A stretch of DNA of 64,000 nucleotides from Candidatus Multivorans sp. (GTDB lineage: Bacteria > Acidobacteriota > Thermoanaerobaculia > Multivoradales > Multivoraceae). The stretch is taken from the NCBI GenBank assembly GCA_965247095.1, contig OZ251997.1, forward strand, positions 2,208,001-2,272,000, given 5' to 3'. Below are positions 1-64,000 of the stretch, piece after piece; position 1 is the first letter of the stretch; every line of letters begins with the position of its first letter. The position numbers and the translations under genes are program-made. A model generated the notes under the pieces. The model did not search any database, was not told where the DNA came from, and saw nothing but the letters and a program-made list of their open reading frames with translations.

Positions 1-976
1 CACCCGCGTAGATGCCGTCCGATCCCGGGGTCGATCCGATCGCCATCCCGGTGACACTCGGTCCAAGAGGGTCAGGGGCCGGCTCAGGCGCCGCTGGCGT
101 TTCGTTTGTCACCGCTGTGCCGGGAATCAAGAACGCCGCGTTGCCTGCCAGATCCCTCAGGGATGTCGAGTAGGCCACGGCGATCGATACTCCGTCTCCG
201 TGGCTCACGGCGGGGTCGAGCGTCAGACTCACCGCGTTCCCAGCCAGCGCGACATCCGACACCGTGCGGTCATTGCCTCCGACCGTCACCGTGAAGACAC
301 TCGCAGCCGGCGATACGGTGGAATCGAACTCTTCGCGGTAGACGAGCGTCAGCGCGGCGCCGTTCACCACCGGATCGAGCAGCAGACCAGGGCTGACGGA
401 GTCCACTTTGTGACCGGACTGGGCCGGCAGTGCCGAGTACGCGAGATCGGCATCCTCGTTCAGGACGTTCCTGATCGTGCCTCCGTTCAGCGCAATCGTG
501 CCGCCCTCGATACTCACGCCGTCGGTGTCCTCGTCGCCTGTCGTTTTGCTCAGGCCGAGATTGCCAGAGACGAGACGCGCCACATCCGGTGGATCGGAGG
601 CCCATCTCAACCGATGCCCGAACACCAGCGCCGCCGTTCCGGAACCCCGGTCGTACTCCGCCAAGCGCGTCTCATCGCCCACCGTCAAGGCGATCGACGG
701 TGTGCCGTCGTCGACGTTCACCGTCACGGTTTCATCGAACGTGACCGTCACCTCGATCACGTCGTGGCGCGTGTAGTAGCCGTCCGCCCCCGGATCCGAC
801 GTGATCGCGATGCTGTTGACGCTTGCCGCTTGAGCGACTGCCTGGGGCTCCGGGCGGCGACCGTTCACTTGGCTGGACTGAGCTACTGCCTGTCCCTGCA
901 TGAGGCAAATCGCCAGAGCGGCGAGCACGGCAGGACCCAGCATCCCCCCTCCGGTTCGCTTGCTCCACTTCCGCAT
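1..976 (-). CDS. Secreted/surface repeat protein with SwmB-like domain, partial (runs off window start; absent from ORF track)
   Basis: Manual translation from ATG 976: MRKWSKRTGGGMLGPAVLAALAICLMQGQAVAQ signal; Ig-like module SIAITSDPGADGYY..IEVTVTFDETVTV..GTPSIALTVG..GSGTAALVF; SwmB-like VNGAALTLVY..FTVTVGG..VSLTLDPAV..LRDLAGN; second module starts SVTGMAIGSTPGSDGIYAG; no stop to position 1. Confidence 0.8.
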   Translation of the reverse strand, partial: MRKWSKRTGGGMLGPAVLAALAICLMQGQAVAQSSQVNGRRPEPQAVAQAASVNSIAITSDPGADGYYTRHDVIEVTVTFDETVTVNVDDGTPSIALTVGDETRLAEYDRGSGTAALVFGHRLRWASDPPDVARLVSGNLGLSKTTGDEDTDGVSIEGGTIALNGGTIRNVLNEDADLAYSALPAQSGHKVDSVSPGLLLDPVVNGAALTLVYREEFDSTVSPAASVFTVTVGGNDRTVSDVALAGNAVSLTLDPAVSHGDGVSIAVAYSTSLRDLAGNAAFLIPGTAVTNETPAAPEPAPDPLGPSVTGMAIGSTPGSDGIYAG

Positions 977-1035
977 CGGCCGCCGCGTCGTGGCAAAGGC
1001 ACCGTACCACGCACCTGCGAGTCGCTCTGCGCCAG

Positions 1036-2088
1036 CTACCGGTTCGGGCCGCGTTCCATCGGCACCGGCTGCCAGCGTTCGAGTTCCACCCTGGGCAGCA
1101 CCGTGGGGTTGACGCAACTCATCGGCCAGCGGCCGGAGAGCGCCAGGGCCACCTCGCGGCCGACACGACGACGCGTCTCCGGACGCATGCGGGTCGTGGC
1201 CGAGGCGACGTGGGGCGTCAGGATCACGTTATCCATCGCCAGCAGCGGGTTGTCCTTGGCCGGAGGTTCCCTCTCCAGCACGTCGAGTGCCGCGGCGGCA
1301 ATCTGCTTCGTCTCGAGCGCCTCGATCAGAGCCCCCTCGTCGACCGTCGGCCCGCGGCCGGCGTTGATCACGACGGCGGTCTCCTTCATCGCCTCGAACT
1401 GGGGGCCCGAGAGCATGTGCCGGGTCTCATGGTTGAGCGGTGGGTGCATCGACAGGTAGTCGGACCGTTCCAGCAGCTCGCCGAAGCCGACCGGCTCGAC
1501 GCCTTCGCCGGTCATCTTCAACTCGCTGACGTAGGGGTCGTGGGCGATCACGTGCATACCGAAGGGCCTGGCGCGGCGGGCGACCGCCCGCGCCACGTTG
1601 CCGAACGAGATCAGGCCGAGCGTCTGTCCCCACAGCCGCGGCACGTCGTTCAGCAGAGGCCGGCCCTGGAACCAGTCGCCGCGCCTGACCATGGAGTCCA
1701 TTTCGCGCATCCGTCGCGCACCGGCGAGCAGCAGGGCCATCGTGTGGTCGGCGACCTCCTCGATGAACACATCGGGCACGTTCGTGACGACGATGCCCGC
1801 TTCGGTCGCGGCCTCGACGTCGACCATGTCGACCCCGACACTGCCGACACCGATGACGATGCACTCGTCCAGCCCCGCGATCACCGACCGGGAAATGCGA
1901 AAGCCCCACGACGTGATGACGGCAGCCGCATCGGAGGCCTCGGCCAGGAACTCCTCTTCCGTCTTCGCCGCGACCTCGACCAGCTCCGCCACCGGCAGCA
2001 GAGCCTCCAGCTCGAAGTGGTACCGCGTCTCGACCGACGCCGCCTTGGCGATGCCGGACAGTTGGACGACGACCTTCTGCTTCTTCAC
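1036..2088 (-). CDS. D-isomer-specific 2-hydroxyacid dehydrogenase (CtBP/SerA-like)
   Basis: GVDMVDVEAA, VTNVPD, SFGNVA Rossmann, INAGRGPTVDE, LDVLEREP, LTPHVA motifs; GTG start with GGAGG 7 nt upstream. Confidence 0.9.
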   Translation of the reverse strand: MKKQKVVVQLSGIAKAASVETRYHFELEALLPVAELVEVAAKTEEEFLAEASDAAAVITSWGFRISRSVIAGLDECIVIGVGSVGVDMVDVEAATEAGIVVTNVPDVFIEEVADHTMALLLAGARRMREMDSMVRRGDWFQGRPLLNDVPRLWGQTLGLISFGNVARAVARRARPFGMHVIAHDPYVSELKMTGEGVEPVGFGELLERSDYLSMHPPLNHETRHMLSGPQFEAMKETAVVINAGRGPTVDEGALIEALETKQIAAAALDVLEREPPAKDNPLLAMDNVILTPHVASATTRMRPETRRRVGREVALALSGRWPMSCVNPTVLPRVELERWQPVPMERGPNR

Positions 2089-2090
2089 GA

Positions 2091-3752
2091 TCAAGCCTCC
2101 GGCGAGGCGAGTTCGCCCACCGCCCACTCACGCAGTCCGTTGTAGTCGGCCTTGCCATTCGCCGCCCGTCCCACGCTGTCTCGCACCAGGACACGCTTGG
2201 GCGCCTTGTAGGACGCCAGTTCCCGCTTCACCCAACCGATCACATCCGGCTCGCTGAACCGCTCCGGAGCGTCGAGTTCGACCACGGCCGTCACCGCCTG
2301 CCCGAAGCGCTCGTCCGGCACTCCGACACAGACCGCATCCCGCACCGAGGGGTGGGTCTTCAGCACCTCCTCGACCTCCTCCGGGAAGATCTTCTCGCCG
2401 CCGCTGTTGATGCACGCGGAACCGCGGCCGTAGAGCTTGAGCGAGCCGTCCTCTTCGACGGTCGCGTAGTCCCCGGCCATCGAGTAGCGCACGCCGTCGA
2501 CTTCGACGAACATGGCCGCCGTCTTCTCGGGGTCCTTGTAGTACCCGAGCGGGATATGCCCGGTGACGGCGATCCGGCCCAGGACCCCCGAACCCGGTTC
2601 GACTTTCCTGCCGTCGTCGTCGAGCACGCTGGCGTTGTCGCCGAGCACAAAGGACGCCGTCTCGCTGGCCTCGCCGGCGGTCGAGTCCGAACGCCCCATG
2701 CCGATCGACTCCGACGACCCGAGGCTGTCCGTCAGCACCGTCTCCGCCGGGCAGTAGCGCAGGAAGCTGCGCTTGACCTCGGCGCTCCACATGGCGCCGG
2801 AGGACACCACGACCTCGAGGCTCGAGAGATCGAAACGGCCGGGCTGCTCATCGAGCGCCAGGACCATCGGCCGGGCGAAGGCGTCGCCCACGATCGCCAT
2901 CGCGTTGATCCCCTCGGCGGTGATCGCCTCGAGAGTGGCCACCGCGTCGAAGCGGCGGTTGGCGAGGGTGACCACACAGCCGCCGTTCAGCATGCCGCCC
3001 AGCGCGGTGAGGAACCCCGTGCCGTGCATCAGGGGGCAGGCGGGCAGCGAAATGCGCCGCATCAGGAGTTCGTCGAACTGGGGTTTCAGGCCTTCGACGC
3101 CGCCCGACAGGTCGAAGGGGTCGAGGCGGCCGTCGTTGCTGATCTGCCACAGGTCGTCCAACCGCCACATGACGCCCTTCGGCATACCGGTCGTGCCGCC
3201 GGTGTACAGCAGCCACAGGTCGTCGCCGCTGCGCGGCCATGGGGCTTCGAAGGCCAGGGAGTCGCCGGCGGCCGGCGACTGCGCCGCCGCCTGCTCGTAG
3301 GGAATCGCCCACTCCGGACAGGGCCCCGAACCGTCGTCGACCCACAGCCAGGTGTGAATCGCCTGCATCCTGGCCCTCAAAGCCTCGATCCGCGAGGCGA
3401 AACAGCCGTGGAAGACGACCGCCACCACATCCGCGTTGTCCCAGAGATAGAGCAGTTCGCCCTCAACGTAGCGGTAGTTCGTGTTGACCGGCACCAGGGA
3501 GGCCTTGAAGCAGGCCAGCGCCGACTCCAGGTACTCGGGCACGTTGTAAAGGTACTGCGCCACCTTGTCCTGGCGCTTGACGCCGCGCTCGATCAGCGTC
3601 GCCGCCACGCCGTTCGCGCGCCGATGCATTTCGGCCCGCGAGTAGCGGCGGCTCGGGCCGCCGCCCAGGGGATCGATGAAGGCTTGCGCCGGGGCCTCCG
3701 GCTGGTGCTCAGCGATCGCTTCGAGAATGTCCGCGTGATGCCAGTCGCTCAT
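2091..3752 (-). CDS. Acyl-CoA synthetase (FadD19-like AMP-binding enzyme)
   Basis: YTGGTTGMPKGVMW P-loop, GSSE, GD, GRGSACINSGGEKIFPEEVE, YKAPK. Confidence 0.92.
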   Translation of the reverse strand: MSDWHHADILEAIAEHQPEAPAQAFIDPLGGGPSRRYSRAEMHRRANGVAATLIERGVKRQDKVAQYLYNVPEYLESALACFKASLVPVNTNYRYVEGELLYLWDNADVVAVVFHGCFASRIEALRARMQAIHTWLWVDDGSGPCPEWAIPYEQAAAQSPAAGDSLAFEAPWPRSGDDLWLLYTGGTTGMPKGVMWRLDDLWQISNDGRLDPFDLSGGVEGLKPQFDELLMRRISLPACPLMHGTGFLTALGGMLNGGCVVTLANRRFDAVATLEAITAEGINAMAIVGDAFARPMVLALDEQPGRFDLSSLEVVVSSGAMWSAEVKRSFLRYCPAETVLTDSLGSSESIGMGRSDSTAGEASETASFVLGDNASVLDDDGRKVEPGSGVLGRIAVTGHIPLGYYKDPEKTAAMFVEVDGVRYSMAGDYATVEEDGSLKLYGRGSACINSGGEKIFPEEVEEVLKTHPSVRDAVCVGVPDERFGQAVTAVVELDAPERFSEPDVIGWVKRELASYKAPKRVLVRDSVGRAANGKADYNGLREWAVGELASPEA

Positions 3753-4084
3753 GGGCGAAGGAATCTAGCACTCGCGCCCTCATCGGCCGAAACGACTTGC
3801 TCCTGTAGCCGACAACCACGTCAACGTCGCTTCGGCAGCCCCGCGTCTGGCCTTGTCAGCGATCTCTCGTCTTCCTTCGCCCTGAGGCTCCCTCCCACCA
3901 GAGTCTCCCGAACCCAGAACCCCCGCAAAACTACGGGCCTCCTAGTGTCGGGTACCGACTCGCGGGCCCTTCCTACCCCCGCTCTCGTCTCAGCCCTGGC
4001 GCCGCTCGAACATGGCGTCGCTGAACGACGGGCAGGGTCCATGCAAACGGCCAACAACTCCGGCGAGTCGGAAGGAAAGCGACA

Positions 4085-5260
4085 ATGCGTGCCCAAGAAA
4101 CGAAAGAAAGAAAGCGAAACCGATCGAAGTCCAGCCTTGGGCGGCCAACCTGTCTAGCGACCCTGCCTGCGCTAGTGGCCTTGGCGGTTTCGGCCCCTCT
4201 CGCCGCGCAGCAGGGGCGGGATCTGTTGGCTTGGGAAGAACCGCTCCAGATCCGCGGCGAGCAGGTCTTCGTCAAGGAGGCCGTCGGCGCCGTGGCCGTC
4301 TATGAGGTCGGCGACCTCTCGTCCGTCCATGCGACGGCGTCCGAACCCACCGGGGTCGCTTCTGCCGCCACCACGGAGTACAAGTACGACGATGGTACAC
4401 CGGAGTCGTTCACTCGCATCACGAATGCTCATGAACAGGAGTACGCACAGCGATTCCGATTGCCTCGTGCCGGTACCGTCACTTCTGGGACGGTGTCTTT
4501 CGTCCTGACGTTTTACCGCAACTCCGGTGGGCGACCAGGAAGTCAGTTGGCATCGTACTCGGCGACGGCTTCTGGCCTGACCAGAGGCAGTGGGACCTGC
4601 GTATCGGTCGACAGAGGCGACATCACCCGGCAGCGGCTTGCCAGCGGCGATACATGGCTGACCGTCCGGTGGACGAACTCAAGCGGCAAGTTCTTCGCCG
4701 AGGATCGCAACGGACCAGGCGGCACGAGCAACTTCTGGCGGGCCCGATCCTCATCAGGAAGTAGCTGGGGTTCATGAAACGCCGAGACGGTAGCTACGGC
4801 GTACTTCATCCGCCTGGGGGTGGACCACGGCGGAAGCACGCCCGACCCAGACCCGGACCCGGACCCGGATCCGGACCCGGAGCCGCCTCCAATCACCGGC
4901 TGCACTCCAACGACGACGGCGCTCCAGTTCGACGGCGGCTACAAAGTCAGCATGTGCTACCGCACGCCCGCGGGAGAAGAAGGTCAGGCCAAGTCCGGCG
5001 TCTGGGCCTCCGGCCAGTCCGGCATCCTGTGGTTCTTCAACCGGGACAACGCAGAGGTTCTGGTGAAGGTGCTCGACGGCTGTGCCCACAACGGCTACCG
5101 CTGGGTCTTCGTGGCGCCGGTCACAACTGTGGAGTTCAACCTCTGGGTAACGGGTCCGAACGGCGACCGCTGGACCCATAGCAACCAGCAGAATGTGACG
5201 GCGGCAACCAAGAGCGATACGTCGGCATTCAAGTGCGCCGACGAACCCGATGGAGGGTAG
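4085..5260 (+). pseudogene. Secreted protein with Pro-Asp linker and C-terminal 4-Cys domain, interrupted by in-frame TGA at 4775-4777
   Basis: ORFs 4085..4777 and 4820..5260 are in the same frame; read-through gives SSWGS*NAETVATAYFIRLGVDHGG; signal peptide LPALVALAVSAPLAAQ; YKYDDG motif. Confidence 0.75.
4841..4884 (+). repeat. Hexamer tandem repeat (CCGGAC/CCGGAT) encoding a Pro-Asp linker
   Basis: cccgacccagacccggacccggacccggatccggacccggagcc = PDPDPDPDPDPDPEP. Confidence 0.9.
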
Positions 5261-5288
5261 AAGGGTGACGGCGGGTACTTGGGTGGAG

Positions 5289-5355
5289 ACCCGCAGGTGA
5301 AACCGGAGGCGGGCCCTCCGCTGCTGGCGGAGGGAAACCGTGTCCGGTTGCGGGT
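5289..5355 (+). other. Extended intergenic stem-loop
   Basis: Nested pairings ACCCGC/GCGGGT, AACCGGA/TCCGGTT, CCCTCCGC/GCGGAGGG; no U-tract. Confidence 0.5.
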
Positions 5356-5381
5356 AGGACAACGCCGCTAGGACGGCGAAC

Positions 5382-8300
5382 GTGAGATCGAAAAACCGCA
5401 GCACTGCGCGTTTTGTCGGAATGGTGGCCATGCTGGCGTTCGCCGGCGCCTCACTTGCGCGTGCCGAGACCGTCTTGAGCAGCGGTGAATACAGCGACTG
5501 CACGCCGAGCGCGGCGGCGTTGGTGTTCGATGGCGGCTACAGCGTGAGTCTTTGCTATGAAACGCCGGAAGGGCTTGTAGGCGAGGGTCGGGCCGGGATC
5601 TGGGCATCGGGCGAGTCGGGGCTGATGTGGTTCTTCAGTCGCGAGAACGCGGAGATGCTGGTCAAAGTGCTCAACGGCTGCGCCCACAACGGCTACCGTT
5701 GGGTGTTCGTGGCGCCCGTAACCGATGTGGCGTTCAACCTGCAGGTCACGAGCAGCCGCGGCAACCGTTGGCTCCACCGGAACAGACTGGGTGACACCGC
5801 GGCGACCAGCAGCGACATCACGGCGTTCGAATGTGAGACGAACGACGCGTACGGGGCGGATCTGACCGTCCGTTCGGTGTCGGTCCGCGACGCCGACCTC
5901 CGGCCGAGAGACTCCTTCACGCTGCGAGTGGTCATCGAGAATCGCGGCGCCAGCGAGGCACCCCCCACCACCCTCAGCTACTACAGTTCGCGGGATTCCA
6001 CGATCACCGTGAACGACCGAGCGGTCGGCACGGACTTGGTGAGGGGTCTCGCCGCGTCCGAGACAAGTACGAACTCGATCAGGTTGACGGCCCCGTCGAC
6101 CGCCGGTACCTACTACTACGGCGCCTGCGTCGACTCCGTGTCAGACGACGGGAACACCGCGAGCCACTGTTCTGACGCCGCCGCCGTCAAGGTGAGCGTT
6201 CCCGAGGCGCCGCCCGGGCTTGAGAGCGAAGTCGACATGGAGGTCGCCTCAGGCGATACGACCACCTGGTTCGTTGGGGTGGCGAACGCCGCCGGCGATC
6301 TGTACAGCTTCGGCTCATGGTCAGACCACGAAGACATCGCCGTCGTGGAGCAGGTGAGAGGTTCAAGATCGGAGCGATTGCTCCTTGTCACAGGAAAGAA
6401 GGCCGGAACGGCAACCATCACGGTTGTGGCCGCCAACAGCCGAGGCGAACCGTCGGGACTCTCGACCTTCGATGTGCGGGTCACGTCGCCCACTTCCGCG
6501 GCACCTGCTCTTGAGGTCGGGCGAGGCGACGACGCGCTCGATGTCGCGTTCCGCACCACGTTGCGGCCCTTGGAAACGCGGGCCTACGACTATCAGATTC
6601 GGCGGCGGAGACCCCAAACCGCATGGGCCGATGTGGGGTGTCAGCCGGTTCGCAACTCGTCGAACAGCGAAGCAACCGGTTCCGTCTCAACCGCGATCAG
6701 CGGGCTTCGGGCCGGTACAACCTACGAAGTGCGGTACCGATCCCGCCGCACCGCATCATGCGACACCGGTTCGCCCGACATCTGGTCGTCGGTGGGTACG
6801 GGCACGACGAGCGGCATCCCGATCAATGACCCGCCGACGTTCCCCGCCACCACTCCGGCGACCGTCTCGGTGAACGAGAACGCCGGCGAAGACATCAATG
6901 TAGGCCTCCCCGTCGCCGCCGTCGACCCCGACGGCGCCCGGGACATCCTCACCTACAGCTTGAAGGGACAGGACGCGGAGAGCTTTCGGGTCGTTCCCGA
7001 AACCGGGCAAATCCGCACCCGTAGCGGTCGCACCTACGACTTCGAGGCTCGGGACACCTACAACGTCACGGTGGAGGCGCGGGATGTGCATGACGAGACG
7101 GCGAGCTTCCCGGTCATGATCGAGATCCTGGACCTCGAGCAGGGTTGCTCCGCACCGCCGAGGCTACGCCTCAATCCCCAAGACCGGCTACTCGTCGTGC
7201 GATGGGATCCACTGGAGGACGACGACGAAACAGCCCCGGTGCAGGGCTACGAGATCGAGGGGCGCACCGGCTCGAATGGCGCCTGGGGCAACCGTGTCGT
7301 CGTCAGGGGGCGGGAGAAGGACCTCGTGTACTTGTCCGGGCTTACGAACCTCCAACGCTATGACGTTCGAATCCGTCCCTTCGGCCCGGAGGGGGATTGC
7401 GATTGGTCCGCACCGGTGTCCGGAATTCCGCAAACGGATCGGTCGCCGCTGGACCGCGAGGACTTTCAGGATCGGCTAGGGCCCGGCGGCAGGCTCAGCG
7501 ACCGGCGTTTCCTGGCAACCGGCAGGTTCAGCGAAGAGACAGACGGCCGGCGTGTCCACGGCAGCTACCACTACGAGAAGACCGGTCCCGACCGGAGCCT
7601 GATTACCCTCGAGTACGACGAGATCGGCCGCTCCGGCTGTTCGCTCTCCCTCTTGTTCTCCTCGCTTACCGCCGGTTCGTTCCTGGACGAATGCAAGGGC
7701 GCCGGTGTGAATACCGGCTTCGACCTCGAGGAGCCGCCACCGGAACCGGAGAATCTCGCACCGCGGAACCAGACGGAGTTCGGGAAACTGGTCCAGGGCA
7801 AGCAGTTCCTACCCGGCCTTCAGATTGGCGGTCGGTATCGCAACCGTAGCGGTACGGTGTCCATCGCTCTTGGTACCGACGCGGTGGTGCATTCGAGACC
7901 CTCAGGTGATGAAGAACGCCCTGTGAGGTCTCGCTTCGGGGGCCATGAATACGAACGTGTCGGCGCCAACACGGCTCGACTCGTCCTGTGCTTCGGACGT
8001 TTTGGATCGTGTAGCCCGGAATTGGACGAGCGGTGGATCTTCGATCTCGAGTTCATCTCCAGCGACGCAGCGAAATACACCGTCACGATTCACCGTAAGG
8101 GTCATGCGCCGCTCACGTTGGACGGGTTCATCGACTTCGGGAGCGGTGACTACCTCAGCAACTTCCCTCCGGAACTCGTACCGCCCGGCCACCCGCCCCA
8201 GGCTGCCGGCCGAGATCTGTTGGGTGTCGACGCCGCGACCGGTTCGACCTCACTGAGCATCGGCGCGGACTCGTTTCAGACCATTCTGCTGCGCGGCGAC

Positions 8301-8843
8301 GGAATCCAGGACATCGCGTACAGCCCCGGCGACTGGCTGGAGCCGAAGGATGGCGGCAATCAGCGGATGATGATCGTCGGGTCGGGCCCGGCGGCAGCGA
8401 AGTTCGCCGCCGCCAGCGGCGACAGAGCGCCAGGCCACGACGCAGTCGGGCCCGTCTTCGTTTCCAACGAGCAAGCGAATGTGACCGCACTGACAGTCGT
8501 CTGCATGCAGTTCGGAAGGGGAATCCCCATTCGCGGATCGAGGTACTTCTCGCAGCCAAAGGCGCCCAGTGGGGCCGTTCGAGCCTGCCAGCGCGACTGC
8601 GTTCGACGGGGTCTTGACCGCGTACAGGCCTGCGTATGGACCTGCGAGACGACCAACGCCGCATCGGCGGCGCCGGCTCTGAAGACCTCCGGTGGCGGAG
8701 TGCTGCCGCTTCAGCCACTACGCAAGGGCATCGAGTCGTTTGAGAACCTCGCCAGAGGAAAGCTGGCCGAGGCAGGCAGGGTGGAACCGCTGCCGGCGCC
8801 AGCCCCTTCGAGATTCCGCGCCGATCCGAGACGCAGGCATTGA
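5382..8843 (+). CDS. Large secreted multidomain protein: N-terminal 4-Cys domain, CARDB, FN3, cadherin, FN3, Cys-rich tail
   Basis: Signal MVAMLAFAGASLARA; ADLTV..IENRG..GTYYYGACVDSV (CARDB); GLRAGTTYEVRYR and GLTNLQRYDVRIR (FN3); NDPPTF..VNEN..AVDPDG..YDFEARDTYNVTVEARD (cadherin). Confidence 0.8.
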   Translation: MRSKNRSTARFVGMVAMLAFAGASLARAETVLSSGEYSDCTPSAAALVFDGGYSVSLCYETPEGLVGEGRAGIWASGESGLMWFFSRENAEMLVKVLNGCAHNGYRWVFVAPVTDVAFNLQVTSSRGNRWLHRNRLGDTAATSSDITAFECETNDAYGADLTVRSVSVRDADLRPRDSFTLRVVIENRGASEAPPTTLSYYSSRDSTITVNDRAVGTDLVRGLAASETSTNSIRLTAPSTAGTYYYGACVDSVSDDGNTASHCSDAAAVKVSVPEAPPGLESEVDMEVASGDTTTWFVGVANAAGDLYSFGSWSDHEDIAVVEQVRGSRSERLLLVTGKKAGTATITVVAANSRGEPSGLSTFDVRVTSPTSAAPALEVGRGDDALDVAFRTTLRPLETRAYDYQIRRRRPQTAWADVGCQPVRNSSNSEATGSVSTAISGLRAGTTYEVRYRSRRTASCDTGSPDIWSSVGTGTTSGIPINDPPTFPATTPATVSVNENAGEDINVGLPVAAVDPDGARDILTYSLKGQDAESFRVVPETGQIRTRSGRTYDFEARDTYNVTVEARDVHDETASFPVMIEILDLEQGCSAPPRLRLNPQDRLLVVRWDPLEDDDETAPVQGYEIEGRTGSNGAWGNRVVVRGREKDLVYLSGLTNLQRYDVRIRPFGPEGDCDWSAPVSGIPQTDRSPLDREDFQDRLGPGGRLSDRRFLATGRFSEETDGRRVHGSYHYEKTGPDRSLITLEYDEIGRSGCSLSLLFSSLTAGSFLDECKGAGVNTGFDLEEPPPEPENLAPRNQTEFGKLVQGKQFLPGLQIGGRYRNRSGTVSIALGTDAVVHSRPSGDEERPVRSRFGGHEYERVGANTARLVLCFGRFGSCSPELDERWIFDLEFISSDAAKYTVTIHRKGHAPLTLDGFIDFGSGDYLSNFPPELVPPGHPPQAAGRDLLGVDAATGSTSLSIGADSFQTILLRGDGIQDIAYSPGDWLEPKDGGNQRMMIVGSGPAAAKFAAASGDRAPGHDAVGPVFVSNEQANVTALTVVCMQFGRGIPIRGSRYFSQPKAPSGAVRACQRDCVRRGLDRVQACVWTCETTNAASAAPALKTSGGGVLPLQPLRKGIESFENLARGKLAEAGRVEPLPAPAPSRFRADPRRRH

Positions 8844-8975
8844 ACCTTCGTCTGATCGCGCCGGCCTGATCGCCTACCATCGTAGGGATCAACATCGGGT
8901 CTCAAGAAGAGCGGCCCGGTCCCGACAATGAGGCCCCATACTGGAAGCTGGGCCATGAAGAAGGAGGTTCTGGCC

Positions 8976-10883
8976 ATGGAAAGTCCCTTCGTATCGATCC
9001 GAGGTGCGCGGAGGAGTCTCGCGGCGTCGTCGCGCACTCTCTCGACGGTTGCATTCCTGCTGGTGGCGGCACTGCCAGCCTCGGCGCAGAAGAACAACGT
9101 CATCCTGTTCGTTGGCGACGGCATGGGGGTGTCGACTGTCACCTCCACTCGCATTGCGACGGTTGGCGTCGACGGGGAGCTGGCTCTTGACCGCATGCCG
9201 TACACCGCCATCTCACGGACCGCGTCGGCCGACTACATCACCCCCGACAGCGCGGCCACGATGTCGGCGATGATGACCGGCGTCAACACGAATTCGGGCG
9301 TGATCGGCTACGGCGCAACCACCGAGTACGGTGACTTCAACGGCAATGGCAACGGCCAGCGATTGACCAACATCGGCGAGTTGGCCACAGCCCGCGGCTA
9401 CGCGGTCGGGATCGTCACGACGACGCGCGTCACCCACGCGACGCCGGCGGCCGTGTTCGCACATGTAAACGACCGCAACCTGGAGAATGAGATCGCCGCG
9501 CAGATGGTGCCGGGCGGAGGGGGCTACAACGACAGACTCGGCCAGGGGCTCCACGTCATCTTCGGAGGCGGCAGGCGGCACTTCCTCCCCACCTCGGCGA
9601 CCGACGAGGAGGGGAGCCCGGGAAGTCGAGCGGACGGCCGCGACCTGCGAAACGAGCTGCAGCAACGGGGTTACACCTACGCCTGGAACCGTCAGGGGCT
9701 CAACGCGCTGGGCGGTTCCGGACGCGCGGTCGGTCTGTTCGCCTCGAGTCATCTGGCGTACGAAGCGGACCGGAACAGCGACCAGCCGAGCCTGGAGGAG
9801 ATGACGAGGAAGGCGATCCAGATTCTGGGCGCAACGGGAAAGCCGTACTTCCTGATGGTCGAGGCGGGCCGAATCGACCACGCACACCACGAAGGGAATG
9901 CCTTTCGCGCCTTCACCGACACCCGGATGTTCGATCGCGCGATCAACGCCGGACAGCGTAGCGTCAATCTCAACAGAACGCTGATCCTCGCGACGGCCGA
10001 CCACAGCCACGTCTTCACGATCGCCGGCTACCCGATGCGACCGCTCACCGATCTGAGCTACAACCCCCGCTCGGTGCCCGCGTCGTTCCGCAACCAGCCA
10101 CACAACGGCATCCTGGGGACGGTCCACGACATGGACAGCGGCGGGACGATCTCGGAGAGCGGAGACTCGGGGGGCATTCCCTACACGATCCTGGGCTACG
10201 CCAACGGGCCGGGACATCGGAGCGGTTCGCGCGTCAATCCGAACAGCGACAGGACGGCCGGCTACGGTGGCGCCGTTCCTTCGAGCAGCAGCGACTCGGC
10301 ATACCGGCAGGAGGCAACCGTCCCGCTGTTCTTAGAGACGCACGCCGGCGAAGACGTGATGATCTACGCGGTCGGCCGCACAGCGGAGAACGTGCGCGGC
10401 ACCGTGCCCAACACGAAGGTGTTCGACTGGATCAGAGACGGCTTCGCCGGGAGGGGCGGTACCCGCCCGCCTCAACCGGACCCGGACCCGGATCCGGACC
10501 CGGATCCGACCCCGGATCCGCCGTCTCAGTCCGAAGTCTGCACGCCGACTACCGCGGCGCTTCAGTTCGACGGCGGTTACGAGGTCAGCATGTGCTACCG
10601 GACCCCCAGCGGGGAGGAGGGTCAGGCCAAGGCCGGCGTCTGGGCATCCAGCCAGTCCGGCATCCTGTGGTTCTTCGACCGCGTCAACGCCGAGGTCCTC
10701 GTCAAGGTACTCGACGGCTGTGCGAACAACGGGCATCGCTGGATCTTCGTGGCGCCGGTGACCACACTGGAGTTCAACCTCTGGGTGACGGGTCCCGACG
10801 ACGGGCCGCCCTGGACGCATACGAACCGGCAGGGCGCAACCGCCGTCACGAAGAGCGACCTGATGGCGTTCCCCTGCCAATAG
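8976..10883 (+). CDS. phoA: Alkaline phosphatase (PhoA family) with Pro-Asp linker and C-terminal 4-Cys domain
   Basis: VGDGMG, DSAAT nucleophile, THATPAA, EAGRIDHAHH, TADHSH, ETHAGEDV; AGGAGG RBS before ATG 8976. Confidence 0.88.
   Translation: MESPFVSIRGARRSLAASSRTLSTVAFLLVAALPASAQKNNVILFVGDGMGVSTVTSTRIATVGVDGELALDRMPYTAISRTASADYITPDSAATMSAMMTGVNTNSGVIGYGATTEYGDFNGNGNGQRLTNIGELATARGYAVGIVTTTRVTHATPAAVFAHVNDRNLENEIAAQMVPGGGGYNDRLGQGLHVIFGGGRRHFLPTSATDEEGSPGSRADGRDLRNELQQRGYTYAWNRQGLNALGGSGRAVGLFASSHLAYEADRNSDQPSLEEMTRKAIQILGATGKPYFLMVEAGRIDHAHHEGNAFRAFTDTRMFDRAINAGQRSVNLNRTLILATADHSHVFTIAGYPMRPLTDLSYNPRSVPASFRNQPHNGILGTVHDMDSGGTISESGDSGGIPYTILGYANGPGHRSGSRVNPNSDRTAGYGGAVPSSSSDSAYRQEATVPLFLETHAGEDVMIYAVGRTAENVRGTVPNTKVFDWIRDGFAGRGGTRPPQPDPDPDPDPDPTPDPPSQSEVCTPTTAALQFDGGYEVSMCYRTPSGEEGQAKAGVWASSQSGILWFFDRVNAEVLVKVLDGCANNGHRWIFVAPVTTLEFNLWVTGPDDGPPWTHTNRQGATAVTKSDLMAFPCQ
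10476..10520 (+). repeat. Hexamer tandem repeat encoding a Pro-Asp linker
   Basis: ccggacccggacccggatccggacccggatccgaccccggatccg. Confidence 0.9.
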
Positions 10884-10932
10884 GAGCTGGGTGCGCCGGT
10901 CTCTGGTCGTTCCGCCGCGCCGCGAGCAACGC

Positions 10933-13900
10933 CTACATGCTGCGGCGGTATTCGCCGCCAACCCGATACAGCGCGTCCGAGATCTGACCGAGCGAGCAGT
11001 GCTTCACCGACTCCATCAGCTCCTCGAACACGTTGCCGCGCCGCCGCGCCACCTCCTGTAGTTGCGCCAGGGAGGCATCGGAGTTCTCGCCGTGGCTGCG
11101 GTGGAAGGCGGCCAGGCTGTCGATCTGCTGCTGCTTCTCGTCGTCCGTCGAGCGGATGAGTTCCGCCTCGACGGTCTCCGCGAACTCCTGGCCCTCAGCC
11201 AGGAACGTGTTGACGCCGACCACCGGCAGGCTGCCGTCGTGCTTCTTCGCCTCGTACTCCATGCTCTCGTCCTGGATCTTCGAGCGCTGGTACATCGTGT
11301 CCATCGCCGCCAGCACGCCGCCGCGCTCGGCCAGGCGATCGAACTCCAGATAGACCGCCTCTTCGACCGCGTCGGTGAGCTGATCGAACGCGAAGGACCC
11401 CTGCCAGGGATTCTCGCTCCGGTTGAGCCCGAACTCCCGGTTGATGATCATCTGGATCGCCAGCGCCCGGCGCACCGACTGCTCGGTGGGCGTCGTGATC
11501 GCCTCGTCGAACGCGTTCGTGTGCAGGGAGTTGCAACGGTCGAGGATGCCGTAGAGCGCCTGCAGCGTGGTGCGGATGTCGTTGAACTGGATCTCCTGCG
11601 CGTGCAACGAGCGGCCTGAGGTCTGGATGTGGTACTTCAGCATCTGGCTGCGGGCCGAGGCGCCGTAGCGTTCGCGCATCGCCCGCGCCCAGATGCGGCG
11701 GGCCACCCGGCCGATCACCGCGTACTCGGGGTCCATGCCGTTCGAGAAGAAGAACGAGAGGTTGGGCGCGAAGTCGTCGATCTCCATGCCCCGAGCCAGG
11801 TAGTACTCGACGATCGTGAAGCCGTTGGCGAGCGTGAACGCCAACTGGGTGATCGGGTTCGCGCCGGCCTCGGCGATGTGGTACCCGCTGACCGAGGCGC
11901 TGTAGTAGTTGCGGACGTTGTGGTCGATGAAGTACTGCTGGACATCGCCCATCATCCGCAGCGAGAACTCGGTCGAGAAGATGCAGGTGTTCTGCGCCTG
12001 GTCCTCCTTGAGGATGTCGGCCTGGACGGTGCCCCGGACCCGGCTCAGAGCCGCCGACCGGATCCGCTCGTAGACCTCGCGCTCGACCACCTCGTCGCCC
12101 GAGATGCCGAGGAGCGCCAGCCCCACGCCGTCACTGCCTTCCGGCAGTTCGCCCCGATAGACCGGAACGTCGCCTTCGTGGCGGCGGTCGATCTCGGCGC
12201 GCGCGCGCTCGAGCCCGACCGTCTCCCGCAGGTGACGCTCCACCTGCTGGTCGATCGCGGCGTTCATGAAGAAGGCGAGGATGGTCGGCGCCGGGCCGTT
12301 GATCGTCATCGACACCGAGGTCGCCGGATCGCACAGGTCGAAACCCGAGTACAGCCGCTTGATGTCGTCGACGGTGGCGATCGAAACCCCCGAGTTGCCG
12401 ACCTTGCCCCAGATGTCGGGCCGGACCCCCGGGTCCGAGCCGTAGAGCGTGACCGAGTCGAACGCGGTCGACAGCCGGTTGGCCGGCTGCCCGCGCGACA
12501 CGTAGTGGAAGCGGCGGTTCGTGCGTTCCGCGATCCCCTCGCCCGCGAACATCCGCGTCGGTTCCTCAGAGCGGCGCCGGTACGGATAGACGCCGGCGGT
12601 GTACGGATAGGCGCCCGGCAGGTTGTGCTTCGAGAGGAAGCGCAGCAGGTCGCCCCAGTCCGAGTACTCGGGCAGCGCCAGCTTCGGCATCCGCAGATGA
12701 CTCAGGGTCGTGACGTAGTTGTCGCCGGTGACCTCGCGCCCGCGGACGGGGTAGCTGTAGCGTTCCGAGCGGGCAGCCGCCGCACGTTCGGGCCACTGTC
12801 GCAGGAGTTCGGCGGCCTCGCCGCCGACTCCCCCGAGAGCGTCCTGGTAGCGCCGGCGCAGGCGCAGGACGCTCTCGTCGGGCGCCGTCTCGAGCGCTCC
12901 GTCGGCAAACGCCGCGAGCGGTTCGGGAAGCTCCGGATCGTCCAGTTCGGCCAACGCCCGGTAGCAGCTCTGTGCTCTCTGGGCGGCCGCCGATCGGCGC
13001 TCGATATCCGCTTCCGCCCCACGCGCGGCCTCCGCGATCTCCGCCAGGTAGCGGCTGCGGTTGTCGGGGATCAGGACGGCAGCACGCGGCTCGCGCTCGT
13101 CCAGGTCGATCTCCGGCGTCCAGGCCGCCTCGTCCAGGTCGAGCCGCTCCCGCAACTGCCGGCAGACGTTCCAGAACATCCAGTTGACGCCGGGATCCTG
13201 GAACTGGCTGGCGATCGTCGGGTAGACGGGCACGTCCTCGTCGGCGGTCTGGAAAGCCAGCCGGTTGCGGCGCCACTGCTTGCGCACGTCGCGGAGTGCG
13301 TCCTGGGCGCCCCGGCGATCGAACTTGTTCAGCACGATGACATCGGCGAAGTCGAGCATGTCGATCTTCTCGAGCTGACTGGCCGCCCCGTAGTCCGAGG
13401 TCATCACGTAGACCGACAGGTCGACCAGATCGACGATCTCACTGTCGCTCTGACCGATGCCCGCGGTCTCGACCAGGACCAGGGAAAACCCGGAGGCCTT
13501 GAGCAGAGCGATCGCGTCGCCCAGCACCTCGCTGGTGGCGAGATGCTGCCGGCGCGTCGCCATCGAGCGCATGAACACCCGGTCGCTGCGCAGGCTGTTC
13601 ATGCGAATGCGGTCGCCGAGCAGGGCGCCGCCGGTGCGCCGCCGCGTCGGGTCCACCGCGAGGACGGCGATCCGCATCCCGTCTCCGGTTGACGGGAAGC
13701 ACTCCACGAAGCGGTTCAGCAGCTCGTCGGCGACGCTGCTCTTGCCCGAGCCGCCGGTGCCGGTGAGCCCCACCACCGGTACCCCGGCGCCGGCGAGTTG
13801 CCACTCCTTGCGCAGCCGTCGCAGCTCGGACTCGTCCACCGCGCCGCGCTCGGTCGCCGACAGCAGCCGGGACAGGTCGCCGTCGCCGCCGGGGTCCGAG

Positions 13901-14397
13901 GCCACCCGCACGCGGAACCGCGGCTCGGGCGCGGCCCGGCGCTTCGCATGCGCCCGCTCGACGACATCGTCGATCATCGCCGGCAGGCCCATCCTCAACC
14001 CGTCGTCCGGGTGGTAGATGCGCTCGACGCCGTAGGCCTGCAGCTCCGCGATTTCCCCGGGCGTGATCGTGCCGCCGCCGCCGCCGAAGACCAGCACGTG
14101 ACCGGCGCCCTCCTCCGCCAGACGATCGATCATGTAGCGGAAGAACTCCATGTGGCCGCCCTGGTACGAGCTGATGGCGATCGCGTCGGCGTCTTCCTGC
14201 ACGGCCGCGCGCACGATTTCGTCGACGCCGCGGTTGTGGCCCAGGTGAATGACCTCGGCGCCACGGTCCTGGATCATCCGCCGCATGATGTGGATCGCCG
14301 CGTCGTGACCGTCGAACAGCGACGCCGCGGTCACGAAGCGCAGCGGACTCGCATCCCGGTCGGGACGAAGACTGCGCCTTGGTTCGGGTGTGGTCAT
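10933..14397 (-). CDS. icmF: Fused isobutyryl-CoA mutase/MeaB-like GTPase (IcmF)
   Basis: N-terminal B12-binding FDGHDAAI, GTGGSGKSS P-loop with VDPT/LLGDRIR/ETAGIGQ, C-terminal mutase with RMFAGEG, QADILKEDQAQ, HIQTSGRSLHAQE. Confidence 0.95.
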   Translation of the reverse strand: MTTPEPRRSLRPDRDASPLRFVTAASLFDGHDAAIHIMRRMIQDRGAEVIHLGHNRGVDEIVRAAVQEDADAIAISSYQGGHMEFFRYMIDRLAEEGAGHVLVFGGGGGTITPGEIAELQAYGVERIYHPDDGLRMGLPAMIDDVVERAHAKRRAAPEPRFRVRVASDPGGDGDLSRLLSATERGAVDESELRRLRKEWQLAGAGVPVVGLTGTGGSGKSSVADELLNRFVECFPSTGDGMRIAVLAVDPTRRRTGGALLGDRIRMNSLRSDRVFMRSMATRRQHLATSEVLGDAIALLKASGFSLVLVETAGIGQSDSEIVDLVDLSVYVMTSDYGAASQLEKIDMLDFADVIVLNKFDRRGAQDALRDVRKQWRRNRLAFQTADEDVPVYPTIASQFQDPGVNWMFWNVCRQLRERLDLDEAAWTPEIDLDEREPRAAVLIPDNRSRYLAEIAEAARGAEADIERRSAAAQRAQSCYRALAELDDPELPEPLAAFADGALETAPDESVLRLRRRYQDALGGVGGEAAELLRQWPERAAAARSERYSYPVRGREVTGDNYVTTLSHLRMPKLALPEYSDWGDLLRFLSKHNLPGAYPYTAGVYPYRRRSEEPTRMFAGEGIAERTNRRFHYVSRGQPANRLSTAFDSVTLYGSDPGVRPDIWGKVGNSGVSIATVDDIKRLYSGFDLCDPATSVSMTINGPAPTILAFFMNAAIDQQVERHLRETVGLERARAEIDRRHEGDVPVYRGELPEGSDGVGLALLGISGDEVVEREVYERIRSAALSRVRGTVQADILKEDQAQNTCIFSTEFSLRMMGDVQQYFIDHNVRNYYSASVSGYHIAEAGANPITQLAFTLANGFTIVEYYLARGMEIDDFAPNLSFFFSNGMDPEYAVIGRVARRIWARAMRERYGASARSQMLKYHIQTSGRSLHAQEIQFNDIRTTLQALYGILDRCNSLHTNAFDEAITTPTEQSVRRALAIQMIINREFGLNRSENPWQGSFAFDQLTDAVEEAVYLEFDRLAERGGVLAAMDTMYQRSKIQDESMEYEAKKHDGSLPVVGVNTFLAEGQEFAETVEAELIRSTDDEKQQQIDSLAAFHRSHGENSDASLAQLQEVARRRGNVFEELMESVKHCSLGQISDALYRVGGEYRRSM

Positions 14398-14460
14398 GCT
14401 ACGGTGCGCTCGCCAAAAACGCCTGCTGGAAGTCTATCGCCGCCGGGAAGGACGTCACCC

Positions 14461-15105
14461 TTGAACGTTTCGCATGCCCTTTCCACCCTGGCCAGCCTGG
14501 CTGGCCTCCTCCTGGCGGTATCGCCTGCCGCGTCGCAGCAAGAGGCGGCCTCGAATCCGGACGACTCCAGCGCGGCGGTCCGGGAACGAGCCGAGGCCTC
14601 AGCCGCGGCCCGGCGGGAACAACTGCGCCGCTTCCGCTACGGCAACCTCGCCGAGATCGAGTTGAGCGGCAAGAAGGTGAAGGTCTCTTACGCCGATCTG
14701 GCGACGGACAGCGACGACTACCGCGCCTTCGAGGCTCTGCAGGCCGGCGAGGTCTCCGCCTGGCAGAGCGCCAAGGCGATCAAGCTCATCGCCCATGTCT
14801 CGCTCTCATTCCGCGACGTCACCGTGCCCTACGGCAATCACTCCCCGGACTACCCCGGCGTCTACAGCCTGTGGCCCAAGCGCACCGCGGACGGCTGGCG
14901 CCTGGTCTTCAACTCCGAGGGCGACATCTGGGGCACCCAACGCGACCCGGCCGCGGACGCGGCGGAAGTGCCTCTCGAGCATTCCCGGGCCGACGAACCC
15001 ACCGAGAAGCTGACGGTCGAATTCCTGGAGGTCTCGCCCGGCGCAGTTCTTCGTATCGCCTGGGGCGACCACCAGTTCCTGGCGGCGCTCGAAGCGGCGC
15101 CGTAG
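14461..15105 (+). CDS. Secreted DUF2911-like protein
   Basis: Signal LASLAGLLLAVSPAASQ; PGVYSLW..WRLVFN..WGTQRDP..LRIAWGD pattern; TTG start inferred. Confidence 0.65.
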   Translation: MNVSHALSTLASLAGLLLAVSPAASQQEAASNPDDSSAAVRERAEASAAARREQLRRFRYGNLAEIELSGKKVKVSYADLATDSDDYRAFEALQAGEVSAWQSAKAIKLIAHVSLSFRDVTVPYGNHSPDYPGVYSLWPKRTADGWRLVFNSEGDIWGTQRDPAADAAEVPLEHSRADEPTEKLTVEFLEVSPGAVLRIAWGDHQFLAALEAAP

Positions 15106-15114
15106 CCGGAGCTG

Positions 15115-16443
15115 CTACGCCTTCGTGATTCCCGGCACCGCGACCGCGTAGCGGCCGTTCTCGTCCGGCACCGTCGGCGGGGCAGCGTCCCAGGCGTAGG
15201 TCGCCGGCGCCAGTGACACGTCCGACCCGATCGCTTCCTTCCAGGTGATCTTCTTGCCGGTGTAGGTCGCCATGCGGCCCATGACCGAGGTCATCGTCGC
15301 GATCGCGCCCCGCTTCGCTTCGTTGAACGGCTTGTCCTCGCGGATCGCCTCGAACAGGCGGTCGTGCTCGACCTGGTAGGGGTTCTTCTCGTCCTCCGGC
15401 TCCCGGTGATTCCACCCGCCCGGCGCTTCGATCAGCCCCGAAGCCAGGCTCGCCTTGCCCTTGCTGCCGTGGGCGTACTCAGCGACCTCGTCCCAGCAGT
15501 TCTGGATGTGCCGGCACTGGCTCAGCATCACCGCGCCGTCGTCGTAGGTGTACTCGACGAAGTGGTGATCGAAGATCTCGCCGTGGTCCGGACCGTTGCG
15601 CCACTGGCGTCCGCCCTGACCCTGGGCCTCGACCGGATGTCCGCCCTTGACCCAGTTGCCGACGTCGATGTTGTGGATGTGCTGCTCGACGATGTGGTCG
15701 CCGCAGAGCCAGTTGAAGTAGTACCAGTTGCGCATCTGGTACTCCATCTCGGTCTGCTCCGGCTTGCGCGCCCGCACCCAGACGCCCGAGCCGTTCCAAT
15801 AGACGCGCAGCGCCACGACATCGCCGATCGCGCCGTCGTGAATGCGCCGAATCGTCTCGTTGTACATCGCGCTGTGATGGCGCTGCAGGCCGACGCCGAC
15901 CTTGAGGCCGGCCTCCTTGGACGCCTTGGCGGCCTTGAGCACGCGTCGCACACCCGGCGCGTCGACCGCCACCGGCTTCTCCATGAACACATGCTTGCCC
16001 TGCTCGACCGCGTACTCGAAGTGCTCGGGCCTGAAACCCGGCGGGGTCGCCAGGATGACGACATCGACGCCGGAGTCGATGACCTTCCGGTAGGCGTCGA
16101 AGCCGGCGTAGCGGTTCTCGGCCGGCACCTGGAGGCGCTTGCCGTTCTCCAACGAACCGCCCTCACCAAGTTCGGCCAGGTGCCCGTAGCAGGTATCCAC
16201 CCGGTCCTCGAACGCATCGGCCATCGCCACGAGTTCAACCGGACCCGTAGTCGAAAGAGCCTGCGCCGCGGCGCCCGTGCCGCGACCGCCGCAACCGATC
16301 ACGCCGATCCGAAGCGTCGCGTCACCGCGTGCCCGCCCCACGTCCGATGTCGTGTTCGCTGCCGCGGTGGCGCCGCCGACTCCGCCGGCAAGCAGGGCCG
16401 CCGAAGCCCCCGTGATGAAACTGCGCCTGGAGGTTCCGTCCAT
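15115..16443 (-). CDS. Tat-exported Gfo/Idh/MocA oxidoreductase
   Basis: SRRSFI twin-arginine, GCGGRG, HVFMEKPVA, EQHIHNID. Confidence 0.9.
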   Translation of the reverse strand: MDGTSRRSFITGASAALLAGGVGGATAAANTTSDVGRARGDATLRIGVIGCGGRGTGAAAQALSTTGPVELVAMADAFEDRVDTCYGHLAELGEGGSLENGKRLQVPAENRYAGFDAYRKVIDSGVDVVILATPPGFRPEHFEYAVEQGKHVFMEKPVAVDAPGVRRVLKAAKASKEAGLKVGVGLQRHHSAMYNETIRRIHDGAIGDVVALRVYWNGSGVWVRARKPEQTEMEYQMRNWYYFNWLCGDHIVEQHIHNIDVGNWVKGGHPVEAQGQGGRQWRNGPDHGEIFDHHFVEYTYDDGAVMLSQCRHIQNCWDEVAEYAHGSKGKASLASGLIEAPGGWNHREPEDEKNPYQVEHDRLFEAIREDKPFNEAKRGAIATMTSVMGRMATYTGKKITWKEAIGSDVSLAPATYAWDAAPPTVPDENGRYAVAVPGITKA

Positions 16444-16550
16444 GGTATCTCCCCGCACCCTGCCGGGTGCCGTCGTCGCCGATCCGCATCGGTCGAGCCC
16501 TGTTTCCTGATCGCAATACTCTAGCGGAGCCTCCGCTACCATCCGCCGCC

Positions 16551-16829
16551 ATGAACGACCTCGAAACGCTCCGCTTCGAACTGGCCGACAACGTCGCCCG
16601 GGTGACCTTCAACCGGCCCGACGCCGGCGCCGGGTTCTCGGTCGCCTCCGGCCCGACCTGGGCGTTCGGCGCCGCGAAGGAACTCGTCATGCGCTCGTTC
16701 TCTGAAGACCTCGAGTCGCAGATGGAGTTCGAGTCGCAGGCCATCGCCGACTCGGCCCGAACCGAGGACGCCGCGGAGGGCATCGCGGCCTTCTTCGAGA
16801 AACGCCGGGCAACCTTCCGTGGCCGCTGA
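16551..16829 (+). pseudogene. Enoyl-CoA hydratase/isomerase remnant with large in-frame internal deletion
   Basis: N-terminal crotonase start VARVTFNRPD joined almost directly to C-terminal GPTWAFGAAKEL..EDAAEGIAAFFEKRRATFRGR; only 92 aa, catalytic core missing. Confidence 0.8.
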
Positions 16830-17931
16830 GGCCGTTCCGGTGCTGAAGGGGCTCCCGATCCTGGTCGCGCTGGTCGTCGCCGCGGTCCAGGAACCGGGCG
16901 CCGGGCGGTATCCGGACATGCCGCCGGGCCGGCCGCCGGCTGTCGATGCGCCGGCCGCCGTCGCGGCGACGCAGGCCGACATGCAGCCCTACCGGGAGCG
17001 GATCGTCGGTACCGGCGCCGACGGCGGCGAAATGAAGCTCGACATGGCGCCGGCGCCGGGCGGCGAGTTCCGGCTCGGGAGCCCGGAAAGCGAGCCCGGG
17101 CGTGGCGAGCTGGAGTCCCCGAGGCGCCGGGTGCGGGTCGGTCCCTTCTGGATGGCGACTCACGAGACGACCTGGGACCTCTACCGCGTGTTCATGTTCG
17201 ACACCGACCGCGGCGGCGACGAACCCGCAGCCGCCTGGGCCGACGCGGTGAGCAGACCCACACCGCCCTACCGGCCGATGGACTTCGGCATGGGCGTCGA
17301 CGGGTTTCCGGCGATCTCGATGACCCAGTTCGCGGCCCGGCAGTTCACGAAGTGGCTGTCGATGAAAACCGGCCGCTTCTACCGGCTGCCGACCGAGGCC
17401 GAGTGGGAGTACGCCTGCCGCGCCGGCAGCGACACCGCGTGGTCGTTCGGCGACGACGAAGCGGAGATGGACCGCTTCGCCTGGCATGCCGGCAACAGCG
17501 ACCGCCGCTACAGGAAGGTCGCGCAGCTCGAACCGAACGCCTGGGGCCTCTTCGACCTGCACGGCAATGTGGCCGAATGGACCCTCGACGCCTACGCGGA
17601 CTACGCCGCACGGGGCGAGGGCGAGATCCTGACCGACCCGATCGCCTGGCCGGTCAAGGAGTTTCCTCGCAGCGTCCGCGGCGGCTCGTGGCAAGACCAG
17701 CCGGCCGCGCTTCGCTGTGCCGCCCGCCGCGGCTCCCAGCTCTCCTGGAAGCGGATGGACCCCCAGATCCCGCAAAGCGTCTGGTACCACACGAACGCCC
17801 GCTTCCTCGGCTTCCGCGTGGTGCGGCCGCTGACCGAACCCCCCGTGGAGGAGCAGGCGAAGTACTGGGCGCCGGACCTGGACTCCGTGCGCCGGATCGT
17901 CGACCGCCAGAGGCGCGGCGAGCGCGACTGA
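16819..17931 (+). CDS. FGE-sulfatase (SUMF1) domain protein, probably non-catalytic
   Basis: FRLGSP, RLPTEAEWEYACRAG, PNAWGLFDLHGNVAEW, RGGSW, GFRVVR; lacks CxxxxC after RGGS. Confidence 0.85.
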   Translation: MAAEAVPVLKGLPILVALVVAAVQEPGAGRYPDMPPGRPPAVDAPAAVAATQADMQPYRERIVGTGADGGEMKLDMAPAPGGEFRLGSPESEPGRGELESPRRRVRVGPFWMATHETTWDLYRVFMFDTDRGGDEPAAAWADAVSRPTPPYRPMDFGMGVDGFPAISMTQFAARQFTKWLSMKTGRFYRLPTEAEWEYACRAGSDTAWSFGDDEAEMDRFAWHAGNSDRRYRKVAQLEPNAWGLFDLHGNVAEWTLDAYADYAARGEGEILTDPIAWPVKEFPRSVRGGSWQDQPAALRCAARRGSQLSWKRMDPQIPQSVWYHTNARFLGFRVVRPLTEPPVEEQAKYWAPDLDSVRRIVDRQRRGERD

Positions 17932-17936
17932 ATTCG

Positions 17937-19064
17937 CTACTCGGGAACCTCGACCGCGAGCCGCAGCGTCGGGTGCGTCTCAGGCGCCACGATGGCGTTC
18001 AACACGGCGAAGGACAACTCGAAGTCCGAAGGGTTCTCCCCGGTCACACTGAGCTCCACCGTTCCGTGCGGCGGCACGTTGATTGTGGCGCCATGATCGT
18101 AGAAGCGCTGCGGGCCAACGCTCAGGAGATCGAACGACGCGTCGGAACGGTTCGCCAGCGTCACCGTCAGCACGCTGCCTTCCCGATACCTGACGTTCGA
18201 TACCTTCAGGGACGCTTCCAGCAGGGGCACGACGACATCCTCCCGTCCGATCAGCTCGTTGTCCTTCCATGCAGCCGTGCGGTTCGCATGCAGCGCCTCC
18301 CGGATCGACTCCGCCGTCCGCTCCTCGGCCAGCACCACGGTCGCCGTTCTGTGCCCGCCGCCGTGGACGTCGTAGTCCCAGTCGATCAGGCCGTGGACGT
18401 CACTCACGCCGAGAATGGCGAGGTCGTAGTCGAGGGCAATCTGGAACGCTTCGGCCGAGTAGGTGTGTTCGTTCGCGACCTCGATCCCGTGCAGCAGTCC
18501 GTCCGCGATCAACCGGCGGTGCATGTCCGTGAGCCTGGCCACTCCGTCCGACCTCTGAGGAATCCAGTTGGGGTGGTTCCAGAACACGAAGGCGTCCTGC
18601 CGGTTCGCCTCCTCGAACACTTCCATCACGTCGGCCTTGAGCAGCGCGTTCGCGTCGCTCAGGAAAACCGCGTTGACGTGGCCGGGCGGCATCTCCCGGG
18701 AGATCTCCGCGCCGTTGACCACGATCACCTCGGGAGCATTCTCGCCCGAGTACTCGGCCGCGACCGCGAACGAGCGATTGCGGTCAGGGTTCGGCACATC
18801 CGCGGCGCGGGGCTGGTGCTCCAGGTGTTCGGTCACGGCGAGCAGGGCGAGACCGTCCCGATCAGACTCCTGGACCCGGATGACGGGCCACACCGAACCG
18901 TCCGAGAACACGGAATGCGTGTGCAGGTCGACGGCGAGCGTGCGGTAGCCGCCCACATCCGGAAACTCGATGGCGCGCCTCTGAGCACCGGCCGGCGTCG
19001 CCGGCGTCACCGCCACCAGGGACAGGGCCAGCGCGACACCAGCCCCGCTCACCCGTTCGTTCAT
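17937..19064 (-). CDS. Secreted PHP-domain phosphodiesterase-like protein, paralog 1
   Basis: DLHTHSVFSDG, TEH, WNHP, IEVAN, SDVHG; ATGA overlap with upstream paralog. Confidence 0.85.
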   Translation of the reverse strand: MNERVSGAGVALALSLVAVTPATPAGAQRRAIEFPDVGGYRTLAVDLHTHSVFSDGSVWPVIRVQESDRDGLALLAVTEHLEHQPRAADVPNPDRNRSFAVAAEYSGENAPEVIVVNGAEISREMPPGHVNAVFLSDANALLKADVMEVFEEANRQDAFVFWNHPNWIPQRSDGVARLTDMHRRLIADGLLHGIEVANEHTYSAEAFQIALDYDLAILGVSDVHGLIDWDYDVHGGGHRTATVVLAEERTAESIREALHANRTAAWKDNELIGREDVVVPLLEASLKVSNVRYREGSVLTVTLANRSDASFDLLSVGPQRFYDHGATINVPPHGTVELSVTGENPSDFELSFAVLNAIVAPETHPTLRLAVEVPE

Positions 19065-20269
19065 TCGACGGGGCTCGCCGGAGCGACCTCCACATCCAGC
19101 CGCAGGGTCGGGTGCGTTTCCGGCGCCACAATCGCGTTCAGCACTTCGAACGCCATCTCGAAGCTCGTGCGGGATTCGCCGCTGATCGCCAGGTCGAGGT
19201 CGCTGTGCGGCTCGATCCGCATCACCGACGGCGGACCATTGAAGCGGTGGCCACTCACAACACGCAGATCGAAGGCGGCGTCCGACACGTTGGAGAGCCT
19301 GATGTCGATCAACTCGTCGTCCTCGCTGCGTTCGACCTTCGTCAGCAGGAGCGAAGCCTCGATCAGCGGCACCAGAACGTCCTCCCGCCCGATCAGCCAG
19401 TTGGCCAGCCAGGCCACGGTGCGGTTCGCGTGGAGCGCCTGCTTGATCGACTCCGCGCTTCGCTCCTCGGCGAACGCCAGGGTCACCGTGCGGTGGTCGC
19501 CCTCGTGGATGTCGTACTCCCAGTCGATCAGGCCGTGAATGTCCGAGACGCCGAGGATCGCCAGATCGAGGTCCAGTGCGATCTGCAGGGCCTCGGCCGA
19601 ATAGAAGTCCCCGTTCGCCACCTCGATGCCGTGGAGCAGACCGTCGGCGACGAGCCCCCGATGCATGTCGGTCAGTCTCGCCACGCCGTCCGGGCGCTGC
19701 CGGGGCCAGTTCGGGTGATTCCAGAACACGAAGGCGCCCTGCCGGTTGGCCTCCTCGATCCCCTGCTGCGCCTCCCGCTCGCTCGCTTCCTGCTCCGCGG
19801 CCGTGGAGGGCCGGAGGCGAGTCATGTAGTCCACCCCGCCGGTCCTCACCAGGAGCGCGTTCGCATCCGTGATGAACACGGCGTTGACGTGGCCGGGCGG
19901 CATGCTGCGGGTGATCTCCGCGCCGTTGACCACGATCACCTCCGACTCCTCCTCCGCGGCGTACTCGCTGGCGACGACGTAGGACCGGTTCCTGTCCGGG
20001 TGCGGGATGTCCTCCCGCCGCGGCTGGTACTCCAGGTGTTCGGTGACCGCCATCAGCGTGAGCCCGTCCCGCTCGGACTCCTGCATGCGGATGACCGGCC
20101 ACACCATGCCGTCCGAGAACACGGAATGCGTGTGCAGATCGACTGTGAACGTGCGGTAGCCGTCGACATCGGGGAACTCGATGGCTCGCTCCTGCGCCGA
20201 GGCGGCCGACGCAGCCGCCAGGACCGCAACGGAGAGGATGAGTGTCCATGTGGCCCGTCGATTCGTCAT
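19061..20269 (-). CDS. Secreted PHP-domain phosphodiesterase-like protein, paralog 2
   Basis: MTNRRATWTLILSVAVLAAASAASAQ signal; DLHTHSVFSDG, TEH, WNHP, SDIHG. Confidence 0.85.
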   Translation of the reverse strand: MTNRRATWTLILSVAVLAAASAASAQERAIEFPDVDGYRTFTVDLHTHSVFSDGMVWPVIRMQESERDGLTLMAVTEHLEYQPRREDIPHPDRNRSYVVASEYAAEEESEVIVVNGAEITRSMPPGHVNAVFITDANALLVRTGGVDYMTRLRPSTAAEQEASEREAQQGIEEANRQGAFVFWNHPNWPRQRPDGVARLTDMHRGLVADGLLHGIEVANGDFYSAEALQIALDLDLAILGVSDIHGLIDWEYDIHEGDHRTVTLAFAEERSAESIKQALHANRTVAWLANWLIGREDVLVPLIEASLLLTKVERSEDDELIDIRLSNVSDAAFDLRVVSGHRFNGPPSVMRIEPHSDLDLAISGESRTSFEMAFEVLNAIVAPETHPTLRLDVEVAPASPVE

Positions 20270-20355
20270 GTCGGATTCCTCGCCTGGTTGGGGATTGGAT
20301 GGGAAGTCGCTGCCGAGGATAGCCGCCGCAAGCGGCTCGCCGATCGACCCTGGCG

Positions 20356-21351
20356 TCAAGAGACGGCGTCCGCGCTCCGGCGCCGCCGCCAAACGTCGCT
20401 CGCCACCGCCAGCAGGATCGCGACGCCGGTGATGATCCGCTTGGTCGGCTCGGTGGCGCCGGCCTGGGCGAGCCCCGTCTGCAGCACGGCGATCACCAGC
20501 ACGCCGAGAAGCGTGCCCGTCACCGATCCCCGCCCGCCGAGAAGCGACGTGCCGCCGATGACCACCGCCGCGATCGCCGACAGCTCCATTCCGATGGCGG
20601 CGTTCGGATCCGCCGACTGCAGGTAGCCGACCTGGCAGAGGCCGGCGGCCGCCGCCAGCACCCCCCCGAGCGTGAACACCGCGAACTGCACCCGGGCGGG
20701 CCGAACCCCGCAGCGGTGGAGCGCCGAAAGGTTGCCGCCGACCGCAAAGACCCACCGCCCGAAGGAGGTGCGCGAGAGGACGAACTGCAGCGCTCCCACC
20801 AGGGCGAGCGAGCCGATGAAGGCAGCGGAGAGGCCGAGCACCGGCGTCGTCGCGCCGAGCGCCGAGACCCGGTCGCCCAGGTAGCTCGTCTTCGACGCGG
20901 TGACGAGGTAGGTCGAGCCGCGGGCGATCTCCAGCATGCCGAGGGTGACCAGGAAGGACGGAATCGACCAGCGCGCGACCAGGGCGCCGTTGATCGCGCC
21001 GCACAAGGCACCGACAGCGAGAGCAGCCAGCGCCGCCAGCACCAGGGGGAACCCCTGATCCACGGTCAGGACGCCCAGCACGGCCGCGGCCAGGGCCAGC
21101 ACCGACCCGACCGAGAGATCGATGCCGCCCGCGATCAGCACCAGCGTCAGGCCTGCCGACGCAACGACCAGGGGCGGCAACTGGTTCGCCAGGGTGCGGA
21201 ACGTCAGCGCGCTCCAGAAGTGGTCGGTGACCAGACCGAACGCGACGCAAAGGGCCAACAGGACGAGCACCAGTCCGCCCCTGTAACCCAGGACGAACCG
21301 CGGAAGAGCCAAACCGGATCCCGGCGCCGGCCCCCGGGAACCCGTCGTCAT
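20356..21351 (-). CDS. Sugar ABC transporter permease (RbsC-like)
   Basis: GGIDLSVGS, IPSFLVTLG, ELSAIAAVVIGGTSLLGGRG; TGATG coupling to the binding-protein gene. Confidence 0.9.
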   Translation of the reverse strand: MTTGSRGPAPGSGLALPRFVLGYRGGLVLVLLALCVAFGLVTDHFWSALTFRTLANQLPPLVVASAGLTLVLIAGGIDLSVGSVLALAAAVLGVLTVDQGFPLVLAALAALAVGALCGAINGALVARWSIPSFLVTLGMLEIARGSTYLVTASKTSYLGDRVSALGATTPVLGLSAAFIGSLALVGALQFVLSRTSFGRWVFAVGGNLSALHRCGVRPARVQFAVFTLGGVLAAAAGLCQVGYLQSADPNAAIGMELSAIAAVVIGGTSLLGGRGSVTGTLLGVLVIAVLQTGLAQAGATEPTKRIITGVAILLAVASDVWRRRRSADAVS

Positions 21352-22301
21352 CAGCCGCCGGGCGCCGCGATCACGTCGACCGGGGTCTGACGGTCCTGGG
21401 CTTCCCCACCGCCCAGGATCTCGAGCGCCGCCTCGATCCCGAACACCGCGAGTTGATCGGCGTGCTGGTCGGCGGTGGCGAGGATCTCGCCCTGATCCAC
21501 GAGTTCCGCCACCGCGTCGATGTGGTCGAAACCGACGATCAGCACGTCGTCCCGGCCGCTCTGCCGGCGCGCCGCCAGCGCTCCGAGCGCCATCTGATCG
21601 TTCGCGCACAGGAGCGCCCGCAAATCGGGGTGCTCCCGCAGCATGGCGGCCGCGACGACGTTCGCCTGCGCCTGCTCCCAGCCGCCGCTCTGGACGTCGA
21701 CGATCTCGGCGCCGGCCGCGTTCATCGCCTCCTCGAAGCCGGCCTGGCGTTGCTGGGCGTTGAAGGCGGTGGGTATGCCGCCGATGATCGCCACCTGATC
21801 GCCCGGTTCGAGCCGCGCCGCCAGCACCTCGCCTACCCGGCGGGCGCCATCGCGGTTGTCGGGGCCCACGAAGGCCGCGTTGAGACCCACCCCGGCCGTC
21901 ACTTCCGCGTCCAGGCGGTTGTCGATGTTGACGACCACGACCCCACTCCCCTGGGCGCGTGCCAGAGCCGGCGCCAGGGCCTTCGAATCCGCCGGCGCAA
22001 TCACGATCGCATCGCTGCCGGAGGCCACCATCTGCTCGACCAGGGCGACCTGCTGGGCCAGGTCACTCTCGTTGCGGGTGCCGTTGACCACGAGGTCGTA
22101 GTCGCCGGCGTGGGCCTCGTGGTGCGCACGGGCGCCCTCGGCCATCGTCTCGAAGAACTCGTTGGCCAGGGACTTCATGACCAGGGCGATCTGGGGCCGC
22201 GCGACGTCTTCGACGCCGGGCCGGTCGCCGCCACAGCCGGCTACCAGCAGAGCGGCACTCAACAGGACCAAGAAGGTGTCACGGAGGTTCGCGTTTGCCA
22301 T
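21351..22301 (-). CDS. Sugar ABC transporter substrate-binding lipoprotein (RbsB-like)
   Basis: LVAGC lipobox, MKSLANEFF, ANDQMALGA, VGFD. Confidence 0.9.
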   Translation of the reverse strand: MANANLRDTFLVLLSAALLVAGCGGDRPGVEDVARPQIALVMKSLANEFFETMAEGARAHHEAHAGDYDLVVNGTRNESDLAQQVALVEQMVASGSDAIVIAPADSKALAPALARAQGSGVVVVNIDNRLDAEVTAGVGLNAAFVGPDNRDGARRVGEVLAARLEPGDQVAIIGGIPTAFNAQQRQAGFEEAMNAAGAEIVDVQSGGWEQAQANVVAAAMLREHPDLRALLCANDQMALGALAARRQSGRDDVLIVGFDHIDAVAELVDQGEILATADQHADQLAVFGIEAALEILGGGEAQDRQTPVDVIAAPGG

Positions 22302-22399
22302 GGCGCGCTACAGCGTACTGGAAGAAACTTCCCCGCCTACGGCGAAGGCCGGGACTGGGTGCGCCAGCGTCCCCGCCGGCCTCCGGTAGTTCCGCCGCG

Positions 22400-23614
22400 C
22401 TAGCCGATCGCGAGCCCTACAGCGTCTCCAAACGCCCCCAGCGCACTCTCCGCCGCCGCACGATCCGCCGCCGGCGGCTGCGCCCCATCCGCCTCATAGC
22501 GCAGCGCCAGCACGTCGAGCCGCCCCTGCCGGCGGTGCGCCTTGAGGTCGTAGCGCGCCACCAGCCGGTCGCCCGCCAGCACCGGCAGGCAGTAGTAGCC
22601 GTAACGGCGCTTCGAAGCCGGCTTGAAGATCTCCAGGATCTGGTCGAAGCCGAACAGTTGCGCCACCCGCTTCCGGTCCCAGAGCACCGGGTCGAACGGC
22701 GACAGAAGGACGCCCCGGTCGGGCGACGGGCGCACCCGACGCAGGCGGGCAGCGAGTTCCAGGTCCGCCGCGCGCACCCACCCGGGCCGCCGCTTTCCGT
22801 CGGCGGCGATCAAGTCACACGGAACCGCCTCCCCCACCGACGCCAGGTCCTCCAGCGCGGCCCTGATTCCTGGCCGCACGTTCTTGAGACGCCACGTGTC
22901 GGCCAGGGTGCCGATCGTCGCCCAGCCGTGACCCTTGAGCGCACGCAGGATCAACGCCCGAAACGACTCCTCGAGGCTCCACTTCTGCCGGCGCCACTGT
23001 TCCGGGATCACCCGTTCGGGCAGGTCGAACGTGCGCTGGAAGTTCCGGCGCGACCGGATCGCCAGTTCGCCCGTCGACCAAAGCGAGTAGGCGACCCAAC
23101 GCTCCCGCTTCGACCGCCACATCTCGCCCATCATCGGCCCCCCGAGGTCGAGCGACCGCATCGGGCCCTCCGCCTCGACCCGGCGCAGGATCGCTTCCGC
23201 GACGTCCGGATGCTCACGTATCCCGCGATCCGCCCAGGTCTTTCCGCTCCGGTACTTCTCGCGCCGGAAACCGAACGCCGGGTACAGGTCGATCGGAATC
23301 CAGCTCGCCTCGTGGCCCCAGTACTCGAAGATCGGCGCGCCGGGTTGCAGGAGTTCCTCGGGCAGGTTCCGGTCGATTCCAGGCCAGCGGGACAGCGGCA
23401 CGAGTGCATGGGTCCTGGCCCCGGCAATCGAGATCGTGTCGAGTTGGAGGTAGCCGAAGCGCTCGATCAGGGCGAAGAGCGCGCGGCGGGCGCGCAGGCC
23501 GCGGCCGCCAGCCGATCGCGGCAGTCCCGTCCATTCGGGCTTGAGCAGCCCCGCCCGCGCCAGCGCCAGACGGCGGGCGTCGCGGACGGTGATCTCGAGA
23601 GCCGTAGCGGGCAC
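22400..23614 (-). CDS. YcaQ/AlkZ-family DNA crosslink-repair glycosylase (winged helix)
   Basis: LQLDTISI (QxD), FEYWGHEA, LLSPFDPVLWDR, KRRYGYYCLPVL. Confidence 0.88.
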   Translation of the reverse strand: MPATALEITVRDARRLALARAGLLKPEWTGLPRSAGGRGLRARRALFALIERFGYLQLDTISIAGARTHALVPLSRWPGIDRNLPEELLQPGAPIFEYWGHEASWIPIDLYPAFGFRREKYRSGKTWADRGIREHPDVAEAILRRVEAEGPMRSLDLGGPMMGEMWRSKRERWVAYSLWSTGELAIRSRRNFQRTFDLPERVIPEQWRRQKWSLEESFRALILRALKGHGWATIGTLADTWRLKNVRPGIRAALEDLASVGEAVPCDLIAADGKRRPGWVRAADLELAARLRRVRPSPDRGVLLSPFDPVLWDRKRVAQLFGFDQILEIFKPASKRRYGYYCLPVLAGDRLVARYDLKAHRRQGRLDVLALRYEADGAQPPAADRAAAESALGAFGDAVGLAIG

Positions 23615-23632
23615 GCGTGGACTTGGGTCGGA

Positions 23633-24811
23633 CTACCGACCGGGGGTCGAGCCAGCCGCCAGGGCCTCCGCCAGGCGGCGACTGGCGACTTCGCCGTCCC
23701 CGAGTGAGCCGGCCCGCTCAGCGCGCTCGGCCACGCCCCGGTAGTAGTCGGCGTGGCGGGCCAGATCCTCACGGTTGACCAGCATTGGGTTGTCCTGCAG
23801 GCCGCGGAGCCAGGCGTGGTAGGCGAGGCCGGCCTTGTAGTGGCGGGTCGGCGGCTGGAAGATGAAGCGCGCGAGTTCCTCGGCGGGGGCCATCAGCTCG
23901 CGGTAGCGCTCGACATCGCCGTCGCCGAGCGCGCGAAGCGCCTTCGCCGCCGGCGCGGCGACCGCGTCGAAGGCGCCGAGCAGGGCGTGGCTGAAATCGC
24001 CCACGGCCACCCTGCGGCCATTCAGGTCGAACGACCCGTGGATCCTGGATGCCCCGGACTGCCCTTCCCCTTCCAGCAACTGAGCCCCTTCGAGAAGCCG
24101 GGCGAAGTGATGGTCGTCTCCTGTCAGCACGATCTGGCCCCGCACGGCGATCCGCCGGCGGAGCCGCACCTCGAACTCTTCGTCCAGCAGCGAGAGCTTG
24201 ACTCCGCGCACCTTCTCCGGTTGCCGGGCGAGGATGCGCTCCAGGCTGTTGCCCGGGAAGTAGCCGCGCATCGCCGGGTGGAACATCTCGCCCAGCCAGT
24301 GCAGGAACAGCGGCCCCTCGAGTTGATCGATGATCGCGCCGTACACATCCACGTACTCCCTCTCGGAGGCGCCCCTCGCCGCGAGCTGCTCCATCGGCAA
24401 CACAACGGGCACGCCGCCCAGCCCGTCGATGAACTCTGCCTGTTCCACCACCGCGTCGATCAGTTCGGACGTGCTCGCAATCGCATCGACCTGATCGCTG
24501 CCGGCGCCCGCGACGAAGCCGTTTCGCAGTTCGAGGGAGGCGCAGAGTTCGATCAACCGTCGAGCGCTCGGCCAACCGATCTCGAACCGCTGGGCCGTAT
24601 CCATCGCCTCGGCGACGCCGAAACCGAGCGAGTCCACCCAGCGGCGGAGGCCAGCCGTGGCCTCCCAGTCGATCCACTCCTCGATCTCTTCCGGCGCGCC
24701 CGGACGGTCGACCGAGTGCCCGGCCTCCGCGTAGTCGTGCCGAACGACGACATGGAGCGCGGCGTAGCAGAGCCGCGGCAACGACGGATCGGTATGCGAG
24801 GCGGCGCTCAC
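23633..24811 (-). CDS. DUF993-family (DHDPS-like aldolase fold) protein
   Basis: YAALHVV, IDWEAT, GVAEAMDTAQR, LHWLGEMF, TGDD, FSHALLG, YKAG; GTGA overlap with upstream gene. Confidence 0.85.
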   Translation of the reverse strand: MSAASHTDPSLPRLCYAALHVVVRHDYAEAGHSVDRPGAPEEIEEWIDWEATAGLRRWVDSLGFGVAEAMDTAQRFEIGWPSARRLIELCASLELRNGFVAGAGSDQVDAIASTSELIDAVVEQAEFIDGLGGVPVVLPMEQLAARGASEREYVDVYGAIIDQLEGPLFLHWLGEMFHPAMRGYFPGNSLERILARQPEKVRGVKLSLLDEEFEVRLRRRIAVRGQIVLTGDDHHFARLLEGAQLLEGEGQSGASRIHGSFDLNGRRVAVGDFSHALLGAFDAVAAPAAKALRALGDGDVERYRELMAPAEELARFIFQPPTRHYKAGLAYHAWLRGLQDNPMLVNREDLARHADYYRGVAERAERAGSLGDGEVASRRLAEALAAGSTPGR

Positions 24812-26301
24812 GAGGCCGCCGCCTCGCGCTTGATTTCCTTGATCCGGGCAAACTCGGGGCTCTGCCGGTAGTGCTCGTCCAGCGGGTAGCAGCCGCTGAC
24901 CATGTTGTTGCGCGGCCCCGTCGTGCAGTCGCTGAACGTCCGGCAGATACGCCGGCGCTCGAGCGGTCGTCCCGCCAGCACGTCCGCCGGCAGCCCGGGG
25001 TAGGCCAGGACCATCCGGCCCAGGCCCACGAAGTCGACGTGGCCGGCGCCGACCTCGGCCTCGGCGACATGGGGCAACCAGTCCTGCAGGTAGCTGTAGC
25101 CGGTCCCCACAAGGGGCAGTCGCGGGAACGCGGCGCGCACCGTGCGCACCGCGGCGAGCTGACGGAGCACCGAACGGAGCGGATCCTCGGGTGGCTGATA
25201 GCCGTCGGACGCCGGGTACGCGGCCGGCCGCGACAGGTGCGGACAACTGTAGGGCGAACCCATCGTCACGTTGACGATCTCGACTCCGGCCTCGACCAGG
25301 AGCCCGATGTAGCTGATCGCCTCGGCGCAGGTCGGTTCGGGCAGGGCGCAGTTCGAGGGATGGACGCCGAAGGCGAGACCGGCGGGGCCCGGACCTGACG
25401 CATCGCTGTCGGCGAAGGCGCCCACATCGGGCATGCCCACACCGGCGCCGTCGGCCGCGAACGGCGCCACATCGCCGACCGACAACCGCACCCCGATGCC
25501 GAGACCCGGACACGCGGAGCGCACCGCCGCGATGATCTCGAGCGACAGCCGCACCCGGTTCTCGAACGAGCCGCCGTACGGCCCCGGCCGGGTACGCGCG
25601 CCGAGCAGCTCGTGCAGCAGGTAGCCGTGGCAGCACTTGATATCGACGAATTCGTAGCCGGCACGCTCGGCACAGCGCGCGGCGCGGACGTAGGCGCCGA
25701 CGATTGCCTCCAACTGCTGGTCGCTGACCAGGGGCCGCTCGGCGGCCTTGCCGAGCCGACCGTCGAGCACCGGATGGACCTGCGCCCGCAACGGTCGCGG
25801 CGGCGCCGGCGGCGGATCGGGCCGCGACAGCCGGCCCGAGTGCGTCAACTGCAGGCCGATGACCGGTCGGTTTCCCCCGACCCCGCTGTCAGCGTGGCCG
25901 GCGAGGATCTCGCGACGCAGCTTCTCCATCCAGGCCGTGCACTCGTCCCGGCGCTCTGCGTCCACGCAGAGCTGATTCGGGTTCGCGCGACCCTCGGGGA
26001 CGACGGCAACCGCCTCCCCGCCCCAGACCAGCTTCGCGCCGCTCAGGCCGAAGCGTCGCCAGCGCCGACGCGTCAGGCCGCTGGGACTGCCGTCCCGATT
26101 CCCGTCCCAACCCTCCATCGGATGGACCGCGAATCGGTTGCCCGCTTCGCGGCCGAAGATCGTCAACGGTCGCGCCAACGGTCCTTCCGGTCCGAGCAAC
26201 TCCTCGCAGCAGTCGAAGGCCGGATCCAGGCTCCGCAAATGCTCCCGGAAGGCCGCAGCGGTCCTATGGTGGCCCGGAGGCGTGTAGCGCCGGCTCAACA
26301 A
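24808..26301 (-). CDS. NADH:flavin oxidoreductase (old yellow enzyme family)
   Basis: NRFAVHPMEGWD, LQLTHSGR, KCCHGYLLHELL, YGGSFENR, GLGR, CRTFSDCT. Confidence 0.9.
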   Translation of the reverse strand: MLSRRYTPPGHHRTAAAFREHLRSLDPAFDCCEELLGPEGPLARPLTIFGREAGNRFAVHPMEGWDGNRDGSPSGLTRRRWRRFGLSGAKLVWGGEAVAVVPEGRANPNQLCVDAERRDECTAWMEKLRREILAGHADSGVGGNRPVIGLQLTHSGRLSRPDPPPAPPRPLRAQVHPVLDGRLGKAAERPLVSDQQLEAIVGAYVRAARCAERAGYEFVDIKCCHGYLLHELLGARTRPGPYGGSFENRVRLSLEIIAAVRSACPGLGIGVRLSVGDVAPFAADGAGVGMPDVGAFADSDASGPGPAGLAFGVHPSNCALPEPTCAEAISYIGLLVEAGVEIVNVTMGSPYSCPHLSRPAAYPASDGYQPPEDPLRSVLRQLAAVRTVRAAFPRLPLVGTGYSYLQDWLPHVAEAEVGAGHVDFVGLGRMVLAYPGLPADVLAGRPLERRRICRTFSDCTTGPRNNMVSGCYPLDEHYRQSPEFARIKEIKREAAAS

Positions 26302-26371
26302 GAGGACCCGAGCGAGAAAGGACCCCGCCCGACCCGTCCGCCGGAGGACTCAGGTGGACGGCGAGCGACAA

Positions 26372-26395
26372 TCTGGTACCAGACCGCGGTATCAT
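26372..26395 (+). promoter_or_regulatory. Putative hicAB operator and -10 box
   Basis: Perfect palindrome TCTGGTACCAGA (26372-26383), related half-site GGTATCA, TATCAT 7 nt before the hicA GTG. Confidence 0.6.
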
Positions 26396-26402
26396 TTCGC
26401 CG

Positions 26403-26657
26403 GTGCGGAGGAAGCATCGTCGAACTCTGGAGGCAATCTCAAACGTCCAAGCGGATCTTGACTGGAACGATATCGAAGGGCTGTTTGTGGAACTGGGAGC
26501 CGAGATCAGAGAACGGGCAGGTTCCCGGGTGCGCTACCGGTTTCCCGACGGCACCCGCGCAGTCTTCCACAGGCCCCACCCTTCGAATCGGACCGGGCGG
26601 GCGACGGTTCGGGCGATTCGGGACCTGCTGAAGCGGATGGGAGTACGGCAGCCATGA
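26403..26657 (+). CDS. hicA: HicA toxin
   Basis: WNDIEGLFVELGAEIRERAGSRV..FHRPHP; 84 aa. Confidence 0.9.
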   Translation: MRRKHRRTLEAISNVQADLDWNDIEGLFVELGAEIRERAGSRVRYRFPDGTRAVFHRPHPSNRTGRATVRAIRDLLKRMGVRQP

Positions 26658-26986
26658 TGGAGTACAAGGGCTACTTGGGGAAAGTCGAGGTCGAAGACGA
26701 CGAGTTCTACGGCGTCGTCGTCAATCTCCACCGCGACCACGTGGACTTCCGCGGCCGATCGATCGACGAAGTCCGAGAGGCCTTTCACGACTCAGTCGAC
26801 TTCTATCTGAATGGCTGCGAGGAAGACGGCGAGGAACCAGAGAGGCCGTTCTCGGGCCGGTTCGTCGTGCGCCTCCCTCCCTCAACGCACCGCCGGGCGA
26901 GCACTCTCTCCCGAGTAGAGAACCGGAGCTTGAACGCGGTGGTCACGGAAGCAATCGAGGCCTACTTGGCCGACCGCGGCCTATAG
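26654..26986 (+). CDS. hicB: HicB antitoxin
   Basis: MEYKGY..F.G.S..E...AF..SVD.YL..C....EPERPFSGRF.VR..SLN; ATGA overlap. Confidence 0.92.
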   Translation: MMEYKGYLGKVEVEDDEFYGVVVNLHRDHVDFRGRSIDEVREAFHDSVDFYLNGCEEDGEEPERPFSGRFVVRLPPSTHRRASTLSRVENRSLNAVVTEAIEAYLADRGL

Positions 26987-26995
26987 CCCAGCGAC

Positions 26996-28546
26996 CTACA
27001 GTCCGCCTCGGGCACCCTCCGGCGGCCGCCAGGGCTCCGGTCCGTCCGGCAGCGCGCTCAGGAACTCCGCGCCGACCTCCCCGTACCAGGCGTGGAGCCT
27101 CTCCCGCATCGCCGCGACGCGCTCGGGTTGCTCGGCCGCCAGGTCGTTCCGCTCGCCCACATCGGCTTCCAGGTCGTACAGGTGGACCTGGCCGTCCTCG
27201 TAGCGTTCGATCAGCTTGTAGCGGCCGCGTGCGATCGCGCCGCCCGGGAAGCCGCCCTGGTGGCCGTAGTGGGGGTAGTGCCAGAACAGGTCTCGTTCCC
27301 CGGCCGAAGCGGTCGCCGTTTCGGCGACCTCGCCGCCGCGCAGCACGTCGAGGAAGCTCACGCCGTCGATCTCGACCTCGGGAGACGGGTCGATCCCTGC
27401 AGCTTCGAGCAGGGTCGGATAGAAGTCCGTGCTGATGACAGGCGCCTCTGTCACGCCGCCCGCCGGCGCCACGGCCGGCCACCGGACGATCATCGGCTCA
27501 CGGATGCCGCCCTCGTACAGCCAGCCCTTGCCGCCCCGGAGCGGCAGGTTCGAGGTCGGGAACATCTCGGACGTAGACAGGCCGCCGTTGTCCGAGAAGA
27601 AGACGACGATCGTGTTCTCGGCCAGGGCCAGAGCGTCGAGGCGGTCGAGGATGCGACCGACGCTCGTATCCAGGCTCTCCACCATCGCCGCGTAGACGGG
27701 GTGGTTCTGGACCTCGCGAACACGGCGCGGCTCGTCGCGAGGCCAGATCTGCTCCTCGAACCCCAGGTCGTCGGGATCGGCCGGCGCCCCCGGTTCGACA
27801 CCGGCCTTCGCCGCGTACTTCGCGATCAGGTCGGCCGGAACCTGCAGCGGCGTGTGGACGGTGTAGTACGAGAGGTAGAGCAGGAAGGGCCTGCCTTCCT
27901 CGTCCGCCGCGTAGCCATCGAACAGGTCCAGCGCCTCGTCGGTCAGCCGTTCGGTGAGGTACTCGCCCTCGGGCCCGTCCTCGAGCCTCGGGTTCGAGTA
28001 GGGCGAGAAGTAGCTACTGGGCCTCCCCCGAACGTAGCCGCCGACGTTCACGTCGAAACCCTGTGCCTCCGGCCAGAACTCCTCCGTCGGCCCCAGGTGC
28101 CACTTGCCGAGGAAGGCCGTGTTGTAGTCGCCGTCCCGCAAGGCCTCGGCAAGCGTGTACTCCTCGACCGGCATCCAGTCGTTCAGCGGCGCCGGCGCGA
28201 AGTTCTCCACGCGGCGGCCGGGGAACCAGTTCGTAGCTCCCACCCGGGTCGGGTAGCGACCCGTCATGATGCTGAACCGCGTGGGACTGCACACCGGGTT
28301 CGCGGCGTAGCCGCGGTTGAAGCGCACGCCGCCGGCCGCCAACCGGTCGATGTTCGGGGTCTCGTAGAACGTGTCGGGATTGAAGGCGCCGACGTCCATG
28401 ACCCCGAGATCGTCGACCAGGAGGAAGACGATGTTCGGCGGTTCCGCGGGCAGTTCTCCGGATCCGCCGTCGTCGACCGGACCCGTGCAGGCAAAGGCCA
28501 CCATCGTCGACGCCGCCAGACTCCAGACCCTGCCACTGGTGCTCAT
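26996..28546 (-). CDS. Arylsulfatase-family sulfatase (lipoprotein), paralog 1
   Basis: PNIVFLLVDDLG, CSPTR formylglycine motif, GKWHLG, SDNGG, YEGGIR. Confidence 0.93.
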   Translation of the reverse strand: MSTSGRVWSLAASTMVAFACTGPVDDGGSGELPAEPPNIVFLLVDDLGVMDVGAFNPDTFYETPNIDRLAAGGVRFNRGYAANPVCSPTRFSIMTGRYPTRVGATNWFPGRRVENFAPAPLNDWMPVEEYTLAEALRDGDYNTAFLGKWHLGPTEEFWPEAQGFDVNVGGYVRGRPSSYFSPYSNPRLEDGPEGEYLTERLTDEALDLFDGYAADEEGRPFLLYLSYYTVHTPLQVPADLIAKYAAKAGVEPGAPADPDDLGFEEQIWPRDEPRRVREVQNHPVYAAMVESLDTSVGRILDRLDALALAENTIVVFFSDNGGLSTSEMFPTSNLPLRGGKGWLYEGGIREPMIVRWPAVAPAGGVTEAPVISTDFYPTLLEAAGIDPSPEVEIDGVSFLDVLRGGEVAETATASAGERDLFWHYPHYGHQGGFPGGAIARGRYKLIERYEDGQVHLYDLEADVGERNDLAAEQPERVAAMRERLHAWYGEVGAEFLSALPDGPEPWRPPEGARGGL

Positions 28547-28591
28547 CGGTCAAAGCCTACCGCCAGCATCGAACCGGGGCCGTGCCAGCAG

Positions 28592-30136
28592 CTACGGGCC
28601 GCTCGGCGATCGCACCGGTAGCTGCCAGGGTTCCGCGCCGTCCGGCAGGGCACTCAGGAACTCGGCGCCGACTTCGCCGTACCAGGCGTGGAGCCGCGCC
28701 CGCATCGCCGCGACACGCTCGGGTTGCTCGGCCGCCAGGTCGTTCCGCTCGCCTTCATCGGCTTCCAGGTCGTACAGGTGGACCCGGCCGTCTTCGTAGC
28801 GTTCGATCAGCTTGTAGGGACCCCGCGAGATCGCGCCGCCCGGGAAGCCGCCCTGGTTGCCGTAGTGGGGGTAGTGCCAGAACAGGTCGCGCTCGGCGGC
28901 CTCGGCGGACGCGGATTCGCCCGCCTCGCCGCCGTGGAGCAGGTCGAGGAAGCTGCGACCGTCCAGTTCAAGGTCGGGCCGCGGGTCGATCCCTGCAGCT
29001 TCGAGCAGCGTCGGGTAGAAGTCGGTGCTGATGACCGGCGCGTTGACCTCGCGGCCCGGCGCCGCCAAAGCGGGCCAGCGAACGATCAGCGGCGCCCGGA
29101 TGCCGCCCTCGTAGAGCCAGCCCTTGCCGCCCCGCAGCGGCAGGTTCGACGTCGGCGCCCCTTCCGCCGTTGACAGGCCGCCGTTGTCGGAGAAGAAGAA
29201 GACGATCGTGTTGTCGGCCAGGTCCAGGGCGTCCAACCGTTCGAGGATGCGGCCGACGCTGGTATCCAGGGTCTCGACCATCGCCGCGTAGACGGCGTGG
29301 TTCTGTACCTCGCGCACCCGCCGCGGTTCGTCCCGCGGCCAGACTTGCTCCTCGTCGCCGAAGTCCGCCGGCCTGGCCGGCGCACCCACCTCGACCCCGG
29401 CCTTCGCGGCGTACTTCGCGACCAACTCCGCCGGCGCCTGCAGCGGGGTGTGGACCGTGTAGTACGCGAGGTAGAGCAGGAAGGGCCTGCCCTCGTCGTC
29501 GGTCGCGTAGCCGTAGATCAGGTTCAGGGCCTCGTCGGTCAGGCGCCCGGTGAGATGTTCGTCCTCAGGGCCGTCCTCCAGGGTCGGGTTCGAGTAGGGC
29601 GAGAAGTAACTCCGGGGCATACCGCCGCGGTGGCCGCCGACGTTCACCTCGAAACCCTGCGCCAGCGGCCAGAACTCCTCCGTCGGCCCCAGGTGCCACT
29701 TGCCCAGGAACGCTGTGCTGTAGCCGCCGTCGCGAAGCGCCTCGGCGAGGGTGTACTCCTCGATCGCCATCCGGTCATTGAGCGGCGCCGGCGCGAACGA
29801 CTCCTGGCGGCGGCCGCTGAAGTAGTTCGTGGCGCCCACCCGGGTCGGGTAGCGGCCGGTCATGATGCTGAACCGGGTCGGACTGCACACCGGGTTCGCG
29901 GCGTAGCCGCGCGTGAAGCGGACGCCGCCGGCAGCCAGCCGGTCGATGTTCGGCGTCTCGTAGAAGGTGTCCGGGTTGAAGGCGCCGATGTCCATCGCGC
30001 CCAGGTCGTCGACCAGCAGGAAGACGATGTTCGGCGGCTGGGCGGGTGGGCCGTCGGGCTCACCGCCGGCGCCCCCACAAGCGGTGAGGAGCACCAGAAG
30101 GGCCAGTACCACTGCCTTGGCGGCGCAATTCATCAA
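28592..30136 (-). CDS. Arylsulfatase-family sulfatase (lipoprotein), paralog 2
   Basis: LTAC lipobox; same motifs; highly similar to 26996..28546. Confidence 0.93.
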   Translation of the reverse strand: MMNCAAKAVVLALLVLLTACGGAGGEPDGPPAQPPNIVFLLVDDLGAMDIGAFNPDTFYETPNIDRLAAGGVRFTRGYAANPVCSPTRFSIMTGRYPTRVGATNYFSGRRQESFAPAPLNDRMAIEEYTLAEALRDGGYSTAFLGKWHLGPTEEFWPLAQGFEVNVGGHRGGMPRSYFSPYSNPTLEDGPEDEHLTGRLTDEALNLIYGYATDDEGRPFLLYLAYYTVHTPLQAPAELVAKYAAKAGVEVGAPARPADFGDEEQVWPRDEPRRVREVQNHAVYAAMVETLDTSVGRILERLDALDLADNTIVFFFSDNGGLSTAEGAPTSNLPLRGGKGWLYEGGIRAPLIVRWPALAAPGREVNAPVISTDFYPTLLEAAGIDPRPDLELDGRSFLDLLHGGEAGESASAEAAERDLFWHYPHYGNQGGFPGGAISRGPYKLIERYEDGRVHLYDLEADEGERNDLAAEQPERVAAMRARLHAWYGEVGAEFLSALPDGAEPWQLPVRSPSGP

Positions 30137-30161
30137 AGTGAAGCCTAGCCTGCACGCGACA

Positions 30162-30215
30162 CCCCAGGTCGGCGCCTGGGGCGGCGTCTCGCCCGCATCC
30201 GGCGCGAAGAGCCGG
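30162..30215 (+). repeat. REP-like palindromic element, intergenic copy
   Basis: GGCGTCTCGCCCGCATCCGGCGC, identical to the core of the 38167-38285 copy. Confidence 0.7.
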
Positions 30216-30277
30216 TCCGGCTGGGGCTACAATCGGGGACCGCCTCAGGGCGAGCTTCCGACTCGGGGAGAGAAGTC

Positions 30278-31738
30278 ATGTCCGCAATCACCCGCCGCGT
30301 ATTCCTTGGCTCCGCCGCCGCGGCCGCCGCCACGACCAGTCTGGGCTGCCGCGCGTCAGTGGGCGCCCCGAGCCCGAACGAGGCCCTCCGCGTCGCTGTT
30401 GTAGGACTGCGGAGTCGCGGGAACGATCACCTGAATCAGTTCGCCAAACTGCCCGGCGTCGAGGTCGCCGCGCTTTGTGACGTCGACCGCAACGTCCTCG
30501 AAGCGGCAAAGGCGAAGGCGGTCGAACTCGGCGCCGACCCGATGACGATCGTCGACTACCGCGACCTGCTGGCGCGCGACGACATCGACGCGGTGTCGAT
30601 CGCCACCCCGAACCACTGGCACGCGCTGATGGCGGTGTGGGCCTGCCAGGCGGGCAAGGACGTCTACCTGGAGAAGCCGGTCTCCCACAATGTCTGGGAG
30701 GGACGCCAGATCGTCCACGCGGCGAAGAAGTACGAGCGGATCGTCCAGACCGGCACCCAGATCCGCTCGTCACCGTCGATCCAGGACGCCCTGGCGTGGG
30801 TCAACGAGGGTCACCTGGGCGAGATCCAGCTCGCCCGCGGCCTCTGCTACAAGCCGCGCCAGAGCATCGGCCGGGTCGAGGGCGCCCAGAAGGTCGACCC
30901 CGCGGTCGACTACGACCTGTGGTGCGGTCCGGCGCCGAAGAATCCCTTGATGCGCGAGCGCCTGCACTACGACTGGCACTGGGTGTTCGACACCGGCAAC
31001 GGGGACCTGGGCAACCAGGGCATCCACCAGATGGACATCGCGCGCTGGGCCCTCGGCGAAAACGCCCTGCCGCCGCGCACGATCAGCGTCGGCGGCCGCT
31101 TCGGCTACCTCGACGACGGCAACACCCCGAACACCCAGTTCGTGTACCACGACTACGAGCGGGCGCCCCTGCTGTTCGAGGTCCGCGGCCTGCCGCGCGA
31201 CGCCGAGGCCCAGGCCGGCGAATGGCGCGAGGGCATGGACGACTACATGGGCGCCAGCATCGGCGTCATCGTTCACTGCGAGGGCGGCTATCTGCAGATC
31301 CCGAGCTACACGAGTGCAACGGCGTATGACAAGAAGGGCAAAAAGCTCGAGACCTGGAAGGGCGGCGGCAACCACTACGCGAACTTCGTCGACGCCGTGC
31401 ATAGCCGCCGGGGCGCGGACCTGACCGCCTCGATCGAGGACGGCCACCTCTCGAGCGCGCTTTGCCACCTGGGCAACGTGTCGTACATGCGAGGCGAAGC
31501 TGCCGGGCCCGCCAAGATCGCCAAGGTTGCCGGGAAGCTGCGCAACGCCGGCGATACCGCGGACCGGTTCCTCGATCACCTCGCCAAGAACGGCATCGAC
31601 CCCGAGATCGACCAGCCGATCGTCGGCCAGTGGCTCGAGATCGACCCGGATTCCGAGACGATCGAAGGCGACGAGCAAGCGAACCGCTTGCTCACCCGCG
31701 AGTACCGCGAGCCCTTCGTGGTGCCCGAGGTCGTCTGA
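30278..31738 (+). CDS. Tat-exported Gfo/Idh/MocA oxidoreductase
   Basis: TRRVFL, ATPNHWH, DVYLEKP, GDLGNQGIHQMD. Confidence 0.9.
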   Translation: MSAITRRVFLGSAAAAAATTSLGCRASVGAPSPNEALRVAVVGLRSRGNDHLNQFAKLPGVEVAALCDVDRNVLEAAKAKAVELGADPMTIVDYRDLLARDDIDAVSIATPNHWHALMAVWACQAGKDVYLEKPVSHNVWEGRQIVHAAKKYERIVQTGTQIRSSPSIQDALAWVNEGHLGEIQLARGLCYKPRQSIGRVEGAQKVDPAVDYDLWCGPAPKNPLMRERLHYDWHWVFDTGNGDLGNQGIHQMDIARWALGENALPPRTISVGGRFGYLDDGNTPNTQFVYHDYERAPLLFEVRGLPRDAEAQAGEWREGMDDYMGASIGVIVHCEGGYLQIPSYTSATAYDKKGKKLETWKGGGNHYANFVDAVHSRRGADLTASIEDGHLSSALCHLGNVSYMRGEAAGPAKIAKVAGKLRNAGDTADRFLDHLAKNGIDPEIDQPIVGQWLEIDPDSETIEGDEQANRLLTREYREPFVVPEVV

Positions 31739-32478
31739 TGGGCGGCTGGATCCTCCGTTCCTGGGAACCCGGGTGGCGCGATCCCGTGGCACTCGCCGCC
31801 CTTGGCGTGATCCTCGTCCTCTTCGGCGCCGGCGCCATCCAGGCCCAGTCCGGCGTCCTCGACGGCTACGAACTCGTCTACTCCCAGGACTTCGCCGACG
31901 CCTCGGCACTCGACGACTTCACCTTCAGCGACCAGCGGGCCTGGAAGTACGGCAACGAAGGAGGCCGCGGCTACCTCGATCTTGTAGGCGGCAGCAAGTA
32001 CAAGCCGAAGCATCGCTCGCCGCTCAACATCGCCCTGATCGACGATCTCCTGCTCGCCGACTTCGTCCTCGAAGCCGAGGCCTGGCAGACCGGCCGCGAG
32101 TACGGCCACCGCGACCTCAGCCTCTTCTTCGGCTTCGAGGGCCCGAACCGCTACTACTACGCCCACCTCGCGACCGAACCCGACGACCGCGCCCACAACA
32201 TCTTCCTGGTCGACAACGCGGACCGTGCCCCGCTCGGCGCCATTCCGGACGAGGGCGTCGACTGGGGCAAGGGGTGGAAGCGCGTGCGCGTCGAACGCCG
32301 CGATGGAGCACTTCGCGTCTACTTCGACGGCGAGAAAGATCCCACCGTATCGACCGACCGGGACCCGCTCGGCTGGGGCCGTGTCGGTTTCGGTTCGTTC
32401 GACGACTCAGGGCGCTTCAGCAAGGTGCGGATCTGGGCGCCGGAGAAGAGGCGCGCGCCGAAGCCGGCGTTCAAGTAG
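31738..32478 (+). CDS. Secreted ConA/DUF1080-like beta-sandwich protein
   Basis: TGATG coupling; signal LAALGVILVLFGAGAIQAQ; DFVLEAE..GRVGFGSFDD. Confidence 0.7.
   Translation: MGGWILRSWEPGWRDPVALAALGVILVLFGAGAIQAQSGVLDGYELVYSQDFADASALDDFTFSDQRAWKYGNEGGRGYLDLVGGSKYKPKHRSPLNIALIDDLLLADFVLEAEAWQTGREYGHRDLSLFFGFEGPNRYYYAHLATEPDDRAHNIFLVDNADRAPLGAIPDEGVDWGKGWKRVRVERRDGALRVYFDGEKDPTVSTDRDPLGWGRVGFGSFDDSGRFSKVRIWAPEKRRAPKPAFK
31761..31796 (+). repeat. REP-like element fragment within signal-peptide coding region
   Basis: GGGAACCCGGGTGGCGCGATCCCG identical to reverse complement of 38256-38279. Confidence 0.7.
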
Positions 32479-32836
32479 CGAACCATTGGCGCCCGGCGGC
32501 CCCATGAGCGCGATCCGGCGCGTCGTCTGGGAGTCGGACAGCCGGGCCGGTCGTGTGTTCGACACGGTCGTGCTGTCCGTGATCGTCGGCGGGCTGGTCG
32601 TGGACGGCATCGTGACTCTGGAGAGTCTCGGCCCAAGAGTTCACCAGGTCCTCGTCCTGGCCAGCACAGTGGTCACGACCCTGTTCGTGACGGAGTACCT
32701 GCTGCGCCTCGCAACTGCGCCGAAACGATGGCGGTACGTAACGAGCTTCTACGGCGTCGTCCCCTCTCTGCCAACGTACGTGACACAGCGGCCATCCCGT
32801 TGAATAGTGGAGGGCACACGTTGGCAAGGAGGATCA

Positions 32837-33322
32837 ATGTCAAGACGAGAGCAGAGGTTTGGCGGCGGCTCGGAGCTCCCGGCCGCGGGGGTTGAGGAGC
32901 GTAGCGACGAGGCCCCCGCGGCCGGCGCGGCGCCCGCCGGGGCGGTTCCCGACCCGGAAGTGCTGGCGAGACCGACCAGGCGGCAGTTCACGGCGGAGTA
33001 CCGGCTGCGGATTCTGGAGGAAGCGGACCGATGCACCCACCGCGGCGAGGTGGGTCGGCTGCTGCGGCGAGAGGGTCTGTACAGCTCCCATCTGGCCAAC
33101 TGGCGCAAGGCGCGGCGCGAGGGCGCGCTTTCCGGTCTGAGGCCGAAGAAGCGGGGCCGCAAGCCGAACGAGGCCAACCCTCTGATGCCGAAGGTGAAGC
33201 GGCTGGAAGCGAAGGTCAAGCGTCTCGAGAGGGAAGTCGCCGCCGCGCACACGATCCTGGACGTCCAGGGAAAAGTTGCAGGGCTGCTGGGATTCAGCCT
33301 CGAAGACGGGAAGGACTGCTGA
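32837..33322 (+). CDS. IS3-family transposase OrfA (HTH)
   Basis: RRQFTAEYRLRILEEAD..LLRREGLYSSHLANWR, coiled coil; AGGAGG RBS; G GGA AAA slippery site at 33268-33274. Confidence 0.88.
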   Translation: MSRREQRFGGGSELPAAGVEERSDEAPAAGAAPAGAVPDPEVLARPTRRQFTAEYRLRILEEADRCTHRGEVGRLLRREGLYSSHLANWRKARREGALSGLRPKKRGRKPNEANPLMPKVKRLEAKVKRLEREVAAAHTILDVQGKVAGLLGFSLEDGKDC

Positions 33323-34320
33323 TGGCGGCAAGGTCCCTGGCCCGGCAGGTCGGCGTCGCGCCGGCGTGCCGGGCGCTGGGCGTATCGCGATCGACCTTCT
33401 ATCGTCGTGCGAGGCCCGCTCCCGGGCGACGGCAGCCCCGCCCCACGCCTGCCCGGGCACTGAGCCAGATCGAGCGGAAACGGGTCGAGGCCACGCTTGC
33501 GTCGCCGCGTTTCGTCGATCGTTCGCCGGGAGAAGTGGTGGCCACCCTGCTCGACGAGGGCCGCTACCTGTGCTCGGAGCGCACGATGTACCGCATCCTC
33601 GAAGCGAACCACCCCGTGAGGGACCGCCGCAACCAGCGCGTCCATCCGTCGTACGCCAAGCCGGAGCTGGTCGCTGTCGCGCCCAACCAGGTCTGGTCGT
33701 GGGACATCACCAGGCTGCTCGGACCGCAGACCTGGACCTACTACTACCTCTACGTCCTGCTTGACCTCCTAAGCCGCTACGCGGTCGGCTGGATGGTCGC
33801 CGACCGCGAGAACTCCGCGCTCGCCCAAAGGCTCATCGAGGAGACCTGCCTCAAGCACGGCGTCAAGCCCCATGTCCTGACCCTGCATTCCGATCGAGGC
33901 GCCCCCATGACCAGCCAGGGTACCGCCCAACTGCTCGCCCGCCTCGGCGTGAACCGGTCCCTGGGCCGCCCGCGGGTCAGCGACGACAACCCCTACTCCG
34001 AAGCACAGTTCAAGACCCTCAAGTACCACCCCGACTTCCCCAGCCGCTTCCCCAACCAGGACGCCGCGACCGACTACTGCAGGTCCTTCTTCCCCTGGTA
34101 CAACACGGAACACCGCCATGCCGGCATCGCCATGCTGACCCCCGAGACCGTCCACTACGGCCGGGCGCAAGCCGTGATCGAGCAGCGCCAACGCACGCTG
34201 AGCGCCGCCTGGGAAAGCTCCCCCGAACGATTCGTCGGCGGCCAACCGATGCATACGCCACTGCCCCAGGCCGTCTGGATCAACAAGCCCGACAACGAGA
34301 CTGCAGAGACGACTCAGTAA
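33322..34320 (+). CDS. IS3-family transposase OrfB (DDE integrase core)
   Basis: PNQVWSWDIT, HSDRG, DNPYSEAQFKTLK, WYNTEHRH. Confidence 0.92.
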   Translation: MAARSLARQVGVAPACRALGVSRSTFYRRARPAPGRRQPRPTPARALSQIERKRVEATLASPRFVDRSPGEVVATLLDEGRYLCSERTMYRILEANHPVRDRRNQRVHPSYAKPELVAVAPNQVWSWDITRLLGPQTWTYYYLYVLLDLLSRYAVGWMVADRENSALAQRLIEETCLKHGVKPHVLTLHSDRGAPMTSQGTAQLLARLGVNRSLGRPRVSDDNPYSEAQFKTLKYHPDFPSRFPNQDAATDYCRSFFPWYNTEHRHAGIAMLTPETVHYGRAQAVIEQRQRTLSAAWESSPERFVGGQPMHTPLPQAVWINKPDNETAETTQ

Positions 34321-34885
34321 ATCCAGAACCCCGCTGTGTCAATGTCGTTGACAGGTTCCGCGTCGACCTGGCGGCGATCCTGCCAACCCTGCTCGGCTTG
34401 GACCTGCGGGCGCTACGAGCCTTCAGGCTGTTCAGGCTCCTCCGCCTCTTGAAGGTCACCCGGGCAAAGGCGCTGAATCGCTTCGGGAAAGCACTGTGGA
34501 CCGTCAAGGACGAGGGTCTGATCTTCCTGTTCAGCACAACGCTTGTGTTGTACCTGGCAGCGGCGGGCATCTACCACTTCGAACACGAGGCGCAGCCCGA
34601 GACCTTCGGCTCCATCCCCGAGAGCCTGTGGTGGGCCGTGGCGACGCTTACCACCGTCGGCTACGGCGACGCCTACCCTGTGACTGCTGGAGGTCGCGTG
34701 TTCACAACGGTGATCCTGCTCTGCGGCATGGGCATTGTTGCGGTGCCCGCGGGTCTGGTGGCAACTGCGCTGACTAGAGCAGGGCAGAAGGACGACACGT
34801 AGGAGCCGTAGCGGTCGGCCCGGCTGATAGCTCGAAGCGCCACGACAGTACACCACGAGACAAAGGGCTGCGCCGAGGGCCGGAG

Positions 34886-34952
34886 AGCCGGCGCTTTCCG
34901 CCGGATGCGGGCGAGACGCTCGCGTTCCCAGGGCGGAAGCCGCCAGGCTTCC
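34886..34952 (-). repeat. REP-like palindromic element
   Basis: Reverse strand CTTCCGCCCTGGGAACGCGAGCGTCTCGCCCGCATCCGGCG; matches 57920-57960 and the 38167 copy. Confidence 0.8.
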
Positions 34953-35121
34953 AACGCGGCCTTCTTTATCGACGATGTCGACAACCCGTACACCGGAGCC
35001 CCGGGGACTCATTTCAACTGGATCCAGGGCAACGTCGTCGGCGGCCGGTCGATGGCGCGGCAGTCGTACCGGATGATCCCGGACGGCTACGAGCTCGTCT
35101 ACTCCCAGGACTTCGCCGACG
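34953..35121 (+). other. Chimeric gene-fragment scar: copy of 39739-39868 joined to copy of 31861-31900
   Basis: FFIDDVDNPYT.APGTHFNWIQGNVVGGRS..ARQSYRM from the GMC gene plus DGYELVYSQDFAD from the 31738 gene (39/40 nt identical). Confidence 0.9.
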
Positions 35122-35213
35122 ATTCCGCCCCTAAAACCACACCCCAAAAACGATCCGAGCTAGAATCGGCTCGCCCAACGGCCAGTGCCCGACTCTTAGG
35201 GCGCCCCAGTGAC

Positions 35214-35927
35214 ATGAGCGACACTCCAGAATCTCCAGGCTCCAGCGGACCGAGCGTCCATCTGGCCCAGTTTTCGATAGTCCTCGTGGTGAACCAGATC
35301 GATCCTTCGATCTTCAACCCGGACTTTCTGCGGCACAACCAGATCGTAGACCCCGATTCTCAAGTGTCCGAACCGCCGACCACGACACCGCAATTCGCGC
35401 AGGTTCGCTTCAAAGATGCAGTCGCCGTAAAGGTCGACCCGAAACGAGTGATCTTCGAACAAACCGGAGACCCTCTCCAACCTCGCGAACTCCGGCCTCC
35501 TGGCATGGCCATGCGATTTGCAACTCTCTTCCCCAACGTCGTCTACAAGGCCATCGGCATCAACCCCACCGGTGTTCCATTCCTCGACGGCGCAGTCGAT
35601 CACCGCGTCCACATACGCGACATCTTACTTGATCAGGGCCAATGGCTTTGTTTCAACAACGCGAGACCGAAGCTCAATCTCCACGCTGCCTATCGCTTGC
35701 CGGATAAGAACATAACCCTCGATGTTCTGGATGCCGACTCCTCAGAACCGGAGGCCAGCCCGCGAACGATTGTCGCGTTCCGCGCGAACATCCACCGCGA
35801 GCTGCAAGAGACAGATCAAATCGAGAGAAACCAGCATCTGCTCTCTGTCCTCGCCAAGTGGGACGAGGATCTGAAGGACTTCGAGGCACTGGTCACGAAC
35901 TTCATCTCCAAGAGTACAACGCCATGA
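35214..35927 (+). CDS. Hypothetical protein (possibly TIGR04255-like), gene 1 of three-gene module
   Basis: SIVLV..DPSIFNPDFLR..IV, AIGINP, FRANIHREL; TAGAAT at 35161; ATGA overlap with gene 2; family call is from memory of motif only. Confidence 0.7.
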   Translation: MSDTPESPGSSGPSVHLAQFSIVLVVNQIDPSIFNPDFLRHNQIVDPDSQVSEPPTTTPQFAQVRFKDAVAVKVDPKRVIFEQTGDPLQPRELRPPGMAMRFATLFPNVVYKAIGINPTGVPFLDGAVDHRVHIRDILLDQGQWLCFNNARPKLNLHAAYRLPDKNITLDVLDADSSEPEASPRTIVAFRANIHRELQETDQIERNQHLLSVLAKWDEDLKDFEALVTNFISKSTTP

Positions 35928-36637
35928 ACGAGTCGACCCTTGATCCGCTCCGATCAGATCGAAGCGCGTCAGCACTTCCCGTCATCGCGTCAATAGGCAT
36001 ATGTCCGTCAACCACAAGCGGCTTTGACATGCCTGAGGACCCCATCACTACCGGCCTTCTTGACCACCATACAGCGGTGACTCTATGGGGTTTCGAACCT
36101 CCACCGACAACGTGCGTGATGACCTCCATTCCCCAGGAACGACCATGGGTCGTCACTCAGCTCGAGTACCACCGAGCCGCCCCAGGCGCGACGAGTTCTC
36201 GGAACACTTCGGATCCGGAACACCCCGAACCGACCTTGCCATTTTGGAGCACGCAGCCCGCGAAGGATCCAAAGGACTTGGCTGAAGCGCTAGGAGACCT
36301 TCAGGAGGTAGCCCAGGAAGCTCTCGAAGAGGGATTCCAGCAACCTACCGAGACCGCTGTGAAGAACGCTGCTCGACTAGTGCGGGCCATCTTTGGCGTG
36401 CACCCATGCCGGCTCGAGGTATACCCCACGGCCGACGGTGAAATCGCTATCGATGCCGCCGGCGAGCACCGCGGGTCGGTCATCCTTCTTTGCGCCGCTG
36501 CGGGCGGCGCCCTGTGCCTCGTTAACACGGGCAACGGTAGTCACCGTGCGCGCTACTCCGAGGTAGACCAACTCCCCGACTGGTTCTTGAGCGAGGCCCT
36601 TGCGGAACTTTCTCGTCTGAACCGGGGCGCTGCATGA
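35924..36637 (+). CDS. Hypothetical protein, gene 2 of three-gene module
   Basis: ATGA overlaps at both ends; P/T/S-rich N-half, compact C-half (EVYPTADGEIAID). Confidence 0.7.
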   Translation: MNESTLDPLRSDRSASALPVIASIGICPSTTSGFDMPEDPITTGLLDHHTAVTLWGFEPPPTTCVMTSIPQERPWVVTQLEYHRAAPGATSSRNTSDPEHPEPTLPFWSTQPAKDPKDLAEALGDLQEVAQEALEEGFQQPTETAVKNAARLVRAIFGVHPCRLEVYPTADGEIAIDAAGEHRGSVILLCAAAGGALCLVNTGNGSHRARYSEVDQLPDWFLSEALAELSRLNRGAA

Positions 36638-37053
36638 CCGCACCCGCAGTCGTCCAGTCCGATGAAGCACTCGGGCGTGGCGTCTTCTCGCGGAAAGAAG
36701 CCAAGAGGGCGCAACGTCGACGCAGAGTGCGCCTAAACGTTCTTCTCGAGAAGGCGGGAGTCGCAGAAATCTCAGTTGACCGCTTGGACTGCGCTCCTCT
36801 AGAGAAAGCAGTCAGCCTTGGCGAAAAGGCGGCCCAGAATCGGGTCGGACCCTTCTGTGGATGGGCTGTCGTGAGCGCAGAAGCTGCTGCGGACAACGGT
36901 CGCCGTGTGGCCGCGACCCCACAACCGGAGAACCCGATCCACGCCGATATCGTCTTGCCAGCTCTCGCGGCGGTAGACCGGGAGGAACAGAAGGAGCACG
37001 CTCAGCAACTCGCCGACCTATCCACGTGGCGTGCCCGACCCAGTCAGCCATAG
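36634..37053 (+). CDS. Small hypothetical protein with ART/RES-like motif pattern, gene 3 of module
   Basis: DEALGRGV..EISVDRL..ENPIHADI; 139 aa; ATGA overlap; fold assignment is inference. Confidence 0.6.
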   Translation: MTAPAVVQSDEALGRGVFSRKEAKRAQRRRRVRLNVLLEKAGVAEISVDRLDCAPLEKAVSLGEKAAQNRVGPFCGWAVVSAEAAADNGRRVAATPQPENPIHADIVLPALAAVDREEQKEHAQQLADLSTWRARPSQP

Positions 37054-37159
37054 TCGTAGCCTCAACCTGACAGCCCGCGTCCACTTTGGGCGCACGCCTC
37101 ACCGGGCGTCCGTTCCAGACGTCTAGCGGGCGGCGTGACGTCAACCAAGGAACGTGCCA

Positions 37160-38317
37160 TCACCGAGGAGTCCTGCCATACCGCCCAAGCTCAGCTTCAA
37201 GCTCCTCCGACATGACCTCGCCGTCGTGGAAGAGCAGCCGGTAGCGCAGCCGTACCTCCCCGCCGGCGGCAACCGTCCAGTCCCCCGTGCCCTTCTCCGC
37301 CTTCTCGAAGTCGTGGACGCCGAAGGGGTTGGCGGCGAACAGGCCGTAGGCGCGAGCGTGCCACCAGGTCGGATGACGGAAGTTCTCCGGGTGGTCGAAG
37401 ATCGCGATGCCCACGGGCTTGCCGTCGACGGGGCCGCTGTAGTGGACCCAGGCGGCGCGCTTGCCCCACACCGCGGCGCCTTCGACGCCCTCGCTGTTCC
37501 GCATCGAGCCGGCGGCGTGTTCGCCATCGTGCCGAAGGGTAGGTGCGACGCGGATTGCCATCGTGCCTTCCTTGGTGTCGCCGAGGACGACCGCCGCGTC
37601 GCCGGCCCGTAGACGGATGTCGAAGTCGATCGCCCACCAGGCCTGACCGGAAGCGAAGGCGCCGGCGCGGAAGGTCATTGTCCGTTCTTCGTGGAGAAGC
37701 TCCTCGCCGCCGGGGGCGATCCACGAGTTCGAGGTGCGCAGCACGCCGACCGCACCCGACTCCACCGCGAGGATCTCCCGGTGGACGATCGCCGATCCGT
37801 CGCGGCCGGTCCAGAAGTCGTGGCGCTTGGAGCCGTCGGTCGGGCCGACCGCGCCGTGAGCGAACCACAGGGAGCGGTGATGCGGGTGGTCCTGCTCCTC
37901 GCCTTCCGCCTCGGACATCGGCCAGTTGCGGGTCAGCGCCTGTCCGCCGGGGCCGTAAACCGGGTAGAGGTAGGGCAGGTGGCCGCCGCCGTCCGCCTGG
38001 CCGCCGGGGCGGTACTCGGTGAAGGGTTTGCCGTCGACGGCGACCAGGATGCGGTCGCCGCCGCGCCGGGCCAGTTCGATCTGGGGGCTGGACTCTTCTG
38101 CTGCGACGGGCACGGGAGCGGCGAGTGCACAGAACAGAAAACTGAGGGTCGCGGCGAGAAGCAGATAGCCGGCGCTCTGCGCCGGATGCGGGCGAGACGC
38201 CCGGGTGTCATCCGTGCGCCCGATGACGGCCGCCCGGACTGGTTCGCGGGTGGCGCGGGATCGCGCCACCCGGGTTCCCAAGGGTGCGCGCTCCGCGTCG
38301 GAATAGAGCCGTCTCAT
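37160..38317 (-). CDS. Secreted DUF6807/'PmoA-family' carbohydrate-related protein
   Basis: PYLYPV, DHPHHRSLWF, GDTKEG, WGKRA.W, WHARAYGLFAANPFG; GAGGAG RBS. Confidence 0.85.
   Translation of the reverse strand: MRRLYSDAERAPLGTRVARSRATREPVRAAVIGRTDDTRASRPHPAQSAGYLLLAATLSFLFCALAAPVPVAAEESSPQIELARRGGDRILVAVDGKPFTEYRPGGQADGGGHLPYLYPVYGPGGQALTRNWPMSEAEGEEQDHPHHRSLWFAHGAVGPTDGSKRHDFWTGRDGSAIVHREILAVESGAVGVLRTSNSWIAPGGEELLHEERTMTFRAGAFASGQAWWAIDFDIRLRAGDAAVVLGDTKEGTMAIRVAPTLRHDGEHAAGSMRNSEGVEGAAVWGKRAAWVHYSGPVDGKPVGIAIFDHPENFRHPTWWHARAYGLFAANPFGVHDFEKAEKGTGDWTVAAGGEVRLRYRLLFHDGEVMSEELEAELGRYGRTPR
38167..38285 (-). repeat. Full-length composite REP-like element inside CDS 5' end
   Basis: Three hairpins GGGTGGCGCG..CGCGCCACCC, GTCATC..GATGAC, CGGGCG..CGCCCG; colinear with 61880-62005. 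Confidence 0.85.
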
Positions 38318-38369
38318 CGCCGCTCCTCTGCCGTCCTTCGTTGATCAGGGGAAGCCGCAGCATGGTACC

Positions 38370-39416
38370 GTGCCGCGGGTGAACCCCACCAAGTGGTCGG
38401 CAGTTCCATCGTTCCTCACCGGCGCGGCCTTGGCGCTTCTTCTGTGTGTGCTGGCGGTCGCCTCATGTGCCGATCCGGAGGCGGGAGAGGAAGCGGAAGT
38501 CTCAGAGCCCGAAGCCGTGAGTGAGAGACCGGCCGAAGTCCTCCGGGCACACCTGTTCGATGACGACGCCGACGGCCAAGCCGCCTTCGCCCGCATCAAG
38601 GAAAGCTTCGAGACGGCGAACCCCGGCTACGGGATGACCTTCCTGCCGGCTACCCGCGAGATCCCCGCCGAAGACACGAGCCGGCTCGTGTTCGTGCAGG
38701 CGCCGGTCGAGGAGGAACCCGCATCGGCCGAGATCCACACGACCTCCGGCGCCACCGCGATCGAACTGCACGTCGGCGACATCGCCGTGCTCCGCCCCGG
38801 CGACCGGCTGACCGTCGAGCCGGCGATCGCGGCGCTGGTCTTCGACGTGCCGGACGCGCCCGGAGACGGCGTACCGGCGGCGATCCGCCCCGACTGGGAC
38901 CCCGACATCACGGACGTTCCCGGCGGTTGCGCCACGGAGACGGGCGCCTACCGGCGCATCCTGCTGACCTGGCTCCAGCAGAACGGGCCCTACACGTACC
39001 ACGGCCTGAACGCCCACCGGGTTCGGATCACGGACTCCTTCACCCACTACCACCCGGTGGACACCGGCTTCGACGAGTTCTACCTGGTCCAGATGAGCAA
39101 CGACGCCGATCAACTGCTCACCAGCTACCACGCCGCGGACATCGAATCGCCGCAGACGATGACGCCCGAACTCGCGCAGCAGTTGTTCGATGTCCACGAC
39201 ATCCGCGCCGGCGACCTGATCTACCTCCCGCGCGGCGTGATTCACCGCGGCCTGGGCGGCGTGCTGGCGCAGGTGATCACGGTGCCCGGCTTCCGGCCCG
39301 GCGCCGAAATCGGCGTCGACCATCACCTGCTCGCGATCAACGAGCACCTCGGCCTCGAAGGCGAGGACGCCCTTCCCTACAACGTCGAGGCCTCGACCGA
39401 GGCCGTCGTCCGCTGA
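38370..39416 (+). CDS. Putative lipoprotein with cupin-like domain
   Basis: VASC lipobox; FTHYHP..FDEFY and GDLIYLPRGVIHRG cupin motifs. Confidence 0.7.
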   Translation: MPRVNPTKWSAVPSFLTGAALALLLCVLAVASCADPEAGEEAEVSEPEAVSERPAEVLRAHLFDDDADGQAAFARIKESFETANPGYGMTFLPATREIPAEDTSRLVFVQAPVEEEPASAEIHTTSGATAIELHVGDIAVLRPGDRLTVEPAIAALVFDVPDAPGDGVPAAIRPDWDPDITDVPGGCATETGAYRRILLTWLQQNGPYTYHGLNAHRVRITDSFTHYHPVDTGFDEFYLVQMSNDADQLLTSYHAADIESPQTMTPELAQQLFDVHDIRAGDLIYLPRGVIHRGLGGVLAQVITVPGFRPGAEIGVDHHLLAINEHLGLEGEDALPYNVEASTEAVVR

Positions 39417-39477
39417 CGCCTCGCGGCGCCCACGGTCCGAGCCCGACGACCTTGAGTCCAACCGAGGATCCGGGCGC

Positions 39478-41172
39478 ATGAAGCAAACCTCCGACACGCA
39501 AACGTACGGCGCGATCGTCGTCGGCTCCGGCGCCACCGGCGGCTGGACCGCCAAGGTGATGACCGAGGCCGGTATGGATGTCCTGATGCTGGAGGCGGGC
39601 CGCGCCTTCGACCCGGACAAGGACTTCCGGGAGCACACGCTGCCGCACGACATGGAACTTCGCGGCCGTCCCGACCCGCGCAACGAGTTGCTGCAGCGCC
39701 GGCGCCGCCAGTCGTACTGCTACGCCTGCACCGAGGTGAACGCGGACTTCTTCATCGACGACGTCGACAACCCCTACACCGAGGCCCCGGGGACTCATTT
39801 CAACTGGATTCAGGGCAACGTGGTCGGCGGCCGGTCGATCATGTGGGCGCGGCAGTCGTACCGGATGAGCGACTACGACTTCAAGGCCGCGAGCATGGAC
39901 GGCTACGGCATGGACTGGCCGATCAGCTACGCGGAGATCTCCCCCTACTACGACCGGATCGAGCGCTACATCGGCGTCAACGGCCGCAAGGAGGGACTCG
40001 AGGTCCTGCCCGACGGCGATTTCCTACCGCCGATGGCCTTCAGTTGCGGCGAGGTGATGCTGAAGGAGACCCTGGCGACCAAGTTCAACCGGCCGATGAC
40101 GATCGGCCGCAACGCGGTCCTGACCCGCCGTCACAACAACCGCGACGCCTGCCACTACTGCGGTCCCTGCCACTACGGCTGCCGGACGAACTCCTATTTC
40201 AACTCGCCGCAGACTACTCTCGTCGACTGCGAAGAGACGGGCCGCTTCACGCTGGTGCCGGACGCGGTCGTCACCCAGGTCGACATGGAGGCGGGCAACG
40301 TCGCCTCGGGCGTCACCTACGTCGACAAGAACACGAACCAGACCCGGGAGGCCAAGGCCGATGTCGTCGTCCTGTGCGCCTCGACCCTGGCTTCGACCCG
40401 CATCCTCCTCAACTCCGCCGAGGGCGGCCTCGCCAACGAGAGCGACTGCCTGGGCCGCTACGTGATGGACCACATCTACGCAACCGGTGTCCGCGGCACC
40501 CTGGAAGCACGCGCAGGCGCTCCCGCGGAGCGGGCCAATCGGCCGAACGGCATCTACGTACCGCGCTTCCAGAACCTGAAGGATCCGGCGACGAAGAGGT
40601 CGGCCTACATCCGGGGCTACGGCTACCAGGGCGGCGAGTCGATCACCACCTGGCAGCACGGCAACTCCCTGCCCGGCTTCGGCGCCGACTTCAAGAAAAA
40701 CGTCGAGTCGAGCACGGTCTCGAGCATCGGCCTCGGAGGCTTCGGCGAGATCCTTCCCCGGGCCGACAACCGCGTCTCGCTCGACCCGGAGAAGACGGAC
40801 AAGTGGGGGGTGCCGGTCCTGCAGATGAACTGCACCCTCGGCAGCAACGAGTACGCCATGGTGCAGGACATCATCGAGGAAGGCCGGGCCATGCTGGAGG
40901 CGCTCGGCTGCACGAACATCACCCAGAACACCGAACCGGCGCCGATTGGCTCGGGCATCCACGAGGTCGGCACTGCGCGCATGGGCGACGATCCGAAGAC
41001 GTCCTACCTCAACCAGTACCAGCAGTCGCACACGGTGAAGAACCTGTTCGTGATGGACGGCGCCTGCTACGTCAGCGTCGGCTGCGTGAACCCGACCCTG
41101 ACCATGATGTCGCTGGCGCTGCGCTCGACGGAGTATCTGGTCGAACAGCACAAGCGCGGAGAACTCGCATGA
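39478..41172 (+). CDS. GMC-family FAD oxidoreductase (sugar dehydrogenase flavoprotein)
   Basis: VGSGATGG, VGGRSIMW, CHYCGPC..GC, IHEVGTARMG, VNPTLT. Confidence 0.92.
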   Translation: MKQTSDTQTYGAIVVGSGATGGWTAKVMTEAGMDVLMLEAGRAFDPDKDFREHTLPHDMELRGRPDPRNELLQRRRRQSYCYACTEVNADFFIDDVDNPYTEAPGTHFNWIQGNVVGGRSIMWARQSYRMSDYDFKAASMDGYGMDWPISYAEISPYYDRIERYIGVNGRKEGLEVLPDGDFLPPMAFSCGEVMLKETLATKFNRPMTIGRNAVLTRRHNNRDACHYCGPCHYGCRTNSYFNSPQTTLVDCEETGRFTLVPDAVVTQVDMEAGNVASGVTYVDKNTNQTREAKADVVVLCASTLASTRILLNSAEGGLANESDCLGRYVMDHIYATGVRGTLEARAGAPAERANRPNGIYVPRFQNLKDPATKRSAYIRGYGYQGGESITTWQHGNSLPGFGADFKKNVESSTVSSIGLGGFGEILPRADNRVSLDPEKTDKWGVPVLQMNCTLGSNEYAMVQDIIEEGRAMLEALGCTNITQNTEPAPIGSGIHEVGTARMGDDPKTSYLNQYQQSHTVKNLFVMDGACYVSVGCVNPTLTMMSLALRSTEYLVEQHKRGELA

Positions 41173-41756
41173 GCAAGCAGACGACGAGACGGAAGGTCCT
41201 GGCAGCCGGCGCGGGCGTGTTCGGATACGCCACCCTGCAAGCCGAGCCGATTCGCGCCGCGATCCCGGCGCTGGCCGCGTACCAGGCCGAGGGCGCCGGC
41301 TGGACACCGCGGATGCTGACTCCGGCCCAGGGAGAACTCCTGGCGACACTGTGCGAGCACATCCTGCCGCGCACGGATACGCCGGGCGCCCGGGACGCCG
41401 GCGTTCACGAGTACATCGACCTGGAACTCTCGCTCGCCAGCGGCGAGGATCAGCTCAAGGCAACCGGCGGCCTCGACTGGATCGACCGCCGGGCCGCCGA
41501 TCTGCACGGTTCGTCCTTTGTCGATCTGGACGCGGCGCGCCAGGTCGACATACTGCGCGAGATCAGCGACGAGCACATGGCGCACGCACCGGAACTCGTC
41601 GCCGGCGCCGCCTTCTTCAGCGACCTGAAGCGGCGCACCCTGTTCGCGTTCTACACCTCCAAGGTAGGCCGCACCGAGGCGCTCGGACTGCCGGATCGCG
41701 TGCGCGTCGAGCGCTTCCGCGGCTGCCAGCACGAGCCCGGCGCCGGGCACGGCTAG
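41169..41756 (+). CDS. Gluconate 2-dehydrogenase subunit 3-family (Tat) protein
   Basis: TRRKVL, ILPRTDTPGARDAGVHEYID, FF..LK..T..FYTS; ATGA overlap. Confidence 0.88.
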   Translation: MSKQTTRRKVLAAGAGVFGYATLQAEPIRAAIPALAAYQAEGAGWTPRMLTPAQGELLATLCEHILPRTDTPGARDAGVHEYIDLELSLASGEDQLKATGGLDWIDRRAADLHGSSFVDLDAARQVDILREISDEHMAHAPELVAGAAFFSDLKRRTLFAFYTSKVGRTEALGLPDRVRVERFRGCQHEPGAGHG

Positions 41757-41799
41757 CGCCGCCAAACCCGCCACGAAAATTCCAGCAAGGAGACCTGCG

Positions 41800-42666
41800 A
41801 TGTGTGACGAAAGAACGGATGCCGACAACACCACGTACCTGAGCGCGAAGCGGCTGACGCGCCGGGAGTTCGGGGCCGTCTCGGCAGGCGCCGGCCTGAC
41901 GATGCTGCTGCCCCGGCCGGCGAACGCCCAGGATGTCTCCGAATCCGAGATCGAGGTTGAGACCCCCGACGGCGTGTGCGACAGCTACTTCGTGCACCCC
42001 GCAAGCGGGGCCCATCCTGGCGTCCTCATCTGGCCGGACGCCTTCGGCCTGCGGCCGGCGATGCAGCAGATGGCCAGGCGGCTCGCGGAATCGGGCCACT
42101 CGGTCCTGGTGGTCAACCAGTACTACCGGACGCAGAAGGCGCCCATCGTGGAATCGACGGACTTCGGCGCCGCGCGCGACACGCTGATGCCGCTGATGAG
42201 GTCGCTCAACGCGGACACCAACGTGCGGGATGCGAAGGCGTTCGTGAGCTTCCTGGACAGCCAGTCGTCGGTCGACAACGACCGGAAGATGGGGACGATG
42301 GGCTACTGCATGGGCGGTCCCATGACGATGCGGACGGCCGCCGCGGTGCCCGACCGGATCGGCGCCGGCGCGTCGTTCCACGGCGGCGGCCTCGTGACCG
42401 ACCAGCCCGACAGTCCGCACCTCCTGGTGCCGCAGATGAAGGCGCACTACCTGTTCGCGATCGCCGAGAACGACGACCAGAGACAGCCCGAGGCCAAGGA
42501 CGCACTGCGCGAGGCCTTCGAGGCGGCCGGCCTGCCGGCAGAGATCGAGGTGTACGAGGGCGCAATGCACGGCTGGTGCCCGCCCGACACGCAGGTCTAC
42601 AACGAGGCCCAGGCGGAGCGGGCATGGCGCCGCCTCCTCGCCCTGTTCGAGAGCGCCCTGGCGTAA
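41800..42666 (+). CDS. Dienelactone hydrolase-family protein (Tat)
   Basis: TRREF, WPDAFGLRP, GYCMGG nucleophile, HGW. Confidence 0.9.
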   Translation: MCDERTDADNTTYLSAKRLTRREFGAVSAGAGLTMLLPRPANAQDVSESEIEVETPDGVCDSYFVHPASGAHPGVLIWPDAFGLRPAMQQMARRLAESGHSVLVVNQYYRTQKAPIVESTDFGAARDTLMPLMRSLNADTNVRDAKAFVSFLDSQSSVDNDRKMGTMGYCMGGPMTMRTAAAVPDRIGAGASFHGGGLVTDQPDSPHLLVPQMKAHYLFAIAENDDQRQPEAKDALREAFEAAGLPAEIEVYEGAMHGWCPPDTQVYNEAQAERAWRRLLALFESALA

Positions 42667-42735
42667 CACGAGCCGGCGGTTTGCGGTCAGCCCGCGACGA
42701 CGGCTGAACCGTCGGCCGCCCCAACCGCCAACACG

Positions 42736-43365
42736 ATGATCACGATCTACCACGTCCCGAGGACCCGTTCGGCCCGTGTCATCTGGCTGTGCGAAGAGCT
42801 CGGCCTGCCCTACGAAGTCGTGCCGGTCGACTTCCAGTCGGACTACCGAAAGACCCCCGAGTGGCGGCGGCTCAACCCGATCGGCAAGGTGCCGGCGATG
42901 ACCGACCTCGACCAGGACGGCGACCTCTTCTCGATGTTCGAGTCGGGCGCGATGGTCCACTACATCCTGGAGCGCTACGGCGGCGGCCGCCTGCAGCCCG
43001 CCGCCGGCACGCCCAAGAGCGCCATCTTCCTGCAGTGGTCGTGGTTCGCCGAGGCGAGCCTGGCGCGCCCGCTCGGCGACATGGTCCACCACCGCATCCT
43101 CAAGCCGGAGGCGGAGCGCATCGCCGCCGTCGTCGAGGACGGGCGGGCGCGGACCGAAATCTGCCTCGACGCCGTCGAGGCGGCGCTCGAGGATCGCGAC
43201 TACCTGCTGGGCAGCGAGTTGACGGCCGCCGACATCATGATGGGCTACTCGCTGGCTCTGGCGCAGCGCATGGGGGTGCTGGACGATCGGTACCCGAAGC
43301 TCCTCGCCTACCTGGGCCGGCTCGAAGCCCGGCCGGGGTTCCAGATCGCCTTCGCTGCCCCTTAG
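42736..43365 (+). CDS. Glutathione S-transferase
   Basis: TRSARVIWLCEELG, NPIGKVP, FESGA, TAADIMMG. Confidence 0.92.
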   Translation: MITIYHVPRTRSARVIWLCEELGLPYEVVPVDFQSDYRKTPEWRRLNPIGKVPAMTDLDQDGDLFSMFESGAMVHYILERYGGGRLQPAAGTPKSAIFLQWSWFAEASLARPLGDMVHHRILKPEAERIAAVVEDGRARTEICLDAVEAALEDRDYLLGSELTAADIMMGYSLALAQRMGVLDDRYPKLLAYLGRLEARPGFQIAFAAP

Positions 43366-43393
43366 TCCGATGACCCGGCGCGGCCGGAGCGCG

Positions 43394-43888
43394 TCACTCG
43401 GACGTGAGCCAGGGACGACGCCCCGGCTCCATCACCATGTCCCCTCCGCCGCCCTTCCGCTCGGCCAATGGGTGCCGCCAGCGCAACCCCTCAAAGCGCG
43501 CAAAGTCGCGATCCGCCGTCGCCAGTTCGCACCCGGCCTCCATGACGATCGCCGCGAGGTAGGCATCGGCCACGAGCTTGGCGCCAACCACATGGCGTCT
43601 GCACAAATCTTCGAAGATCTGCCAGTGCCCCGGACCCGGTCGAACACGAACACACTGCGGAGGCGCCAACAGTGTGGCAGTGCTGGTGAGCGCGTCGCGG
43701 ATTCCGGTCGGCTTCGCAAAGATCCGACCATTGGTCACGATTCTCACGAACGAACTCAGCACCATCTCCGACATGCCGAAGGCGGGACCCGAGTTCACCA
43801 ACCGGTCAAGCCACTCCCGGTACGGTTCATGCTCGTCCATGTCCGCGCGGTGTGCGTAGACGAGCACGTTGACGTCAGGAACGATCAA
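43394..43888 (-). CDS. vapC: VapC PIN-domain toxin
   Basis: MIVPDVNVLVYAH, FVRIVTN, VADAYLAA, TADRDFARF. Confidence 0.92.
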   Translation of the reverse strand: MIVPDVNVLVYAHRADMDEHEPYREWLDRLVNSGPAFGMSEMVLSSFVRIVTNGRIFAKPTGIRDALTSTATLLAPPQCVRVRPGPGHWQIFEDLCRRHVVGAKLVADAYLAAIVMEAGCELATADRDFARFEGLRWRHPLAERKGGGGDMVMEPGRRPWLTSE

Positions 43889-44141
43889 TCGATTCCAGGA
43901 AGCGCTCGCAGTCCATGAGGTCGAGCACGTCGGTCAGCCGATCGCTCCTGATTCCGGGACGCAGTCCGCCTTCTCCGCCGGTGATCAGCTCGACACGCTT
44001 CGCCGGCGCCCGCCGCTCACCTCGTGCGAGCACCTCTCGAAGCCCCTCGTCGATGAGAGACGTGAGCGTCCGCCCCGTGCGGGCCGCATGCCGCTTCGCT
44101 TCCGCCAGCAGTTCGTCGTCGAGCCGTACAGTGGTGCGCAT
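43875..44141 (-). CDS. vapB: VapB ribbon-helix-helix antitoxin
   Basis: MRTTVRLDDELLAEAKRHAARTGRTLTSLIDEGLR; overlaps vapC. Confidence 0.9.
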   Translation of the reverse strand: MRTTVRLDDELLAEAKRHAARTGRTLTSLIDEGLREVLARGERRAPAKRVELITGGEGGLRPGIRSDRLTDVLDLMDCERFLESIDRS

Positions 44142-44147
44142 GCAACT

Positions 44148-44176
44148 AGCCTACACTCCAGTATGTCGGTATGTCT
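44148..44176 (-). promoter_or_regulatory. Putative vapBC -10 box and operator repeats
   Basis: Reverse strand GACATAC x2, then TAGGCT 6 nt before ATG. Confidence 0.5.
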
Positions 44177-44232
44177 AGAAGTGCCCGACCTTCGTCGCGC
44201 CCCCCGGGCGATGCCGGCGCTATGGCCCGCAC

Positions 44233-45321
44233 TCACCGGTCAGCGAAGAGTTCCCGTTGCCCCGCAGGCTCCGTCATCGCCCGGACCCTAGCCGCCGACA
44301 GCGGCTCTGGCGACACGACGTAAAGGTACTCCTTGTTCCGCAAATGGCTCACCCGGCCGACCTTCTTGCCGCTCGGGTTGAAGACGCCGATCTGGGCACC
44401 GACGTAGCGCTTGTAGTCGTTCTCGATGACCACGACCTCGCCTCTTCGCTGCAAGAGAGCCTCCATCTCTTCACGTCCGATGAACCCCTCATCGCTGAAT
44501 GAAACAACCAGGTACGGAGCTCTAACCCGCTCGACTACCCTGGTCCAGGCGTCGCGAAAGTGCCTCTTGCTATTGAAAGCGCTCTTCCGTTCCCGGCAGT
44601 CAATCCGCTTGCAGGCAATGCCGTAGTACTCCGGCTTGTCCCAGAGGGTCAGAGTCTCCCAGATGTGGTAGTTTCCCAGGAAGCTGTGCTGATTGTAGGG
44701 AGGATCCAAGTAGGCGACATCTGCCTCTAGTCCATCCACCGCCTCGACAGTGTCCATCCGGTGCGCCTTGCCCTTCCCTGCCTCGGCGCGCGGCGCAATC
44801 TCCGGTAGCCGAAGCTCCAAGTCGTTGAAGGCCCTTGGAGCCCATTGCTTGAGGTAGGCCATCTGAACGCCCGTGGTACTGTCGACCCGATCCGCCGCCT
44901 CCATCAACGAAACCAACACGATTGCTTCGAGTTCCGGATCCAGCCCCTTGTGCCCAATTTCTTCCCGGATCGCATCAACGCGCGCACCGTTCCTAGGCTG
45001 AAAGTACCGACTCTTCTCACAAAACACTTCCGTGAAGTACCCTGCCGCCGGCCGAAGCCGGTTGAACTCGTCGATCAACAACCTGGCGTGCCGGAGCTGC
45101 TCGGGAGTGCCGTCTGCCTCGACGTAGCACCGAGCGATCGCCTCACCACAGGCTAGGTAGTCGTTCGCGAGCACTCGGTACTGCCTTCTCTTCAAGGCGG
45201 TTCCTACCCTTGACGTACCGGAGAATAGGTCCAGCACGGTACAGGCCTTCCGGAGCTGCTGAAGGACAGTGACAATTGCGGGAACGAGCTTCCTCTTGGA
45301 GCCAATGTACTTGATCGGCAT
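44233..45321 (-). CDS. Orphan DNA adenine methyltransferase (D12 class)
   Basis: IKYIGSKRKL, DLFSGT, YLDPPYN. Confidence 0.9.
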   Translation of the reverse strand: MPIKYIGSKRKLVPAIVTVLQQLRKACTVLDLFSGTSRVGTALKRRQYRVLANDYLACGEAIARCYVEADGTPEQLRHARLLIDEFNRLRPAAGYFTEVFCEKSRYFQPRNGARVDAIREEIGHKGLDPELEAIVLVSLMEAADRVDSTTGVQMAYLKQWAPRAFNDLELRLPEIAPRAEAGKGKAHRMDTVEAVDGLEADVAYLDPPYNQHSFLGNYHIWETLTLWDKPEYYGIACKRIDCRERKSAFNSKRHFRDAWTRVVERVRAPYLVVSFSDEGFIGREEMEALLQRRGEVVVIENDYKRYVGAQIGVFNPSGKKVGRVSHLRNKEYLYVVSPEPLSAARVRAMTEPAGQRELFADR

Positions 45322-45356
45322 GCGATGGCGCGCGTTGCCAGCGCCGTCCCGCCGCG

Positions 45357-46655
45357 CTACCGGTCCGAGACGTCGTAGGCCAGCAGCTCTCCCCAGTTGT
45401 GGATGTAGAGCACGCCGTTGCTGACCACCGGGTGAGCCCAACTCGGCTCGCCGTGATCCTCCAACTCAAAGCGGCCCCGCTCCCGATAGCCGACGGGGGT
45501 CGCCTCGGCCAGACCGGCGAGGTGTCTCTCGCCGACCAGGAACAGCTTGCCGTCAGCGAGGGTCAACGAGCCCTTGCCGACGCTGCGGTCCCGCCACACG
45601 ATCCTTCCGGTCTTGAAGTCGACGCAGGCCAGGGCGCGGCCGAAGAAGCCGTACAGGTGGCCCTCGTACAGGACCACGCCACCGTGGTGATTCTGGAGAC
45701 TCGACTCGAACCACACCTGTCCGGTGCTGACGTTGTCGCCGGCCACTCGCACCCGGAGCGCGCCGCCGCCGGTGCCGTAGGCGGAGGTGTAGAAGACGAG
45801 ACCGTCCGAGTAGATCGGCGTCGCCGCGTTCGCGGTCCGGTTCGACGGCTCGCGGTAGTGCCACAGCAGCTCACCGTCCGCGGCGCGCACGCCGACCCCC
45901 GCACGGGCCGTGAAGCCCACGATCACGCGCAGCGACTCGGCGCCATCTTCGAGGTCGACGGCGACCAGAGAGGAGTAGCCGGCACGGTCGGTCAAACCGG
46001 AACTGGTCCAGACCGTCTCCCCCGTTTCCCGGTCGAGCGCCGCGATGGCACCCTGGTCGCCGCCGGGCATCACCACCACCCAGTCGCCCTCGATCAACGG
46101 CGACTCGCTGATGCCCCAACCGATGTTGCGCTGGTCGAAGTCGTCCAGGATGTTGCGCTGCCAGCGCACAGACCCGTCGGCGAGCGCGATTCGCGCCAGT
46201 TCACCCATCCCGGTCAGCGCGTAGAGCGAGTCGCCGGTCACCGTCGGCGTACCGCGCGGGCCGTTGCCCCGGCTGTCGCGGAGACGCGGGCCGAGTTCGC
46301 GCTCCCAGCGGACGCCGCCGCCGGCCGCATCGAGTGCGAACACCACGCTTCGCCCGCTTCGACTGCCCTGGGCGTAGATCGTCCCGTCGGAGACGGCCAC
46401 CGAGCCGTAGCCTTCGCCCAGACCATCCACTCGCCAGAGCAGAGGCGGACCGCTCGCGGGCCAGCGGTCCGCGAGACCAGTCTCCGTCGACACGCCGTCC
46501 CGATGCGGCCCACGCCACTGCGGCCAATCATCGGCAACGGCGGGCTCGGGGACGGCCGAGACGAACAGCAGGAAGGCGACCGCTCCGATGACCACTCCTG
46601 AAGGCGGCCGCCCGAAACTGAAACTGAAGGAGGACTCGAGCATCGGTGCCCGCAC
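45357..46655 (-). CDS. Secreted PQQ-binding-like beta-propeller protein
   Basis: DWPQWRGP.RDG, repeated G...W blades, WAHPVV. Confidence 0.88.
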   Translation of the reverse strand: MRAPMLESSFSFSFGRPPSGVVIGAVAFLLFVSAVPEPAVADDWPQWRGPHRDGVSTETGLADRWPASGPPLLWRVDGLGEGYGSVAVSDGTIYAQGSRSGRSVVFALDAAGGGVRWERELGPRLRDSRGNGPRGTPTVTGDSLYALTGMGELARIALADGSVRWQRNILDDFDQRNIGWGISESPLIEGDWVVVMPGGDQGAIAALDRETGETVWTSSGLTDRAGYSSLVAVDLEDGAESLRVIVGFTARAGVGVRAADGELLWHYREPSNRTANAATPIYSDGLVFYTSAYGTGGGALRVRVAGDNVSTGQVWFESSLQNHHGGVVLYEGHLYGFFGRALACVDFKTGRIVWRDRSVGKGSLTLADGKLFLVGERHLAGLAEATPVGYRERGRFELEDHGEPSWAHPVVSNGVLYIHNWGELLAYDVSDR

Positions 46656-46656
46656 T

Positions 46657-47928
46657 CTACGCCCCAGCCTTCTTCCGGGGCGGCTGCAGGAAGAAAGCCA
46701 CGACCGATCCGGCCAACGTCACCGCCGCGATCGCCAGAAAGGGGATCGCGTAGCTGCCCTGGGTGTCGAACACCCAACCAGTGATCGCGGGCACGGTGGC
46801 GCCGAACGGGGCGCCGACGGCAAAGCGGGTGCCGGTCGTGGTAGCGAAGGCCCGGCGTCCATAGAAGCCGGCGAACGTGGCCGCCTGCGAAATGTAGGCC
46901 ATGCCGAAGCCGAGACCGAGCAAGATGAGGGCGACGCGGGCGTCGTTGGTGGTACGAGCGAACAGGAACAACGCCACCCCCGTGCCCTCCATAGCGAGGG
47001 CGGCGCTGAGCAAGCGAGGCGGCGAGATCCTGTCACCCAGGGCACCCGACAGCCGTCCGAACGTGCTGAACAGGATCATGAGCCCAATCAGAGCCGCTGC
47101 GGGATCGATGCCAAACCCCACGTCCCGGAGGTGCAAGCGACCGTGGACCACGACTACCCCCCATGGGACCCCGTATCCCAGACCGCAAAGGACCATGAGC
47201 GCGAACTGGGGCGTCCGTACCGCCTCCTTCGCGACCCATTGATCGGGGGTCTTGGCACCGCTGCGGGCCTTTGCAGCTTGAAGCTCTCCCAGTGAACGGG
47301 CGCCGTCGCGCAACTGGCCCATCGACTCCGGACTGTTCCGCAGGAAGAGGAAGGACAGGACCCCCAGCACGGCGCACAGCCCGGCGATGATCTCCCAGCC
47401 GTCGCGCCAGGTCCCGCCACGGTTCAGCAGAGCCGCGTCGAACTTCACAATCAACGGTCCCAAAAGGCCCGCGGCTACCAGCAAGAACGCCAGCGCGCTC
47501 GCGCGCCAGCGCAGGAACCAGTTCGTCGCCAGCGTCTGCGTTGGCAGCACGGTCGAGAAGGCATGGGTGAGACCGGCGAACAGACCGAAGTAGAGCAGCA
47601 CATCCCAGCGGTCCTGGGCCCGGCTGGTCAGGTAGTAAGCGGCGGAGGTGACCAGAAAGCCGGCCGTGAACACCAGGCGGGGGCCGAAACGGGTCAGGCA
47701 AACGCCGATCAGCGGCGCCATGACGCCACCGCAGAAGGACCAGATGCCGAACGCCCAGCCGCCGTCGGCCCGGGTCAGATCGAGTTCCTCGAGCATCTCG
47801 GGGAGGAAGAAGCCCCAACTGTAGAACGGCGCCGCGCCCAGGCCGTAAATGAGCCAGGCGGGGGGCAGCATCCGCCAGCCGTAGAAGCTCCAGTTGATCC
47901 GAGAGAATCCTCTGGCCTCTTCGCCCAC
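46657..47928 (-). CDS. MFS transporter
   Basis: Multiple hydrophobic helices, RFGPR and GALGDRI motif A; GTG start inferred (track ORF extends to 48024). Confidence 0.85.
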   Translation of the reverse strand: MGEEARGFSRINWSFYGWRMLPPAWLIYGLGAAPFYSWGFFLPEMLEELDLTRADGGWAFGIWSFCGGVMAPLIGVCLTRFGPRLVFTAGFLVTSAAYYLTSRAQDRWDVLLYFGLFAGLTHAFSTVLPTQTLATNWFLRWRASALAFLLVAAGLLGPLIVKFDAALLNRGGTWRDGWEIIAGLCAVLGVLSFLFLRNSPESMGQLRDGARSLGELQAAKARSGAKTPDQWVAKEAVRTPQFALMVLCGLGYGVPWGVVVVHGRLHLRDVGFGIDPAAALIGLMILFSTFGRLSGALGDRISPPRLLSAALAMEGTGVALFLFARTTNDARVALILLGLGFGMAYISQAATFAGFYGRRAFATTTGTRFAVGAPFGATVPAITGWVFDTQGSYAIPFLAIAAVTLAGSVVAFFLQPPRKKAGA

Positions 47929-47974
47929 GCTGCCGCCTCTGTGCGCCCTAGGAAACCGCGCCAGTGGACTGCGT

Positions 47975-48015
47975 AGCCTCGGCGCTTCGCGGCATCGGGG
48001 TTGATGCGGGCCAGC
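47975..48015 (-). repeat. Degenerate REP-like element
   Basis: CCCGCATCAACCCCGATGCCGCGAAGCGCCGAG versus CCCGCATCAAGCGCGACGCCGCGAAGCGGCGAG at 61970. Confidence 0.6.
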
Positions 48016-48057
48016 GCCGCACACCCATAGACACGTCGTCGGCGCCGCTGGGCCGCA

Positions 48058-49107
48058 CTACGACACGGCCTCGCGCTCAAGCAACGACTCGCAACCGGTG
48101 CCGGCTAGCAGGCCATCCACCACCGCCCTGTCCCCGGCCGAAAGCTCCGCGTACTGCCCACGCAGCCACATCAGGCACTTACCCTGGTACGGGAAGGGCT
48201 TCTGGACCCAGGGCCGGCCGTCGATCTCGCACTCCACCCTCTCGGCACCAGCCATCAGCGCCTCTGCGTTCGCAAGCAGGAACGGTGCGTAGACCCGCCC
48301 GACCTCGCCGAGGAGCGCACGCTGAGTCGCGGGCGGTTCACGGTCGATCCAGTCATCGGCGGTCGGCTCGAGGCCGGACAGGTCCTCGACCCGATCCACC
48401 CAGGCATAGACCCGCGGCGCGACCTCGAGCGTGACCGCCATCGGCGTCGGATCGAAGGCCGCGAGCTGGGTCAACTGGCCGAAGAAGGCGAAGTCGGACG
48501 CCCCGGGCCGGCCTCCCATCAGGAACGGCCGCTCGGTCAGGTGATCCCGGAACAGCTCCAGGATCCGCCGGTAGCTCGCCTCGATCACCTGCTTCGTCGT
48601 CTCGTTCGACCCGACCACCCAGAGCCGGGAGATCTGACGCTCGGAGACCGCCTTCGCGGCCTGCTGGAAGTCCTCTTCAGGACCTTCCACCCGCCGCCAC
48701 CGCGGCAGGATCCGACCCGCCTTCTCGATATCGGCCTCGTAGGCCCAGCGGTAGTGGAACATCGCCTTGGTCAGCCACTCGTCGGCGAAGTCCTCAAGCA
48801 GGTAGTCGATGAAGGCGGTGACCGGGTCCGGCGGAATCACCGAGCGACCCCCGAACTCCCGCTCGAAGCGCCGGATCAGCGGCGTCGAGTCGACCACCGC
48901 CTCGAGTTCGCCGGCCTCGTTCGGCAGGTAGAACGTCGGCAGCAGCCGCACCTTGGCGGCCGGCAGGTCGTCGCGGCCGCCGGCGCCCGAGATCAGGAAG
49001 CGGTACGGGATGCGCCGGTACCGCAGCACCGCGCGCATCTTGCGCGTGTAGGGCGACCCGGGGGCACCCATGAAGGTGAGGAGCTGCGGTGCTGTCTGGT
49101 GGAGCAT
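48058..49107 (-). CDS. Glutathione S-transferase-like protein
   Basis: GSPYTRKMRAVLRYR, DSTPLI, FLMGGRPGASDFAFFGQ. Confidence 0.85.
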   Translation of the reverse strand: MLHQTAPQLLTFMGAPGSPYTRKMRAVLRYRRIPYRFLISGAGGRDDLPAAKVRLLPTFYLPNEAGELEAVVDSTPLIRRFEREFGGRSVIPPDPVTAFIDYLLEDFADEWLTKAMFHYRWAYEADIEKAGRILPRWRRVEGPEEDFQQAAKAVSERQISRLWVVGSNETTKQVIEASYRRILELFRDHLTERPFLMGGRPGASDFAFFGQLTQLAAFDPTPMAVTLEVAPRVYAWVDRVEDLSGLEPTADDWIDREPPATQRALLGEVGRVYAPFLLANAEALMAGAERVECEIDGRPWVQKPFPYQGKCLMWLRGQYAELSAGDRAVVDGLLAGTGCESLLEREAVS

Positions 49108-49158
49108 CGGACGCGGCGACGGATCATACCCGGCCACGTCGAGCGGCCCCTCGAGGCG

Positions 49159-49680
49159 CTACGACTCGAAGTTCCAGAGCGAGTAGGCCACCAGCCAACT
49201 GCCGTCCGGCTCGCGCCGCATGAACCGCATCCAGTTTCCCTCGGACTCCGTTGGCGGTGTTCCGTCCTTCGGACTTACGGTCAGCAAGAAGGTACCGCGA
49301 ACATACGCCAGTTCGCCGCTGAACTCCGTCTCCTCGATCTGAAGCTGGACATTGAGCTCCGCGGTCTCGAACGTCTGGGCCAGGTTCCGCCGGATCGACT
49401 CCCGGCCCCTGATGGGCAGAGCATCCGGCGCCATGCGCACGGCGTCCGTAGCGTACAGGGCCGCCATCCCGTCGGCGTCGCTGCTGTTCACGGCGACCAT
49501 GTAGCCGGCGATCAAGGCGTTGAGGGCGTTCTCGTCGCCGATGCTCGGTTCGACCGCGTCCGGATCTTCGGAGACCCCTTCCTCGATGGGGGCACAGGCG
49601 GCAGCCAGGACGGCCAACAGCACCAGCACAATGACGCCGGCGAAGAGGCGCTCAAGCTTCTGAGTCGTGCTCCTCATCAT
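49159..49680 (-). CDS. SnoaL/DUF4440 (NTF2-like) lipoprotein
   Basis: LAAAC lipobox; DADGMAALYATDA..GRESIR..SGELAY..R.PDGSWLV. Confidence 0.85.
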   Translation of the reverse strand: MMRSTTQKLERLFAGVIVLVLLAVLAAACAPIEEGVSEDPDAVEPSIGDENALNALIAGYMVAVNSSDADGMAALYATDAVRMAPDALPIRGRESIRRNLAQTFETAELNVQLQIEETEFSGELAYVRGTFLLTVSPKDGTPPTESEGNWMRFMRREPDGSWLVAYSLWNFES

Positions 49681-50207
49681 GAACCCTCCTCGGGCACTTC
49701 AAGCGTCTGACCGAGCGGATGGTCCCGGTTCGAGATCTCGCGCGCAATCAACCAGGACCCGTCCTCCTGACGACGCATCAGGTCCATCCACTTGCCTACT
49801 TCCTGGTGAACCACGACGGACGAATCCTCCTTCGACGTAAGGCTCAGGGCGTAGGTGCCGAGAACGAACGCCAGGTCACCGCTGTACTCGGTCTCGTCGA
49901 CGCGAAGTTGCATGTCCCAGTTCAAGTTCGCAAAGTCGGCGGCGGCGAACAGGCGAATCGCGTCGCGGCCGACCTTCGGCGTGCTGTTCGACTGCATCCG
50001 GACGGCGTCCTCGGTGTACAGCACGGCCAAACCGTCCGCATCGCCACGGTTCAAAGCCTGCAGGTACTTGGCGGCGAGTTCGCTCAGGGCCGCCTCATTT
50101 TCGGCCACTAGATCCACCTCAGGGGCGGGCGCCTCTTCTGCCGGGGGCGCCGCACAGCCCGCGGCAAGGATCAGGACCGAGCAAATCACGATGGTGGCAG
50201 GGTTCAT
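49677..50207 (-). CDS. SnoaL/DUF4440 (NTF2-like) lipoprotein
   Basis: LAAGC lipobox; GDADGLAVLYTEDA..GRDAIR..SGDLAF..RQEDGSWLI. Confidence 0.85.
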   Translation of the reverse strand: MNPATIVICSVLILAAGCAAPPAEEAPAPEVDLVAENEAALSELAAKYLQALNRGDADGLAVLYTEDAVRMQSNSTPKVGRDAIRLFAAADFANLNWDMQLRVDETEYSGDLAFVLGTYALSLTSKEDSSVVVHQEVGKWMDLMRRQEDGSWLIAREISNRDHPLGQTLEVPEEGS

Positions 50208-50305
50208 CCGGAGGATTTCTCTACAACCCATTCTGGACCTCCTTTCCGCGGCGAATGCCGCTAAGTGTTGCTCGTTATCTGTACCCTCCTAGGGTAGCAC
50301 CTGGA

Positions 50306-50378
50306 TGTCAGCCGTGCGCTCGATGACTCGCCCACGGGCTGGGTCGCGGGTGGCGCGGTCGCGCCACCCGGGTGTCAG
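50306..50378 (-). repeat. REP-like element, partial copy
   Basis: TGTCAGCCGTGCGCTCGATGAC..CGCGGGTGGCGCGGTCGCGCCACCCGGGT colinear with 38206-38275. Confidence 0.75.
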
Positions 50379-52510
50379 CCCCGAACGCGTCCCATCGCAG
50401 GGTTGCCGCCGCGGCGCATAGTCTCCCCGCTGTCATGACGCGCCCGCGTTCATCCTTCGCGGCCGCCACCGCGGCCTCAGCCGCCGGTCTGGCCGCTGTG
50501 GCGTTGGGATCGGCGCCCTGGATCGCCGGCACGATCGCGGTCGTCGAGCCGGGCGCGGCCCGGCTCGCTCTCGCCGCCGCTGCGCTGGCCGGCATTGCCG
50601 CGATCGGAGTGGCTGCCCTTGCCCGTCGGGCACATCCGGCACTGCGCGTCACGGTCCTCACCCTCGGCCTGCTGGCTGCGGCATCGAGCCCGGCCTTCGT
50701 GGCGCTCCTGGCCCACCAACAGCCGGCGGAACCGCGGCCGGCGGGCGGCCCGGCAAGGGCCGAATCGACGACTACAACAGACAGGCTCCGCGTCCTTCAA
50801 CTGAACGCCTACCACGGCTACCCGGACAGCGAAGGGCGCCTCCTGCAACCACCTGCCGCCTCCGACCGGCGGCAGCGCGCGGACCGGCTGGCGGCCGCCA
50901 TCGCTCGCCTGCGACCGGACATCGTCGTGCTCCAGGAAGCCTGGTGCACGGTCGGCGAAGGCTGTCTTGCCGACCGGCTGGCGGGCGACCTCGATCTGCA
51001 TGCGGTCTACGCCCGCGCCAACGGCTCCCTGCGCTGGCTCGGTTTCGAGGAGGGGGCGGCTATCCTCAGCCGCTTTCCCATCGCCGACCCGGCGACCTGG
51101 CGCCTGCTGCCCGACCGCGACCGCTTCGAGCGGCGCATCGCCCTGGCAGCACGGATCGACCATCCGGTTCTGCCGTTCGACGTGGTGGGCGTCCACGCCG
51201 CCAACGGCGACCCTGGGCTCGCCGCCGCCCAAACCGAGCACCTGATTGAGCGAATCCTCGCGCGCCCCGACCGGCCGGCACTGGTCGCCGGCGACTTCAA
51301 CCTCGACAGCAACCACCCCGCCCTCGGCCGCTTTGACGAGGCCGGGTACCGCGACCTTCATCCCGGTGGCATCGACCATGTGCTGCTCGACGCCGGGGCG
51401 GCCGGGTGGCGGCCGCTGTGGAGCGAGTGGTCCCCGCAGCCGAGCGGCGCCCCCGCAATCTCCGATCATCCCGGCGTCCTGGTCGAGTTCCAGTTGCCTG
51501 TTCCTCCGGCCGACCATGACTGGTCCGGCGACTGGCAGCTCGTCCCGGCCGACCAGGTCGGACTCGACGCGGACCGGCTGGAGCAGTCGGTCGAGGACAT
51601 CGGCGCGCTCGACGGCGTCCAGGGCGTGCTGATCGCGCGCCGCGGACGCCTGGTTGCCGAGCGCTACTTCCGCGGCGCCGCCGGCCACCGTCCGCACAAC
51701 CTGAAGTCCGCCTCGAAGAGCGTCCTCTCGGCACTGGCGGGCCTGGCGGTCGAAGAGGGGGTCTTCGACCTCGATCAACCGATCGCCGTCCATCTACCCG
51801 AGGCCGCCGATCTCGACGACCCGGGCAAGGAGGCGATCACGGTACGCCACCTGCTGACAATGACGTCGGGCCTCGAATCGACCAGCTTCGGCAACTACGG
51901 CTCGTGGGTGGCGTCCCGGAACTGGGTCCGCGCGGCGCTGGCGCGGCCGCTCGAAGCCGAGTCGGGCACGCGGTTCTCGTACAGCACCGGCGGCACTCAC
52001 CTGCTCTCGGCCACGCTGGCCAGCGCCGCCGGCAAGAGCACGCACGATTTCGCCCGCGAGCACCTGTTCGCGCCGCTCGGAATCCGCCACTCGGCCTGGG
52101 CCCGCGACCCGCAGGGCGTCCACGTCGGCGGCAACAACCTCTCCCTGCTGCCGCGCGACATGCTGAAGTTCGGCCAGCTCTACCTGAACCGCGGCCGCTG
52201 GGACGGACGCCAGCTCCTGCCCTGGCAGTGGGTCGACGAATCCACCCGGCCCGGCCTCGCCGGCCCTCGCGGCCGCGGCCGGATCTACGGCGGTTACGGC
52301 TACCTGTGGTGGCTCCGGGGGCCACGGGAACGGGGCGCCTACATCGCCAGCGGCTACGGAGGCCAGTACATCTACGTCTCCCCGGCCGAGGATCTGGTCG
52401 TGGTCGTCATCTCGACCGAGATCTCGAAGGGACGGGGGTGGCGCGGCGAACTGTTCGGCATTGTCCGCGGTGGGATAGCCGGCAGCGTGATCGACCGCTA
52501 CGCGCGGTAG
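50372..52510 (+). CDS. Membrane-anchored fusion of EEP (endonuclease/exonuclease/phosphatase) and beta-lactamase-fold serine hydrolase
   Basis: N-terminal TM segments; QLN, PDIVVLQE, AGDFN, IDH, SDH; then SASK, HLLTMTSG, FSYS, GYGGQ; start may be ATG 50435. Confidence 0.82.
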   Translation: MSAPNASHRRVAAAAHSLPAVMTRPRSSFAAATAASAAGLAAVALGSAPWIAGTIAVVEPGAARLALAAAALAGIAAIGVAALARRAHPALRVTVLTLGLLAAASSPAFVALLAHQQPAEPRPAGGPARAESTTTTDRLRVLQLNAYHGYPDSEGRLLQPPAASDRRQRADRLAAAIARLRPDIVVLQEAWCTVGEGCLADRLAGDLDLHAVYARANGSLRWLGFEEGAAILSRFPIADPATWRLLPDRDRFERRIALAARIDHPVLPFDVVGVHAANGDPGLAAAQTEHLIERILARPDRPALVAGDFNLDSNHPALGRFDEAGYRDLHPGGIDHVLLDAGAAGWRPLWSEWSPQPSGAPAISDHPGVLVEFQLPVPPADHDWSGDWQLVPADQVGLDADRLEQSVEDIGALDGVQGVLIARRGRLVAERYFRGAAGHRPHNLKSASKSVLSALAGLAVEEGVFDLDQPIAVHLPEAADLDDPGKEAITVRHLLTMTSGLESTSFGNYGSWVASRNWVRAALARPLEAESGTRFSYSTGGTHLLSATLASAAGKSTHDFAREHLFAPLGIRHSAWARDPQGVHVGGNNLSLLPRDMLKFGQLYLNRGRWDGRQLLPWQWVDESTRPGLAGPRGRGRIYGGYGYLWWLRGPRERGAYIASGYGGQYIYVSPAEDLVVVVISTEISKGRGWRGELFGIVRGGIAGSVIDRYAR

Positions 52511-52544
52511 TGCCCGACGCCGTTGTAAACTGACCGACACTCCA

Positions 52545-55500
52545 ATGGACTGGAAATCGAGGACTTCGCAGCGCTCCGGCGCCGCGATCCTGGTTGCTGC
52601 ACTGCTCGGTGGCGGGCCAGCAGCCGGGGCGGAGTTCGCCCCGGAGGATCTCGAGTTCTTCGAGCAGAAGATCCGCCCCGTCCTGGTCGAGCACTGCTAC
52701 ACCTGCCACAACAGCACCGAGCTGGCCGAGAGCGGACTGCGCCTCGATTACCGGGACGGTCTGCTCGAAGGCGGCATGCGCGGTCCCGCGATCGAGCCGG
52801 GCAAGCCGCGCAGCAGCCTGCTGGTGCGGGCCATGCGCCACCCCAGCCTCGACTTCCGCATGCCGCTCGGCGGCGCCAAGTTGCCGGACCAGGTGGTCGC
52901 CGACTTCGAGCGCTGGATCGAGATCGGAGCGCCCGATCCACGCGACGAACCGCCGTCAGCCACCGCGCTCAAGGAAGCGACCTCGTGGCAGACGGTCCTC
53001 GAGCAACGGAAGCAGTGGTGGAGCCTGCAGCCGATCGCCGATCCGGTAGCCCCCGAAGTCGCCGATCGGCCCTGGTCGAAGAACGCGATCGACCGATTCC
53101 TGGCGGCCGGGCTCGCCAAGGCGAGTCTCGAGCCCGCGCCGCTCACCGAGCCGCGCACCCTGATGCGCCGGTTGTCCTATGTGCTCACCGGCCTGCCGCC
53201 GACCCCCGCTCAGGTCGACGACTTCGAGCGCCGCGCCGCAATCGACCGGGACGCCGCGGTCGCGGAGGAGGTCGACCGGCTGCTCGACGATCCCGCTTTC
53301 GGCGAACGCTGGGCCCGGCACTGGATGGACTGGATCCGCTACGCCGAGTCCCACGGCAGCGAGGGCGACCCACCGGTCCCCTACGCCTGGCGCTACCGCG
53401 ACTACCTGATCCGGGCGCTCAACGCCGACGTGCCGATCGACCAGTTGATCCGCGAGCACCTGGCCGGCGACCTGCTCGACGAACCGCGGATGAACCGGGA
53501 ACTCGGGATCAACGAGTCGGCGATCGGCATCGCCCAGTACCGCTTCGTGCTGCACGGTTTCGGCCCCACCGACGCCCTCGACGAGCAGGTGCGCTTCACC
53601 GAGAACCAGATCGACGTCGTCTCCAAGGCGTTCCTGGGGATGACCGTCGCCTGCGCCCGCTGCCACGACCACAAGTTCGACGCGATCAGCCAGACCGACT
53701 TCTACGCTTTCTACGGGATCATGGCGAACGGCCGCCCGGGGATTCAGACGGTCGACGACGAGAGCCGGCGAAACGCCCACCGCGACGAACTGATCGAGCT
53801 CAAGCGCGAGCTGCGGCAGATCCTTGCCGAGACCTGGATCGAAGCCGCCGCCGACATCCCAACCAGGTTGCAGCAACCGGACGCCCCATGGGCCGCGGCA
53901 CTGACGGGCGGCCAGTCGCCCTACGATCCGCTCTACACCTGGGTCCGCACCCACAGGACTCGGGGGCGCCGGGCCTTCGCGAAGCAGTGGCAGGGGCTGG
54001 CCGCCGCCTACGAGCAGAGCAGGCAACAGCTCGAGAAACGACGGCAGGCGCCCGCCGTGAGCCGCTGGGATCTGACCCGGACCGAAGATGTCGAGGAGTG
54101 GTACCGCCACGGCAACGGTCTTCCCAAAGCGAAGCCGCAGGGCGCCGGGAGCTACGAGGTCACTCAGGCCGGGGAAACGATCGTCGCCGACATTCTGCCC
54201 GCCGGCGTCTACACCCACTCCCTCACCAACCGTCACAACGGCACCTTCTCGTCACCGCGCTTCTTCATCGAGGCCAAGCAGAAGCTGGCGTTGCGCGTCG
54301 CCGGCAGCGGCGGCGCCATCGCACGCTACGTGGTCCAGAACTACCCCCAGGTCGGCGAGGTCTACCCGATCAGGACCCTCGAAGGCGGCGAGTGGCACTG
54401 GCAGCACTGGGACCTCGACTACTGGGACGGCGACCACGCGTATATCGAGCTGGTGACGGCTGCCGATCACCCGATGACCGGCGAGAAATCGAGTCGGCGT
54501 TCCGACCGCTCCTGGTTCGGGATCACCGAGGCGGTCGTAACAGACGAAGACGGAGAACTCCCCCGCGACGAGCCGGCCGAGTTCACGGCGCCCCTGTTCG
54601 AGATCGAGGGTGCGCCGGCCGACCGTGGCGAGCTGGCGGCGCGCTACGGCGAGGCGATCCGCCACGCCGCCGAGGCCTGGCGCGACGGTTCGATGACCGA
54701 TGGGCAGGCCCGCTTTCTGGGCAGTCTTGTCCGTCGCGGCCTGCTCCCGAACGATGTCCGGACCGTGCCGGAGGCGGCGCCCCTCGTCGCCTCGATCCGG
54801 CAGCTCGAGGAGCGGATTCCTACGCCGACACGCTCCCCGGCGGTGCTCGCCGGCCCCCGCTTCGACCAACCGCTCATGGAGCGCGGCAACCACCGGCAGC
54901 TTGGCGAGCCGGTGCCCCAGCGGTTCCTGGAAGCGATCGACGCCGAGCCCTACTCCGACTCGATCCACCCGCGCCTGGCCCTGGCCGAGAGCGTCCTCGA
55001 TCCCGGCAACCCGCTCACCGCCCGCGTGATCGCCAACCGTCTCTGGGCGCACGCCTTCGGCCGCGGCATCGTCGCCACGCCGGACAACTTCGGGCAGATG
55101 GGCGAACTCCCGTCGAACGCCGCCCTGCTCGATCACGTCGCGACCACCCTTCGCGAGGACGGCTGGTCACTCAAGAAGTTCGTGCGGCGCCTGGCTTCGA
55201 CCCGCGCCTTCCAACTCGATTCGGCGCCCTCAGCCGCGGCCCGGGAGGTGGATCCGCAGAACAACCTCCTGTCGCACGCTCACCTGCGGCGGCTGGAGGC
55301 CGAAGCGGTTCGCGACACGATGCTGGCCGCCGCCGGCGATCTCGAACCGGTTGACGCAGCCGAAACGCAACCGGTAACCGGCTGGTCGAACCGGCGCAGC
55401 GTCTACGTTCAGGTCATCCGAAATCAGCCGGATCCCATGCTCCATACGCTCGACCTGCCCACCCCCGTCACCACCAAGGGCCAGCGCGACCAGACGAACG

Positions 55501-56467
55501 TGCCCGCGCAGTCGCTGCTGATGATGAACGACGTCCAGGTCATGCATCTCGCGGCCCGTTTCGGCAACCGGATCGCCCAGGACCCCGAGCTGGACAATGA
55601 CCGCGAGCGCATCGTCGCGATGTTCCGCCTCGCCCTTGGTCGGCCGCCGACCGAGAGCGAGCTCGGAGCTGCGCGGCAGTTCCTCCACCAGGCCCGCGAC
55701 CGCGAGCCGGTGCCGGAGGACGTGGACGCCTGGAGCACGGCGGCCATGGACCGCCGCGAGGAGAGCGCCGAGCTCCGCGACATCACCGAGGACAAGACCA
55801 AGTACGTGCTGCGCTTCTACCACCGGCCATCGGCGCCCAAGGCGATCGCGGCGTGGGAGTTCGACGACCTGCCCAAGAAGGCCGGCGCCAGCGACGCCAA
55901 CGAGGGTCCCGAACTCAAGCTCGGGCGCGATGTCCGTGTGAGCGACGGCGCGCTGTGGCTCGGAACGTCGGACGTCGTCACCAGGAAACCGATCCGCCAG
56001 ACGCTTGACGAGTACACGCTCGAGGCCTGGGTCGCCGAGCTTCCGAGCGAAGCGGACGCCCGCGAGACGCCGCCGGTCCACCTGGTTCTCGCACAGGGCC
56101 GGGAGGGTGCCTGGACTGCCTACCGGAACGGTGTCGTGGCCGACCCGGAAAGCGTCCGGCAGGAACTTCCGATGAGCCTGGAGAGGGGTCGCGTCCTGTT
56201 CGCGGGCACCGAAAACGCGCCCCTGCGTGTGCTCCAGGCCCGCCTCTACGACCGCGCGCTGCGTCCCGACGATGTCGCGGCCTCCGCTCTCGGCAACATC
56301 GAAGCGCCGCCGGAAGAGGAGCAGGCGCGCATCTACCGCGGCAGTTGGGCTCAGGTCGCGCGGCTCGAAGCGGAAGCGGACCGGCTCGAACGGAGCGCCG
56401 CCGGCGGCGACGCCTGGCGCCAACTGGCGCACGCCATGTTCAACCTGAAGGAGTTCATGTACCTCCG

Positions 56468-56471
<4 letters not shown>
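52545..56471 (+). CDS. Planctomycete-type cytochrome c/DUF1549/DUF1553 (PSCyt1-PSCyt2-PSD1) protein
   Basis: [58 protein letters not shown]. Confidence 0.9.
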
Positions 56472-57869
<1,398 letters not shown>

Positions 57870-57886
<17 letters not shown>

Positions 57887-59366
57887 CTCCACGGTCCCTG
57901 GCCCGCGGAAGTCTGTCGACTTCCGCCCTGGGAACGCGGGCATCTTGCCCGCATCCGCCGCAGGCGGAGTCCGGATCCGGATCGCACTAGTCGCCCTCGC
58001 CGCCCTCTCGACCGTGGCCTCCGCGCCATCAGCCGCTGCCCAGGACGACAGCCCCAGCTACTACCGCGATGTCTGGCCGGTGATTCAGCAGCGGTGTCAG
58101 GGCTGCCACCAGCCGGCGCAGCTTGGCGGTGAGCTGAACCTGACCAGCTTCGAGGGGCTTGCGGCGGGTGGCATGAACGGCCCCGCCTTGGTGGCCGGCA
58201 AGCCGAAGCAGAGCCGGATGCTGAAGATGCTGCGCGGCGAGATCGAGCCGGCGATGCCGATGCGGAGCGAGCCGCTGGCGGAGGCGGCGATCGCCGCGAT
58301 CAGCGACTGGATCGCGGCCGGGGCCGCCGACGACACGCCCGATGAGGTGCGCCTCGACGTGGCCACCGGGCCGATCGTCTACCGCCAGCCGCCGGTGATC
58401 ACGGCGGTCGCCTACTCCGCCGACGGCGAGTGGCTGGCGGTGTCGGGCAACCGCGAGGTGCTGCTGCACCGCCGCTCGAAGGTCGGCAGTGGCGACAGCC
58501 TGGAGGCGCGCTTCTCAAGCGTGTCCGACCGCATCCAGGGACTTGCCTTTCTCAAGAACGGCCGTCTGGTAGCGACCGGCGGTACGCCCGCCCGCTTCGG
58601 CGAGATCCAGATCTGGGACGTCGACGACCGGAAGCTCCGCGTCTCGACCACCGTTTGCTACGACACCCTGTTCGGCCTCGCCATCTCGCCCGACGAGCGC
58701 CGGCTCGCGATCGGCTGCGCGGACAACACGGTCCGCATCCACCAGGCGACCAGCGGCCGCGAGCTGCTGCGCATGAACCACCACGAGAACTGGGTGCTCG
58801 GGGTCGTCTTCGGCGGCGACGGTCGGCGCATCGTCTCCGTCGGCCGCGACCGCGCCGCCAAGCTGATCGACGCGAACAGCGGCGCCTTCGTCGAGAACAT
58901 CAACCTGTTGCGCGGCGAACTCGCGGCGATCGTCCGCAACCCCAGGATCGAGGCGGTCGTCATCGGCGGCGAAGACCGAGTGCCTTACTACTACAAGATG
59001 GACCGCCCCCGGAAGATGCTGATCGCCGACGACTCGACCCTGGTGCGCGAGTTTGAGCGCCAGGACGGCGAGATCTTTGCGCTGGCGATCGATCCTCGCG
59101 GCGAGCGCCTGGTAGTGGGCGGCGCCGCGCCGACGGCACAGGTCTACGACCTCGAGACCGGCGAGCGCACCGCAACCATCTCGGGCCACAGCGCCGGCAT
59201 CTACACGATGGCGTTCGACCCCACCGGCGCCGAGCTGGCCACGGCCGGCTTCGACGGTTCGCTGCGCCTGTACCGGGCCGCCGACGGAGAGCTGCTGCAC
59301 GAGTTCGTGCCGGTGCCGATCGGGGGAAGCGTCCAGGGCGAGACCACCGCGGGAGGAGCACGATGA
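57870..59366 (+). CDS. Planctomycete cytochrome c domain plus WD40-repeat protein
   Basis: [24 protein letters not shown], then WD40 blades; ATG 57870 start inferred. Confidence 0.85.
57905..57968 (+). repeat. REP-like element within signal-peptide coding region
   Basis: GCGGAAGTC..GACTTCCGC hairpin then CCTGGGAACGCGGGCATCTTGCCCGCATCCG. Confidence 0.8.
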
Positions 59367-61831
59367 GCAGCCGCCGACTGCTGCCGACCGTGTCCCTGAG
59401 CCTCGCCGGCATGGCCGTGGCCGCGGTCGCCGTCGCTCCGCCGCCCAATCTGCTCGACATGCACCCCCATGGCGGCCAGCAGGGGCGGGCACTACGGCTG
59501 GTGCTTGAGGGCTACGGGCTGCCGGGCGAGATGGAGATCGAGAGCACCCTGCCCGGTTCGTTCGCCCGCCTCGGCGAAGCCGCCGAAGAGGATCGGCTGC
59601 AGCGTCAGCGGCGGGCCAACGACCGCAACCTCGACGCCGCCATCCTGCTCGTCGAGATCGACGCCGATGCCGCTCCGGGCCTCTACCCCCTGCGCGTCGT
59701 CACCGAAGACGGCATCTCGAACGCCCTGCTGTTCCGGGTGGACACCCTGCCGGAAGTTTCCGAGCAAAGCCTGCGCGACAGCGGCGGCGCCAACGAGGCG
59801 CCGACGATCAAGCAACTGCCGGTCGTGATCAACGGCACGCTCGACGGAGCGGAGCGGGACCGCTACCGCTTTCGGGCACAGGCCGGCGAGCGCGTCGTCC
59901 TGGAAGTCGAGGCGCGCCGCGTGGGCTCGGCGCTCGATCCGGCGCTCCGGCTGCTCGACGCCGGCGGCGACGAGATCGCCTTCAACCAGGAAGCCCCCGG
60001 GATCGACGTGGACGCCCGTCTCGACTGGCAGGCGCCCGAAGGCGGCGGCGAGTTCGTGGTCGAAGTCCACGACGCGCGCTTCAGCGACCAGACCAGGAAC
60101 TTCTACCGCCTGAAGCTGATCGCCGCCTCGGAGTACGAGTACGCCGAGGCCCTGTTCCCGCTCGGCGCCCGGCGCGGCGAGGAGACCCGCTTCGAACTGT
60201 CGGGCGGCACGGTCGCGGCCACGCGCGAGATGACCCACACCGCCGGCACGGCAGGCGACCTCGACGTGGTCGGGCCGGTTCCCGGCGCCAAAGCAATGAG
60301 TTCCGCCCTGCCGTTCCCCGTCGTCGTCGGCAGCCGCCCGGAGGTCCGTGAGAGCGAGACGGACACAGCCAGGCCCTTGACGCTGCCCGTGGTCGTCAAC
60401 GGACGGCTCGACCTGCACGGCGAAGTGGACCGGTACAGGATCGCCGCCGAGCCGGGGAAGAAGCTGCTGATCGAGGTCCAGGGAGGCGCTCTGCGCTCCT
60501 CCGATCTGTTCGGCGTGCTGACCGTCACCACGCCGGACGGCGAGTACCTGGCATCGTCCGGCGACGAGATCCCCGACCCGGACACTTTCCGGCTGCTTTC
60601 GCCCACGGCCACGTCCTTCGACCCCTGGGTGGCAGTCGAGGCGCCGGAGGGCGTGGACACGCTGCACGTCACGGTCGAAGACCTGGTGGGCCGTGGCGGC
60701 CCCCGCTTCGGCTACCGGTTGACGGCCACCGGGAACGGCCCCGACTTCGAGCTGCGGCTCAGCACCGCCCAGATGTCGCTCAACGCCGGCGCCTCGAAGC
60801 CGATCCAGGTCGGAGCGGTTCGCCGCGGCTTCCTGGGCCCGATCCGCCTCTACGTGGTGGATCCCCCGGCCGGCATCGAGGCACGGGACGGATGGATCTC
60901 GGAGGAGGTCCGAGACCTCGACCGCCGATCGTTGTCGCGCTCGGGCCGGGTCATGGTCACCGCCGATCTCAAGGCGCCCCGCCAGCGCCTCGACCTGGAA
61001 GTCTGGGGTGAAGGCGTGCTCGAGAACGGCACCGTGATCCGCCGCCGGGCGAGCGTGCCCGGCAGCGTCACCGGCGTGCGGGCCGGCGACGGTCGCAGCT
61101 ACACGACCGAGGCCGAGCGGTCGTTCACCGCGCCCTGGTTGGAGAGCCGGCTTCCGGTCCTGCTCACCGGCCGGCCGGGACCGCGGCTGATCGGCATGCC
61201 GCCCGAGACGGTACGGCTGGTCAAGGGCATGCCGTTCGACTTCGGGTGGAAGTACGAAGCGCCGGCGGGGGAAGACGCCGAGATCGAACCGCCGATGGTC
61301 GTCACCGCCGTGATCGGCGGCGGCGAGTTCCGCGTCGAGACGACGGAGAAGACCGACTACGACAAGTCCGAGGGCAGCAAGCTGATCCGCAGCAGCGACG
61401 GCACCCGGCACGACCGCTACAGCGTGACTCTGACCGGCGAAGTCACCGTGGGCGGCCGGCCCGAGCGCCTCTACACGCCCGGCGTGACCCTGGAGGTCGT
61501 TCCCGGTTACCGGATCGAGGTCGACAAGGCGAGTGTCAAATCCGGCAAGAAGGGCGTCGTCGAGGGCGTCCTGCACCGCGAAGAGAGCTTCCAGCAACCG
61601 GTCGAACTGCGCGCCGACGCACTGCCCACCGGAGTCGTCTGCGACAGCACCGAGATCAAGCCCGAGGACGACGGCAAGTTCCGGATCTCCTGCGAGGCGT
61701 CGGAGGAGGTCGAAGCGGGGGACTACGATTTCCTGATCACGTCGTCGTCGTGGCTGGCCGGCGAGAGAGAAGGCCGCGCGGCGTACACGACAACGCCGGT
61801 CGAGGCACGAATCGAGGTGAAGGCCAGATGA
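59363..61831 (+). CDS. Secreted PPC (pre-peptidase C-terminal)-domain protein of planctomycete-type cluster
   Basis: PHGGQQG, GISN, two LPVV(I/V)NG.L....E.DRY repeats; GGAGGAG RBS, ATGA overlap. Confidence 0.82.
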   Translation: MSSRRLLPTVSLSLAGMAVAAVAVAPPPNLLDMHPHGGQQGRALRLVLEGYGLPGEMEIESTLPGSFARLGEAAEEDRLQRQRRANDRNLDAAILLVEIDADAAPGLYPLRVVTEDGISNALLFRVDTLPEVSEQSLRDSGGANEAPTIKQLPVVINGTLDGAERDRYRFRAQAGERVVLEVEARRVGSALDPALRLLDAGGDEIAFNQEAPGIDVDARLDWQAPEGGGEFVVEVHDARFSDQTRNFYRLKLIAASEYEYAEALFPLGARRGEETRFELSGGTVAATREMTHTAGTAGDLDVVGPVPGAKAMSSALPFPVVVGSRPEVRESETDTARPLTLPVVVNGRLDLHGEVDRYRIAAEPGKKLLIEVQGGALRSSDLFGVLTVTTPDGEYLASSGDEIPDPDTFRLLSPTATSFDPWVAVEAPEGVDTLHVTVEDLVGRGGPRFGYRLTATGNGPDFELRLSTAQMSLNAGASKPIQVGAVRRGFLGPIRLYVVDPPAGIEARDGWISEEVRDLDRRSLSRSGRVMVTADLKAPRQRLDLEVWGEGVLENGTVIRRRASVPGSVTGVRAGDGRSYTTEAERSFTAPWLESRLPVLLTGRPGPRLIGMPPETVRLVKGMPFDFGWKYEAPAGEDAEIEPPMVVTAVIGGGEFRVETTEKTDYDKSEGSKLIRSSDGTRHDRYSVTLTGEVTVGGRPERLYTPGVTLEVVPGYRIEVDKASVKSGKKGVVEGVLHREESFQQPVELRADALPTGVVCDSTEIKPEDDGKFRISCEASEEVEAGDYDFLITSSSWLAGEREGRAAYTTTPVEARIEVKAR

Positions 61832-64000
61832 CACGTCGTCCAGACTCCGGGTGCATGGGGGTTTCGTCCCGGATCCGTCCCTGGGAACCCGTGCGGCGCG
61901 TCCCCGCGCCACACGCGAACCACTCCGTGAGCCCGTCATCGGGCACACGGATGGCACGCGGGCGTCTCGCCCGCATCAAGCGCGACGCCGCGAAGCGGCG
62001 AGCCCGTACCGCCCTCCTGCTCATCGCCCTTGCCGCCACCACCCTCCCCGCCGCCGCCTCCGTCACCGAGCCCCCCGTCGAACTCCTCATCCAGCCGCCC
62101 GAACTCACCTTCGACAACAGTCGCGACGGCCGCAAGCTCCTCGTCATCGGCATTCTCGAAACCGGCGAACACATCGACCTCACCGCCGACGCCGACATCA
62201 CCACAGGCACCGCCCCAGCCCAACGCGGCGAAGACGGCTTCCTCACCCCCACCGGCGACGGCAACGGCTCGATCACCGTCCAGGCCGGCGGCCTGACCGC
62301 CACGGTCCCGGTCTCCGTCCACGCCACCGCGGCCGCCACGGCCGCCGCCGAACCGGTGACCTTCGTCCGCGACGTGCTGCCCGTGATGAACAAGGTCGGC
62401 TGCTCGCAGGGCACCTGCCACGGCGCCGCCAAGGGCAAGAACGGCTTCAAGCTCTCGCTTCGCGGCTATGACCCCGAGTTCGACTACCAATCCCTGCTCT
62501 ACGACATGTCGGGACGGCGCTTCAACCGCGCCGAGCCCGCCCGCTCCCTGATGCTCGCCAAACCGACCATGCAGGTCGCGCACGAGGGCGGCCAGCGGAT
62601 CGTCCACGGCTCGCGCTACTACAACCTGGTGCTCGACTGGATCTCCACCGGCGTCCCCTATGGCGACTCCAGCCTGGACCGGGTCGAGCGGCTCGAGATC
62701 CACCCCGGCGAGGTCTTCATGCACCGGCCCGCGATGCGGCAGCAGACCATCGTCATCGCCCACTACGGCGACGGCCGCAGTCGCGACGTGACCCGCGAAG
62801 CGCACGTAACCAGCAGCAACACGGAGACGATGGCGATCGAGGACAGCCCCTCCGGCCCGGTCGCCACAGGCCTGCGCCGGGGCGAGAGCACACTGCTCGT
62901 GCGCTACGAAGGCCAGTTCGTCACCGCGCCCGTCACCGTGCTCAGCGGCCGCGAGGGCTTCGAATGGACGGCATTGCCTCAGATCAACTACATCGACGAA
63001 CTGATCGACAGGAAGCTCCAGCGGATCGAGGTGCTGCCGTCGGGCCCGGCCGACGACGCCGCCTTCCTGCGCCGCGTGTCGCTCGATCTCACCGGCCGGA
63101 TCCCGACCTCCGAGGCGGTGCGCGCCTTCCTCGCCGACGACACGCCGACCCAGGAGAAGCGGAACCGCCTGATCGACGAACTCATCGACAGCGATGAGTA
63201 CGTCGACCACTGGACGCTCAAGTGGGGCGACCTCCTGCGCAGCAACCGGAAGTTCATGGGCTACAAGGGCATGCTCACCTTCCGCGGCTGGCTGCGCGAG
63301 GCGATCGAGGACAACCGGCCGTACGACGAGCTGGTGCATGAACTGATCGTCGCCAGCGGCAGCACCCTCGATGTGCCCGCCGCCAGCTACTTCCGCGCCG
63401 CCCGCGACCCGAAGGAGGCGATGGAGACCACGACCCAACTGTTCATGGGCGTGCGCATGGTCTGCGCCCAGTGCCACGACCACCCGTTCGAGCGCTGGAC
63501 CCAGAACCAGTACTTCGAGATGACGGCGTTCTTCGCGGGCCTCGGCGTCCGCCCGGGCTTCCGCACCGGCGAGGAAATCGTGTTCGAGAAGCGCCGCGAC
63601 GCCGAACAGTTGCACCCGAAGACGAACGCGGTGGTGCCGGCCAAGTACCTGGTGCCGGTCGAGGGCGCGCCGGAACCGGACCAGGGCCCAGGACGCCGGG
63701 CGGCGCTGGCCGACTGGCTGACCTCCCCGAACAACCCCTATTTCGCGCCGGCGATCGCGAACCGCGTGTGGAGCTACTTCATGGGCCGCGGCATCATCGA
63801 CCCGGTCGACGACATCCGCGCCTCGAACCAGCCAGTGAACGCCGAGCTGCTCAATGCGCTCACCGCCGACCTGATCGAGAACGACTTCGATCTGCGCCAC
63901 CTGATGCGGACGATCGCCACCTCCCGGGCGTACCAATCGTCCTTCCGCACCAACGAGTGGAACCAGGACGACCGGATCAACTTCTCCCACCACGAACCCC
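61828..64000 (+). CDS. DUF1549/DUF1553 protein with Ig-like domains, partial (runs off window end; absent from ORF track)
   Basis: Manual translation from ATG 61828: ..VTFVRDVLPVM..GCSQGTCHG..GFKLSL, NYIDELI..FLRRVSLDLTGRIP, CAQCHDHPF, NRVWSYFMGRGIIDPVDD. Confidence 0.88.
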   Translation, partial: MTRRPDSGCMGVSSRIRPWEPVRRVPAPHANHSVSPSSGTRMARGRLARIKRDAAKRRARTALLLIALAATTLPAAASVTEPPVELLIQPPELTFDNSRDGRKLLVIGILETGEHIDLTADADITTGTAPAQRGEDGFLTPTGDGNGSITVQAGGLTATVPVSVHATAAATAAAEPVTFVRDVLPVMNKVGCSQGTCHGAAKGKNGFKLSLRGYDPEFDYQSLLYDMSGRRFNRAEPARSLMLAKPTMQVAHEGGQRIVHGSRYYNLVLDWISTGVPYGDSSLDRVERLEIHPGEVFMHRPAMRQQTIVIAHYGDGRSRDVTREAHVTSSNTETMAIEDSPSGPVATGLRRGESTLLVRYEGQFVTAPVTVLSGREGFEWTALPQINYIDELIDRKLQRIEVLPSGPADDAAFLRRVSLDLTGRIPTSEAVRAFLADDTPTQEKRNRLIDELIDSDEYVDHWTLKWGDLLRSNRKFMGYKGMLTFRGWLREAIEDNRPYDELVHELIVASGSTLDVPAASYFRAARDPKEAMETTTQLFMGVRMVCAQCHDHPFERWTQNQYFEMTAFFAGLGVRPGFRTGEEIVFEKRRDAEQLHPKTNAVVPAKYLVPVEGAPEPDQGPGRRAALADWLTSPNNPYFAPAIANRVWSYFMGRGIIDPVDDIRASNQPVNAELLNALTADLIENDFDLRHLMRTIATSRAYQSSFRTNEWNQDDRINFSHHEP
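61880..62005 (+). repeat. Full-length composite REP-like element inside CDS 5' end
   Basis: CTGGGAACCCG..CGCGAACCA..CCGTCATCGGGCACACGGATGGCACGCGGGCGTCTCGCCCGCATC. Confidence 0.85.

Follow-up and report, generated by a model that had tools for sequence, protein, structure and literature searches.

Organization of the locus

Three co-oriented open reading frames (ORFs) of 237, 237 and 139 aa form a cassette in the window, the 64 000 nt stretch of DNA analysed here. They are joined by two ATGA overlaps, as an earlier note on this DNA had described: the junction letters are ccATGAac for g1/g2 and gcATGAcc for g2/g3, each a 4-nt overlap of stop and start. The features are as follows.

34811..35121, no strand assigned: left boundary of the cassette, REP-like repeats and chimeric scar, defined by self-blastn of the window
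35151..35173, no strand assigned: small hairpin around TAGAAT, 41 nt upstream of the g1 start
35214..35927, plus strand: g1, 237 aa, stop-free ORF with translation; acidic (pI 5.3) proposed accessory protein
35924..36637, plus strand: g2, 237 aa, stop-free ORF with translation
35924..36259, plus strand: N-terminal extension of g2, ~112 aa, rich in S, T, P and A
36263..36622, plus strand: g2C, the conserved C-terminal domain of g2 and putative antitoxin domain (profile match E 3e-54)
36634..37053, plus strand: g3, 139 aa, stop-free ORF; proposed toxic effector

These ORFs are more than chance, because homologous clusters exist for each of them (42 for g1, 83 for g2 and 127 for g3 at E<=1e-3) and the gene order is kept in other genomes. 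The reading frame of g1 can be extended upstream to 34905, giving a 340-aa ORF, but the added stretch is the scar, and homologues of g1 begin at the 35214 ATG. The TAGAAT box reported ahead of g1 is present at 35161, but the full promoter that would surround it was not found, and a sigma-70 scan of 34700-37400 returned no promoter-like site. The hexamer lies in the loop of the hairpin at 35151-35173, and terminator-like stem-loops lie on the minus strand.

Foreign composition and acquisition

The cassette differs in composition from the DNA around it. GC content is 0.555-0.64 over 35200-37000 versus 0.67-0.72 outside. GC3 is 0.676, 0.634 and 0.629 in g1, g2 and g3, respectively, a range of 0.63-0.68 against 0.77-0.92 in nine flanking genes, in agreement with the earlier remark that A/T-ending codons are more frequent here than in the flanks. 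The insertion sequence, REP-like repeats and recombination scar said to adjoin the cassette are all present. The first is an IS3-like element (32807-34320, with HTH_Tnp_1 and rve domains) that interrupts an ion-transport gene and is absent from a syntenic relative, L001. The scar is a chimera of fragments from two nearby genes: by self-blastn, 34953-35076 shows 89% identity to 39739-39868, within a GMC-oxidoreductase-like ORF, and 35082-35121 shows 97.5% identity to 31861-31900. REP-like stretches of 36-62 nt from 34811-34952 recur at 30184-30221, 37817-37852, 38145-38206 and 57907-57960.

The view that the unit was recently acquired is only partly right. Its composition is foreign, but L001 carries the same cassette at the same site with 96% nucleotide identity, and L002 carries a cassette that is 69-70% identical and adjoins the same left-flank gene. 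The neighbours of the cassette in the window are metabolic genes, not defence genes.

A two-gene core across phyla

From 140 genome matches, 80 related genome loci, all of them from MAGs, were kept for analysis. At least 11 phyla are represented, and members of different phyla fall together in well-supported clades of a quick g3 tree (L056 and L063, in which g3 is broken, were omitted). In the preferred explanation the cassette has spread horizontally. In all but one of the 80 loci (79) the gene immediately preceding g3 encodes g2C, and in the exception, L054, a 22-aa g2C remnant is left; the two genes overlap or are closely spaced. g1 is present in 42/80 loci, always upstream of g2. The conserved core is therefore the g2C-g3 pair, with g1 optional, and the proposal that the triple travels as a conserved unit is not sustained. 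In L056 and L063 g3 is split while g2C is intact. Breakage of the effector gene first is the usual order of decay in toxin-antitoxin (TA) loci.

The components belong to families without a name, as had been suspected: no Pfam, NCBIfam, PADLOC or PHROGs family accounts for g1-g3. PADLOC-DB v2 gave no match for g1 or g3 and a single weak one for g2 (PDC-M32A, E 0.0012); PHROGs assigned neither g1 nor g3 to a family and returned for g2 one weak 18-residue match (E 0.0037), which was disregarded. The full-text literature searched contains no description of these families. Grouped at 50% identity, the g3 family (E<=1e-3) comprises at least 1013 clusters. A tblastn search with g3 of 72,556 plasmid and 50,697 phage records returned no match at E<=1e-3.

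g2C as a putative antitoxin

The earlier description of g2 as antitoxin-like, with a low-complexity N-terminal half and a compact domain, agrees with the homologues, among which the N-terminal half is variable and the C-terminal domain conserved. The conserved part spans ~120 aa and is acidic (median pI 4.7). A RelB/DinJ domain (PF04221) stands at the N-terminus of g2C in 28 of the 83 g2 homologue protein clusters, and the N-terminus of one of these, P0185, shows up to 72% identity by tblastn to plasmid RelB/DinJ antitoxins paired with YafQ. Because g2C is fused to genuine RelB/DinJ in these clusters, g2 is assigned as the putative antitoxin and g3 as the candidate effector. We regard the g2C-g3 combination as quite probably a TA-like pair.

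Antitoxin layouts are of three kinds: the bare domain, the RelB fusion, and the N-terminal extension accompanied by g1. The g2 of the window carries no recognizable DNA-binding domain. Known domains are absent from it and from 76 of 77 g2 ORFs at the loci, the 77th (L029) having TPR repeats, and no separate RelB-like ORF occurs in the 80 loci or the window. A segment of a type I R-M specificity subunit is attached to one g2C homologue, P0247. Protein Atlas look-alikes of g3 and g2C are confined to unnamed 'hypothetical' clusters with no Pfam lead, and searches of PDB sequences with the family profiles A1 (g3), A2 and A3 gave nothing meaningful; the A3 matches are designed helical proteins at E>=0.057.

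We also considered whether the genes encode a secretion-system effector and its immunity protein. This reading was rejected because g3 lacks a delivery domain and the putative immunity gene lies upstream and has homologues fused to RelB.

The candidate effector g3

The spacing R..SVD..NPxHAxI, pointed out in the earlier note, coincides with the most conserved positions of the family. Across 247 g3 sequences S47 is conserved in 100%, G76 and W77 in 99%, R15, N100 and H103 in 98%, and D49 and R50 in 96%. The conserved polar set consists of R15, S47, D49, R50, R70, R90, N100, H103, D105 and H122. A confident AF2 model (pLDDT 91) places R15 in predicted strand 1 (12-17), S47 in strand 2 (45-50) and H103-A-D105 in strand 5 (103-107). 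ADP-ribosyltransferases (ARTs) of the R-S-E type have their three catalytic residues on strands 1, 2 and 5. The modelled placement of R15, S47 and the HxD motif is compatible with an R-S-E-like layout.

Fold comparison points in the same direction without reaching significance. Among the best 21 Foldseek ranks in the PDB, nine are Tpt1/KptA and rank 11 is TreTu, an ART toxin; both Tpt1/KptA and TreTu are taken here to belong to the ART clan. The best match, to Tpt1/KptA, has E 0.095, probability 0.90 and TMq 0.47, and entries 9ldi, 8tfi, 8tfz, 9lda and others span E 0.095-0.5 and TMq 0.37-0.47. No match at E<=0.001 was obtained in the PDB or BFVD; rank 14 in BFVD is an RNA 2'-phosphotransferase, again without significance. 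RES, DarT and ParT structures are absent among the PDB matches listed. At the level of sequence, hhalign of g3 against Escherichia coli KptA gave a probability of 0.4%, and the A1 (g3) profile found no PDB sequence at E<=10. No Pfam ART family was matched by P0003, 35 A1 (g3) members or 145 representatives. The suggestion of a RES toxin fares no better, since the Pfam model PF08808 is unmatched in the same set. ART/Tpt1-type chemistry is the preferred reading for g3, but a tentative one that we place well below even.

A toxin that does not use NAD+, for example a metal-independent RNase, a phosphodiesterase or another nucleic-acid-modifying enzyme acting through His and Arg, is a serious possibility, though one we place well below even. 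R15, R50, R70, R90, H103 and H122 would suit phosphate chemistry generally, and neither sequence nor fold comparison gave an ART match of significance. Most type II toxins paired with RelB-type antitoxins are RNases. Against such an enzyme, the sole coherent fold signal is that of Tpt1/KptA and TreTu, with the RNA 2'-phosphotransferase in BFVD, and known nuclease folds are absent from the top matches.

g1 and the N-terminal extension of g2

Presence of g1 is coupled to the length of g2. All 42 g1-containing loci have a g2 N-terminal extension of 83-209 aa, whereas the 35 loci that lack g1 and in which the start of g2 is defined have <=47 aa before the g2 domain in 24 cases and >=76 aa in 11. 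A 4-nt overlap of g1 stop and g2 start is seen in 29/43 cases. The extension is hypervariable in sequence and length, and only the C-terminal half of g2 aligns across homologues. No shared block or clear motif was found in the extensions of the 42 g1-containing loci; one Trp aligned in 29/43 extension sequences is weak evidence of conservation.

g1 has been gained or lost repeatedly. Its presence changes at least eight times with good support on the quick g3 tree, and 20 times by parsimony. Both forms occupy the same site in Latescibacterota (L026 and L034 versus L037, L038, L052 and L078) and in Nitrospirales (L008 and L009 versus L005, L010, L011 and L035).

The g1 family is acidic (median pI 5.1, net charge about -7). 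The AF2 model of g1 is confident (pLDDT 88.7) and predicts a TBP-like double alpha/beta repeat, for which Foldseek retrieves AdoMetDC/prozyme and TBP structures in the PDB (E 7.6e-5 to 1e-3, TM only 0.36). This is the fold predicted in place of the SecB-like one that had been put forward for checking; Pfam likewise shows no SecB or other match for g1 or 41 homologues. The supposed likeness to TIGR04255 proteins also fails: none of 41 g1 family members matches the NCBIfam model at E<=1.

The strict link between g1 and the long extension (42/42 loci) indicates a protein-protein role, and that g1 acts through the extension seems to us only a little short of an even proposition. A complex prediction of full-length g2 with g3, in which g1 was the scored partner, gave 0.00 against a mark of 0.32, a value that counts neither for nor against binding. 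Alternatively, g2C-g3 would still be a TA pair, and g1 would repress the operon by binding DNA or RNA, as omega does in omega-epsilon-zeta or PaaR in paaR-paaA-parE, in place of the regulatory function of RelB in the fused forms. In favour of this, g1 opens the operon, its model matches the fold of TBP domains, which are nucleic-acid binders, and three alternative antitoxin layouts fit a swappable regulatory part. Such a repressor is nonetheless unlikely: an acidic protein of this charge would be unusual as a DNA binder, the TM-score to TBP is only ~0.35, and the tie to the extension would be left aside.

Defence context

In a minority of loci the cassette is embedded in a defence system. The gene directly downstream is HmaB (PADLOC E=0) in L013, L033, L045, L049 and L056, and the gene upstream is HmaA in L013, L044 and L056; altogether 6/80 loci, from four phyla, have the cassette inserted between hmaA and hmaB. 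g1-g3 are unmatched to Hma models. The cassette is cargo in these DUF499-centred, BREX-related loci and not an HmaA, HmaB or HmaC component. PMC11232893 describes hmaA-hmaB as an insertion hotspot for defence genes, with ~66.5% of hma systems carrying inserted genes, among them Septu, PARIS and Ppl. Location within hmaA-hmaB provides a testable reason to expect anti-phage activity. The defence-island context put forward for checking is real in six loci, but 74/80 have no recurrent defence neighbour.

A further conserved neighbour was sought, and no flanking family occurs in more than 6/80 loci. Flanking families that span phyla are the HmaA/HmaB-linked clusters and one cluster of GFO/IDH/MocA oxidoreductases. 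The remaining recurrent families reflect synteny within lineages.

These surroundings also bear on whether the cassette is a conflict system at all. It might instead be a mobile housekeeping or regulatory operon, e.g. one for an enzyme and a protein that inhibits or assembles it. The metabolic neighbours in the window and the 74 loci lacking a recurrent defence neighbour would fit, as would the inferential basis of g3 toxicity. Such an operon is very improbable given the patchy distribution over 11 or more phyla that share clades, the foreign codon usage, the RelB/DinJ fusions of g2C, the decay of g3 alone in some loci and the insertion into hmaA-hmaB in six loci of four phyla.

Proposed mechanism

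The preferred explanation is a mobile TA-like cassette whose components lie outside described families and in which g1 serves as a helper; as a whole it is given an even chance. The proposed steps are as follows. (i) g3 would be a small enzyme effector with an active site built from its invariant Arg, Ser, Asp, Asn and His residues. (ii) Its preferred chemistry would be that of an NAD+-using ADP-ribosyltransferase or a Tpt1-like enzyme, acting on nucleic acid or protein and leading to growth arrest. (iii) g2C would bind and neutralize g3, and in other lineages g2C with its RelB/DinJ DNA-binding domain would represent the classical type II antitoxin layout. (iv) In the three-gene form the extension of g2 is long, variable and probably disordered, and g1 would be translationally coupled to g2; the extension may make the antitoxin dependent on g1, with its acidic character and predicted TBP-like fold. 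(v) g1 would then be a dedicated chaperone, an infection sensor or both, and its titration, or degradation of g2, would release g3, in parallel to toxin-antitoxin-chaperone (TAC) systems but with components not homologous to theirs. (vi) The cassette would probably serve abortive anti-phage defence, addiction of the DNA that carries it, or both.

A more specific version combines several further proposals. g1 and the extension would be an independently evolved chaperone-addiction device or infection sensor on a TBP-like fold, the fast-evolving extension imitating phage-encoded competitors for g1. g3 would found a new minimal ART/Tpt1 clade (R-S-HxD) that ADP-ribosylates nucleic acid. The whole would be an anti-phage system of TAC type, widespread in uncultured bacteria and riding in hmaA-hmaB. 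Taken jointly, these proposals are improbable.

Relation to known systems

Type II TA systems with NAD+-using toxins include RES-Xre (MbcTA, ParST) and DarTG. These share with the cassette a small toxin downstream of an antitoxin able to carry a DNA-binding domain, and g3 may share, on the evidence of its model, an ART-clan fold with Arg on strand 1 and Ser on strand 2. g3 differs from them in having no RES or DarT Pfam match and in being shorter (~140 aa), and g2C is a new domain rather than Xre/COG5642 or a macrodomain. Tpt1/KptA, whose structures are the best matches to the g3 model though without significance, has an active site rich in Arg and His, as is the conserved set of g3. Unlike g3, Tpt1 is a two-lobed housekeeping enzyme of ~180 aa without an antitoxin partner. 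Should the Tpt1/ART hint be true, g3 would be among the smallest NAD+-using toxins known.

Three-component TA systems with a separate regulator as first gene include omega-epsilon-zeta and paaR-paaA-parE. Like the cassette, they place an extra gene before a pair that also occurs without it; they differ in that g1 is acidic, is tied to the antitoxin extension and lacks an HTH or RHH domain.

In PADLOC-DB v2, where the CmdTAC models are presumably those named PD-T4-9, g1-g3 are unlike the models of CmdT, CmdA and CmdC, and the earlier judgement that the cassette is not recognizably CmdTAC stands. The TAC systems HigBAC and CmdTAC, as portrayed in 10.1101/2024.02.24.581848 and PMC11618068, are nevertheless close in design on several counts. 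They too have three genes, a TA core that can occur without the third, an acidic third protein and a defence context. In TAC systems the extra antitoxin segment goes only with the third protein; in the cassette the extension accompanies g1 in all 42 g1-containing loci, though 11/35 g1-less loci keep >=76 aa, and would make the antitoxin dependent on g1. CmdT, according to the same sources, is an ART, and ART is the preferred guess for g3. The differences are structural: the third protein of TAC is SecB-like, whereas g1 is predicted to be a TBP-like double repeat without a Pfam or PADLOC match; the cassette has the order helper-antitoxin-toxin, unlike TAC; and its additional antitoxin segment is hypervariable and located at the N-terminus, in contrast to the ChAD of TAC (PMC6377645), which is C-terminal. 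We take the cassette for a TA-like family new to the literature searched, one variant of which resembles TAC.

If g3 is toxic and g2 neutralizes it, a large TA family is missing from Pfam, NCBIfam, PADLOC and PHROGs. If the role proposed for g1 is also true, TAC-type control would be a convergent design and not a peculiarity of SecB. Gain and loss of g1 in step with the extension would offer a natural experiment in which a two-gene TA system becomes dependent on a third protein.

The cassette and its history

The cassette consists of three consecutive ORFs, g1, g2 and g3, connected by ATGA stop–start overlaps at the g1–g2 and g2–g3 junctions. The features of this stretch of the window are as follows.

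35214–37053, plus strand: cassette of g1, g2 and g3 (237, 237 and 139 aa)
32807–34320: IS3-like element with HTH_Tnp_1 and rve domains (orfA 32807–33322, orfB 33031–34320)
Within 34811–34952: REP-like repeats, upstream of the cassette
34899–35121: chimeric scar, an 89% copy of 39739–39868 plus a 97.5% copy of 31861–31900
35161: TAGAAT, inside a small hairpin

The joined ORFs, their overlaps, TAGAAT, the foreign codon composition, IS, REP and scar are all present as the earlier note described them. Around TAGAAT no complete sigma-70-like promoter was found. GC is 0.555–0.64 in the cassette stretch versus 0.67–0.72 around it, and GC3 is 0.63–0.68 for g1–g3 versus 0.77–0.92 for nine flanking genes; the composition of the cassette is foreign. 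The IS3-like element interrupts an ion-transport gene (Ion_trans/Ion_trans_2; 32225–34802), and the ~1.6-kb insertion is missing from the syntenic locus L001, a 'Candidatus Multivorans sp.' chromosome (Acidobacteriota, Thermoanaerobaculia). L001 carries the same chimeric scar. One scar source, 39739–39868, is an internal piece of a GMC-oxidoreductase-like gene, the 97.5% piece derives from the gene at 31462–32478, and the scar reads in frame with g1 as one 340-aa ORF. Further REP-like copies lie at 30184–30221, 37817–37852, 38145–38206 and 57907–57960; these repeats are short (36–62 nt, 80–87% identity), intergenic and dispersed over the window.

Despite its foreign composition, the cassette is not a very recent arrival, and the suggestion of recent acquisition stands only as regards composition. 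This is because 34361–37837 of the window is 96% identical to L001, and in L002, a second Multivorans genome, the left flank is 83% identical to the window and the cassette only 69–70%. In the g3 tree, moreover, a clade with 99% support unites the window with L001, L002, L003 and a single copy from Nitrospirales. Either the cassette evolved faster than its flanks or it was replaced in place.

A conserved pair and an optional third gene

Eighty related genome loci carrying g3 relatives (L001–L080) were searched with local profiles of g1, g2 and g3. The conserved C-terminal domain of g2 (g2C, ~120 aa) lies directly upstream of g3 in 79 of them; in the exception, L054, a 22-residue g2C remnant immediately precedes an intact g3 (4795–5746). 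Full-length g1 occurs in only 42 of the 80, with fragments in L063 and L077, and no further flanking family recurs in more than six. What had been proposed as a co-occurring triple is thus a g2C–g3 pair, of which g1 is not a constant partner.

Several loci depart from this plan. Downstream of g3 in L054 is a 126-aa ORF, by eye similar to HigA/Xre-type HTH antitoxins, which might be a replacement antitoxin. L064 has a second, decayed g2C–g3 copy (216–719) about 4 kb upstream of an intact three-gene cassette, with g2C in two pieces and g3 only as a fragment. In L032 a second g2C-like ORF (5438–5851) follows g3, giving the order g2–g3–g2'; this ORF may be a reserve antitoxin or mark where a tandem cassette begins. 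The g2C homologue P0187 (240 aa) joins g2C to a stretch matching the C-terminal half of g3 and could be a frameshifted or fused g2–g3 locus.

The presence of g1 goes with an N-terminal extension of g2. All 42 g1-containing loci have 83–209 aa ahead of g2C; of the 35 loci that lack g1 and have a definable g2 start, 24 have at most 47 aa and 11 at least 76 aa, the latter including L077 (g1 fragments) and L029 (TPR read-through). In 29 of 43 cases g1 and g2 share a 4-nt stop–start overlap. The extension is S/T/P/A-rich and hypervariable, its sole common feature being a Trp that aligns in 29 of 43 sequences, perhaps as an artefact of the alignment. Since related genomes hold two-gene and three-gene forms at the same chromosomal site, and the g1 label needs at least eight well-supported changes on a quick g3 tree, g1 and the extension have apparently been gained or lost jointly and repeatedly. 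The 18 Chloroflexota loci are all of the two-gene kind.

The predicted model of g1 (pLDDT 88.7) comprises two tandem beta-alpha-beta4-alpha repeats. Its PDB matches are AdoMetDC/prozyme and TBP (seven at E ≤ 1e-3, TM about 0.36), so the modelled fold is a TBP-like double repeat and not SecB, as had been considered earlier. Nor is g1 TIGR04255-like, as once supposed: none of 41 members matches that model. The protein is acidic (median pI 5.1), which argues against a DNA-binding role.

Proposed antitoxin and toxin assignment

In the canonical type II antitoxin, an RHH domain that binds DNA precedes a domain that binds the toxin. Conservation in g2 is limited to the C-terminal half, and RelB/DinJ (PF04221) is N-terminal to g2C in 28 of 83 homologue clusters, in keeping with the antitoxin-like organization, low-complexity N-half plus compact domain, foreseen for this gene. 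In one homologue, P0185, the N-terminus reaches 72% identity with plasmid RelB/DinJ antitoxins annotated beside YafQ toxins. Because such fusions match the canonical layout, sequence comparison makes g2 the proposed antitoxin and g3 the proposed toxin. The assignment is supported by the acidity of g2C (median pI 4.7), by the invariant residues of g3, and by g3 breakage: in L056 and L063 g3 is split but g2C intact, and g3 is the first gene of the cassette to break. Within the 80 loci there is neither a RelB fusion nor a separate RelB ORF. In L029 (3354–4982) g2C ends a 543-aa ORF with TPR repeats N-terminally, either a fusion or ORF read-through.

Over 247 sequences, g3 conserves S47 (100%), G76 and W77 (99%), R15, N100 and H103 (98%), D49 and R50 (96%), R70, R90 and H122 (about 90%) and D105 (83%, otherwise N or E), a set that looks enzyme-like. 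The g3 model (pLDDT 91, pTM 0.85; b1-a-b2-a-b3-b4-b5-a-b6) has no PDB match at E ≤ 0.001. Among the non-significant matches, Tpt1/KptA RNA 2'-phosphotransferases take nine of the best 21 ranks (best E 0.095, probability 0.90, TMq 0.47) and the ART toxin TreTu is rank 11. Against BFVD nothing is significant, an RNA 2'-phosphotransferase standing at rank 14, and hhalign of the family profile with E. coli KptA gives a probability of 0.4%. In R-S-E ARTs the triad is spread over strands 1, 2 and 5; in the predicted model R15, S47 and H103-x-D105 of g3 lie on these three strands. An ART/Tpt1 enzyme is the best single lead, albeit a tentative one and less likely than not; the chances are about the same that g3 is instead a nuclease or phosphodiesterase directed at phosphate.

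Proposed mechanism

The proposed scheme is as follows. (i) g3 would be a growth-arresting enzyme. (ii) g2C would sequester it. (iii) Where three genes are present, the probably disordered g2 extension would render the antitoxin dependent on g1, (iv) which would act as chaperone and/or sensor. (v) g3 would then be freed when g1 is lost or titrated, or when g2 is proteolysed. The scheme would resemble that of toxin–antitoxin–chaperone (TAC) systems such as HigBAC and CmdTAC, as outlined in excerpts of 10.1101/2024.02.24.581848 and PMC11618068. The cassette does not belong with them, however, because its helper is not SecB-like, its antitoxin extension is N-terminal, and its sequences are unrelated, in line with the earlier view that it is not recognizably CmdTAC. 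The system type, a type II toxin–antitoxin with TAC-like elaboration, is already known; none of the three families, nor the fold of the helper, is described in the libraries and literature searched. In a field where new toxin–antitoxin and defence candidates are frequent, the cassette is a solid candidate that can be tested and whose modular history is unusual.

Defence context and distribution

A defence context is found in six loci linked to Hma but not in the window, where the neighbours are metabolic genes. HmaB (DUF1156 methylase; PADLOC E=0) is directly downstream of g3 in L013, L033, L045, L049 and L056, and HmaA (SNF2 helicase with NOV_C domain) upstream of the cassette in L013, L044 and L056; by blastp clustering, HmaB-like pieces are also present in L044, as are HmaA-like ones in L033 and L049. 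These loci belong to Latescibacterota, Terriglobia, Alphaproteobacteria, Binatia and Gammaproteobacteria. Excerpts of the literature describe Hma as a candidate helicase–methylase–ATPase defence system (PMC8565338), later reclassified as a DUF499-centred BREX-related system (10.1101/2025.10.09.681413). In those of PMC11232893, HmaA defends against T4, ~66.5% of hma systems hold inserted genes (e.g. Septu, PARIS, Ppl), and the insertion region is termed a defence hotspot. P0247, a homologue of g2C, is joined to a segment of a type I R-M specificity subunit.

The g3 family numbers 127 clusters at 90% identity (word-indexed search) and 1013 at 50% identity (exhaustive profile search, E ≤ 1e-3); g1 has 42 homologous clusters and g2 83. 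With one genome scanned per species, 140 relatives of g3 were found; the 80 loci retained from these all lie in MAGs, none in a cultured isolate. Judged by record titles, they span at least 11 phyla, plus two unclassified, including Acidobacteriota, Nitrospirota, Rhodothermota, Pseudomonadota (alpha and gamma), Latescibacterota, Thermodesulfobacteriota, Spirochaetota, Binatota, Chloroflexota and Tectimicrobiota. Many of the lineages named in the records (Latescibacterota, Entotheonella, SAR202, Binatia, Nitrospirales, Porisulfidus) are characteristic members of the microbiota of marine sponges, and one record has 'sponge' in its title. A single type of community may be the setting in which the family spreads. 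Plasmid and phage collections gave no match to g3.

No significant match was found for g1, g2 or g3 in Pfam, NCBIfam, PADLOC or PHROGs, for 35 homologues from the g3 family alignment and 145 further representatives in Pfam, for 41 g1 homologues in Pfam and NCBIfam, or, in PADLOC, for 30 diverse proteins drawn from all three families. Window g2 (P0002) and P0185, distant g2C members, weakly match the PADLOC model PDLC04576 (PDC-M32A; E 0.0012 and 0.0032). Both matches fall on the same part of the model, about 258–327 of 375, and this candidate-defence model and g2C may have a remote common domain.
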